Shown here piece after piece: positions 1 to 40,108 of a DNA stretch of 40,108 nucleotides; position 1 is the first letter of the stretch; every line of letters starts with the position of its first letter. The stretch lies in the IMG/VR virus record IMGVR_UViG_3300043103_000273, positions 1 through 40,108 of that record; one strand, 5' to 3'. This DNA is from a virus (Duplodnaviria > Caudoviricetes). Below the pieces are notes generated by a model, which was given only the letters and a program-made list of their open reading frames with translations, made no database searches and was not told the DNA's origin. The translations under genes and the position numbers were made by a program.

Positions 1-12
1 AGTAATTCGAGC
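1..12. repeat. Terminal 12-bp direct repeat, left copy (candidate cos cohesive end or circular overlap)
   Basis: AGTAATTCGAGC at 1-12 is identical to 40097-40108 and lies about 110 bp upstream of terS. Confidence 0.9.
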
Positions 13-118
13 CTCGACATCGAGGTGGTTTTGGGCGTTTGGGTTGGGTAGTCATTGAGGTGTAGTGTGGTAGTCAGTCGTCAATTTATGATGTTTTTCG
101 GTAGTCGTTTTTGCTGTT

Positions 119-772
119 TTGAGTAGCTTTATGGCTCTGATGTCTTACCGAAAATATGCTGAGCACCGTGGCTGCGTGCTGCGTGCTGTGCAAAAGGCGA
201 TCGCTGACGGGCGCATCATCGATGCCGTAGTGCCGGTGCCTGGCCAAAAGTTTCCAAAGATCGACAGCGACAAGGCTGATTTGCTCTGGGTGCGTAATAC
301 CGATGAGACGAAGCGCTCGCTGCTGTTTTCATCAGGCCCGCAGCCCGAAGCTGAAACGAATACACCCCCGCCCGCAGCAGATACGCCGCCCGATGACGAT
401 GGCGCACCAGGCAGCGCGGATGCTGCTGGCGAAGATGAGCAAGGCAAGATTGCCTACAGGGTGCAGCGTACGGAGCGTGAGCGCATTGCGGTCGAGCTGG
501 CTCAGATGGAGCTGGATGAGCGCAAGGGGCGGGTCATCAGTGTCGACGATGCCGTCGAGCTGGCCAGCACCAGCCTGCGCATCCTGCGCGATGCGCTGCG
601 CAACATCGGCGTGCGCAACGGTGCCATGTTGGCCGAACTGAAAGACCCGCATGAGTGCGCGAAGTTGATCGATGAAGAGATTGATGCCGCGCTGGCCACA
701 GTCACTGTCGACGCAATCCTCAACCCGCAGTCTGATGATGACGATGAGGGGGTAATAAACCAAGGCGATTAA
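119..772 (+). CDS. terS: Terminase small subunit (Nu1-like)
   Basis: N-terminal HTH (MSYRKYAEHRGCVLRAVQKAI), coiled coil 'LAQMELDERKGRVI', abuts terL; the true start may be ATG 131. Confidence 0.85.
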   Translation: MSSFMALMSYRKYAEHRGCVLRAVQKAIADGRIIDAVVPVPGQKFPKIDSDKADLLWVRNTDETKRSLLFSSGPQPEAETNTPPPAADTPPDDDGAPGSADAAGEDEQGKIAYRVQRTERERIAVELAQMELDERKGRVISVDDAVELASTSLRILRDALRNIGVRNGAMLAELKDPHECAKLIDEEIDAALATVTVDAILNPQSDDDDEGVINQGD

Positions 773-2857
773 ATGAGCCCAAAGTTTAGGCTGGCGCGCG
801 CGATGGCACGCGGACTGCGGCCTGATCCAAAAATTGCAGCCGATGAATGGGCGCGTGAGAATCGCGTAATGCCGGCCGATGCGATTGAGCCTGGCCCCTA
901 CCGGCCTGAGCGTACGCCGTACATGATCGACATCATGCGCACCATGTCTGCCACCTCGAGTTTTATTGAGGGTTGGTTCATGAAGGGGACGCAGCTCGGC
1001 GGCTCAGTTGGCGGTGAGAACCTCATCGGCTCCTGGATCAGCACCGCAGCTGGCAACATCCTGGTGGCCTTTGACGGACTTGAGAATGCCAAAACGTGGG
1101 AGTTGACGCGATTCACGCCGATGCGCGACAGCTGCAAGCCGCTGCGCCGCCTGATCCGCGACTCCAACATCAAGGGCGCAGACAACACCAAGCTGCGTAA
1201 GAAATTCAGCGGCGGGATGATGCGGCTCATCGGCTCCAAGGCGATGCCGAAGTCCACCACGTATCGATACGTGAAAGTGGAAGAGCCCGACGAGATCCCC
1301 TGGGATGTCGACGGGCAGGGCAGCTTCTTTGATGGTCTGCGCGCCCGTATCCGCAACTTTGGCCGCCGTGCCAAGATGTTCGGGGACAGCTCACCCACCA
1401 TCGAAAGCGCCAGCCACATTGAGCGCGAATTCAAGCGCGGCGACCGGCGGCGCTGGCATCTGTTTTGCCCCAGCTGCGGGCATGCGCAGGTGCTGCGCTG
1501 GGAGCAAATGAAGTGGATCAGCAGCGAAGATCCTGAAGAGACCTCTGACAGCGTGCGCTATCAGTGCGAGGGCGCTGATTGCGGCGCGCTGCACACCGAA
1601 GGCGAATGGAAACTTCGCAACTATGCCCGCCGCCCGGGTATGACCGAGGCCGAATGCAAAGCGGAAGGCTTGGCCTACTGGGAGGCTACCGAAAAGGGCA
1701 CGCCAGGCGTGGCCAGCTGGCACGGTGGCAGCTTGATAGCGCCGATCGGCTGGGCACCGTGGCCTAAGCTGGTGATGGACTATCTCGACATTGGAGACGA
1801 TGAAGACAAAGCCAAGTCATTTTGTAACAACGTCAAGGGCCTGCCCTACAGCTACAAGCAAAGCAACCAGCTCAGCGCCGCCCAGCTCGACAAGCTGGCC
1901 GAGCAGTACGCCATGTGGACCTGCCCGCCCGGCGGTCTGGTCTGCCTGGCAGGCGTTGACACGCAAGACACCTGGCTGCAGTACGTGATACGCGCCTACG
2001 GGCGGGGTGAAGAAAGCTGGGGCATCGCCCGGGGCCAGCTCTACGGCGACACCTCACAGCCCGAGGTATGGCAAAAGCTGCGCGAAGTCCTGGAGGCATC
2101 CATCAAGCATGCCAGCGGCCAAGTGATGCGCGTAGATGCGGCCTTTATTGATGCGGGTGGCCACCGCACCGAGTATGTCAAAGCCTTCGCGCGGCAGGCT
2201 GCGCTAGAGGGCAAGCATTGGCTGGCCAGCTTTGGCGCCAAAGACTATCACGCGCCGCCCCTGGGCAAGCCGCGCAATGTGGATTTCAATTGGCAAGGCC
2301 GCGAAGTGCCCGGTGGTGTGACCATCCGCTACATCGGCACGCAAGCGATCAAGAACACGATCGATGCGCGCCTGCGTTTAGGCATCGCCACGGGTAAGCG
2401 CCTCCCCGGTGCTGGTGTATTTCACGTGCCAATTGATTTTGGCAGCGACTACCACAAGCAAATGCGATCTGAAAATCGCGTGCTGACAAAGCAAAAGAAA
2501 GACGGCAAGAAGCTGATGGTGTGGCAACACACCACGAATGAACGTAACGAGGACTGGGATTGCGAAGTGCTGGCCTATGCAGCTTATTTGTACGCCATGC
2601 AAGGTCGACATGCGGAATCAGTCTTCAAAGATCGTGAGCGCGTCTTTGCCATGGCGCGACAGGGCGACTTGCTCGATGCAGCAGTTGCAGAGGCCCCTAC
2701 AGCCGAAACCGTGCAGACATCTGCACAAAAACCACCCGCATCAGAGCCCAAAAAAGACTCTGATGCGCTCGTGCAGCAGTCCCTCAAAGACTTCGCACGA
2801 GTCCAAGAATTACCACCGATGAAACGCCCGCGTCGCGGGTTTGTCAATCGTTATTAA
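773..2857 (+). CDS. terL: Terminase large subunit, lambda GpA family
   Basis: 'PGPYRPERTPY', GpA-type Walker A 'MKGTQLGGS', 'SSPT' coupling motif, CPSC...C zinc motifs, nuclease 'GVDTQD', 'IDAGG', 'NEDWDCEV'. Confidence 0.95.
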   Translation: MSPKFRLARAMARGLRPDPKIAADEWARENRVMPADAIEPGPYRPERTPYMIDIMRTMSATSSFIEGWFMKGTQLGGSVGGENLIGSWISTAAGNILVAFDGLENAKTWELTRFTPMRDSCKPLRRLIRDSNIKGADNTKLRKKFSGGMMRLIGSKAMPKSTTYRYVKVEEPDEIPWDVDGQGSFFDGLRARIRNFGRRAKMFGDSSPTIESASHIEREFKRGDRRRWHLFCPSCGHAQVLRWEQMKWISSEDPEETSDSVRYQCEGADCGALHTEGEWKLRNYARRPGMTEAECKAEGLAYWEATEKGTPGVASWHGGSLIAPIGWAPWPKLVMDYLDIGDDEDKAKSFCNNVKGLPYSYKQSNQLSAAQLDKLAEQYAMWTCPPGGLVCLAGVDTQDTWLQYVIRAYGRGEESWGIARGQLYGDTSQPEVWQKLREVLEASIKHASGQVMRVDAAFIDAGGHRTEYVKAFARQAALEGKHWLASFGAKDYHAPPLGKPRNVDFNWQGREVPGGVTIRYIGTQAIKNTIDARLRLGIATGKRLPGAGVFHVPIDFGSDYHKQMRSENRVLTKQKKDGKKLMVWQHTTNERNEDWDCEVLAYAAYLYAMQGRHAESVFKDRERVFAMARQGDLLDAAVAEAPTAETVQTSAQKPPASEPKKDSDALVQQSLKDFARVQELPPMKRPRRGFVNRY

Positions 2858-2858
2858 A

Positions 2859-2927
2859 ATGACCATAACCAGAACAATCACCGAAGTCTACGTTGGCCCC
2901 GCGACTAAGACTGGGAGCTGGGCATGA
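2859..2927 (+). CDS. 22-aa micro-ORF MTITRTITEVYVGPATKTGSWA
   Basis: Starts 1 nt after the terL stop; its TGA overlaps the next ATG (ATGA). Confidence 0.4.
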   Translation: MTITRTITEVYVGPATKTGSWA

Positions 2928-5900
2928 CAGTCTCAATGAATGTGACCAGTTTGTGGGCCGGAGGGACGGTAACACCGACTGCGCCGCTGATCGAAGGCAC
3001 CGTAGCACCCAGTCTCATCCTTGCTAGGGAGGGCGGTTCTGGGTTTGATCTGAACCCCGCTCCAGCAGCCGGTCGCTACGGATGCCGTATTACTTTCCCC
3101 AGTGCGCTGGATTTTTCTTCTGATTACGTTGGATTTGGTGCGGGGTTTCAAATCTTTGACACCGCCACCAACGTCGCTACGGTCGCCAGCGGTGGATTTC
3201 GGATTGTCTGGGTTGACGGTTCGGGAAATTACGCTGGCTTTAATATCAACGGCGGGAGTATTCCGGGCTATTCGTCAGGTAACGGCGAGGGCTATATACA
3301 GTCGTTTATTACAAGAGATGGTGACTTAGCGCCAGTGTGGGCTATCCACAAAAACAGAACGCCAGATATATTGTCCGGCAGCATCTCATGGAGCAATATT
3401 ACCTCCGTAGAGATTAGTGTTTTAACGACCAGTGCGGTTCGGCGAGACATGTATTTACGGTGTGTGGTTAGAAAAGCCCCCATTCTGGTTACAGGCACTG
3501 AAACCTTTACGACCATTAACACGACAGCCTGGGCGCAGGGTGCTACGGTCATTGACCGTCAGCATTTTGCGCGGCTGAGAAGGTATTTGAATGGGCCTGT
3601 TCAAAGCGTTTTTACCAGCAAGTTAGGGCTTTCCATCGGTGATGGGTCAACCACAACGAACTTCACCGAATCCAACTTTTCGTTAGGGTTTACAAATACG
3701 TTTGACAAATCCCCTGCGTATGCAACAACAGGCCCTTTTGTACAGCTTGATAATAGTAATACCCGCCAAATACTGATAAATCAATCTGCGTCCTGCGTGC
3801 TGTCTTTGTCCGACGGCACGATCGGGTCAGCCGCGTGGTGGCAGTGGGTGTTACAAGGCAGCGGCACGGCAACACTGGCCCGTGTACAGTTTTGGCGTTA
3901 CAACCAGTTTTCGGCGGCTCACGGCACTTACACGGATTGCATTTGGGACGGCGGCGAAGCTGCCGTAGGGGTTGTGGCCGCAACTACAATCACTCGCGGA
4001 ACCGTGCGCAACGCTACTGCGGGAGGGGTGGCAATCACCGGCGCGGCGGGCAGCTATGCAACGAGTCTTGATGCCACATTTGCAAACAATGCCACTTACG
4101 ACATTGCAATGGGTAGTGGTGGTGCGGGCACTTACGTTCTGACGGGCGTAAAAGTAAACAGCGGGTATACCCTCAAACTACACAACAACAGTGCGACCAA
4201 TGCCATCACGGTAGAGATCGCGGCCGGTGTTGCAACCAGTACCACCACTGCGGGCGGCAGTATTACGATTAGTTCGCCAACGCTTGAGCGCGGCATAGCA
4301 TTTACCGGATTGGTGGCAGGTACATCCATTCAGGTGTTCACATCCGGCACACAAACTAAGCTATTCGGCGACAACTCCACAGCAGGCAGCACTTTCGCGT
4401 TTGACGATGCCACGGCAGGTACCATCACGGTGGATTACACAATCCAAAGAGTTGGTTATTTCCCGCAGCGTGTGACAGGTGTAGCGCTTACCGGGGCAGT
4501 GGGCGGGCAGTTAGATGCGCAGGTGGTGCAAGTTGCTGACCGAGCCTACAGCGCGTCTAGCGGGCTGACGTACGGAACTACGGCAATTGCGACGGTAGGC
4601 TCAAACCCAGCGACAAACCCAGGCACCAAGACATTCCAGTTGACCACGCCCAGCACTGTGCAGAACTGGTATTCATTTTGGGTTGAGCAATGGATTGATT
4701 TGGGCAATGCAACAGGCGAGGCGCTGGCCAACGTGGCATTCCCCTTGTCCCAGAATGGCCCCAACAGCTTTACATTGGGTAATGGTTGGGCTTTCAGCAA
4801 TGGCGCCACCAGCATCGCCTTCTTGTCGCGCGACGGCCTTCGCTACACCAATAGCAGCGGGGTGCTGCAAAAGGCTTGGGCGGCGATACTCACCAGCGGC
4901 GTACCCAGTGGCGCGCGAGTGCGTTATCAACAAACTGACGGAGGCACCACGGCAAGCGCGGCGGTTACTTCTGGCAACATGGACGAGCTGATACAGATTT
5001 TTGATACCGGCGTTTTTGATTATCGCGGCTACCTCGTACTCAAGGTACAGGAGATGGGTTATGACCAGGCAGAGGCAAACGCGGTCACACTGTATGGCAC
5101 GCTGGAAGACCAACTTTATGTAGTTGGTCTGGTGCCCTCTCCCAATTCGGTGGCTGTCGGAGACCCGGCGCTGGCAAACCCGCCCACTATCACCGACCAC
5201 GGCGCAAGCCCAGCCACTTGGAACAGCTTGCCCTTTAGCCTCACCATCACGGACAGCGCTGCGGGGAATAGTGGCACGGACATCATGCGCTGGCTGCGCT
5301 ACAGCTTCGAGACAGGCGGCAGTTTCCAGGGCAAAAATGCTTTTGACTGGCACGATCTGGTGCAGCAAAACGGAGATGCTTTTAGGACGGTGCGCGGGGT
5401 TGTTTACGGTGATACCGGGGCCTCGCTCAAAGGCGTGCGCGTAGTCACCAACGCAGGGGCACAGCACCCGGACTTTACCGCCCACACTGCGGACAGCGGC
5501 ACGGTCTTTGTGCCCACATTCCCCTCTTCGGCCTCTGCCACTGTGCTGACAGATACCCGCGTGCAGCTCTACAACGTCACCACCAGCACCGAGCTAAATA
5601 ATGCGTTTGTGACAGGCACAGCGTACAGCTTTGTTGTCAGCAGCGGTGTGACTGTCGGCGATACGGTACGTTTGAGGGCCTGCAAGAAAGGCCGCATAGC
5701 AGCGGAAGCTACGGCGGTATGGTCGTCTGGTGGCGTGACATTTTTACTTAGTCAGCCCGAGGACACCATTTATACAGCTTGGGGGATTGATGGGGCTACG
5801 GTGTCAGAGTACTCGCTAGACGGCATCAATCTGCAGATTGATGCAAATGACGTTGACGGCTTCACGCAAAAAGTCAGGCTTGGTGCGTATTACAGCTATG

Positions 5901-6445
5901 CCCTGACTACAGAGATCGGCATTCGGTCTTTTTACGGCGCGCTGACAGCACTTGCTGCTAGCTCATTGCGAGTCAATGTAGATGTAGTAAGCATGCAAAT
6001 TGATAACGTGAACGCTACCACTGCGCTAGTCTTCACCGATGTGAATGTACGACTGTTCCGGTCGGACGGCTCTACTATCATCGCGCCCACAAGCTACACC
6101 ATCCACAATGACTACAACGGCGAACCGTTCACAGTGGAAACGGGCGTATCAGGCTTGACGGGTTCGGAGTCGGCGCAATTGATGGCTATTCCTAGCGCGT
6201 CTACCAACGCAGACGCAGTTCGGACAGAGCTGACCACGGAATTGGGGCGCATTGACCTAGCAATAAGCACGCGCCTTGCCACAGCCAGTTATACAGCGCC
6301 GCCGAATGCGCCAGAAGTTGCGGACGCGGTACTTACGCTAGCGCAAATAACACCCATTTATTCCGAGGTACGCAGGACTAACGGGCAAAACATCATCGGA
6401 GACGGAACCAAGCCGAACAAGTTCCGGTCGAGCCTTGTGGGATGA
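2924..6445 (+). CDS. Large Gly/Thr/Ser/Ala-rich beta-strand protein, probable virion fibre or adhesin
   Basis: 1173-aa ORF within the head module; beta-rich composition; no recognisable catalytic motif. Confidence 0.75.
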   Translation: MTVSMNVTSLWAGGTVTPTAPLIEGTVAPSLILAREGGSGFDLNPAPAAGRYGCRITFPSALDFSSDYVGFGAGFQIFDTATNVATVASGGFRIVWVDGSGNYAGFNINGGSIPGYSSGNGEGYIQSFITRDGDLAPVWAIHKNRTPDILSGSISWSNITSVEISVLTTSAVRRDMYLRCVVRKAPILVTGTETFTTINTTAWAQGATVIDRQHFARLRRYLNGPVQSVFTSKLGLSIGDGSTTTNFTESNFSLGFTNTFDKSPAYATTGPFVQLDNSNTRQILINQSASCVLSLSDGTIGSAAWWQWVLQGSGTATLARVQFWRYNQFSAAHGTYTDCIWDGGEAAVGVVAATTITRGTVRNATAGGVAITGAAGSYATSLDATFANNATYDIAMGSGGAGTYVLTGVKVNSGYTLKLHNNSATNAITVEIAAGVATSTTTAGGSITISSPTLERGIAFTGLVAGTSIQVFTSGTQTKLFGDNSTAGSTFAFDDATAGTITVDYTIQRVGYFPQRVTGVALTGAVGGQLDAQVVQVADRAYSASSGLTYGTTAIATVGSNPATNPGTKTFQLTTPSTVQNWYSFWVEQWIDLGNATGEALANVAFPLSQNGPNSFTLGNGWAFSNGATSIAFLSRDGLRYTNSSGVLQKAWAAILTSGVPSGARVRYQQTDGGTTASAAVTSGNMDELIQIFDTGVFDYRGYLVLKVQEMGYDQAEANAVTLYGTLEDQLYVVGLVPSPNSVAVGDPALANPPTITDHGASPATWNSLPFSLTITDSAAGNSGTDIMRWLRYSFETGGSFQGKNAFDWHDLVQQNGDAFRTVRGVVYGDTGASLKGVRVVTNAGAQHPDFTAHTADSGTVFVPTFPSSASATVLTDTRVQLYNVTTSTELNNAFVTGTAYSFVVSSGVTVGDTVRLRACKKGRIAAEATAVWSSGGVTFLLSQPEDTIYTAWGIDGATVSEYSLDGINLQIDANDVDGFTQKVRLGAYYSYALTTEIGIRSFYGALTALAASSLRVNVDVVSMQIDNVNATTALVFTDVNVRLFRSDGSTIIAPTSYTIHNDYNGEPFTVETGVSGLTGSESAQLMAIPSASTNADAVRTELTTELGRIDLAISTRLATASYTAPPNAPEVADAVLTLAQITPIYSEVRRTNGQNIIGDGTKPNKFRSSLVG

Positions 6446-6869
6446 CCGCTCATTTTCCAGCGAATCGTTTGACCCCCGATCCTGGGCAGGGCTTGATGGC
6501 AGCAGCCTAGATTTCACGACTTTGGGCCGCACGCGCATCGGTCCGCGCGTGATGCAAGACAGCGTAGAGCGCATTGGCTTAGAGCTAATGCAAGACAGCG
6601 TAGAGCGCATTGGCTTAGAGCTAATGCAAGACAGCGTAGAGCGTATCGGCTTAAGTGTGACGCAAGACAGCGCTGATCGTATCGGTTTAGAGGTGATGCA
6701 AGACAGCGCAGAGCGTATCGGCTTAAGTGTGACGCAAGACAGCGCTGATCGTATCGGTTTAGAGGTGATGCAAGACAGCGCAGAGCGCGTCGGTACCGAC
6801 TTGCAACTATCCAGCAGCGCGCGCATTGGCACGCAGATCGGTCGCCGCTCATCTTCACGAATTGGTTAA
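6435..6869 (+). CDS. Hypothetical protein with tandem 12-aa repeats (QDSxERIGLxxx)
   Basis: Overlaps the upstream stop; repeats are in frame; aromatic N-terminus MWDDRSFSSESFDPRSW. Confidence 0.7.
   Translation: MWDDRSFSSESFDPRSWAGLDGSSLDFTTLGRTRIGPRVMQDSVERIGLELMQDSVERIGLELMQDSVERIGLSVTQDSADRIGLEVMQDSAERIGLSVTQDSADRIGLEVMQDSAERVGTDLQLSSSARIGTQIGRRSSSRIG
6554..6805 (+). repeat. 36-bp tandem repeat, about 7 copies
   Basis: GCAAGACAGCG recurs at 6554, 6590, 6626, 6662, 6698, 6734 and 6770; copies 3-6 alternate as a 72-bp higher-order unit. Confidence 0.95.
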
Positions 6870-6874
6870 CACAT

Positions 6875-7438
6875 ATGCAGCAAACACTCATTGCGGGCGA
6901 TTCGCTCAACTTTTCAACCTGCACCCCTGGCTACAGTGCAGCCGATGGCTGGCAGCTCTTATTCAGGCTGGCGCCACTCGCTGTAGGCGGTGCAGTGATC
7001 GATCTGACGACCGCGCAAGACCCGGCCGCTTTAGATCAGCATCTCTGCCAAGCGGTACCGGACACCACAGCGACCTGGGCCGCCGGTGCCTACAGCTGGG
7101 TGAGCTGGGTGGTGCGCGCGGGCGAAACTTACACCATCGACCAGGGCCCGATCACCATCAAGCCCAATCCGCGCACCATCGCTGCGGGCTATGACAGCCG
7201 CAGCCTCGCCGTGCGCACCCTGGAAGACCTGAAAACCGCCTACAGCGGGTGGACCATCTCCAAAGGCAACACCCGTCGCTATCGTATTGGCGATCGCGAG
7301 CGCGAATTCAAAAGTGCCGCCGACATCATCACCGACATCCGGTTTTGGGAGCAAGAGGTGCACCAAGAAGAGCAGGCGAAAGCCCGCGCCACAGGCCAGG
7401 CCACCGGCAACCGCTTTTACATCCGCCACACACGATGA
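6875..7438 (+). CDS. Head-tail joining protein (gpW-like C-terminus with N-terminal extension)
   Basis: 'RRYRIGDREREFKSAADI' gpW-like motif; directly before the portal with ATGA overlap. Confidence 0.7.
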   Translation: MQQTLIAGDSLNFSTCTPGYSAADGWQLLFRLAPLAVGGAVIDLTTAQDPAALDQHLCQAVPDTTATWAAGAYSWVSWVVRAGETYTIDQGPITIKPNPRTIAAGYDSRSLAVRTLEDLKTAYSGWTISKGNTRRYRIGDREREFKSAADIITDIRFWEQEVHQEEQAKARATGQATGNRFYIRHTR

Positions 7439-9054
7439 ATCCTTTAAAAACACCCGGCTCAGTCATCTTGAATGACTTCCGAGCCGCGATGGAGCTCGCC
7501 CGCGCGGGGGCATTTGCCCGCCCCATCCTGCCCCGGCGCAACTTCACCGCTGCCAACACCGACCGCATCGCCAGCGGCTGGGCCAGCGGCTCCACCGCCA
7601 TCAATTCGCTCTTGGAGAGCAGCCTAGAGATCATCCGCGAACGCTCGCGCCTGTGGACGCGTAACGACGAGCACGGCAAGCGCTTCTCCAGCCTGGTCAA
7701 AAACGGCATCGTCGGCCCGAACGGCTACACACTCAAAATGCAGGCCGGTGAGTACGTCAAAGAAAAAGGCGGCTACCGTTTCAAACTCGACGTGCTGGCC
7801 AACATGGCCATTCAAGGCGCGTGGAAAAACTTTTGCCAACGCCGCAATTGCGATGTCACCGGCGGCTACAGCTTCACCGACTTGTGCCAGCTCACCGCCA
7901 TCATGACAGCCCGCGATGGTGAGTATGTGGTGCGCGAGGTGCGCGGTGGCCGTGCAGACCCGTACCGGCTGCAAATCCTCGCCATCGATCGCCTGGGTGT
8001 GCACACCCGGCAAATGGGCGCAGGCAAAACCGATGTGCGCATGGGGGTGGAATACGACTCTGCCGGCCGCCCCGTGCGTTATCACCTGCACAGCTATTTA
8101 CCCACCGACCCCCAGGGCGGCGGCTCATCCCAGCGGGTGGAGGCCGTCGCGGCCAAAGACGTGATCCACGACTATCTGCGCATCGACCCCGAGCAGCTGC
8201 GCGGCGTGCCCTGGGCCCATGCCGTGCTGCTCAGTGCGCACCTGCTGCACGGCTTCGAAGAAAGCGCCGTACTCGCTGCCCGCACCGGCGCCAGCCACAT
8301 GGGCTTTTACCTGCAAGCCAATGACCCGCTAGCGCCCATTGTCACCACGGCGGATGTGGGCGCGAAGTCCTTGGAGGACCAGCTCATCACCGATGTGGAG
8401 CCTGGCGCTTTGGAGCTGCTGCCCAAGGGCATCACAGACTTTAAGAGCTTTGATGCCAAATACCCCAGCGAGGCCTTCGGACCCTTTGCCAACAACCGCA
8501 AACAAACCCTGGCCGCTGGCCTGGACGTGACTTATCACGGCCTCACCGGCGATATGACAAAAGTCAACTATTCGAGCGCCCGCATCGCGGAGCTGGCCGA
8601 GCGAGACAGCTGGCGCGGCCTGCAGCAGTGGCACATCGGCGGCTTTGTGCGCCGTGTGTTTGCCAATTGGCTGGAGGCCAATCTACTGGCGGGCAATATC
8701 AAAATGCCCAACGGCAGCGCGCTGCCAGTCTCCAAGCTTGACAAATTTATAGAGGGCATCGTCTTCCAAGCCCGTGGCTGGGACTGGGTCGATCCGCTCA
8801 ACGAAGCCAAAGCCTCCCAGCTCGGCGTGCAAGAAGGCTTCATTACCCGCACCCAGGTGGTCGCAGGCCGCGGTGGCGATTTTGAAGAAAACGTGCTCGA
8901 GCTCAAAGCAGAGCAAGAGCTGCTCGCTCAGCACGACGTCCAGCTCGGCGCACCGGGCATGCAAGCTGTTGGCAACTCGCCAGCGCCTGCAAAACAAGAA
9001 CCTGAAACCCCAGACCCCAAAGAACCCAAAGAACCCGAGGAGCCCGCTGAATGA
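7435..9054 (+). CDS. Portal protein, lambda family
   Basis: 'RERSR', 'QLRGVPW', 'LTGDMTKVNYSSAR', 'GWDWVDPLNEA'; start reset to ATG 7435 from the ATGA overlap. Confidence 0.95.
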   Translation: MNPLKTPGSVILNDFRAAMELARAGAFARPILPRRNFTAANTDRIASGWASGSTAINSLLESSLEIIRERSRLWTRNDEHGKRFSSLVKNGIVGPNGYTLKMQAGEYVKEKGGYRFKLDVLANMAIQGAWKNFCQRRNCDVTGGYSFTDLCQLTAIMTARDGEYVVREVRGGRADPYRLQILAIDRLGVHTRQMGAGKTDVRMGVEYDSAGRPVRYHLHSYLPTDPQGGGSSQRVEAVAAKDVIHDYLRIDPEQLRGVPWAHAVLLSAHLLHGFEESAVLAARTGASHMGFYLQANDPLAPIVTTADVGAKSLEDQLITDVEPGALELLPKGITDFKSFDAKYPSEAFGPFANNRKQTLAAGLDVTYHGLTGDMTKVNYSSARIAELAERDSWRGLQQWHIGGFVRRVFANWLEANLLAGNIKMPNGSALPVSKLDKFIEGIVFQARGWDWVDPLNEAKASQLGVQEGFITRTQVVAGRGGDFEENVLELKAEQELLAQHDVQLGAPGMQAVGNSPAPAKQEPETPDPKEPKEPEEPAE

Positions 9055-11003
9055 CCACCGAATTGCAACAGCGCAAGATTGCCGACATCATGGCCCGCGC
9101 CAATCGCGAGCCGACCTACCGCTCGCTCACCCTGCGCGCCGAAGATGTCGCTGCTGCGGGCGAAGATCGCCGCGTCAACGTCGCCTTCGCCAGCGAGTTC
9201 CCAGAGCTTCGCTGGTTTGGACAAGAAATTTTAGATTGTTCACCCACATCTGTGCGGCTAGGTCGCTTGCGCGATGGGGGTGCGCTGCTCTTCAACCATA
9301 ACAATGACGACCTCATCGGCGTGGTGGAGAGCGCGGAAGTTGGCGCAGATCGTGTGTGTCGGGCGGTGGTTCGCTTTGACACATCGGCTGAAGCTGAAAA
9401 CCGCTACCAGCAGGTGCGCAATGGTGTGCTCAAGCACGTCTCTGTGCGCTATCGCATTCACAAAATAGTCCTCGAATCTCAGGCCGATGGTGTAGAGACC
9501 TACCGCATCACAGACTGGGAGCCCTACGAGGCCTCGTTTGTCAGCGTGCCGGTCGACCACTCTGTTGGCCTGGGTCGCAGCCTGGATGCCAGCGCACAAG
9601 CAGCCGCAGCCCCTTTGCCCCTGCCTCTCCCCGCCCCCACCCCCTCCCCCGTAATCATCCGTTCAAAAAAGGAAACCCCCATGACTGATCCCGTTAATAA
9701 AGATGCCGAACACGCTGAGCAACTGCGCAAAGCCACCGAAGCAGCCAACCAGCAGCGCACCGCTGCCGAGGCAGACACCAAGCGCCGCGACGCCATCGTC
9801 GAGCTCGGTGTTAAGTATTCTGAATACCTGACACTCCCCCAGGTGCAAGAAGCCTGCCGCAGCAGCAAAACGCCTGCCGAAGTGCAGGACATGGTCCTGG
9901 AGGCCATGAAAACCAAGCACAGCGACACCCGTGGTGCCCACATCGGCCTCACCGACAAAGAAGCCCAAACTTTCAGCATCTCGCGCGCAGTGCGTGGCAT
10001 GCTGATGGGGGACTGGCAAGATGCGGGCTTCGAGCGCAGCGTGAGCGAAGCCGCTGCCAAAAAGTTTGGCTCCAGCTCGCGCGGCATCCTCATCCCCATG
10101 GATGTGTTCGCTCAGCGTACCTTCATCGCGGGCACCGCCAGCGAGGCAGGCAACCTGATCCCCGTGCAATTGCGCACCGATCTGTTTGTAGACGTGCTGC
10201 GCAACAACCTGGTGCTCGGTCGCTTGGGCGTGACTATGTTGTATGGCCTGACCAGCAACATCGACATCCCGCGCAAAACCGCAGGCTCTACCCTGGGCTT
10301 CGTGACTGAGATCGCCACATTGGCCGAGACCCAGCCCACCACCGGCAAGGTCTCCATGGGCCCCAAGCGCATCGGCGGCTTTGTGCGCTTCTCTAAGCAA
10401 GCGGTCATCCAGTCGGCCATAGCCATCGAGCCCATGCTGCGCCAGGACGTGCTCGACCAGTACGCCCGCGATGTTGAGACCCAGGCCATCAACGGCACCG
10501 GTGCCGGTGCCTTCCCCCGTGGCATCCGCACCACCGCAGGCATCGGCTCTGTGGCAGCGGGCACCAACGGCCTGGCACCCACCTGGGCTCATGCGGTCGA
10601 CCTGGAAAGCGCTTGCGCCAACGTCAACAGTGAGCCCGATCGCTTCAGCGGCTACCTGCTCAACACCCGCACCCGTGGTGCCTATAAGAAAACCCAACGC
10701 GCCGCTAACCTGGATTTCATCTGGGACAACGGTGGGCAGCCGCTCAACGGCTACCGCGCCGAGGTGAGCAACGTCATGCCGAACAACCTGACCAAAGGCA
10801 CCAGCTCTGGCATCTGCTCTTCCATGCTCTTCAGCTCAGACTGGAGCTCCAGCGTCATCGGCACCTTCGGCGCGGTCGAAATCCTGGTCGATGAAGTGAC
10901 GCAAGCTGCCGACGGTATGAACCGCCTCATCGTCAACGGCTTCATGGACCACGCCGTGCGCCGCGCTGCTGACTTCGCGCTCATCGACGATCTGCTGGCC
11001 TAA
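9051..11003 (+). CDS. Prohead protease (HK97-type) fused to major capsid protein
   Basis: Protease motifs 'LLFNH', 'VSVRY', 'WEPYEASFVSVPVD'; Pro-rich linker; HK97-fold capsid motifs 'GNLIP', 'INGTG', 'LNGY'. Confidence 0.92.
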   Translation: MTTELQQRKIADIMARANREPTYRSLTLRAEDVAAAGEDRRVNVAFASEFPELRWFGQEILDCSPTSVRLGRLRDGGALLFNHNNDDLIGVVESAEVGADRVCRAVVRFDTSAEAENRYQQVRNGVLKHVSVRYRIHKIVLESQADGVETYRITDWEPYEASFVSVPVDHSVGLGRSLDASAQAAAAPLPLPLPAPTPSPVIIRSKKETPMTDPVNKDAEHAEQLRKATEAANQQRTAAEADTKRRDAIVELGVKYSEYLTLPQVQEACRSSKTPAEVQDMVLEAMKTKHSDTRGAHIGLTDKEAQTFSISRAVRGMLMGDWQDAGFERSVSEAAAKKFGSSSRGILIPMDVFAQRTFIAGTASEAGNLIPVQLRTDLFVDVLRNNLVLGRLGVTMLYGLTSNIDIPRKTAGSTLGFVTEIATLAETQPTTGKVSMGPKRIGGFVRFSKQAVIQSAIAIEPMLRQDVLDQYARDVETQAINGTGAGAFPRGIRTTAGIGSVAAGTNGLAPTWAHAVDLESACANVNSEPDRFSGYLLNTRTRGAYKKTQRAANLDFIWDNGGQPLNGYRAEVSNVMPNNLTKGTSSGICSSMLFSSDWSSSVIGTFGAVEILVDEVTQAADGMNRLIVNGFMDHAVRRAADFALIDDLLA

Positions 11004-11035
11004 TCGCTAGTCGGTCTGTCTTGTCCGTTTCCCCG

Positions 11036-11079
11036 GCCCGCTATGGCTTTCATAGCGGGCATTCCCTTAAATTTTTTTT
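11036..11079 (+). terminator. Stem-loop after the capsid gene (terminator or mRNA stabiliser)
   Basis: Perfect 10-bp stem GCCCGCTATG/CATAGCGGGC; the T-run is displaced about 10 nt downstream. Confidence 0.55.
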
Positions 11080-11093
11080 GTTAGGAAATTATT

Positions 11094-11405
11094 ATGTTTG
11101 GTGAAAACACTGGTAAACCCGTCGACGTTATCGCCGTCGAATCTTTTCGCTTGAATGGCGAGCACGTCGAGCGCTTCACGGTCATCAAAGGCATGGAGGC
11201 CGATTTGGCGATGGAGCTGGCAGGCGCAGGCAAGGTGCGCGCAGCTACCAAAGAGGCTTTGAAAGAGGCCGAGGCAGCACAAGCCAATGCCGAGAAAGTG
11301 GCCGCAGCCCAGACGGCAGCCACGTCTAGCCCGGCTGAGGCGATTGCCGCCGCAGTCACTGCCGCGCTGGCAGCCGCTGGCATTGGTGCAAAAACTCGCG
11401 GCTGA
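11094..11405 (+). CDS. Small Ala-rich head-module protein (gpFI-like position)
   Basis: AGGA RBS; position right after the capsid gene. Confidence 0.65.
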   Translation: MFGENTGKPVDVIAVESFRLNGEHVERFTVIKGMEADLAMELAGAGKVRAATKEALKEAEAAQANAEKVAAAQTAATSSPAEAIAAAVTAALAAAGIGAKTRG

Positions 11406-11422
11406 TCTAGCCCGCCTGACCC

Positions 11423-11701
11423 ATGCCCGAAGACCTCGACATTTTCTTAAGTGAGGACGGCCTGCCCTGTGTGTTTGGGGCGCAGAGCTTTCTCGGCATC
11501 CTGGACCAGCCCGCGCAGGTCCTGGACTTTGAACCCGCCAGGGTGCAAACCATCGAGTACGAGCTGCGTTTTATCAGCACGCAGGCCAGCCTCTCGCGCG
11601 GCGAGTCTGGCACGGTGGGCGGCATCGCCTACACCGTGCGCAGCGCGCCCAGGCAAGTGGGTGATGGGGCCTTCAGCTTGGTCACGCTCACGAAAGTCTA
11701 G
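11423..11701 (+). CDS. Head closure protein (gpFII-like)
   Basis: 92 aa, 'GILDQP', 'YTVR...GDGAFS' pattern; synteny. Confidence 0.75.
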   Translation: MPEDLDIFLSEDGLPCVFGAQSFLGILDQPAQVLDFEPARVQTIEYELRFISTQASLSRGESGTVGGIAYTVRSAPRQVGDGAFSLVTLTKV

Positions 11702-11703
11702 CC

Positions 11704-12156
11704 ATGCCCAGCAAAGCCGAGCAAGTCGCCCAGCTCATCACCAGTGCGCTGCAGGCCAATCTGGTGGCCATTGGTATCCAGGCGGTCTACCGCGACCGGC
11801 AAGATGCCATGGAGCGCGCCGAGAGCCCGGTCATCCTGGTCGAGCTGGTCGACGAAGACAGCCGCGCCTTTGGTGGGCCTGCACCGGGTCGGCGCGCCAC
11901 GACCGATGAAGACTTGCTCCGAGTGCAGGTCTGCGTCTGTGTGCGTAGTGCCAGCTGGCAAACCATTGCCGACGCTGTGCGCGTGCAAGCGCACACAGTG
12001 CTCATTGCCAGCGCTGCCCTGCAAGCCGTGCTGGGCGAAAGCCTGCGCCGCGACCGTGCCGACTGGCGCGCCGCTGATAGCGATGTGCCCTTTGGCTATT
12101 GCAATCAGATCTATCAATGCAAATACATCACTTCTAACGAAAGCCTTGATTTATGA
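11704..12156 (+). CDS. Tail terminator protein (gpU-like)
   Basis: Size and synteny before the tail tube gene. Confidence 0.65.
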   Translation: MPSKAEQVAQLITSALQANLVAIGIQAVYRDRQDAMERAESPVILVELVDEDSRAFGGPAPGRRATTDEDLLRVQVCVCVRSASWQTIADAVRVQAHTVLIASAALQAVLGESLRRDRADWRAADSDVPFGYCNQIYQCKYITSNESLDL

Positions 12157-12329
12157 AAACCTACATCGTGCAACCTGGCCACGTGCTCACCCAAACCGGC
12201 GGCGAACTGGTCTATGCCGGTGGCGAGATTGAGCTCGCCGACCAAGAGGCCGCAGCCATGGCGCATGCCGTCACGCTCAAGCCGCTAGAGAGCGCCACCC
12301 ATACCAAGCCCTCACCCGATCGCAAATAA
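12153..12329 (+). CDS. 58-aa hypothetical protein MKTYIVQPGHVLTQ...DRK (absent from ORF track)
   Basis: ATGA overlap with the previous gene; fills the gap before the tail tube gene. Confidence 0.7.
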   Translation: MKTYIVQPGHVLTQTGGELVYAGGEIELADQEAAAMAHAVTLKPLESATHTKPSPDRK

Positions 12330-12389
12330 GCGCACCCGCGCCCGATCTCACCCCTTCCCGCATCCGTCTAACTTTGAAAGGACACTATC

Positions 12390-13145
12390 ATGCTAGTCTT
12401 TGGAGCCGGTGCCGTTTATGGCACCCCCCGCACTGATTTTTCAGGCGCCACCCTCGCCACCCCCACCCCCGTGCGCCTGGGCATTTTGCAAGAGGTATCG
12501 GTCGACATCTCGCGCGAGCTCAAAATGCTCTACGGCGAGCGCGGCTTCCCCGTCGGTGTAGGCGCTGGCAAAGGCAAGATCAGCATCAAAGCCAAAATGG
12601 GCAACTTCAGCGCAGCCGCTTATGGCCAGCTGTACAGCGGTCGCGCACCCACCACCGCCATCAAGCTCCTGCAGGTCGATGATCCCATCGTTTCTGCCGC
12701 CAGCGTTACCACCACGCCGCCCAGCTCAGGCACCTTTGTGTCCGACCTGGGCATTGTCGAGGTCTCTACCGGCAACTCCTTTAAGCGCGTGGCATCAGCG
12801 CCTGCCACGGGTGAGTACACCGTTACAGGGAGCACCTACGCCTTCGCCGTCGCCGACAACGGCAAAGCCTTGTTGCGCAACTATGAATACAGCGTGGCAT
12901 CGGCCACAGGCAAAAGCCTTTACAACCTGACCAATGACATCATGGGGTTGGTGCCCACCTTCAAATTTGCCTCGCAAACCCTGTACCAGGGCAAGCGCCT
13001 GGTGCTGCAGCTGGACAACTGCATCAGCGGCAAATTCGCGCTGCCCCTGAAAAATGACGACTTTGCGATTCCAGATTTTGAGTTCGAGGCCTTTGACAAT
13101 GGCACCGGCACTCTGGGCTACATGACCATCGAGGAACCAAGCTAA
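12390..13145 (+). CDS. Major tail tube protein
   Basis: Strong AAGGA RBS; 'LQEVSVDIS', 'KNDDFAIPDFEFEAF'; precedes the chaperones and tape measure gene. Confidence 0.85.
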   Translation: MLVFGAGAVYGTPRTDFSGATLATPTPVRLGILQEVSVDISRELKMLYGERGFPVGVGAGKGKISIKAKMGNFSAAAYGQLYSGRAPTTAIKLLQVDDPIVSAASVTTTPPSSGTFVSDLGIVEVSTGNSFKRVASAPATGEYTVTGSTYAFAVADNGKALLRNYEYSVASATGKSLYNLTNDIMGLVPTFKFASQTLYQGKRLVLQLDNCISGKFALPLKNDDFAIPDFEFEAFDNGTGTLGYMTIEEPS

Positions 13146-13504
13146 TGGCCCAGGCTGATCTCATCCCTGGCGTGGAGATCACGCTGGGCACCCAAAGGCT
13201 CACCATGCCGCCCTGCGGCATGAATGTGCTCTCCAAAAACTGGGCGCAGATCCAGGCGCTGCAGCAAGGTGGCGCCATGGGGGTAGACCAGATCAACCTG
13301 GTCACCGACATCGTGCACGGCGCGCTGCGTCGTAACTATCCCGAACTCACGCGCGAACAGGTCGAAGAGCACATCACGCTGGACAACCTGCAGGGCCTCA
13401 CCACCCAGGCACTCTCGCAAAGTCTGCCGCCGGTGCCCAAGGTCTTGCAGGGGGAGGGCGATGGTTCGGGGGAATCGACTGGGATCAGCTCAGGGCAGAG
13501 CTGA
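13145..13504 (+). CDS. Tail assembly chaperone (G-like)
   Basis: 'ALRRNYPELTREQVE'; between tube and tape measure genes; slippery site near the 3' end. Confidence 0.8.
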   Translation: MAQADLIPGVEITLGTQRLTMPPCGMNVLSKNWAQIQALQQGGAMGVDQINLVTDIVHGALRRNYPELTREQVEEHITLDNLQGLTTQALSQSLPPVPKVLQGEGDGSGESTGISSGQS

Positions 13505-13830
13505 TCCGCTTTGGCGGCATGAGCCCGCGCGCGGCCGCCTGCGCAGACTTCCCCACCTACTACGCCCTGGCCGTGTCCTGGCGCCAGGTCCCGCCCGCTG
13601 ACATCCAGCTGGCACGCATCGCCGCGTTCCTGGGCATCAAAACCAGCGAAGCCACGCGCGCCAGCCCTGTGCAAACGTCTGCACCGCCTGGCGCGCCGGT
13701 GAGTCCACAAGACAGCGATGCCCACGTGGAAGCGGGCATCAGCCAGCTACAGCAAGCGGGTTTCCCTGCGTTTCAGGGGCCGCTCAGTCCCACCGTCTCG
13801 GCCATGCTGGCCGATCTACCTTTGAAGTAA
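13468..13830 (+). CDS. Tail chaperone GT extension reached by -1 frameshift
   Basis: G GGG GAA at 13468-13474; the -1 frame reads IDWDQLRAELIRFGGMSPR... into ORF 13519-13830. Confidence 0.75.
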   Translation, partial: GGIDWDQLRAELIRFGGMSPRAAACADFPTYYALAVSWRQVPPADIQLARIAAFLGIKTSEATRASPVQTSAPPGAPVSPQDSDAHVEAGISQLQQAGFPAFQGPLSPTVSAMLADLPLK

Positions 13831-13833
13831 ACC

Positions 13834-16134
13834 ATGTCCACTGATCGCGGCGATATCGCCTTCACCCTCACCGCCGATGACGGCAAACTCTCCCAAGCGC
13901 TCAGCGGTGTCAGCCAAAAAGCGCAAGAGGCTTTTGGTGGCATGCAGGCCGCTGTGGGCAGGCTGCAAACGCCGTTTGCGGGCCTGGCGGTGGCCATTGG
14001 CGGCATCGCTGTGGCCTTCGCCGGGCTCAGGGCCGCAGTCAGCACTACGCTGCAAATGACCGAGGCCGCCATGGACATGTCGCGCGCCCTGGGCCTGAGC
14101 ACCAACGCCTCCCGCGCCATGGCCATGGCGCTGGAAGACATTGGCGCAGAGCAAGGCGAATTTGAAGGCGCAGCCAAGGGCCTGGTGCGCCAGCTCAAAG
14201 AAAATGAAGAGGGCATGAACGCACTAGGCCTGCGCACCCGCGATGCCGCTGGCAACCTGCTGCCGCTCAATCAACTGGTCACCGATGCCATCCAGGTGCT
14301 GGGCCAGTACAAAGAGGGCACCGACCGCGCCATGGTCTCCACCCAGCTCTTTGGCCGCGGGCTCGATGCCAGCAGCAAACTCATGCTGCTCACCGGCCAA
14401 ACCGTGGCCGAGGCCACGCAGACCATGCAAGACCTCGGCCTGGAGGTCGGCGAGAACGCGGTCAACGCCTGGAAATTATTTGACGAGCAGGCAGATCGGG
14501 CCAAGTTCGGCCTGGACGGCATCAAAAAAGCCGTGGGCGATGCCCTGCTACCCGTGCTCACCACCCTCACCGAGATTCTCAATGCCGTCCTGCCCGCCGC
14601 CATCATCGTGGTGCGCGGCGCGCTCGGGGGCCTTGCGGGCGCATTCCTGTATGTGCGCAACGGCGTGGTGGTGCTGTGGGAGACCATTCACGCCATGATC
14701 GTCACCGTCACCGAGCCCCTGCGCGGCTTGGCCGAGGCCTTGTTCAAGGCCGTCACCGGGGACTTTAGCGGCGCAGTCACCGCCATCAAAAGCATAGGCA
14801 CCAACATCGCCAACACCTGGGGCAGCGCGATGGACACCATGGTCGAGAGCAGCGAGAAAACCCGCAATCAAATCAGGTCCATCTTTGGCGCGGACACGGT
14901 GGCAGGCTCTGGCGGCGGCTTGGGGCCAGGCAGCAAGAGCGCGCCTGCCAAGCAAGACAAAGCCAAAGCGGCCCCCAAAGAAGTCGAGCAAAGCATGATG
15001 CAGGCTTTCGAGACGGCATTGGAGCAGCGCAAACTCGCCTATGAGCGCGAAAACCAGATGCGCGAGTTTGCCAAGTCGCAAGAGCTAGCCTACTGGCAAG
15101 AGCTGCTCACCCGCAAAGACCTCACCGAAAAAGACCGCGCTGCCATCGTGCTGCGCTCTGCCCGGCTCGAAGTGCAAATCGCCCGCGATGCAGCCAAGGC
15201 CCAGGGCGAGATCACCACCCTGCGCAACGAAGACCGCCTCAAGGCCGAGCAAGACTACATCACCCAGCTGCAAGCCATTGCCCAGCAAGAGCGCGATCTG
15301 GGCCTCATCACCCAGCAAGAGCTGCTCGCCCAAAAGCAACAATTCAACGCGCAGCGCATGGCCGCCGAGCTGGAGTTTCTCAACCAAAAGCTGGAGCTGG
15401 CCAAGCTCGACCCGGATAAAAATCTGGTGCTCCTCGAGCAGCTGGAGATGCAGAAGCAGGAGATCTACCGCAAGTATGCGCAAAGCAATGCGCAAATCGC
15501 GCGCGAGATCCAGGCCGAGGTGAATGCGCCCATGAAGTCAATGATCGACATCATCAGCAGCTCGCTCTCCAGCCTGTCCAAAACCATGCTCACCGACTGG
15601 AAAAACATCGGCAAAGCCCTGCGCGCCGTGTTCAAAGACATTGGCCTGGGCATCATCGAAGAGACCATCACCAAGCCACTCAAGGCCAAGCTGGCCGCAT
15701 GGCTGACCGAGAAAATCTTTGGCAAGGCCAAGACCTTCGGCCGCTTGGGCGAGCTCTCAGCCGAGGCGGGTGCCGGTGGCGTGGCCTCCATGGCTGGTGC
15801 GCCCTTCCCGCTCAATCTCTCAGCGCCTGCCTTTGGTGCCAGCATGGCGGCATTGGCGCTGTCCTTTGCGCCCGCTGCCAGCGCTGCGGGCGGCTTTGAT
15901 ATCCCCTCAGGGCTGAACCCCATCACCCAACTCCACCAGCGCGAGATGGTGCTGCCCGAAGCGCAGGCGGATGTGATTCGCTCCATGGCAGGCGGTGGCG
16001 CAAGCGGTGGCGGCTCTGTGCAGGTCACGATTCAAGCATTTGATTCCAAAAGTTTGGAGTCCTACCTCAAAGACAACGGGCAGGCCTTGGGCAATGCCAT
16101 TGCACAGGCACGGCGCAGGGGGTTTGCTACATGA
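13834..16134 (+). CDS. Tape measure protein
   Basis: 766-aa helical, Ala-rich ORF; C-terminal 'SAAGGFDIP...LHQREMVLP'. Confidence 0.92.
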   Translation: MSTDRGDIAFTLTADDGKLSQALSGVSQKAQEAFGGMQAAVGRLQTPFAGLAVAIGGIAVAFAGLRAAVSTTLQMTEAAMDMSRALGLSTNASRAMAMALEDIGAEQGEFEGAAKGLVRQLKENEEGMNALGLRTRDAAGNLLPLNQLVTDAIQVLGQYKEGTDRAMVSTQLFGRGLDASSKLMLLTGQTVAEATQTMQDLGLEVGENAVNAWKLFDEQADRAKFGLDGIKKAVGDALLPVLTTLTEILNAVLPAAIIVVRGALGGLAGAFLYVRNGVVVLWETIHAMIVTVTEPLRGLAEALFKAVTGDFSGAVTAIKSIGTNIANTWGSAMDTMVESSEKTRNQIRSIFGADTVAGSGGGLGPGSKSAPAKQDKAKAAPKEVEQSMMQAFETALEQRKLAYERENQMREFAKSQELAYWQELLTRKDLTEKDRAAIVLRSARLEVQIARDAAKAQGEITTLRNEDRLKAEQDYITQLQAIAQQERDLGLITQQELLAQKQQFNAQRMAAELEFLNQKLELAKLDPDKNLVLLEQLEMQKQEIYRKYAQSNAQIAREIQAEVNAPMKSMIDIISSSLSSLSKTMLTDWKNIGKALRAVFKDIGLGIIEETITKPLKAKLAAWLTEKIFGKAKTFGRLGELSAEAGAGGVASMAGAPFPLNLSAPAFGASMAALALSFAPAASAAGGFDIPSGLNPITQLHQREMVLPEAQADVIRSMAGGGASGGGSVQVTIQAFDSKSLESYLKDNGQALGNAIAQARRRGFAT

Positions 16135-16721
16135 GCAACGCCATCTTCCCCACGCTGGCCGGACAGGCTTGGCCGCGGCACGTCACGCCGATGTACAAGA
16201 CCGATGTGCAAACCAGCGACAGCGGGCGCAGCTGGCATGTGCCGCGCGCGCTGTACCCCACCTACAAATTCAAAATCAGCTACGACTACTTAAGCGCCAC
16301 CGATCGCCGCAGCCTGCAGGCCTTCTTTGAGCAGCACAAGGGCCGTGGCGAAAGTTTTCTATTTGACGACCGCGACGACCGCCTGCAAAACGACAGCGCC
16401 TCGGCGCAACTCTTTGGCACCGGCGATGGCACCCGGGTGCGCTGGCAGTTAGTGCGCAATCGCGGTGGCATCGTGGCGCCGATTGGCAGGCACAACGCCC
16501 TCACCAGTGTGCGCGTGGCTGGCGTGGCCACCACCGCCTACACGCTGGACGACTACGGCTTCCTCACCTTTACCACCGCGCCTGCTGCCGCTGCGGCGCT
16601 GGACTGGCAAGGCACCTTTTACTGGCGCTGCGTGTTCGCCAATGACAGCTTGGCCTTTGAAGAGTTCTTGCGCAATTTTTGGTCCAACAAGTCGGTCGAG
16701 TTTCAAACATGGAAAGCCTGA
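16131..16721 (+). CDS. Distal tail protein, DUF2460-like (GTA-type)
   Basis: 'FFEQHKGRGESFLFDD', 'FGTGDGT...QLVR', 'WQGTFYWRCVF'. Confidence 0.85.
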   Translation: MSNAIFPTLAGQAWPRHVTPMYKTDVQTSDSGRSWHVPRALYPTYKFKISYDYLSATDRRSLQAFFEQHKGRGESFLFDDRDDRLQNDSASAQLFGTGDGTRVRWQLVRNRGGIVAPIGRHNALTSVRVAGVATTAYTLDDYGFLTFTTAPAAAAALDWQGTFYWRCVFANDSLAFEEFLRNFWSNKSVEFQTWKA

Positions 16722-16722
16722 C

Positions 16723-17604
16723 ATGATCCCCACCGACCCCCCCGCGCTCGCAGCCTGGCTGGCCAGCGCGCGCACCGCCATGATCTGGGATGCCTACACC
16801 CTCATCAGCGCCACCGGCACCACTCTGCGCTTTACCGATGCGGATGCTGATCTGCAAATCCCCGCGCCCGATGGCAGGCTGTTTGCGCGGGGCCCCGTGG
16901 TCAAGCGCAGCAACATCCGCCAGTCTGTGGGCCTGAGTGTGGACAACCTTGGCCTGGAGATCATGCCGCGCGCGCTAGAGCAGCCCGTCATGTTTGGCGC
17001 AGTGTCGCTACTCACCGCCGCGCAGGCGGGCCTGCTGCGGGGTGCCACGCTGCAGCTCGAGCGCCTGGTCTATGACAGCAGCGCCGCCTACCAAGGCCGC
17101 TGGGTCGAGTTCGCGGGCACGCTGGCCGTCAAGTCCACCGCTGGCGGCATCATCAAGGCCGATGTGCTCTCCGAGCTCAACATCCTCAACACCCCGTTCC
17201 CGCGCGATGTCTACCAGGCGCAGTGCAAAAACACGGTGTTTGATGCGCAGTGCAACATCCTGCGCGCCACCTGGCAAGTGAGCGGCACCATCAGCGCCGT
17301 CTTCACCGGCGATCCTGCCCGCTCTCAGTTCAACAGCGCTTTGGCGCAGGCTGCGGGCTGGTTTGAGCAGGGCACGGTGCTTTTCACCTCGGGTAGCAAT
17401 GCCGGTATCAAGCGCACTGTCAAGCGTTTCGCATCCGGCCAGTTCGCGTTTGCGCTGCCTTGGCCACGCCCGCTGCAGGTGGGCGATGCCTTTGTGGCCA
17501 CACCGGGCTGCAGCCGCTCGCTCGACACCTGCACCAACAAATTTAACAACCGCCTGCACTTTCGCGGCGAGCCCTTTATCCCTCAGCCCGAGACCGTTAC
17601 ATGA
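16723..17604 (+). CDS. Baseplate hub protein, DUF2163-like (gpL-like Cys motif)
   Basis: 'LRFTDAD', 'YQAQC...FDAQC', 'GCSRSLDTCTNKFNN..HFRGEPFIP'; start reset to ATG 16723. Confidence 0.87.
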   Translation: MIPTDPPALAAWLASARTAMIWDAYTLISATGTTLRFTDADADLQIPAPDGRLFARGPVVKRSNIRQSVGLSVDNLGLEIMPRALEQPVMFGAVSLLTAAQAGLLRGATLQLERLVYDSSAAYQGRWVEFAGTLAVKSTAGGIIKADVLSELNILNTPFPRDVYQAQCKNTVFDAQCNILRATWQVSGTISAVFTGDPARSQFNSALAQAAGWFEQGTVLFTSGSNAGIKRTVKRFASGQFAFALPWPRPLQVGDAFVATPGCSRSLDTCTNKFNNRLHFRGEPFIPQPETVT

Positions 17605-18032
17605 CGCGCGACCGCATCATCGCCGAAGCCTTCACCTGGCTCGGCACACCCTACCACCACTGCGCCGACATCAAAGGCGCAGGCGTGGACTGCGCCATGA
17701 TATTGGTGCGCGTCTATGCCGCTTGCGCCCTGCTGCCCGCCGCCTTCGACCCGCGCCCCTACAGCCCGCAGTGGCACCTGCATCGCGGGCAAGAGCTGTA
17801 CCAGGCCTGGATCGCCGCCAGTGGTGCGGTAGAGACCGGCACCCCACGCCCCGGCGATGTGGGCCTGTGGCGCTTTGGCCGGGCGTACAGCCATGCCGCC
17901 ATTCTGGTCTCTGCGCGCACCGTCATCCATGCGCTCAAAGATACCGGGCGCGTCACCATCAGCGACATCCATGAGCAACCGCTGGCCCAGCGCCCTTGCA
18001 AGTGGTACCGCGTGGTGCCACAAGAGGTTTAG
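17601..18032 (+). CDS. NlpC/P60 tail-associated peptidase
   Basis: 'WLGTPYHH...GVDC', 'PGDV', 'SHAAI', 'IHA'. Confidence 0.92.
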   Translation: MTRDRIIAEAFTWLGTPYHHCADIKGAGVDCAMILVRVYAACALLPAAFDPRPYSPQWHLHRGQELYQAWIAASGAVETGTPRPGDVGLWRFGRAYSHAAILVSARTVIHALKDTGRVTISDIHEQPLAQRPCKWYRVVPQEV

Positions 18033-18035
18033 ACC

Positions 18036-20975
18036 ATGGGCGGCAAAACCACCACCATCGCCAGCGAAGAGCCGCGCCTGGGCAACCTGCGCGTGCAGAC
18101 CTCCATGTACGGCCTCACCGTGCCCTGGGTGCACGGGCAGACGCAGATGGTGGGCAACTTGGTCTGGTTTGGAAACTTCCAGGCCATCCCCATCACCAGC
18201 ACCAGCAGCTCAGGCGGCAAAGGCGGCGGTGGTGTGCAGCAGGTCGACACCAAATATGAATACAAGGCCGCGGCCATCATGGCGCTGTCCAGTGGCCCGG
18301 TGGTGGCAGTGCCCAAAGTCTGGAAGGGCAAGCAGGTGTACAACAGCTTGTCTGCGGCGGGCCTGTCGCTCGCGCAAGGCCAGATTGGGCAGGCAGTGTG
18401 GCCGTGGCTGCAGTCCAGCGCAGGCGCGCAGGCCATCGCCTACAGCGGCCTGGCTTATGTGTATGCAGAAGCTTATCCTCTGACCAATCAGGCGGAGGTA
18501 GAAAATCATCGTTTCGAAATTAGCACCGGGCACAGTGTGGGCTCGGGTGTGCTAGATGTGTGGGTGGATGACATCCTGCGCGACTTCTTGGTGCTCGATC
18601 GCGCCAATGCCGGTTGGAGCCTGGACAAGCTCGCGCCCATGACTGCGCTCACCAACTATGTGCGCGCGCGCCAGCTGTGGCTTAGCGTTGCGTTAACCGA
18701 GCAAAAGCCCGCGCGCGATTGGATGGAGGGCTTTGCCCAGATCTGCAATGCCGAGTGGACCATGCAAGGCGGCCTGCTAGACCTGGTGCCCCGCGGCGAC
18801 GAGGCCATCACCAGCACCTATGGCACCTACACGCCCAACACCACGCCCGTGTTTGACCTGGCCCATGGCGAGGGCGGCGATCTGCTGGGGCCGGTAGAGA
18901 TTGAGCCGCGCGTCAACGAGGACGCATCCAACATCATCAAGCTGGAGTGGACCCACCGCGCCAACAATTATCAGATCGAGGTGATGACGGCCACCGATGC
19001 CGCCCACATCGAGCTCTTTGGCGAGCGCGCGCGTGATGTGATCCGCATGCACGAGATCCATGACGCCGCCGTGGCGCAAAGCGTGGCGCAGCAGATACTG
19101 CAGCGCGAGATGACGGTGTGGAACAAATACAAATTCAAAGTGCCTTTCACCCGCGCGCTGATCGGCTTGATGGACCTGGTTACGCTTACCGATGCTGACA
19201 GCGACCTGGAGCGCACACCGGTGCGCATCCTGAGCCGCGAGGAGGCAGGGGACCTGCAATACACCTACACCGCCGAAGACGCGCCTATTGGCAGCTCTAG
19301 CGCGCCCACCTATGGCCAGCAAGTGGGCAGCGGCTTTGGGCATGACTACAATGCCGCGCCCGGCAATGTGGTCGCGCCGGTCATCTTTGAAGCGCCCACC
19401 GAGCGCACCAGCACCGGCCTGGAGGTCTATGCCGCCGTCACCGGCGCTGGCGCGCTCTGGGGCGGCTGCCGCGTCTGGGTCAGCCTGGACGGCCTGAACT
19501 ACAGAGACACAGGCCGCTTGTACGGCGGCTCTCGCTACGGCACCCTCACCGCCGCCATGGGCACCACCGGCAACGCAGCGGTGCAGCTGGTAGGGCAGGG
19601 GGGCCAAATGCTCTCGGGCAGCAGCCAAGACGCTGCCGCGCTGTCCACCCTGTGCTGGGCTGCGGGTGTCTCGGGCGGTGAGTACTTTGCGTATGAGACG
19701 GCGCTGCTTACCGCGCCCAACGCTTACACCCTGAGCAGCCTGGTGCGTGGTGCGTACCAGAATCTGGTCCAGACGCATGCATCAGCCGCCGCTTTTGTGC
19801 GCATCGACGACGCCATCGCCACCAGCGGGCCGCTCACCGATGAGATGATCGGTCAGGCCATCAGCTTTAAATTCACGAGCTTCAACGTGTATGGGGGTGG
19901 CGAGCAATCGCTGGCCGATGTGTCGGCCTACAGCTACACCGTCACCGGCGATCAGCTCAAACTGCCGCCCAGACCGTTTGATACCTTCAACGTGCGCGCC
20001 CAGCCTGATGGCACGCGCCAGTTCAATTTTTCCTATACCGGCACACCACCACCGGACTGGAAGGGCGCAGAGATCCGCTTCACGACAGACCTGGCCAGCA
20101 CCGACTGGGCCAGCATGCAGCGCCTGCAGGACTTCCCCACCTTCTACACCAACAGCCCGGCCGAGACCAATGCGCCCATCCAGGGCAGCTACCGCTTCGC
20201 CTGTCGCAGCATCGACCGTTTTGATGCGCTAAGCACCGCGCTGTATGTCAACATCACGCTGCCCAAGCGCCGCACCGGCCGCGCCTTTGATGATTTTGAC
20301 GAGCGCTTTGAGGGATGGCTCGGCACCCTGGGCAGCATGACGGAGCTGCCCACGCCCGCCGGCAGCACCCTGCTGGAGGCCACTGACAGCACCACCTGGG
20401 CCACCACGCCCGCCACCTGGGATGCCTGGGCACGCTGGAACCTCACCCCCGCCAGCCCTTGCAGCTACACCACGCCCGTGCGCGATCTTGGCATTGAGCT
20501 GGCGGGCCAGGTGGATAGCAGCTTGCTCGATGTAGATGGCTTTTATCTGCTGGAGCTGCGCACCAGCTCAGATGGCGTGACCTACAGCGCCTGGGGCGAT
20601 GCTGCCACCGCATTCACCGCGCGCTATGTGCAGCTGCGCATCACCTTCACCGCCACGCTAGCGCAGCCTGTGCCCGCCCTGCGGGACTGGGCCTACATCG
20701 TGAGCGCCGATATCAAAGAGGAGTACTACAACGATATTGACATCGCCACCGATGCGCGCGTCACCGTGATTGCCGTAGGCGATGTGCGCTCGCCGGTGGC
20801 GCTTAATTTTGGCTTTATCCGTGAGGCCCATGTAGTAATCCAAGACACACGCAGCGGCTGGAATGCGCCCACGCTGCTCGACCGAGACCCCGTGCTGGGG
20901 CCCCGCTGGCAGTTTCGCCTGAACGGTGTGCTCACCAACCCGGCGCTTGTTGATTTTATAAATAGAGGAGTTTAA
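18036..20975 (+). CDS. Central tail tip / host specificity protein (J-like)
   Basis: 'LRVQTSMYGLTVPWVHG', 'SGGKGGG', 'FKFTSFNVYG'; 979 aa at the end of the tail-tip module. Confidence 0.88.
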   Translation: MGGKTTTIASEEPRLGNLRVQTSMYGLTVPWVHGQTQMVGNLVWFGNFQAIPITSTSSSGGKGGGGVQQVDTKYEYKAAAIMALSSGPVVAVPKVWKGKQVYNSLSAAGLSLAQGQIGQAVWPWLQSSAGAQAIAYSGLAYVYAEAYPLTNQAEVENHRFEISTGHSVGSGVLDVWVDDILRDFLVLDRANAGWSLDKLAPMTALTNYVRARQLWLSVALTEQKPARDWMEGFAQICNAEWTMQGGLLDLVPRGDEAITSTYGTYTPNTTPVFDLAHGEGGDLLGPVEIEPRVNEDASNIIKLEWTHRANNYQIEVMTATDAAHIELFGERARDVIRMHEIHDAAVAQSVAQQILQREMTVWNKYKFKVPFTRALIGLMDLVTLTDADSDLERTPVRILSREEAGDLQYTYTAEDAPIGSSSAPTYGQQVGSGFGHDYNAAPGNVVAPVIFEAPTERTSTGLEVYAAVTGAGALWGGCRVWVSLDGLNYRDTGRLYGGSRYGTLTAAMGTTGNAAVQLVGQGGQMLSGSSQDAAALSTLCWAAGVSGGEYFAYETALLTAPNAYTLSSLVRGAYQNLVQTHASAAAFVRIDDAIATSGPLTDEMIGQAISFKFTSFNVYGGGEQSLADVSAYSYTVTGDQLKLPPRPFDTFNVRAQPDGTRQFNFSYTGTPPPDWKGAEIRFTTDLASTDWASMQRLQDFPTFYTNSPAETNAPIQGSYRFACRSIDRFDALSTALYVNITLPKRRTGRAFDDFDERFEGWLGTLGSMTELPTPAGSTLLEATDSTTWATTPATWDAWARWNLTPASPCSYTTPVRDLGIELAGQVDSSLLDVDGFYLLELRTSSDGVTYSAWGDAATAFTARYVQLRITFTATLAQPVPALRDWAYIVSADIKEEYYNDIDIATDARVTVIAVGDVRSPVALNFGFIREAHVVIQDTRSGWNAPTLLDRDPVLGPRWQFRLNGVLTNPALVDFINRGV

Positions 20976-20977
20976 AT

Positions 20978-22096
20978 ATGACGTGGCCAGCTTCAAACAC
21001 CAACACGACCAATGTCGATGCGGGAACGGATTCGCCTGCTTTGGCGCGCGCTGACATTCTTGATGCGCTTCAAAAGTTGAATCAAATCATCGGGCATGTA
21101 AGCCCGTTTATGCAGGGCGTGCTTGATGAAACCACTGATGTGCTGTACAGCCGCGCAGCATTGGCCAAGCCGCTTGTCAATACGTGGGCAACGCGCACAT
21201 CAGCCGCTGATAATAGTTGGCAAAGTGTTTGCTGGTCTCCTGATCTCGCTTTGTTCGTAGCAGTATCCTCATCAGGTACAGGCAACCGCGTAATGACGAG
21301 CCCAGACGGCATTACCTGGACAATACGAACATCCGCCGCTGATACTAATTGGCAAAGTGTTTGCTGGTCTCCTGATCTCGCTTTGTTCGTAGCGGTGGGT
21401 TTTAGCGGCCTCTTTGACCTCGTGATGACGAGTCCCAATGGTATTACCTGGACATCTCGCACATCAGCCGCTGATAATAGTTGGCAAAGTGTTTGCTGGT
21501 CTCCTGATCTCGCTTTGTTCGTAGCAGTATCCTCATCAGGTACAGGCAACCGCGTAATGACGAGCTCAGACGGCATTGCCTGGACATCGCGCACATCAGC
21601 CGCTGATAATGATTGGCAAAGTGTTTGCTGGTCTCGTGAGCGCGGCTTGTTTGTAGCGGTGGCATACAGCGGCACAGGCAACCGCGTGATGACGAGCCCA
21701 GATGGTATTACTTGGACAATACGAACATCCGCCGCTGATGGCGGTTGGCAAAGTGTTTGCTGGTCTCCTGAGCGCGGTTTGTTTGTAGCAGTGGCCGACG
21801 ACTTCACAGCCAACCGCGTGATGACGAGCCCAGATGGTATTACTTGGACATCTCGCACAGCAGCATCTACAAGCGCTTGGCAAAGCGTTTGCTGGTCTCT
21901 TGAAACTGGTTTGTTCGTGGCGGTGGCGTTTAATGGTACAGGCGTGATGACGAGCCCAGACGGTATTACCTGGACATCTCGCACAGCAGCATCTGCAACC
22001 GCTTGGCAAAGCGTTTACTGGTCTCCTGAGCGCGGCTTATTCGTGGCTGTAGCTACTACAGGTACAAACAACCGCGTGATGACCTCTTTGTTATAG
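20978..22096 (+). CDS. Tail fibre / receptor-binding protein with Asp-box (BNR) beta-propeller
   Basis: About 70-aa N-terminal anchor, then 7 repeats of ~43 aa (WQSVCWSP..LFVAV...VMTSPDGITW). Confidence 0.85.
   Translation: MTWPASNTNTTNVDAGTDSPALARADILDALQKLNQIIGHVSPFMQGVLDETTDVLYSRAALAKPLVNTWATRTSAADNSWQSVCWSPDLALFVAVSSSGTGNRVMTSPDGITWTIRTSAADTNWQSVCWSPDLALFVAVGFSGLFDLVMTSPNGITWTSRTSAADNSWQSVCWSPDLALFVAVSSSGTGNRVMTSSDGIAWTSRTSAADNDWQSVCWSRERGLFVAVAYSGTGNRVMTSPDGITWTIRTSAADGGWQSVCWSPERGLFVAVADDFTANRVMTSPDGITWTSRTAASTSAWQSVCWSLETGLFVAVAFNGTGVMTSPDGITWTSRTAASATAWQSVYWSPERGLFVAVATTGTNNRVMTSLL
21185..22085 (+). repeat. ~129-bp tandem repeat, 7 copies, in the fibre gene
   Basis: TGGCAAAG(T/C)GTTT(G/A)CTGGTCTC recurs at about 129-bp spacing. 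Confidence 0.92.
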
Positions 22097-22127
22097 CGGT
22101 CATGGACTGCGCAATCCAACTCCAAGT

Positions 22128-22151
22128 AGCCGCCCCAGAGCGGCTTTTTTT
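22128..22151 (+). terminator. Rho-independent terminator after the tail module
   Basis: AGCCGC-CCCAGA-GCGGCT followed by a T-run. Confidence 0.8.
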
Positions 22152-22175
22152 ACGTCCATAAACCCCAGGAGTCTC

Positions 22176-22475
22176 ATGACAGAACACATCAACAACCTTT
22201 GGAATTCCTTCGCTGTAGGGATCATGAAAATGCTCCCGCAGATTTTTATAGCTTGGACAATCGCCCTCGGTACAGCAGGCTTTTTTATTTACGAGAGCAC
22301 CCATAAATTGCTGCTGTTGAACGAACTTCACACGACCGAAATCAAAGAATTAAAAACAGAGCTAAAGCATGTCAAAGCAGAGCTGGTGAAACGGGAGCAG
22401 CTGGTAGACCTTATTGAGCTGACCCTTCTCAAATCACTGAGAGCACCACAAGATAACCCAAGGAAGGCACCATAA
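22176..22475 (+). CDS. Single-TM coiled-coil protein, putative holin or antiholin
   Basis: AGGAG RBS; one hydrophobic helix then coiled coil; directly before the endolysin. Confidence 0.55.
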   Translation: MTEHINNLWNSFAVGIMKMLPQIFIAWTIALGTAGFFIYESTHKLLLLNELHTTEIKELKTELKHVKAELVKREQLVDLIELTLLKSLRAPQDNPRKAP

Positions 22476-22477
22476 AA

Positions 22478-22933
22478 ATGCAACTATCACCCCACTTCAC
22501 CCTAGCCGAACTCACAGCCAGCAACAAAGCAGCAGCGCTGAAAATTGACAACACGCCTGCGCCTGAGCTATTGCCCCGCCTTGTATTGCTGGCCGAATTG
22601 TTGGAGCGCATCCGCACCACGCTAGGGGTGCCCGTCATGGTGACAAGCGGCTACCGATGCCAACGGCTCAATCGTGCCGTGGGCGGCGTGACCAGCAGCG
22701 ACCACACCCAGGGCTATGCCGCTGACATTGTGGCCCCGGCCTTTGGTACGCCTGCGCAAGTCGCGGCAAAGCTGGCCCCGCTGGTGAGTGAGTTGGGTAT
22801 CGGGCAGCTCATCCTGGAGGGCATCAAAGGTAAGCATTGGGTACATGTGGCCACCGACCCGCCCGAGATGGCCATGAACCGCATTTTGACCATCACCGAC
22901 GCGGGGGTTTTTGTGGGCATAGCGCAAGCATGA
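22478..22933 (+). CDS. Endolysin, peptidase M15A family
   Basis: 'LSPHFTLAEL', 'TSGYRC..LN..VGG...SDH..G.AAD', 'WVHV' zinc ligands. Confidence 0.92.
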   Translation: MQLSPHFTLAELTASNKAAALKIDNTPAPELLPRLVLLAELLERIRTTLGVPVMVTSGYRCQRLNRAVGGVTSSDHTQGYAADIVAPAFGTPAQVAAKLAPLVSELGIGQLILEGIKGKHWVHVATDPPEMAMNRILTITDAGVFVGIAQA

Positions 22934-23178
22934 AAATCTTCGACCTGGTGACAAGCAAAGACGGCAGCTTGTCGCTCACAAAGCTGGCCGCGTCGACGTT
23001 CCACTTTGCTCTGGCCGTGTGGGTGTCTGTGACTACGTACAAAGTTGGGTTTGATCTTGCTATCTGGGCTATGTACGGCGGCTTTGCCGTGGGGCATGCG
23101 GGCTATGACAAAACCATGGCTGTGGTCGCAAATTTTCAAAACAAAAAATTAGACAAAAATGATTCTGTTATTTCTTGA
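22930..23178 (+). CDS. Putative holin, 82 aa with 2 TM segments
   Basis: ATGA overlap with the endolysin; 'DGSLSLTK', two hydrophobic segments, charged C-terminal tail. Confidence 0.7.
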   Translation: MKIFDLVTSKDGSLSLTKLAASTFHFALAVWVSVTTYKVGFDLAIWAMYGGFAVGHAGYDKTMAVVANFQNKKLDKNDSVIS

Positions 23179-23190
23179 ACCGAGGCTTGC

Positions 23191-23718
23191 ATGACCAACA
23201 TTATTCTCAAGATCGGTGCCGTGGCCGCGCTGCTGGCCGCACTGTTTTTTGCAGAGCAGTACATCGAGCGTCTCGGGTACGACCGCGCGATGTTGCAGGC
23301 GCAGGCGCAGATTGAGGGCTCCAAGCGGGCCGCTGCAGATAGCCTGGCGCAAGAGATTGAGAAAACCCGCAGGGCTGAGCAGGCGCTGCATGACGCTAAA
23401 AACAACCAGGAGCTTAAAGATGCTACGTATCAAAAAACTGTGTCTGACCTGTCTGATCGCCTTCGCCGCGTTGCTGGCCCTGCTGGGCGGCTGCGCGACC
23501 CGCACGCCGCCGTTGGATGTGGGCCAAGTGGTGGTTGCCCCACGGGTAGCGCTGCCCCCGCCGCCGGTGGTGGTGCAGCAGACTCAGCCCAAGCCGGTGG
23601 GCTACTTTCAGCGCAGCTTGATCGATTACTTCAGCAGCTCACCCGCGAGGCAGACGACATCAACATCGCCTACGCCAGCTGCCGTGCAGACGCCTACACA
23701 GTGAGAGAGCCGCACTGA
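23191..23718 (+). CDS. Rz: Inner-membrane spanin (Rz-like)
   Basis: N-terminal TM, coiled coil, C-terminal 'READ...C..'. Confidence 0.85.
   Translation: MTNIILKIGAVAALLAALFFAEQYIERLGYDRAMLQAQAQIEGSKRAAADSLAQEIEKTRRAEQALHDAKNNQELKDATYQKTVSDLSDRLRRVAGPAGRLRDPHAAVGCGPSGGCPTGSAAPAAGGGAADSAQAGGLLSAQLDRLLQQLTREADDINIAYASCRADAYTVREPH
23420..23704 (+). CDS. Rz1: Outer-membrane lipoprotein spanin (Rz1-like), fully embedded in the +1 frame of Rz
   Basis: CAGGAG RBS, ATG 23420, signal MLRIKK...LLALLGG-C lipobox, Pro-rich mature part. Confidence 0.85.
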   Translation: MLRIKKLCLTCLIAFAALLALLGGCATRTPPLDVGQVVVAPRVALPPPPVVVQQTQPKPVGYFQRSLIDYFSSSPARQTTSTSPTPAAVQTPTQ

Positions 23719-23758
23719 CCATTTGCAGTTGCCCCCTGCCGTGCACTCCCACGGCCTT

Positions 23759-23796
23759 AAGCCCTCCATCCCTCACGGGGTGGGGGGCTTTTTTTT
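23759..23796 (+). terminator. Rho-independent terminator ending the late operon
   Basis: AAGCCCTCCATCC...GGGTGGGGGGCTT followed by a T-run. Confidence 0.8.
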
Positions 23797-23864
23797 GTCC
23801 AAAAATTGATGGTAGCGTTTATGGTATTTGCGTTTTATCTGTTTGATTTATAAGAGATTTTTAC

Positions 23865-23881
23865 TCCCACCTTCTCCGCCA
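23865..23881 (+). mobile_element. attP: attP core: 3' end of a tRNA, probably tRNA-Ser
   Basis: TCCCAC-CTTCTCC-G-CCA matches T-stem 3' strand, acceptor 3' strand, G discriminator and CCA; about 160 bp upstream of the integrase and followed by a terminator. Confidence 0.8.
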
Positions 23882-23901
23882 AGATCAATCTATGGCAATC
23901 C

Positions 23902-23937
23902 AAAAAAGCCCCGCACAGTCTCTGTGTCGGGGCTTTT
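23902..23937. terminator. Bidirectional terminator after the attP core
   Basis: AAAAAAGCCCCG...CGGGGCTTTT. Confidence 0.8.
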
Positions 23938-24041
23938 CCATTGGGCAATTAGTCCATAATCGTCCATGAAAGACTGTGACGATACCACCCCAGCCAAGCG
24001 CTATTTATGGTATCGGGCATGGTATTACATCGGGCGATACC

Positions 24042-25208
24042 ATGACTCTGACAGTGAAGACAATCGAGGGCGCAAAGCCCAGGGACAAGGGCTACAAGCT
24101 GGCTGACAGTGCGGGTCTGTACCTGTACGTCAGCCCGGCGGGCGGCAAGAGCTGGCGGGCCAACTACTTGCGCTTTGGTAAGCAGGCCACGCGCACCTAT
24201 GGCCGGTGGCCAGCTATGAGCTTAGCAGATGCCCGCAAGGCCCATGTTGCATCCCGTGAGCCAGGTGTAAAGGGATCCTTGACACCTGCTGCGCCCACCT
24301 TTGGATCCGTGGCCCGCGCCTGGCTCAAGCTTAAGCTACCCACGCTGTCCAATGGCAAACATCAAATCCAAGTCGAGAACACACTGGAGCGCTTCGCCCT
24401 TCCCGCCCTGGGGCCGCGCCCCATCGATACTTTGCGCCGTGCCGAGCTGGTGGCCGTGGTGCAGGCGGTGCAGGTGGGTGAGCGCATAGAGACGGCGCAC
24501 CGGGTGGCCGGGCGCATCACGGCGGTGTTTGACTACGCCCAAGATGCGGGCCTGATTGAGAGTCACCCAGCGGCGGGCCTGGTGCGGGTGTTGCAGTCCC
24601 GCAAGGTGAAAAAGCCCATGGCCAGCATTGCGGTGCAAGAGGCTGGAGCATTGCTGCGCAGGATAGACGACTACAACGAGCCCGTAACCCGCTTGGGCCT
24701 GCTGCTACTGGCGCACACCTTTGTGCGCGTGGGTGAGTTGCGCGGTATGCGCTGGAGCGAGTTAAAAGAGGACGGCGCTATTTGGGTAGTGCCCGCAGAG
24801 CGCATGAAGTTGCGCCTGCCCCACGTGGTGCCCCTGTGTGCCTCTGCACAGGCCTTGCTTGCAGAGCTGCGCCGCATCAATGGCGAGTGTGAGTACGTGC
24901 TGGAGTCGCCCATCCGGCCCAGGCACCCGGTCTCTGAAAATACTTTTTTGTTTGCCCTGTACCGGCTAGGCTACCGGGGGCGCATGACGGCGCATGGGTT
25001 TAGATCGCTGGCCAGCACGGTGCTCAATGAACACTCGGGCTTTGCGCATGACGTGATTGAGCGCCAGCTGGCACATAAAGAAACCGACGCGGTGCGCGCG
25101 GCCTACAACCGCGCTGAATATTTGCCACAGCGGCGCGACCTCATGCGCTGGTGGGGGGCCTGGCTGGCTGGGCAGCGTGAAGCAAGTCAGATACCCGCCA
25201 GCGCTTGA
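24042..25208 (+). CDS. int: Tyrosine integrase, P4-like with arm-binding domain
   Basis: 'KLADSAGLYLYV...KSW', catalytic R (FVRVGEL), K (RMK), HGFR, LAH, Y (AAYNR); ATG 24042. Confidence 0.96.
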   Translation: MTLTVKTIEGAKPRDKGYKLADSAGLYLYVSPAGGKSWRANYLRFGKQATRTYGRWPAMSLADARKAHVASREPGVKGSLTPAAPTFGSVARAWLKLKLPTLSNGKHQIQVENTLERFALPALGPRPIDTLRRAELVAVVQAVQVGERIETAHRVAGRITAVFDYAQDAGLIESHPAAGLVRVLQSRKVKKPMASIAVQEAGALLRRIDDYNEPVTRLGLLLLAHTFVRVGELRGMRWSELKEDGAIWVVPAERMKLRLPHVVPLCASAQALLAELRRINGECEYVLESPIRPRHPVSENTFLFALYRLGYRGRMTAHGFRSLASTVLNEHSGFAHDVIERQLAHKETDAVRAAYNRAEYLPQRRDLMRWWGAWLAGQREASQIPASA

Positions 25209-25362
25209 GCCCGCCTATTTCTACGGCTTTTGGGATATTGCCGTTTTTCAGCTCACGCCAAAATGTGGACTTGCCCATGCTCAATAGCGCGGCGGCTTCT
25301 GCTGCCGGGACTAAGATTTTCTCGGATGGTGGTATTTTTTGGGTCATTTCGCAACTTTTCAT
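25141..25362 (-). CDS. AlpA-family excisionase
   Basis: 'AAALLSMGKSTFW...G.IPK...IGG..RWRVSDL'; convergent overlap with int. Confidence 0.85.
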   Translation of the reverse strand: MKSCEMTQKIPPSEKILVPAAEAAALLSMGKSTFWRELKNGNIPKAVEIGGLKRWRVSDLLHAAQPARPPTSA

Positions 25363-25463
25363 AAATTACTGTCTCTTTTCTTGCAGCCTTTGCCGCTACT
25401 TTTATTGCAGCAAGCCACGGCTAATGCGTGAGACTTGCGAGTGTTTTTAGTGTTTTTTGACAT
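25359..25463 (-). CDS. 34-aa ORF MSKNTKNTRKSHALAVACC..., starting inside an attC-like loop
   Basis: ATG 25463 with GGA upstream; its TGA overlaps the alpA ATG (ATGA). Confidence 0.35.
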   Translation of the reverse strand: MSKNTKNTRKSHALAVACCNKSSGKGCKKRDSNL

Positions 25464-25504
25464 GGTTTTTCCGGTGTTATCCGACGGTCTATATCGCGTT
25501 AGAG
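25419..25504 (+). mobile_element. attC-like site 0 (degenerate)
   Basis: GGCTAAT GCGTGAGAC ... GTCTATATCGC GTTAGAG imperfect hairpin; its R' pairs with the R'' of the next site. Confidence 0.5.
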
Positions 25505-25710
25505 CGCGCGCGAATCATGGTCGCGCAACTTCCAGCTATCCCGACACCAACAAGCAAATCATCAATGGTATGCGTATCACACACATTCGCACACGCCTCG
25601 CGCTCCCTTGCCACCGCAGCAGCAATCAACTGCTGCAAGTCGGCATGACTCACAGGTTTACTTTGCCCTAAACTAGCATTCACAATCCTGAGTTCTTCTC
25701 TGAATTTCAC
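25489..25710 (-). CDS. Hypothetical protein (EREACA motif), cassette gene
   Basis: GGAGA RBS with GTG start; 'AVAREREACANVCD...CATMIRAR'; stop lies inside attC0. Confidence 0.75.
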   Translation of the reverse strand: MKFREELRIVNASLGQSKPVSHADLQQLIAAAVAREREACANVCDTHTIDDLLVGVGIAGSCATMIRARSNAI

Positions 25711-25731
25711 AGTCTTCTCCGGTTAAAAGCT

Positions 25732-25785
25732 CTCTAACTCTCTGTCGATTGGATGCCTACGGCACCACTCACAACGGCGTTATGC
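25732..25785 (+). mobile_element. attC-like site 1 (54 bp)
   Basis: CTCTAAC-TCTCT-GTCGATTGGATGCC-TAC-GGCACCACTCAC-AACGGC-GTTATGC, with an unpaired A in the left arm. Confidence 0.7.
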
Positions 25786-26139
25786 CGCACTTAACGCCGC
25801 CGTAGGAGCCATAGCGGCAAGCGCAGTCACCGTCTCGGGGTGGTGCTCCAGCGTGTCTGCGTCTGGGTTCACCATCTTGTTTCTCGGGTCCAGCAATACG
25901 GTCATGCCCCACACCACGCGCCCAAGGCTTGCACGGTCTGTCAGGTCCAAAAGGTAGCGCAACGCACGACCGCATTGCGCGTCGTCGTCGCGGTCAAAAC
26001 TTTCTCTCTCGTCGTCATCTTGCAGGTTCTCAATCGGCTCAGGCATTGCTGGGCTCCAGCGCTGCCCCAGTACATCAAGCGCACTTACCAATTCCATTGC
26101 CATATTCAAATCAGCTTCACTGGCTTTTGCCATCTTCAT
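25780..26139 (-). CDS. Hypothetical protein, cassette gene (MKMAKASEADL...)
   Basis: GGAAGGA RBS before ATG 26139; TAA stop lies inside the R' of attC1. Confidence 0.8.
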   Translation of the reverse strand: MKMAKASEADLNMAMELVSALDVLGQRWSPAMPEPIENLQDDDERESFDRDDDAQCGRALRYLLDLTDRASLGRVVWGMTVLLDPRNKMVNPDADTLEHHPETVTALAAMAPTAALSAA

Positions 26140-26164
26140 GGTGTTTTCCTTCCGCAGCATTGCT

Positions 26165-26223
26165 GCATAACATTTCACTAATGACGGACGTGCTACGCCC
26201 GCCGCATACTTCAGGCGTTAGGT
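26165..26223 (+). mobile_element. attC-like site 2 (59 bp)
   Basis: GCATAAC-ATTTC-ACTAATGACGGACG...CGCCGCATACT-TCAGGC-GTTAGGT; layout matches the classic 59-base element. Confidence 0.8.
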
Positions 26224-26224
26224 T

Positions 26225-26452
26225 TCATGACGTGCATCCAAGACATTCGATGCCGTCTTCAGCTTCGGCGGCAAGATGCCCGAAGGCGTCAGCCTGCGCC
26301 GCAGTAAAAGCCAGCATCTGCGAGTAGCCAGTGGGCGTACCCACCAGCAGCGCGCTTCGGGACGGCGCATCTAACACGTCGCTGCACCGGACCCGCACCA
26401 GCGGGTCGGTGGCGGGCGTCTGTCGGTGGGTATTGGTCATGTCGGTGGTCAT
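26225..26452 (-). CDS. Hypothetical ~75-aa protein starting within the attC3 loop
   Basis: ATG 26452 or 26440; reads across the attC arm (VRVRCSDVL); C-terminal CxxC. Confidence 0.5.
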   Translation of the reverse strand: MTTDMTNTHRQTPATDPLVRVRCSDVLDAPSRSALLVGTPTGYSQMLAFTAAQADAFGHLAAEAEDGIECLGCTS

Positions 26453-26490
26453 CGCGCTGGTTCGGGCCGGTGAAGCGGGATTTGAAAGAC
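26369..26490 (+). mobile_element. attC-like site 3 (long, R' eroded)
   Basis: ATCTAAC-ACGTC-GCTGCACCGGACCCGCACCAGCG pairs with CGCTGGTTCGGGCCGGTGAAGC; no GTT at the right end. Confidence 0.65.
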
Positions 26491-26495
26491 GGCGG

Positions 26496-27005
26496 TCATG
26501 CCGCCATCCTTTCCAGATCGTGCACCACAGTTCGTGTGAAGCCCTGGGCGATAGTGTCTTTTTGCGCCGCGTCGATGGCGGCAAGAAACTCTGCGCGCCC
26601 GAGCTGGCCCACCTGAAACGCGTGCAGATCCAGAAAGGTCTGCAGCGCATCCAGCTCCTGGTAGTAGAGGGTGACTCGCACCCAGCGGCCGCCACCAGAG
26701 CGCAGGGCGCGGTCGTAGATGTCTTGCAGCGATAGCTCGGCGGTCTTGAGGTGGCCGAGCAGGCCGCGCACAATGCCCTGGTGCTCGATGGCCAGCGCCA
26801 CGGCGACGCTGCCTGCCGCGATCGACCATTGGTGCTCAGTGGCCACGCCCTCGCGCAGCGCCTGGATGGCCTTGTGCAGCTCGCACAACACCTGGGCGCG
26901 GTCGGCGGCAGCGGGCTTGGCGGCGTAGTGCTTGGCAAGCTGCATGGTGTGGGCGGTGACCGGGCGGGGGCGGTAGGCTTTGCGGGGTTTTTTGTTGGCG
27001 CTCAT
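26496..27005 (-). CDS. Hypothetical phage protein
   Basis: Basic N-terminus 'KKPRKAYRPRP'; ATGA coupling to the ParB-like gene. Confidence 0.8.
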   Translation of the reverse strand: MSANKKPRKAYRPRPVTAHTMQLAKHYAAKPAAADRAQVLCELHKAIQALREGVATEHQWSIAAGSVAVALAIEHQGIVRGLLGHLKTAELSLQDIYDRALRSGGGRWVRVTLYYQELDALQTFLDLHAFQVGQLGRAEFLAAIDAAQKDTIAQGFTRTVVHDLERMAA

Positions 27006-29071
27006 GTGCCCACCAATACCGTTCTGGCACCGCGCTCGTCACACGCGCTGACCTTGTTGGCGCTCTCCAGGCTGGCCATAAGCTCCAGCGCCTTGGTGGT
27101 ACCAATGCCTAGCCCGGATTTGAGCAAACGCACCGTGGCTTTGCCTTCGCGCGCAATCAGCTCGACGGCACTTTCAAAGAGTACATCAATGCCCACCTCT
27201 TCACTTTGCTGGGCCTCGGGCGGCGTAGCCGCACGCTCCATGCCCTGCATCGCGGTAGCGATGCCTAGCTGGGCATCCTCGGCGCTTAGTTTGGCTTTTT
27301 TAGCAGCGGGCGCAGCGGGTGGTTTTGGGTCTTTGCCTTTGGCCTTGCCCCCCGCATGTTCAGGCTGCGCCAGCGGGGCGGTGGGCGGGGGTGCTTTGGG
27401 CGCGTCCAGCTCGTCAATCTGCGCCTGTATCACCTTGGCCTTGAGTGCACATTCGGCTTTGACGCGTTTACGCGCGTTAGCTGTGATGGCCATTACGGGC
27501 AGGGCCAGTGCATCAGACAAGTAGTCTGCCAGTGGCCTAGTGGCTGCGCTCTCGTAGAGCGTGTCTTGCTGCTCGGCAGTGGCTGTGTACAACACGCCTG
27601 CACGACACAGGTCGGCATGGCTGCATGACTTGATGTGCGCCAGCAGTGCCGATGTTTTGTCAGCGCCCGGTGCAAAGGTGTAGCCCAGGGCCTGTGCCAT
27701 GTCGTCAGCCAACGCGCTGTGCAGCGTGAGCGAGCTAAGCCATGCGCGCAAAAACGTGGAGCCAATAAGTGCCTTGGCTACTGTCTCGTCAGTGTTGCGC
27801 ACGGCTTGTCGCTGGGCGTCTTGGATGTTTTGGTTGATGGCTGCCGCAGTAGCATCCTCCATATTTTTTTGCAGGTTGGACAGCTCACGCTGCAAGGTCT
27901 GGTGGGCTTGCTTTTTGTTCTCGCCCCCTTCGCCCCCTGCACCGCCTGCACCGTTTTCGCCGCTGGTGCCGGTGTAGCCCTTGGCCAGTAGCACGGCCTC
28001 GGCCTCGTCGGTGGGCACCAGCTCCAGCAGCTCCTTGGTGCGCGGGTGCTCAAACAGTATCGGCGCAGGGGCATCATCGCCCAGCAGCGCGCGTAGGGTG
28101 TGGCCGGTGGCACCCATCAGGCTAATGTCATTGCGCACCTGGCCCAGGGTGCTGTAGCCCTCTGGTACTTTTTTGTAAGCGGGGCACATGGCTAGAGCCT
28201 CTTTGCCGTCTACCACGCGCAGGCCTTTTTTCTCGGCCACGGCGCGCAGTTTGGCGTGGTGTGCGTCTGTTTTGGCCTGATAGCACGCGGGGTCGGTGCA
28301 GATGTCTGCACCGTCTACGTCGGCAAACAGGTCGGGGTTGGCACCGGTGCGCTTGGGGCAGTCTTTGCAACTGCCGGCGCTGGCCAGCAGGTGTGCATCG
28401 GTAATAAGAAAAGTGGCATGCTCCAGGCGCAGCATGACGTTTTGTTTGAGCCAAAGCTGGAAATCCCGCACGCCCACGGGGTCGCCCGCGTAGCCTGGCT
28501 CGGTGGCGTATTCCAGGGCTTTGAGCTGGAGTTTGCTGTCGGGTATGCGGGCAATGAGCAGGGCGCGGCTGGCGTCTATCTTGCCCTCGCGCAGGGCCTG
28601 TTTGCATTCGATGGACAGGTCTAGCAGCTTGAGCCGGGCGTAAACGGTGGAGCGGCTCTTGCTGATTTTGTCGGCCACCTGGTCGGCGGTGATGTTGTTG
28701 TGCTGCATGAGGGCTGTGTACCCTTCGGCCTCCTCCAGCTCGGTGAGGTCGTCGCGCTGCAGGTTTTCGACAATCTGGATCTCCAGCACCTGGTCATCGG
28801 TGAGGGCGCGCACCATGGCCGGTATGGTGGGCACACCGGCTTGGATGGAGGCGCGCAGGCGGCGCTCGCCGCACACCAGCTCGTACTGCACGCCGCGCTC
28901 AGTGTCTGCCACGCGGTGGCCAGGCAGGGGGCGCACCAGGATGGGCTGGTGCACGCCGCTGGCCTGGATGCTGCTGGCCAGCTCGGCTAGTTTGGCCGCG
29001 TCAAAGTGTTTGCGCGGGTTGGTGAGGCTGCTGGTGATGGTGGGCAGGGCTAGGATGGCGAATTCAGTCAT
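27002..29071 (-). CDS. ParB/Spo0J-family protein with C-terminal FtsK-gamma-like wHTH
   Basis: 'NPRKHFD', 'QPILVR', 'GERRLRA', 'ENLQRDDL', HTH, CxxCPKR...ICTDPAC; GGAG RBS before ATG 29071. Confidence 0.88.
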   Translation of the reverse strand: MTEFAILALPTITSSLTNPRKHFDAAKLAELASSIQASGVHQPILVRPLPGHRVADTERGVQYELVCGERRLRASIQAGVPTIPAMVRALTDDQVLEIQIVENLQRDDLTELEEAEGYTALMQHNNITADQVADKISKSRSTVYARLKLLDLSIECKQALREGKIDASRALLIARIPDSKLQLKALEYATEPGYAGDPVGVRDFQLWLKQNVMLRLEHATFLITDAHLLASAGSCKDCPKRTGANPDLFADVDGADICTDPACYQAKTDAHHAKLRAVAEKKGLRVVDGKEALAMCPAYKKVPEGYSTLGQVRNDISLMGATGHTLRALLGDDAPAPILFEHPRTKELLELVPTDEAEAVLLAKGYTGTSGENGAGGAGGEGGENKKQAHQTLQRELSNLQKNMEDATAAAINQNIQDAQRQAVRNTDETVAKALIGSTFLRAWLSSLTLHSALADDMAQALGYTFAPGADKTSALLAHIKSCSHADLCRAGVLYTATAEQQDTLYESAATRPLADYLSDALALPVMAITANARKRVKAECALKAKVIQAQIDELDAPKAPPPTAPLAQPEHAGGKAKGKDPKPPAAPAAKKAKLSAEDAQLGIATAMQGMERAATPPEAQQSEEVGIDVLFESAVELIAREGKATVRLLKSGLGIGTTKALELMASLESANKVSACDERGARTVLVGT

Positions 29072-29299
29072 GGTATTTGTCTCCAGTGTTGCTAGGGTGT
29101 TGTGGTGTGCATGCAGCCATGTGGGCCTGCAGCTGGGTGTGGGCTTCTTGGGCGGCGCGCAGGGCGGCGCGTATGCCGCCCAGGGCGTAGCGCATTTCTT
29201 TGTGCGCGGTGTGGGCCAGGGCGTTGCCCAGGGTGGTGCTGGCAATGTCGGCCAGGGTGGCGGTAGTGCGGGATTTGGGGGTTGTGCAAGAATGGGGGT

Positions 29300-29539
29300 A
29301 TGACTACCGTAACCCTTGATACCCTCAAGCTGGCCGACAAGCTGGCCAGCGCTGGCTTTGACAGAGTGCAGGCGGAGGCAGTGGTTCGCGCCATTGCCGA
29401 GGCGCAGGATGAGCTTGTGACGCGCAGCGCGTTGCAGATTGAGTTGGCTCCTATGCGCGCCGAGTTGATGCTGCTGAAGTGGATGATGGGCTTCAATCTG
29501 GCATTCACCATGGCGGTGCTGTGGAAGGTGTTTTCCTAA
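29300..29539 (+). CDS. DUF1640/CCDC90-like membrane-anchored coiled-coil protein (antisense moron)
   Basis: 'DTLKLADKL..AGF...QAEA', 'LVT', 'LLKWMMG' and a C-terminal TM helix. Confidence 0.85.
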   Translation: MTTVTLDTLKLADKLASAGFDRVQAEAVVRAIAEAQDELVTRSALQIELAPMRAELMLLKWMMGFNLAFTMAVLWKVFS

Positions 29540-29559
29540 GCGGACATTGCCTTGGGTGC

Positions 29560-29808
29560 TCATGCTGTAGCCCTGTTGGCCAAGCGCTGTGCTGCGGCGT
29601 GCAGGCGCGCATTAAACCAGCGGCGCACACAGTAGCTGCGCACTACGCTGACCACGGTGTACAGCACGCCAATAAACAGGTTTTGGCCCAGCGTGATGTG
29701 AAAACCCACCAGCGGCAGGATGAGCATGTTGGCCAGCATGTTGATAGCGAAGCCAATGACCACGTTGAACAGCGCCTCGATGAGGGAGCCCAGGCGGGTT
29801 TGGTTCAT
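29560..29808 (-). CDS. Small 2-TM phage membrane protein
   Basis: 'QTRLGSLIEA..NV..G', 'S..RSY..RRWFN'; GGAGG RBS. Confidence 0.85.
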   Translation of the reverse strand: MNQTRLGSLIEALFNVVIGFAINMLANMLILPLVGFHITLGQNLFIGVLYTVVSVVRSYCVRRWFNARLHAAAQRLANRATA

Positions 29809-29999
29809 GACCTCCCTCCCTTTTCCTCAATCACCAAACGCACCCACAAGAACTCTTCTTTAAAAACAGCCGCCTCTGCGGTGCCAAAGGGGTAGGGGCA
29901 TGCGGCGTTCACATTCGTGTACCGGGCTGCGGCCTCTCTGGCCTCGGTCTTGATCTTGTCTATCTTGGCTTTGTCTAAGCTGACGGCGGGCTCTTTCAT
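29805..29999 (-). CDS. 64-aa hypothetical protein (ACPYPF motif, possibly Rmf/CrpP-like fold)
   Basis: GGAGG RBS; ATGA coupling on both sides. Confidence 0.7.
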   Translation of the reverse strand: MKEPAVSLDKAKIDKIKTEAREAAARYTNVNAACPYPFGTAEAAVFKEEFLWVRLVIEEKGGRS

Positions 30000-30337
30000 A
30001 GGGGTGCCTCCTGAAATAAATCGGTAGCGTGCTCGGGAATCACGTGGACGTGGGCTGCGTTGGTGGCCACCAGCTGCACGCCCGCCAGGGGGGCCTCTAC
30101 GGAGATACGCATACCCCGCTTGAGCCTGTGCGCTGTGGCCTGCGCCTGGGTGTGGCGCCCAGTGAGGAAGGGCTGCTCTATGTGCATATGGGTGTGGTGC
30201 AGGTTGTCCAGCTGCAGGTCCAGGCACAGCACCGGCACGGCGTGGCCCTCTGCGTCAATCACTTTGGCGCGCGCCTGTGCGTCGTGGAGCAGCGTGCCGG
30301 TGTACAACACGGTGGCGCCAGCGGGGCAGCAGTTCAT
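29996..30337 (-). CDS. Hypothetical protein, possible OB-fold
   Basis: Coupled ORF; 'YTGTL..DA' and 'LKRGMRISVE' resemble SSB strands. Confidence 0.7.
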   Translation of the reverse strand: MNCCPAGATVLYTGTLLHDAQARAKVIDAEGHAVPVLCLDLQLDNLHHTHMHIEQPFLTGRHTQAQATAHRLKRGMRISVEAPLAGVQLVATNAAHVHVIPEHATDLFQEAPL

Positions 30338-30516
30338 GGCTGCACCTCGCTGGCCTGGGCCAGGGCCTGAGTTTGGGCCTGAGTCTGAGCGTCTGCAAGG
30401 TCGGCGGCTACTGTGCGCTCGGTCTGTATGTCGTCAGGGCCGTCCAGCACCTGCATGGCGGATACCAGGGCGACCAGGGCGAGGGCCAAGGCCCAGTTGA
30501 GGGTGTGCTGGGTCAT
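30334..30516 (-). CDS. Small protein with N-terminal hydrophobic helix
   Basis: AAGGAG RBS; coupled to the next gene. Confidence 0.7.
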   Translation of the reverse strand: MTQHTLNWALALALVALVSAMQVLDGPDDIQTERTVAADLADAQTQAQTQALAQASEVQP

Positions 30517-30522
30517 GCTTTT

Positions 30523-30834
30523 TCACTCCTTCACAATGGGGGTTTGCAGCGCCTTGAACTGTGCCACCCGAAGGTTTATCAATGAACGCTGAACAGCTAA
30601 CTGCGCTTGTTCAAAAGCTTGAAGAAGCAATGGCGCTGATGCCGCCGCCAACTCAACTGCTACAGCATCCGCACGGCCAAGCTCTGCTTGTGGCCTGGCG
30701 TCGAATGTCGGACGCTCAGCTAAAGGTGTTGAAAATTCGGGATGTTGAAATGAAAAAGAAAACCTGACGCTCAGGCCGCCTTCTTCCAGCTCGATAGCTG
30801 CATGGGTGGGGGTGGTTAGGGTCTGCACTTTCAC
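30523..30834 (-). CDS. Hypothetical protein (contains antisense ORF 30582-30767)
   Basis: AAGGAG RBS; GTGA overlap with the upstream gene. Confidence 0.55.
   Translation of the reverse strand: MKVQTLTTPTHAAIELEEGGLSVRFSFSFQHPEFSTPLAERPTFDARPQAELGRADAVAVELAAASAPLLLQAFEQAQLAVQRSLINLRVAQFKALQTPIVKE
30582..30767 (+). CDS. Antisense small helical protein MNAEQLTALVQKLEEAM...
   Basis: GAAGG RBS-like site; protein-like amphipathic sequence; locally lower GC. Confidence 0.45.
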   Translation: MNAEQLTALVQKLEEAMALMPPPTQLLQHPHGQALLVAWRRMSDAQLKVLKIRDVEMKKKT

Positions 30835-31541
30835 TCCTTCACAGCTAGTACACCGCTTGGACCCTTTGCGACCACTTCGACCTGCAGGTCGGCAGCTGCG
30901 TCAAGGGCAATCTCAATGCCTTGAGTGGCCAAACGCTGTTGGATTTGAACAGCGCTCAGCGTTTCGAGGCCTTTGGTGAAAGCGGCCCAAGCAGCTTGGC
31001 TGCGGCCTTGGGCTCCATCGGACCAAAGTGAATAAAGGGCCTCTAGGGGCGTAAGGCCCGTGGCCACGCACTGGGCTTTGACAGTTGGCCACAGGGCCGC
31101 TTCACGTTCTTTTTCTGTGTCAATCCAGCCGCTCATAATTTGAGCGTTACCATCGTGCCAGGTGATCTCAACTACTTCAAGGCAGTCACAAACAATGCAT
31201 GAATCAAGAACCACATTTGACGCGAGGGTCTGTGCGATGGATGCAGATAACCTGCCTGACTCCGAGGTGACTGCTGCCGCTATGACGTATGAGCGGTTGC
31301 GCACGGCTTTGGTTATCGCACAAAGCGTTTTGAGCACACCCAGCAACTCAGATGTGCTGCGAGTGTTTGAGCAATTGTGCTTGGCTGCTAGCTCCTCCAG
31401 CAGCAGCGGATGAGCGCGGGTGAGCTCAAATAAGACCTCTTCTTGCGAGATCTCAAACCGCTTGCGCTGTGTGGTTTTAAAAAAAACGGCTTGGGGCGTC
31501 AGCTTGTCAGCTTGAGCGGCCTGCTTGATTTCGTCTTGCAC
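30831..31541 (-). CDS. First gene of the leftward early operon, hypothetical
   Basis: GGAGTG RBS with GTG start downstream of PL. Confidence 0.6.
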   Translation of the reverse strand: MQDEIKQAAQADKLTPQAVFFKTTQRKRFEISQEEVLFELTRAHPLLLEELAAKHNCSNTRSTSELLGVLKTLCAITKAVRNRSYVIAAAVTSESGRLSASIAQTLASNVVLDSCIVCDCLEVVEITWHDGNAQIMSGWIDTEKEREAALWPTVKAQCVATGLTPLEALYSLWSDGAQGRSQAAWAAFTKGLETLSAVQIQQRLATQGIEIALDAAADLQVEVVAKGPSGVLAVKE

Positions 31542-31582
31542 TTATCACTCCAAATCCACCGTGATGGGGTGGGATGAAGTGG

Positions 31583-31610
31583 AGTATAGTCAGTTTTTCT
31601 GACTAAGCAA
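31583..31610 (-). promoter_or_regulatory. PL promoter with operator palindrome
   Basis: -35 TTGCTT, 16 bp, -10 TATACT; TAGTCAG-TTTTT-CTGACTA (31587-31605) spans the spacer. Confidence 0.8.
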
Positions 31611-31674
31611 GTAAATCTAACATTTATTCAGAAAATATTTCAAAACTTAGGGAAAACCCCTAGAAGCCAGACGT

Positions 31675-31697
31675 AAAAAAACCCGCGCTGGGCGGGG
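31675..31697 (-). terminator. Terminator for the cI-side transcript
   Basis: Minus strand CCCGC-CCAGC-GCGGG followed by T7. Confidence 0.7.
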
Positions 31698-31732
31698 TGC
31701 TGGGGGTGCAGACATGTGCACTAGAATTCGCC

Positions 31733-31846
31733 ATGACACAGCACCGCTCACACGTGCCGCCCCGGCCGTTACCGCCACCGCCACCGCCACCGCCACCCAA
31801 GCAAGAGGCTGCGCCGGTTTGCCAAATTGCAGACGTGTGCGCATAA
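31733..31846 (+). CDS. 37-aa polyproline peptide MTQHRSHVPPRPL(P)9KQEAAPVCQIADVCA
   Basis: TAGAAT 5 nt before the ATG; (CCGCCA)4 repeat; stop is 7 nt before the next ATG. Confidence 0.5.
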   Translation: MTQHRSHVPPRPLPPPPPPPPPKQEAAPVCQIADVCA

Positions 31847-31853
31847 TTGCACC

Positions 31854-32315
31854 ATGGACAAAACCACCCTATTGAGCGAAATTAGGTATGCCGAGCGGCT
31901 GTGCCAGCGCACGGCGCGGATGTACCGGCACCTGCAGGCGTCCACCGTGTTCATGACGGTGCTGGGCGGCAGCGGCGTGATGTCTGCACTGGCAGCCAGC
32001 GTGCCCGGCTGGGTGCCTGTGGGCGGCGCAGTCATGCTGGCGGTGTTTGGTGCACTCAATCTGGCCATGCGCCCTGCAGACAAGGCGGCAAGCAACGAGG
32101 TCGATTGCAAGCGCTATGCCCAACTGCGCAGTGCCGCCCAGACCATGGATGCCGCCGCCCTGGCATTGGCACTGGCCAAAGCCCGCGAGAGCGACACCAC
32201 CGAGGTGGAGGGCCTGCGCGATGTGGCCTACAACGATGTGGTGGTAGAGCTAGGCCGACCCGATGCAGTGGTGCCTTTGCGACCACTGCAGCACATGCTA
32301 AGCGCCTTGGCCTAA
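31854..32315 (+). CDS. SLATT-like 2-TM membrane protein (moron)
   Basis: Helix, two TM segments, then 'ADKAASNEVDCKRYAQLR' helix resembling SLATT. Confidence 0.65.
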   Translation: MDKTTLLSEIRYAERLCQRTARMYRHLQASTVFMTVLGGSGVMSALAASVPGWVPVGGAVMLAVFGALNLAMRPADKAASNEVDCKRYAQLRSAAQTMDAAALALALAKARESDTTEVEGLRDVAYNDVVVELGRPDAVVPLRPLQHMLSALA

Positions 32316-32840
32316 CTAAAATCCGAACGACACCGAAAGCGCCATGGTGGCAGGGCTCACATTCTGCACCTTGGGGATCACCATCAGGTGAGCCTCTACC
32401 GGGCCAATCGGCACACTCAGGGCCAAGGCCGCGAAGGGTACCGCGTCGTCTTGATAGCCAGAGACCATGCCCGCAAAAACACCGGTTTTAACCGGCCCCA
32501 GGCGCACCGGCTGCCAGGCGGCACCGGCGTAGACACTTTGTTTGCGCAGGCTGTTGTTGTAGGTGCCAGCGGCCAGCCGCCAATCGTCGCTGACCGGGCA
32601 TAGCAAGCCCACGCCCGGGGTGTTGCCGTTGTAGCCCGGCTCGGCGTGGTAGGCCGCAATGTGCAGCTGGATTGCGCAGGGGGCAATGGCAGCATCAGCC
32701 CTTGCATGACCCGCAAACAGGGCGCAGGCAGCTAGCAAAGTGATAGCAACACCGGCAAAGTTGCGCCGGGTTGCGTGAGCGTGCTTATTCCCACCCCCCC
32801 CCACTGCGAGGTTCTTTATACGAGAATAGATATATAACAT
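32316..32840 (-). CDS. PagP-like outer-membrane beta-barrel protein
   Basis: AGGAG RBS, signal peptide ending ARA-D, 'H...YNGNTPGVG', 'GTYNNS', 'G..SGY', terminal Phe. Confidence 0.7.
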   Translation of the reverse strand: MLYIYSRIKNLAVGGGGNKHAHATRRNFAGVAITLLAACALFAGHARADAAIAPCAIQLHIAAYHAEPGYNGNTPGVGLLCPVSDDWRLAAGTYNNSLRKQSVYAGAAWQPVRLGPVKTGVFAGMVSGYQDDAVPFAALALSVPIGPVEAHLMVIPKVQNVSPATMALSVSFGF

Positions 32841-32875
32841 TGTCTGGCTCCTGGAATAGATCAATCTGGGCAGCA

Positions 32876-33355
32876 TTATGTACCCGTTGATTTCTCGGGG
32901 GGACTTTTTCTTGGGTTCACGACCATTTCCATGAGCACCCCAATCACGTGCGGTGCGCTCGAGGGCTGATAGACAAGCCCGGACAGCCATCGGGCTGCAT
33001 TATCCATATCTTCCTTGGGCAGGCCCTCGAAGCACCGTGCCAGGGTGTTGCAGGCGTCTTCCAGGCTGGGGATGGTGTGGGTTGCCGACTGCCCGTCTCG
33101 CGTGGTGCGTATTGCTTTGTAATTGGCTATGAACTCATGATTTTGTAGCCCGTTGCTCATCAACTCCGCTACTGATATGCCCAGCAACTTGGCGACTGCT
33201 GGCTGATGTTTCCTGCTTGGCGCCGTGCCGTCTTCTTGTTCCCACTGAAATACGGCTGTCCTTGTGACCCCCAGGGCATCTGCAAACTGCTGATGAGTCA
33301 TTTTTAGGCGCTTTCTGCCAGCCTTGATTACTTGGTGAATCGACATATTTTGCAT
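32876..33355 (-). CDS. cI: CI-like repressor (XRE HTH, no S24 peptidase domain)
   Basis: 'IKAGRKRLKMTHQQFADALGVTRTAVFQWE'; divergent from cro. Confidence 0.85.
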   Translation of the reverse strand: MQNMSIHQVIKAGRKRLKMTHQQFADALGVTRTAVFQWEQEDGTAPSRKHQPAVAKLLGISVAELMSNGLQNHEFIANYKAIRTTRDGQSATHTIPSLEDACNTLARCFEGLPKEDMDNAARWLSGLVYQPSSAPHVIGVLMEMVVNPRKSPPEKSTGT

Positions 33356-33360
33356 CGTAC

Positions 33361-33400
33361 GGTTAGAAATACTTGCAATGTCAGAAAAACTGTCTAGAAT
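33361..33400 (+). promoter_or_regulatory. PR promoter with operator
   Basis: -35 TTGCAA (33373), 16 bp, -10 TAGAAT (33395); GTCAG-AAAAA-CTGTC between them resembles the PL operator. Confidence 0.8.
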
Positions 33401-33407
33401 GGCACTC

Positions 33408-33680
33408 ATGTCTTTGTCCATATCAAAAAGCGCACTTGACGAGGCAATTGATCTCGCTGATGGTATTTCCGCCATGGCGCGCGCCCTCAATTTGTCTAGC
33501 CACACAGTCATCCACCAATGGCGCGCGACCCGCGTACCTGCGGAGCATTGCCCCAACATTGAGGAGAAGTGGGGCGTTGCTTGCGAGCGACTGCGCCCCG
33601 ATGTGAATTGGGCTGTGTTGCGCAAATCCCCCCCAGCTACTGCGCACGCAGGTGCTGGTGCTGCCGGGCAGGGGGCCTAG
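33408..33680 (+). CDS. cro: Cro/YdaS-like regulator
   Basis: 'AMARALNL...VIHQW...VPAEHCP.IE...GV..E.LRPDV.W'; ATG 7 nt after the -10, so possibly leaderless. Confidence 0.9.
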   Translation: MSLSISKSALDEAIDLADGISAMARALNLSSHTVIHQWRATRVPAEHCPNIEEKWGVACERLRPDVNWAVLRKSPPATAHAGAGAAGQGA

Positions 33681-33763
33681 GAATGCGGCATAGCCCTCAA
33701 CTCTGGCGAGAGTCAACCAACAATGAAAGGTGTGTGATATGTCACGATTAAAGTTTGCACGGG

Positions 33764-34063
33764 CTACATTCTCTGTGGGCTTGCTTGCGGGGAGCATGCT
33801 TGCCAGAGCACGTTCCATAATGCCATGGCGTCGGCGTCGAGTTCTGGTGGATTTACTGCCCTGGACTCCTCCGTCCTCTGATGCATGTCTGATTTCGCTA
33901 TATGCAGGGCTTGTGCAAACAAAGGGTGAGCAGGGGGACTTGCCACTATGAGCGCGCGCACTACGCACTCCAGCATTTCCTGGCGCGCTTGCACGCGTGC
34001 CATTCCACGTAAGGCCTGCTTGAAGGCAGCTTCTAGTTGTTCGTGCGTTAGTTTGGTTGCCAT
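33764..34063 (-). CDS. Antisense moron A, 99-aa helical protein
   Basis: Own TAGAAT -10 and TAAGGA RBS. Confidence 0.7.
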   Translation of the reverse strand: MATKLTHEQLEAAFKQALRGMARVQARQEMLECVVRALIVASPPAHPLFAQALHIAKSDMHQRTEESRAVNPPELDADAMALWNVLWQACSPQASPQRM

Positions 34064-34210
34064 GGTGGGGCCTGTCCTTAGGTTTGGTGAGTTGCGGAAC
34101 TTCCATTCTAGGGGGCAGTGCCTCGCCACCCATGCCCAGCCCACCTCCAACAGCGCGCAGGCTGCGGCTGAAAACGTTGCGCAGGGGGTGGCAAATGCTT
34201 AGGCGTCGTT

Positions 34211-34474
34211 TTACCTCTCTAGCAGCTTTACTGCCCCTTGCAGCCCTGAATACAGGGTGGCCAGTTCGTTCAGGTGCATTGTTGCCAGCGACTCTGGCAC
34301 CCGATCGGCTTGCATCTGCGTGGCCATGGTCTCGCAGTAGTGCCCGTAAATCGCTACCGCCCGATTGCGTGCCTCTGGCGCAATACCTGGTAGCAAGGTA
34401 TTCACCAACGCGGCCAAACCCGTGCAGCGAGTTTCGAGTCTGACGATGCGAGTCTCTAGTTCGTCGTTTGTCAT
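34211..34474 (-). CDS. Antisense moron B, 87-aa helical protein
   Basis: GACAAT -10-like site and AAGGGG RBS; coiled-coil N-terminus. Confidence 0.7.
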   Translation of the reverse strand: MTNDELETRIVRLETRCTGLAALVNTLLPGIAPEARNRAVAIYGHYCETMATQMQADRVPESLATMHLNELATLYSGLQGAVKLLER

Positions 34475-34627
34475 GAGTGCCCCTTTCATTGGACGTGGTT
34501 GTGTGAGATCTCCATTGTCCATTGATTGGGGCATTCGTCTTTTGCGGCGTGATTTTCATGCCGCCAATCGTCCGTTTTTTTAACCTTTTGAGCCACACAA
34601 CTGCTCACAACTTTGTTGAGAGGTCGA

Positions 34628-34999
34628 ATGAACCAAGTAGCAATCCCGGTTGAAATGCGCCCCGAAGAGGTGGCCCGCAAGCAGTCGCTGGGGGACGCGC
34701 TGCAGATGTGCGCCGAGTTGGCAGGCTTTGGCCTGGACAAGGAGTTGCAGCAGCGCCTGGGCGTGGACAAGGCCCAGTTCAGCCGCTGGTCGTCGGGCAC
34801 TGAGGGCATTGTGTGGCCCAAGTTTGCGAAGCTGATGGACGCTTGCGGCAACGATGCGCCGCTGATGTGGATGCTGCACCAGCGCGGCTATGACTTGCAT
34901 GCGGTGCGCAAGCGCGAGAGCGAGACCGAAAAGCTCAATCGCAAGTTGCGCGAGGAAAACGCGGCCTTGCGCCGGGTGTTGCTGGGCGGTGCAGCATGA
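34628..34999 (+). CDS. CII-position HTH regulator
   Basis: GAGG RBS; 'LGVDKAQFSRW' HTH; C-terminal coiled coil. Confidence 0.8.
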   Translation: MNQVAIPVEMRPEEVARKQSLGDALQMCAELAGFGLDKELQQRLGVDKAQFSRWSSGTEGIVWPKFAKLMDACGNDAPLMWMLHQRGYDLHAVRKRESETEKLNRKLREENAALRRVLLGGAA

Positions 35000-35304
35000 G
35001 GCCCGCTGGCAAGATCAGGCAGGCCTTGATGCTGGCAGCGCGTGATGTGGTGGCCGATTTTGGCATGCCCCACCGTGGCGCCACGCTGGCCGAGCTGGCC
35101 GCGCGCTCTTGTGTGGGGCGCGATGCGGCCCGCCGCTATGTGGACAACATGCGCCGCAGCGGCGCGCTGCAAATTGTGGGCGCGCGCCGGGTGGACTACC
35201 GTAACCGGCCTGTGGCTGAGTACGCGCCGGCCGATCTGGCCACACCGTCTGCCACGCAGGGGTGGGTGAGCTTGGGCAACACACTGCAGCACTGGGTGCG
35301 GTAA
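34996..35304 (+). CDS. Winged-HTH hypothetical protein
   Basis: 'ATLAELAA...V..M.RSG.L'; ATGA coupling. Confidence 0.75.
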   Translation: MRPAGKIRQALMLAARDVVADFGMPHRGATLAELAARSCVGRDAARRYVDNMRRSGALQIVGARRVDYRNRPVAEYAPADLATPSATQGWVSLGNTLQHWVR

Positions 35305-35382
35305 GCACCCGCATGGCAAATACACAAACCCCGGTGGTGCTGCCGGGCCGGACAAACACCCCCGGCACAGGGGTGGTGCGCC

Positions 35383-38097
35383 ATGGCTGAGCACACACCC
35401 GCGCAGCCCTTGCCCCCCATCCGCTTTGCCGAGCTGGCAGCGGCGCTGTTGGCCCGCGCTACCACGCTGGTGCCTGCCTGGCTGCCCGGTGGTGCGCAGC
35501 GGGGACATGAGTATGTGTGTGGCTCGCTATCAGGTGGCCAGGGCAGCAGCTGCTCGGTCAACTTGTCCACCGGCAAGTGGGCCGACTTTGCGGCCGATGT
35601 GGCGGGCAATGACCTGGTGGGCCTGTACGCCGCCATACACGACCTGCCCATGGGCAAGGCGGCGGTGCAGCTGGCGCGTGAGGAGGGCTTAGAGGATGTG
35701 GCCGGTGTGCAGCCCGCGCGCGAAGGGGCTGCCCCTGCGCCTAAGCCACCACGTCCAGCACCACCGCCTGCACCTGCACCCAAGCAAGACGAGGGCTGGT
35801 GCACCGTGGTGCCGGTGCCAGAGTTTGCCCCTGCCGCCACGTTTAAGCATCAATTTCGCAAGCCCGAGGAGATAGAGCACACCGCCGTCTACCAGATAGA
35901 CGGTGCGCTGTATGGCTACGTAGTGCGTTTTAGGACGAGCGACGGGGGTAAGGAGACGCTGCCCTACGCCTGGTGCACCAGTGCCCGTGATGGCGCATCA
36001 CGCTGGCACTGGAAGCAGTGGGACGAGCCGCGGCCTTTGTATTTTCCCGGCGGGTTGTCGCCCCTTGCCTACGGGCTGCACCACCAGCTGGCAGCGCCTG
36101 CGCCCTTGCCCACGGTGGTGCTGGTGGAGGGCGAAAAAAAGGCGGGCATTTTGCAAGCGCTGCTGGATGCCCACGCGAGCGGTGTGTATCTGGTGTGCAG
36201 TTGGTCGGGCGGGTGCAAGGCATGGAAGAAGGCAGACTGGTCGTGGCTTAATGGCTGCACGGTGCTGCTATGGCCCGACTGTGATGGCAAGCGTGAGCCG
36301 CTGACTAAGAAGGAGCGCGAGGCCTGCTTAGACGATGCAGCCCGCGACATAGCCCAGGCCATGAAGCCGCTGCTTAGCGCAGACAAGCAGCCCGGCATGG
36401 CGGCCATGCTGGGCATAGGCGCGCTCTTGCGCAGTGCGCACGCTTGCACCGTGCAGCTGCTGCCCATACCCGAGCCGCTGACTGTGCCCGATGGGTGGGA
36501 CTGTGCCGATGCCATTAGCACCGATGGCTGGGATGGTGCCCGTGTACTGGCCTTCTTTGGCCGTGCGCAGCCTTTGCTTGCAGGCAGTGGGGCAGGCCCT
36601 CAAGCGGAGCCGGGTGGTAGCGATGGCGGTGGTGGCAAAAATCGCGATCGCCCCGTTAGCACTGGGGGCGGTGAGGATGGCGTGGGTGGCGATAGCGATG
36701 CATTCCAGGGGCACCTGGACTTTATGTGCGCAAAGCTCAAGTGTGAGGTGCGCGACCTGGGTGTCAACCGCAAGCTGCTCATTACCGCGCTGCGCAAAGC
36801 GCCGGGCTTAAAAGACTGCCTGGGCCTTAATGAGCTCACCGGCGCGCCTAGCACCCAGGTGCCTTGGCCCTGGCGTGCTGAGCCTGGCCCACTGGCTGAG
36901 ACGGACGATTTGCGCCTGGGGGACTACCTGTGCCAGAAGTACGGTGTCAAGGCAGCCAGCCGCGCGGCACTGGCTGAGGCCATAGACACGGTGGCAGACG
37001 AGCGGCGTTTCCACCCTATACGCGACTGGCTGCGGGGCCTGCAGTGGGATGGCACGCCGCGCGTGGACAAGTGGTTTATCCATGTGCTGGGCATGACTCC
37101 GGATGGCCTGGCGCCAAGGCCCAAATACAAGCGTTATCTGGAGCTGGTAGGGCGCTTTTTGCTCATGGGCCTGGTGGCCAGGGTGATAGAGCCGGGCTGC
37201 AAGTTTGACTACTCGCCGGTGCTGGAGGGCACTACAGGTCGTGGCAAGTCTACATTCGTCAAGACGCTGGTCGGCCTGGACTACTTTAGCGATACCCACT
37301 TCGATCTTGGCAGCGGCAACGCCGGCATGGAGCAGCTGGAGGGCCTGTGGGGCTATGAGCTGAGCGAGCTGACTCCATTGCGCCGGGCCGATAGTGAGCA
37401 GGTCAAGCAGTTTTTTAGCTCCACCACCGACCGCTTCCGGGGTGCCTATGGCAAGTATGTGCAAAGCCATCCACGCCAGTGTGTGATTTTTTGCTCCACG
37501 AATAAAAAGCAGTACCTCTACGACTTGACGGGTAACCGGCGCTTTTGGCCGGTGTGGATAGACGAGTTTATCAAGCTGGCCTGGCTTACCAAGTGGCGTG
37601 AGCAACTGTTTGCCGAAGCTTACGCCTTGTACATGGCGGGTGAGCGCTACACACCCACGCCGGAGGAAGAGGACTTGTATTTTGTGCCAGAGCAAAGAAA
37701 GCGTTTGGTAGAGACTGCGGTGCAGTCTCGCTTGTACGAGCTGCTCACGCGCGAGGGCGCGTCCAATGGAGAGGGCAAGTTGAGCGTGGAGATCAATGTT
37801 CACTTGACCTTTGTCACGCTAGACCGCTTAGTGTCGGCACTGGGTGCGGATGCGGCCAAGTCCAGCAGCTTGCTGGAGGCACAGATACGTGGCTGGCTAG
37901 AGTCCCAAGGGTGGACTTATGGCCGCGAGGGTGGTGGTACGCGCAGGCGGGGCTATAAGCAGCCGCCCGTGTGGCCACCCGAGATTACCGATGATGAAGA
38001 CGAGTCCGCACCACCCCGCAAGGGTGGGCCTGCGGACGACACGGCAGGCCCCGCACAGGGCCAAGACCATGAGGGCGATGACGATGAGCCATTTTGA
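35383..38097 (+). CDS. Primase (Toprim)-VapE/VirE helicase replication protein
   Basis: N-terminal 'SVNL.TG.WADFA', Toprim 'VEGEK' and 'WPDCD', Walker A 'GTTGRGKST', 'DLTGNRRFWP'. Confidence 0.92.
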   Translation: MAEHTPAQPLPPIRFAELAAALLARATTLVPAWLPGGAQRGHEYVCGSLSGGQGSSCSVNLSTGKWADFAADVAGNDLVGLYAAIHDLPMGKAAVQLAREEGLEDVAGVQPAREGAAPAPKPPRPAPPPAPAPKQDEGWCTVVPVPEFAPAATFKHQFRKPEEIEHTAVYQIDGALYGYVVRFRTSDGGKETLPYAWCTSARDGASRWHWKQWDEPRPLYFPGGLSPLAYGLHHQLAAPAPLPTVVLVEGEKKAGILQALLDAHASGVYLVCSWSGGCKAWKKADWSWLNGCTVLLWPDCDGKREPLTKKEREACLDDAARDIAQAMKPLLSADKQPGMAAMLGIGALLRSAHACTVQLLPIPEPLTVPDGWDCADAISTDGWDGARVLAFFGRAQPLLAGSGAGPQAEPGGSDGGGGKNRDRPVSTGGGEDGVGGDSDAFQGHLDFMCAKLKCEVRDLGVNRKLLITALRKAPGLKDCLGLNELTGAPSTQVPWPWRAEPGPLAETDDLRLGDYLCQKYGVKAASRAALAEAIDTVADERRFHPIRDWLRGLQWDGTPRVDKWFIHVLGMTPDGLAPRPKYKRYLELVGRFLLMGLVARVIEPGCKFDYSPVLEGTTGRGKSTFVKTLVGLDYFSDTHFDLGSGNAGMEQLEGLWGYELSELTPLRRADSEQVKQFFSSTTDRFRGAYGKYVQSHPRQCVIFCSTNKKQYLYDLTGNRRFWPVWIDEFIKLAWLTKWREQLFAEAYALYMAGERYTPTPEEEDLYFVPEQRKRLVETAVQSRLYELLTREGASNGEGKLSVEINVHLTFVTLDRLVSALGADAAKSSSLLEAQIRGWLESQGWTYGREGGGTRRRGYKQPPVWPPEITDDEDESAPPRKGGPADDTAGPAQGQDHEGDDDEPF

Positions 38098-38262
38098 CCA
38101 GCGAGGGCCTTGTGTGGCCGAAAAGGTCGTGGCCCAACAAACGCGCCTCACCCCACCACCTACCAGACGCAAGATTGGCAGTAGGTGTTGTGGTGCGGTA
38201 GCGGGGAAGTCAATGCACGCGCCTATGACGTAGCCCCATCTTGTCGCGCTAAGGCGGCTGGG

Positions 38263-38476
38263 CGTCCACACGTCCACCCTTTGGCATGGAGCACACAGCA
38301 CGGTTGTATTTGTGTAAATACCGAGTTGGAGCTGCTGCATTGTCCAAGTGTTTGTAAGCCACAGCGCGATCTCTCTAATGTGCGCACGCCATGTGTGGGT
38401 GTGCGCCCGCGTACGCGCTCGCGAGCGGGATATGTGTGTGTGATGACATCAATGTAATTAAGTGGACGGGTGGACG
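38263..38476. other. Putative replication origin
   Basis: (CGTCCAC)x2 at 38263 and 38271, inverted (GTGGACG)x2 at 38462 and 38470, flanking AT-rich patches just after the primase-helicase gene. Confidence 0.6.
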
Positions 38477-38498
38477 GATTGAACCAACAGGAGCTGCC

Positions 38499-38804
38499 AT
38501 GACAACAGACATACAAGACCAGATTGAGCAAATTAAGCGCTACATGCCTGAGACTTACAAAAGCATCCAGGCCAAGGTGGTGGCGATTGGCAAGCCCGCA
38601 TTTGGCCTGGTGCGCCGTGGCCTGCGTGGCGAGGCTAATTGTTTCTGGGCCATGGAGCGTGGTCGCGTGGTGGGCACACCATTTGCACTGACAGAGGTCA
38701 CCCGTGACGTGGCGCAGTACATGGTGACCTTTGGTTGTGCATACGTCTGCATTTGGGCTGAGTCCGCCAGTCACCCCACAGGAGGCTCTAATGGCACGCA
38801 TTGA
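38499..38804 (+). CDS. Hypothetical phage protein
   Basis: AGGAG RBS before ATG 38499; 'IKRYMPETY', 'FWAMERG.VVGTPF'. Confidence 0.8.
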   Translation: MTTDIQDQIEQIKRYMPETYKSIQAKVVAIGKPAFGLVRRGLRGEANCFWAMERGRVVGTPFALTEVTRDVAQYMVTFGCAYVCIWAESASHPTGGSNGTH

Positions 38805-39195
38805 CTGGGTCAGGCACCGGCTGGAAAATTGGGCACGCTGGTGCCAGCAAAGTGAATCTGGCGCGCTCGGATACCCCAAGCAAAGTGCATTTGCCCGGCT
38901 GTACATTTCGGGGGGTCGCAATGACAGTGCGGTGCCGATCTCTAATCTGGAAGCTAGCGAGACCGATGATGCGGTCAAGTCTTTGCAGTTCACCCAGTCC
39001 CACTTGTATGATGCCCTGGTACTCACTTATGCCAAAGGCCTGCCCCGGCATCTAGTGGCCAAGCGCATGGGCCGCGCTGAGAGTACTATCCGCAAGAACC
39101 TGGAGGATGCCGAGCACGCCATCAAGCGTTGGCTGGATGACAAACAGGCCATCAAAAATAAGCAAGCGACTGCAAAAAGTAGTTTCACGTCATAG
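38791..39195 (+). CDS. Late antiterminator Q-like protein
   Basis: GGAGG RBS; 'RLENWARW', C-terminal HTH; followed by a short leader with terminator. Confidence 0.8.
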   Translation: MARIDWVRHRLENWARWCQQSESGALGYPKQSAFARLYISGGRNDSAVPISNLEASETDDAVKSLQFTQSHLYDALVLTYAKGLPRHLVAKRMGRAESTIRKNLEDAEHAIKRWLDDKQAIKNKQATAKSSFTS

Positions 39196-39271
39196 CACTT
39201 TCCTGTACATTTCAGGCATTGCTGAGAAATTCAGTCAAGCGAAAGTTATTTGACCGTTTTATTCATCACGG

Positions 39272-39295
39272 AACCCGCTAAAGGCGGGTTTTTTT
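39272..39295 (+). terminator. tR'-like terminator before the late genes
   Basis: AACCCGC-TAAAG-GCGGGTT followed by a T-run that abuts ATG 39296. Confidence 0.8.
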
Positions 39296-40048
39296 ATGCT
39301 CGGCGTCAAAATCGATGATTCCAAGCTAAAGCGGCGCACCACAGAGATGTCGAGGCTACTGCCCAAGGTCACAGCAGATGCGCTCAACTGGACCATCTTT
39401 AATGTGCGCGATGCGCACCGTGGCGCGATGGCCTCGGTGTTTGACAGGCCAACACCCTTCACACTCAACAACAGCAACCTGGTCATTCGCGCAACACCCG
39501 CAACCCAGAAGGCCAAGACTAAGCTGCGTGACGATCAATCGACAGGGATCGCACCAATCAAGTACCTGCGCCCTCAGATTTTCGGTGGTGACCGTGGCAT
39601 CAAGCGCTTTGAGAAGGCTCTGCAAGCGCGTGGCCTGATGCCCAACGGCTGGTATGCCATGCCGGGCAATGGTGCCAAGCTCAATGCCTATGGCAATATG
39701 AATGGCGGCCTTTTTGTGCAGATACTGAGTGTGCTGGGTGCTGCTGAGCAGACCTCGGGCTATAGCGCCAACCAGACCTACAGGAGTAGCAAGCGGAACA
39801 AGAAGCCGCGTGATTACTTTGTCAGCCGCCCTGGTGCAACCAACAACCTGCGCGGTGCTGCTGGTCGGCTGCCCTATGGTGTTTATCAGCGCCTGCCCGG
39901 TGGTCGCATTGTCACCATCCTGCGCTTCAGGCCACGGGTTAAGTACCAGCCTCGCTTCGATTACCACGGCATTGCCAAGAAAGTAGCAGCTACAGACTTC
40001 CCGCGCTTGATGCGCAAAGCCTGGCAGCGCGTCACTGCAATCAAGTAG
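39296..40048 (+). CDS. Tail completion / neck protein (gpZ-like)
   Basis: Basic protein, 'ALNWT', 'FDRPTPFT', 'GVYQR', 'Y.PRFDY'. Confidence 0.7.
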   Translation: MLGVKIDDSKLKRRTTEMSRLLPKVTADALNWTIFNVRDAHRGAMASVFDRPTPFTLNNSNLVIRATPATQKAKTKLRDDQSTGIAPIKYLRPQIFGGDRGIKRFEKALQARGLMPNGWYAMPGNGAKLNAYGNMNGGLFVQILSVLGAAEQTSGYSANQTYRSSKRNKKPRDYFVSRPGATNNLRGAAGRLPYGVYQRLPGGRIVTILRFRPRVKYQPRFDYHGIAKKVAATDFPRLMRKAWQRVTAIK

Positions 40049-40096
40049 TCACCCACCCCCCCCCTAAAGGTACTTCCCACCCCCACCCCCCACGCG

Positions 40097-40108
40097 AGTA
40101 ATTCGAGC
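40097..40108. repeat. Terminal 12-bp direct repeat, right copy
   Basis: Identical to 1-12. Confidence 0.9.

Follow-up and report, generated by a model that had tools for sequence, protein, structure and literature searches.

The window analysed here is a complete virus record by estimate (IMGVR_UViG_3300043103_000273; 40,108 bases), with lambdoid head, tail, lysis, repressor, int and xis genes, and it represents a temperate phage. Homologs of its genes and the type of its attC sites (see below) suggest a host within the Comamonadaceae or their kin. The two ends of the record (1–12 and 40097–40108) carry the same 12-nt repeat, AGTAATTCGAGC, just upstream of the terminase genes, which is either cos-like or an assembly overlap. 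Several other genes stand out along the genome. A 1173-aa ORF (2924–6445, plus strand) in the terminase-portal interval matched nothing in PHROG or Pfam, and the end of the tail module encodes a highly repetitive, low-GC protein of 372 aa (20978–22096, plus strand) that is likely a receptor-binding protein. Within the leftward early operon, an 85-aa gene with a weak match to phrog_17872 (29282–29539, plus strand) runs on the opposite strand, while a minus-strand ORF by the repressor (32316–32990) matches a PagP-like lipid A acylation protein in PHROG (E 7e-10) and nothing in Pfam.

At its distal end the leftward early operon contains, between a 169-aa early gene and xis, an array of one attI-like site, two attC sites and one decayed attC site (Table 1). 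ATGA overlaps enter this array at site 4 and exit toward xis. By the definition in the available text of PMC4889954 it is a CALIN, not a complete integron, as there is no intI gene in the window (no match of its record to the IntI profile TIGR02249, 0/1). The preliminary description of this DNA had seen a P4-like Int as the only recombinase; the absence of IntI bears this out, and Int itself carries arm-binding domains. The real start of xis is probably near 25340. Four phages share xis-int DNA that is 69–72% identical, with similarity starting at 25300–25340, and upstream of their xis-int no attC was matched. Likewise, no attC was matched downstream of the 169-aa gene in eight syntenic relatives, which have other genes there. 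The 34-codon ORF across the attI-like region is, to judge from its overlap with the ATG at 25362, a possible translational bridge. Int is the sole recombinase found in the window and adjoins the array, so that it could be supposed to recombine the attC sites by itself; this is scarcely credible, given the arm-binding domains and lack of an IntI match, the four relatives with 69–72% identical int and no attC, and the presence of arrays with unrelated backbones. The DNA upstream of int (23865–23983) has a 76% match in 2 of the 301 genomes sampled from the Xenophilus family, which says little about the host, and may belong to the attP region. L156:2850-4000 has, by eye, a reverse-transcriptase-like ORF immediately upstream of its xis homolog, the slot of the array in the window, and this is possibly another diversification module. 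L007:7300-8300 has a duplicated stretch of ∼130 nt, differing mostly at A positions and followed by a short gene, which by eye looks like a diversity-generating retroelement.

Table 1. Features of the cassette array and its surroundings (positions in the window).
Feature	Position	Strand	Details
Tyrosine integrase of the phage (not IntI), arm-binding domain present	23976..25208	+	phrog_1; PF13356, PF22022, PF00589
Excisionase/AlpA-like gene (xis), last in leftward early operon	25141..25362	-	phrog_66
34-codon ORF spanning attI-like region	25359..25463	-	from sequence; stop overlaps ATG at 25362
attI-like site (site 1)	25470..25504	+	direct-repeat-like GTTATCC; GGTCTAT as L box and G|TTAGAG as R box, with a 5-nt spacer
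Gene A, 73 aa	25489..25710	-	crosses crossover; stop 10 nt into attI-like site
281-bp cassette A with site 2	25499..25779	+	ends 9/10 complementary
attC site 2	25732..25785	+ (top), folding bottom strand -	25.1 bits, E 2e-4
438-bp cassette B with site 3	25780..26217	+	ends 10/11 complementary
Gene B (119 aa), from a widespread family of early genes	25780..26139	-	110 homologs; 56 loci
attC site 3, 59 bp	26165..26223	+	41.8 bits
Unit C, relic cassette	26218..26487	+	3' remnant of PAPS-reductase-like gene; ends 6/7 complementary
75-aa ORF	26225..26452	-	start inside site 4, end in gene remnant
Decayed long attC, site 4	26369..26487	+	15.9 bits, E 0.053; R'' and stem retained, GTT of R' missing
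Backbone early gene, 169 aa	26496..27005	-	upstream of array, ATGA-coupled into site 4

Four attC sites had originally been proposed. Host integron regions next to intI were fetched (20 in all, 19 genomes of a sample from the family of a Xenophilus genome and one Rhizobacter genome contributing), and a covariance model was made from the aligned bottom strands of 46 host attC sites picked by architecture, phage sites and L009 being excluded. The 40-kb window, scanned with filters off at a cut-off of E<=10, gave 11 matches. The top three were sites 3, 2 and 4, whose bottom strands all coincide with the minus (coding) strand, and the best match outside the array reached 10.2 bits. Sites 2 and 3 are thus attC sites as proposed, with the canonical spacing (AAC-5-L''8...L'7-6-GTT), extrahelical bases and a bottom-strand hairpin, although their L boxes pair at only 5 of 7 positions. 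Site 3 has precisely the 59 bp first ascribed to it, and over 58 nt it shares 81% identity with the attC that opens a complete Diaphorobacter plasmid integron (NZ_CP049911). Site 4 retains this structure in part: the window has GGGATTTGAAAG where related contigs keep the GTT box, and two contigs that are 87–89% identical to the body of the site keep L', the 6-nt spacer and GTT. Site 1 lacks the structure.

Folding of the bottom strands gives moderate support to sites 2–4. Compared with shuffled sequences, sites 2 and 4 fold well (z of -2.55 and -2.67, respectively), while site 3 is weaker (z of -1.36, with 18 of 200 shuffles folding equally well), its full hairpin not being its lowest-energy fold. 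That last feature, and the position of the hairpins at gene junctions where they are transcribed, would suit RNA elements or boundary sequences of homologous recombination that merely resemble attC. Such a reading is very improbable. The three sites are unlike one another in sequence, and the attC spacing and the positions of the bulges are nonetheless kept; Rfam returned no match; and in other genomes (see below) exchanged segments stop at TAAC with the entire hairpin on one side, and a homolog of one array gene lies at a real attI.

The preliminary description had placed a further attC at site 1 (25419–25504). This can be rejected: the model has no match there, and 179 of 200 shuffles fold equally well. 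The 3' end of the site resembles the attI of Comamonadaceae. Host attI regions possess a repeat of the GTTAT[CG]C type, an L box and a GTT, all of which are present in the window, with the predicted crossover at 25498|25499; between repeat and L box there are 10 nt fewer than in attI1 and L090. A matrix was made from 18 host sites, selected for TA at -8 from 24 picked in 33 loci; it is short, and its selection rule was fixed after the window had been seen. By this matrix the site is joint best of the 782 GTT sites of the window, tied with one unrelated site, at 8.5 bits (host range 4.9–16.2), and GGTGTTATCC occurs in the window only here. An attI pattern tailored to such sites matched the window once, the prophage L049, and 1 of 183 viral loci, while the exact motif of the window was found in neither the viral contigs nor the metagenome contigs (0 in each). 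The GC content of the attI region is 43%, against 63–66% in the flanking genes, and a 159-bp low-GC stretch, absent in relatives, separates the site from xis. Taken on its sequence, site 1 is likely attI-like. A LexA box considered near 25367 was dismissed by eye for its wrong spacing.

The prophage just mentioned, from Rhizobacter, carries an attC, a whole cassette of the PAPS-reductase type and a canonical attI, on the same backbone as the window (ParB, a 165-aa gene and gene B); its genome encodes an intI 1.4 Mb away. The Rhizobacter intI (L066; G003:C1 near 3477700) has no recognisable adjacent attI, though the prophage has a canonical one. Site 1 might also be no true attI at all, with host IntI having inserted cassettes at a chance secondary site (attG, GWT) and then at the attC sites of one another. 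Insertion of cassettes at GWT sites across genomes is documented in the available text of 10.1101/2022.09.11.507474, the repeat spacing in the window is shorter and the matrix score low, and other arrays (L018, L181) end in less attI-like sequence. We nevertheless hold this to be improbable, in view of the rank of the site and its sole copy of GGTGTTATCC, the low-GC stretch before xis that relatives do not have, and the canonical attI of the related Rhizobacter prophage.

Pairing of the cassette ends divides the array into three units. The R'' of each site pairs with the R' of the previous site at 9/10, 10/11 and 6/7 positions, exceeding the pairing within sites; recomputation returned exactly these values, first given in the preliminary description, and confirmed its boundaries for the first two units. 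This is the end complementarity of integron gene cassettes. One gene had been assigned to every unit; in unit C, however, all that is left is the final ∼30 codons of a phage gene resembling PAPS reductase (22/29 identical). Gene A had no match in Pfam, PHROG or PADLOC, and its homolog in L150 is flanked by two attC sites with the same end boxes. Searches with the DNA of cassette A or attI gave four weak matches in 401 family genomes, of which the two viewed were unrelated. The last three bases of cassette B are the TAA stop of gene B, and its end boxes (GTTATGC/GCATAAC) recur in L018, L021, L041 and L052. Gene B also lacked matches in Pfam, PHROG and PADLOC, with no usable match in Atlas, and the cassette genes matched nothing among named phages.

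Contigs with the gene remnant of unit C terminate in an 11/11 complement of the other end of the unit in the window, though these contigs are unlinked to it. Judging by that complementary end, unit C looks internally deleted and is probably chimeric. It had also been considered as a gene-less cassette of host type; this was rejected, since the best of 21 weak matches in the 401 genomes was the end of a prophage-like PAPS-reductase-type gene. Cassette A is nearest the attI-like site and is therefore predicted to have been inserted last, and unit C is predicted to be the oldest. The window thus offers a decay series of intact, worn and relic attC sites, in which the score does not change monotonically with predicted age (15.9, 41.8 and 25.1 bits). 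Given the incomplete L-box pairing of sites 2 and 3 and the loss of R' from site 4, the array may be frozen.

All three ORFs lie on the bottom strand of the attC sites (minus), the top strand being plus. The canonical layout, with a gene on the top strand and the attC behind it, is not found in the window; following the gene, the order in each cassette is attC, leader, gene, and a stop at or near TAA|C. Gene orientation relative to attC had gone unmentioned in the preliminary description. Cross-pairing is symmetric and so gives no direction, which is set by the attC spacing and the model. No consensus sigma-70 promoter was found between 23700 and 27100, and the genes of the array face the opposite way to a Pc promoter reading through attI. 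Since they are antisense to the canonical cassette direction, the early transcript of the phage would read them; as every cassette opens with its attC and its reading frame stops close to the crossover or right at it, no Pc would be needed.

Reversal was commoner in the viral arrays scanned than in the host ones. A degenerate attC pattern, drawn up with both host and phage sites in view and possibly biased toward some types, matched 119 viral stretches. The covariance model found 263 sites in 79 of the first 80 viral loci. A cruder first count had given 47 reverse, 23 forward and 11 unclear among 81 viral sites; the classifier behind it was noisy, detected no more than 6 host sites, and gave way to a matrix finder strict enough to find only site 3 in the window. 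In the first 80 viral loci scanned, 51 cassettes were then reverse, 15 forward and 35 unclear (n=101, from 51 loci), as opposed to 5, 63 and 15 for host cassettes (n=83, in 15 of 20 regions). The five reverse host cassettes are held by L109, L110 and L118. Full 4/4 matches were more frequent between neighbouring sites than within sites, both in viral (74/101 vs 24/101) and host arrays (59/83 vs 15/83), and the median cassette size is similar (460 bp in phage arrays, 510 bp in host integrons). None of five array-bearing virus records, which are 42–67% complete, had IntI. One viral contig (L187:1500-3800) contains at least five near-identical cassettes of 316 bp in tandem.

The attC model was run on 52 of the 56 gene B loci, the other four being near-duplicates. 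An attC adjoins the gene in 5 of the 56, and most of the others are plain ATGA-coupled genes. Two cases of exact exchange at G|TT were seen. The sole block common to L018 and L021, a gene-B cassette, is 491 nt long, 96% identical, and runs from TAAC to TAAC between different neighbours; L181 and L237 have a 428-nt cassette in common that is 100% identical, again with differing neighbours. In Ideonella livida (L052), a gene-B cassette (65% aa identity) lies first at attI beside intI, in reverse orientation, with a second reverse cassette behind it, and this integron is complete. When 25 internal shared blocks were examined, 9 began and 10 ended within 8 nt of TAAC/GTTA (chance 0.051); both ends do so in 5 of the 25, and in 1 of 18 viral-viral blocks by strict count, or 2 on inspection. 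The comparison of relatives at G|TT suggested by the preliminary description gave exact swaps of homologous cassettes in these two pairs. For the copies in the window itself it turned up neither a near-identical phage differing by a cassette nor a joint of the array in the contigs of four runs, which drop rare variants.

A gene B tree was built on 44 rows, which include L150 and the window but leave out 12 of the 56 loci (duplicate, short or unmatched). On it the six cassette-borne copies require five changes of label, at least three of them forced by well-supported branches. A single clade of cassette-borne copies is rejected (p-AU 0.0002), and the rows nearest the window have no attC. The tree fits repeated formation of cassettes and repeated loss of attC equally well.

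A simpler origin would be one illegitimate capture of a host integron fragment, comprising attI and three cassettes, with IntI never active in the phage. The attI region has low GC and host-like motifs, the sites are partly decayed, reverse cassettes do occur at the host attI of I. livida, and Vibrio phages have taken up chromosomal integron segments according to the available text of Qi 2023 (PMC9892861). Host cassettes are mostly forward, however, so that three consecutive reverse ones are unlikely under capture; the genes come from families of phage early operons, no remnant of intI is present, and cassettes have been swapped exactly between phages. Overall we regard a single capture as unlikely, if less so than chance insertion at attG.

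We think it probable, from the sequences compared here, that this is a small reversed cassette array built in trans by host IntI in a phage without IntI. Having no integron integrase of its own, the phage likely borrows the host enzyme to gain or lose small phage genes. IntI is SOS-regulated in the host, and LexA-like boxes were seen upstream of host intI. A search for intI in host genomes had been suggested; in a sample of 301 genomes from the family to which a Xenophilus (Comamonadaceae) genome belongs, 131 encode IntI. The substrate of host IntI would be the folded bottom strand of a circular cassette, here the coding strand, and the enzyme would join it to the attI-like site at 25498|25499. 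Each newcomer would thereby come to lie directly upstream of xis, in the succession C, B, A, and would be read by the phage early transcript without a Pc promoter. In time the attC sites would decay, as at site 4, and ordinary operon genes would remain. A borrowed host integrase had been part of the original proposal. The IntI-type cassettes cut at G|TT and the absence of a phage IntI agree with it, and action in trans is plausible; for shuffling at present, neither joint nor relative was found.

A wider and more speculative possibility is that phage early operons make integron cassettes, in that ATGA-coupled genes repeatedly become reversed cassettes, circulate by way of host IntI and phage attI, and spill into bacterial integrons. 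If the reading of an array built by host IntI is right, phages would gain site-specific gene mosaicism from bacterial integron machinery, in a layout suiting their own operons, and exchange cassettes with host integrons. A gene family in which plain operon genes and cassettes occur side by side at several places on the tree provides before-and-after pairs; the window contributes, in a 40-kb phage, an attI-like landing site and attC sites at successive stages of decay. The origin of cassettes is stated as unknown in the available text of PMC4889954.

Chromosomal integrons of Comamonadaceae and other Burkholderiales (intI-attI-Pc-cassettes) share with the window the attC type, attI-like motifs, cross-paired ends and cassette size. 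Unlike them, the window has no intI and no sigma-70 promoter match, and its genes are reversed, being read from the far end toward attI. SALINs and attG insertions (Loot et al., 10.1101/2022.09.11.507474, as far as its available text goes) are similar in that IntI acts away from its platform and that loss of attC can domesticate a cassette; there, a lone cassette lies in a chromosome, whereas the window has an ordered array at an attI-like site in a phage operon. One reverse cassette type has been described in Xanthomonas, according to the accessible part of 10.1101/2025.06.18.660453.

The closest precedent is the work of Qi, Rajabal, Ghaly, Tetu and Gillings in 2023 (PMC9892861), whose available text reports 17 CALINs among 10,705 phages, recombination of 5 of 6 phage attC sites by IntI1, and a proposed exchange of phage CALINs with bacterial integrons. 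The earlier claim that attC clusters were undescribed in phages was thus too strong. As far as that text shows, those CALINs agree with the window in having at least two attC sites, no intI, and sites of a kind recombined by IntI1. Their typical arrays differ from the window, which has its genes on the bottom strand, draws on phage early-gene families and includes an attI-like site. In their model case, TJE1, the covariance model places the genes opposite the bottom strand of all three sites, the canonical arrangement, although the sites are nearly symmetric and the comparison is limited to TJE1. Reversed genes in phage arrays are not described in the available text of that paper, and no published description of reversed phage arrays was found in a search that left most subscription journals outside. 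Relative to the published phage CALINs, what appears new in the window is the reversed layout together with an attI-like site.
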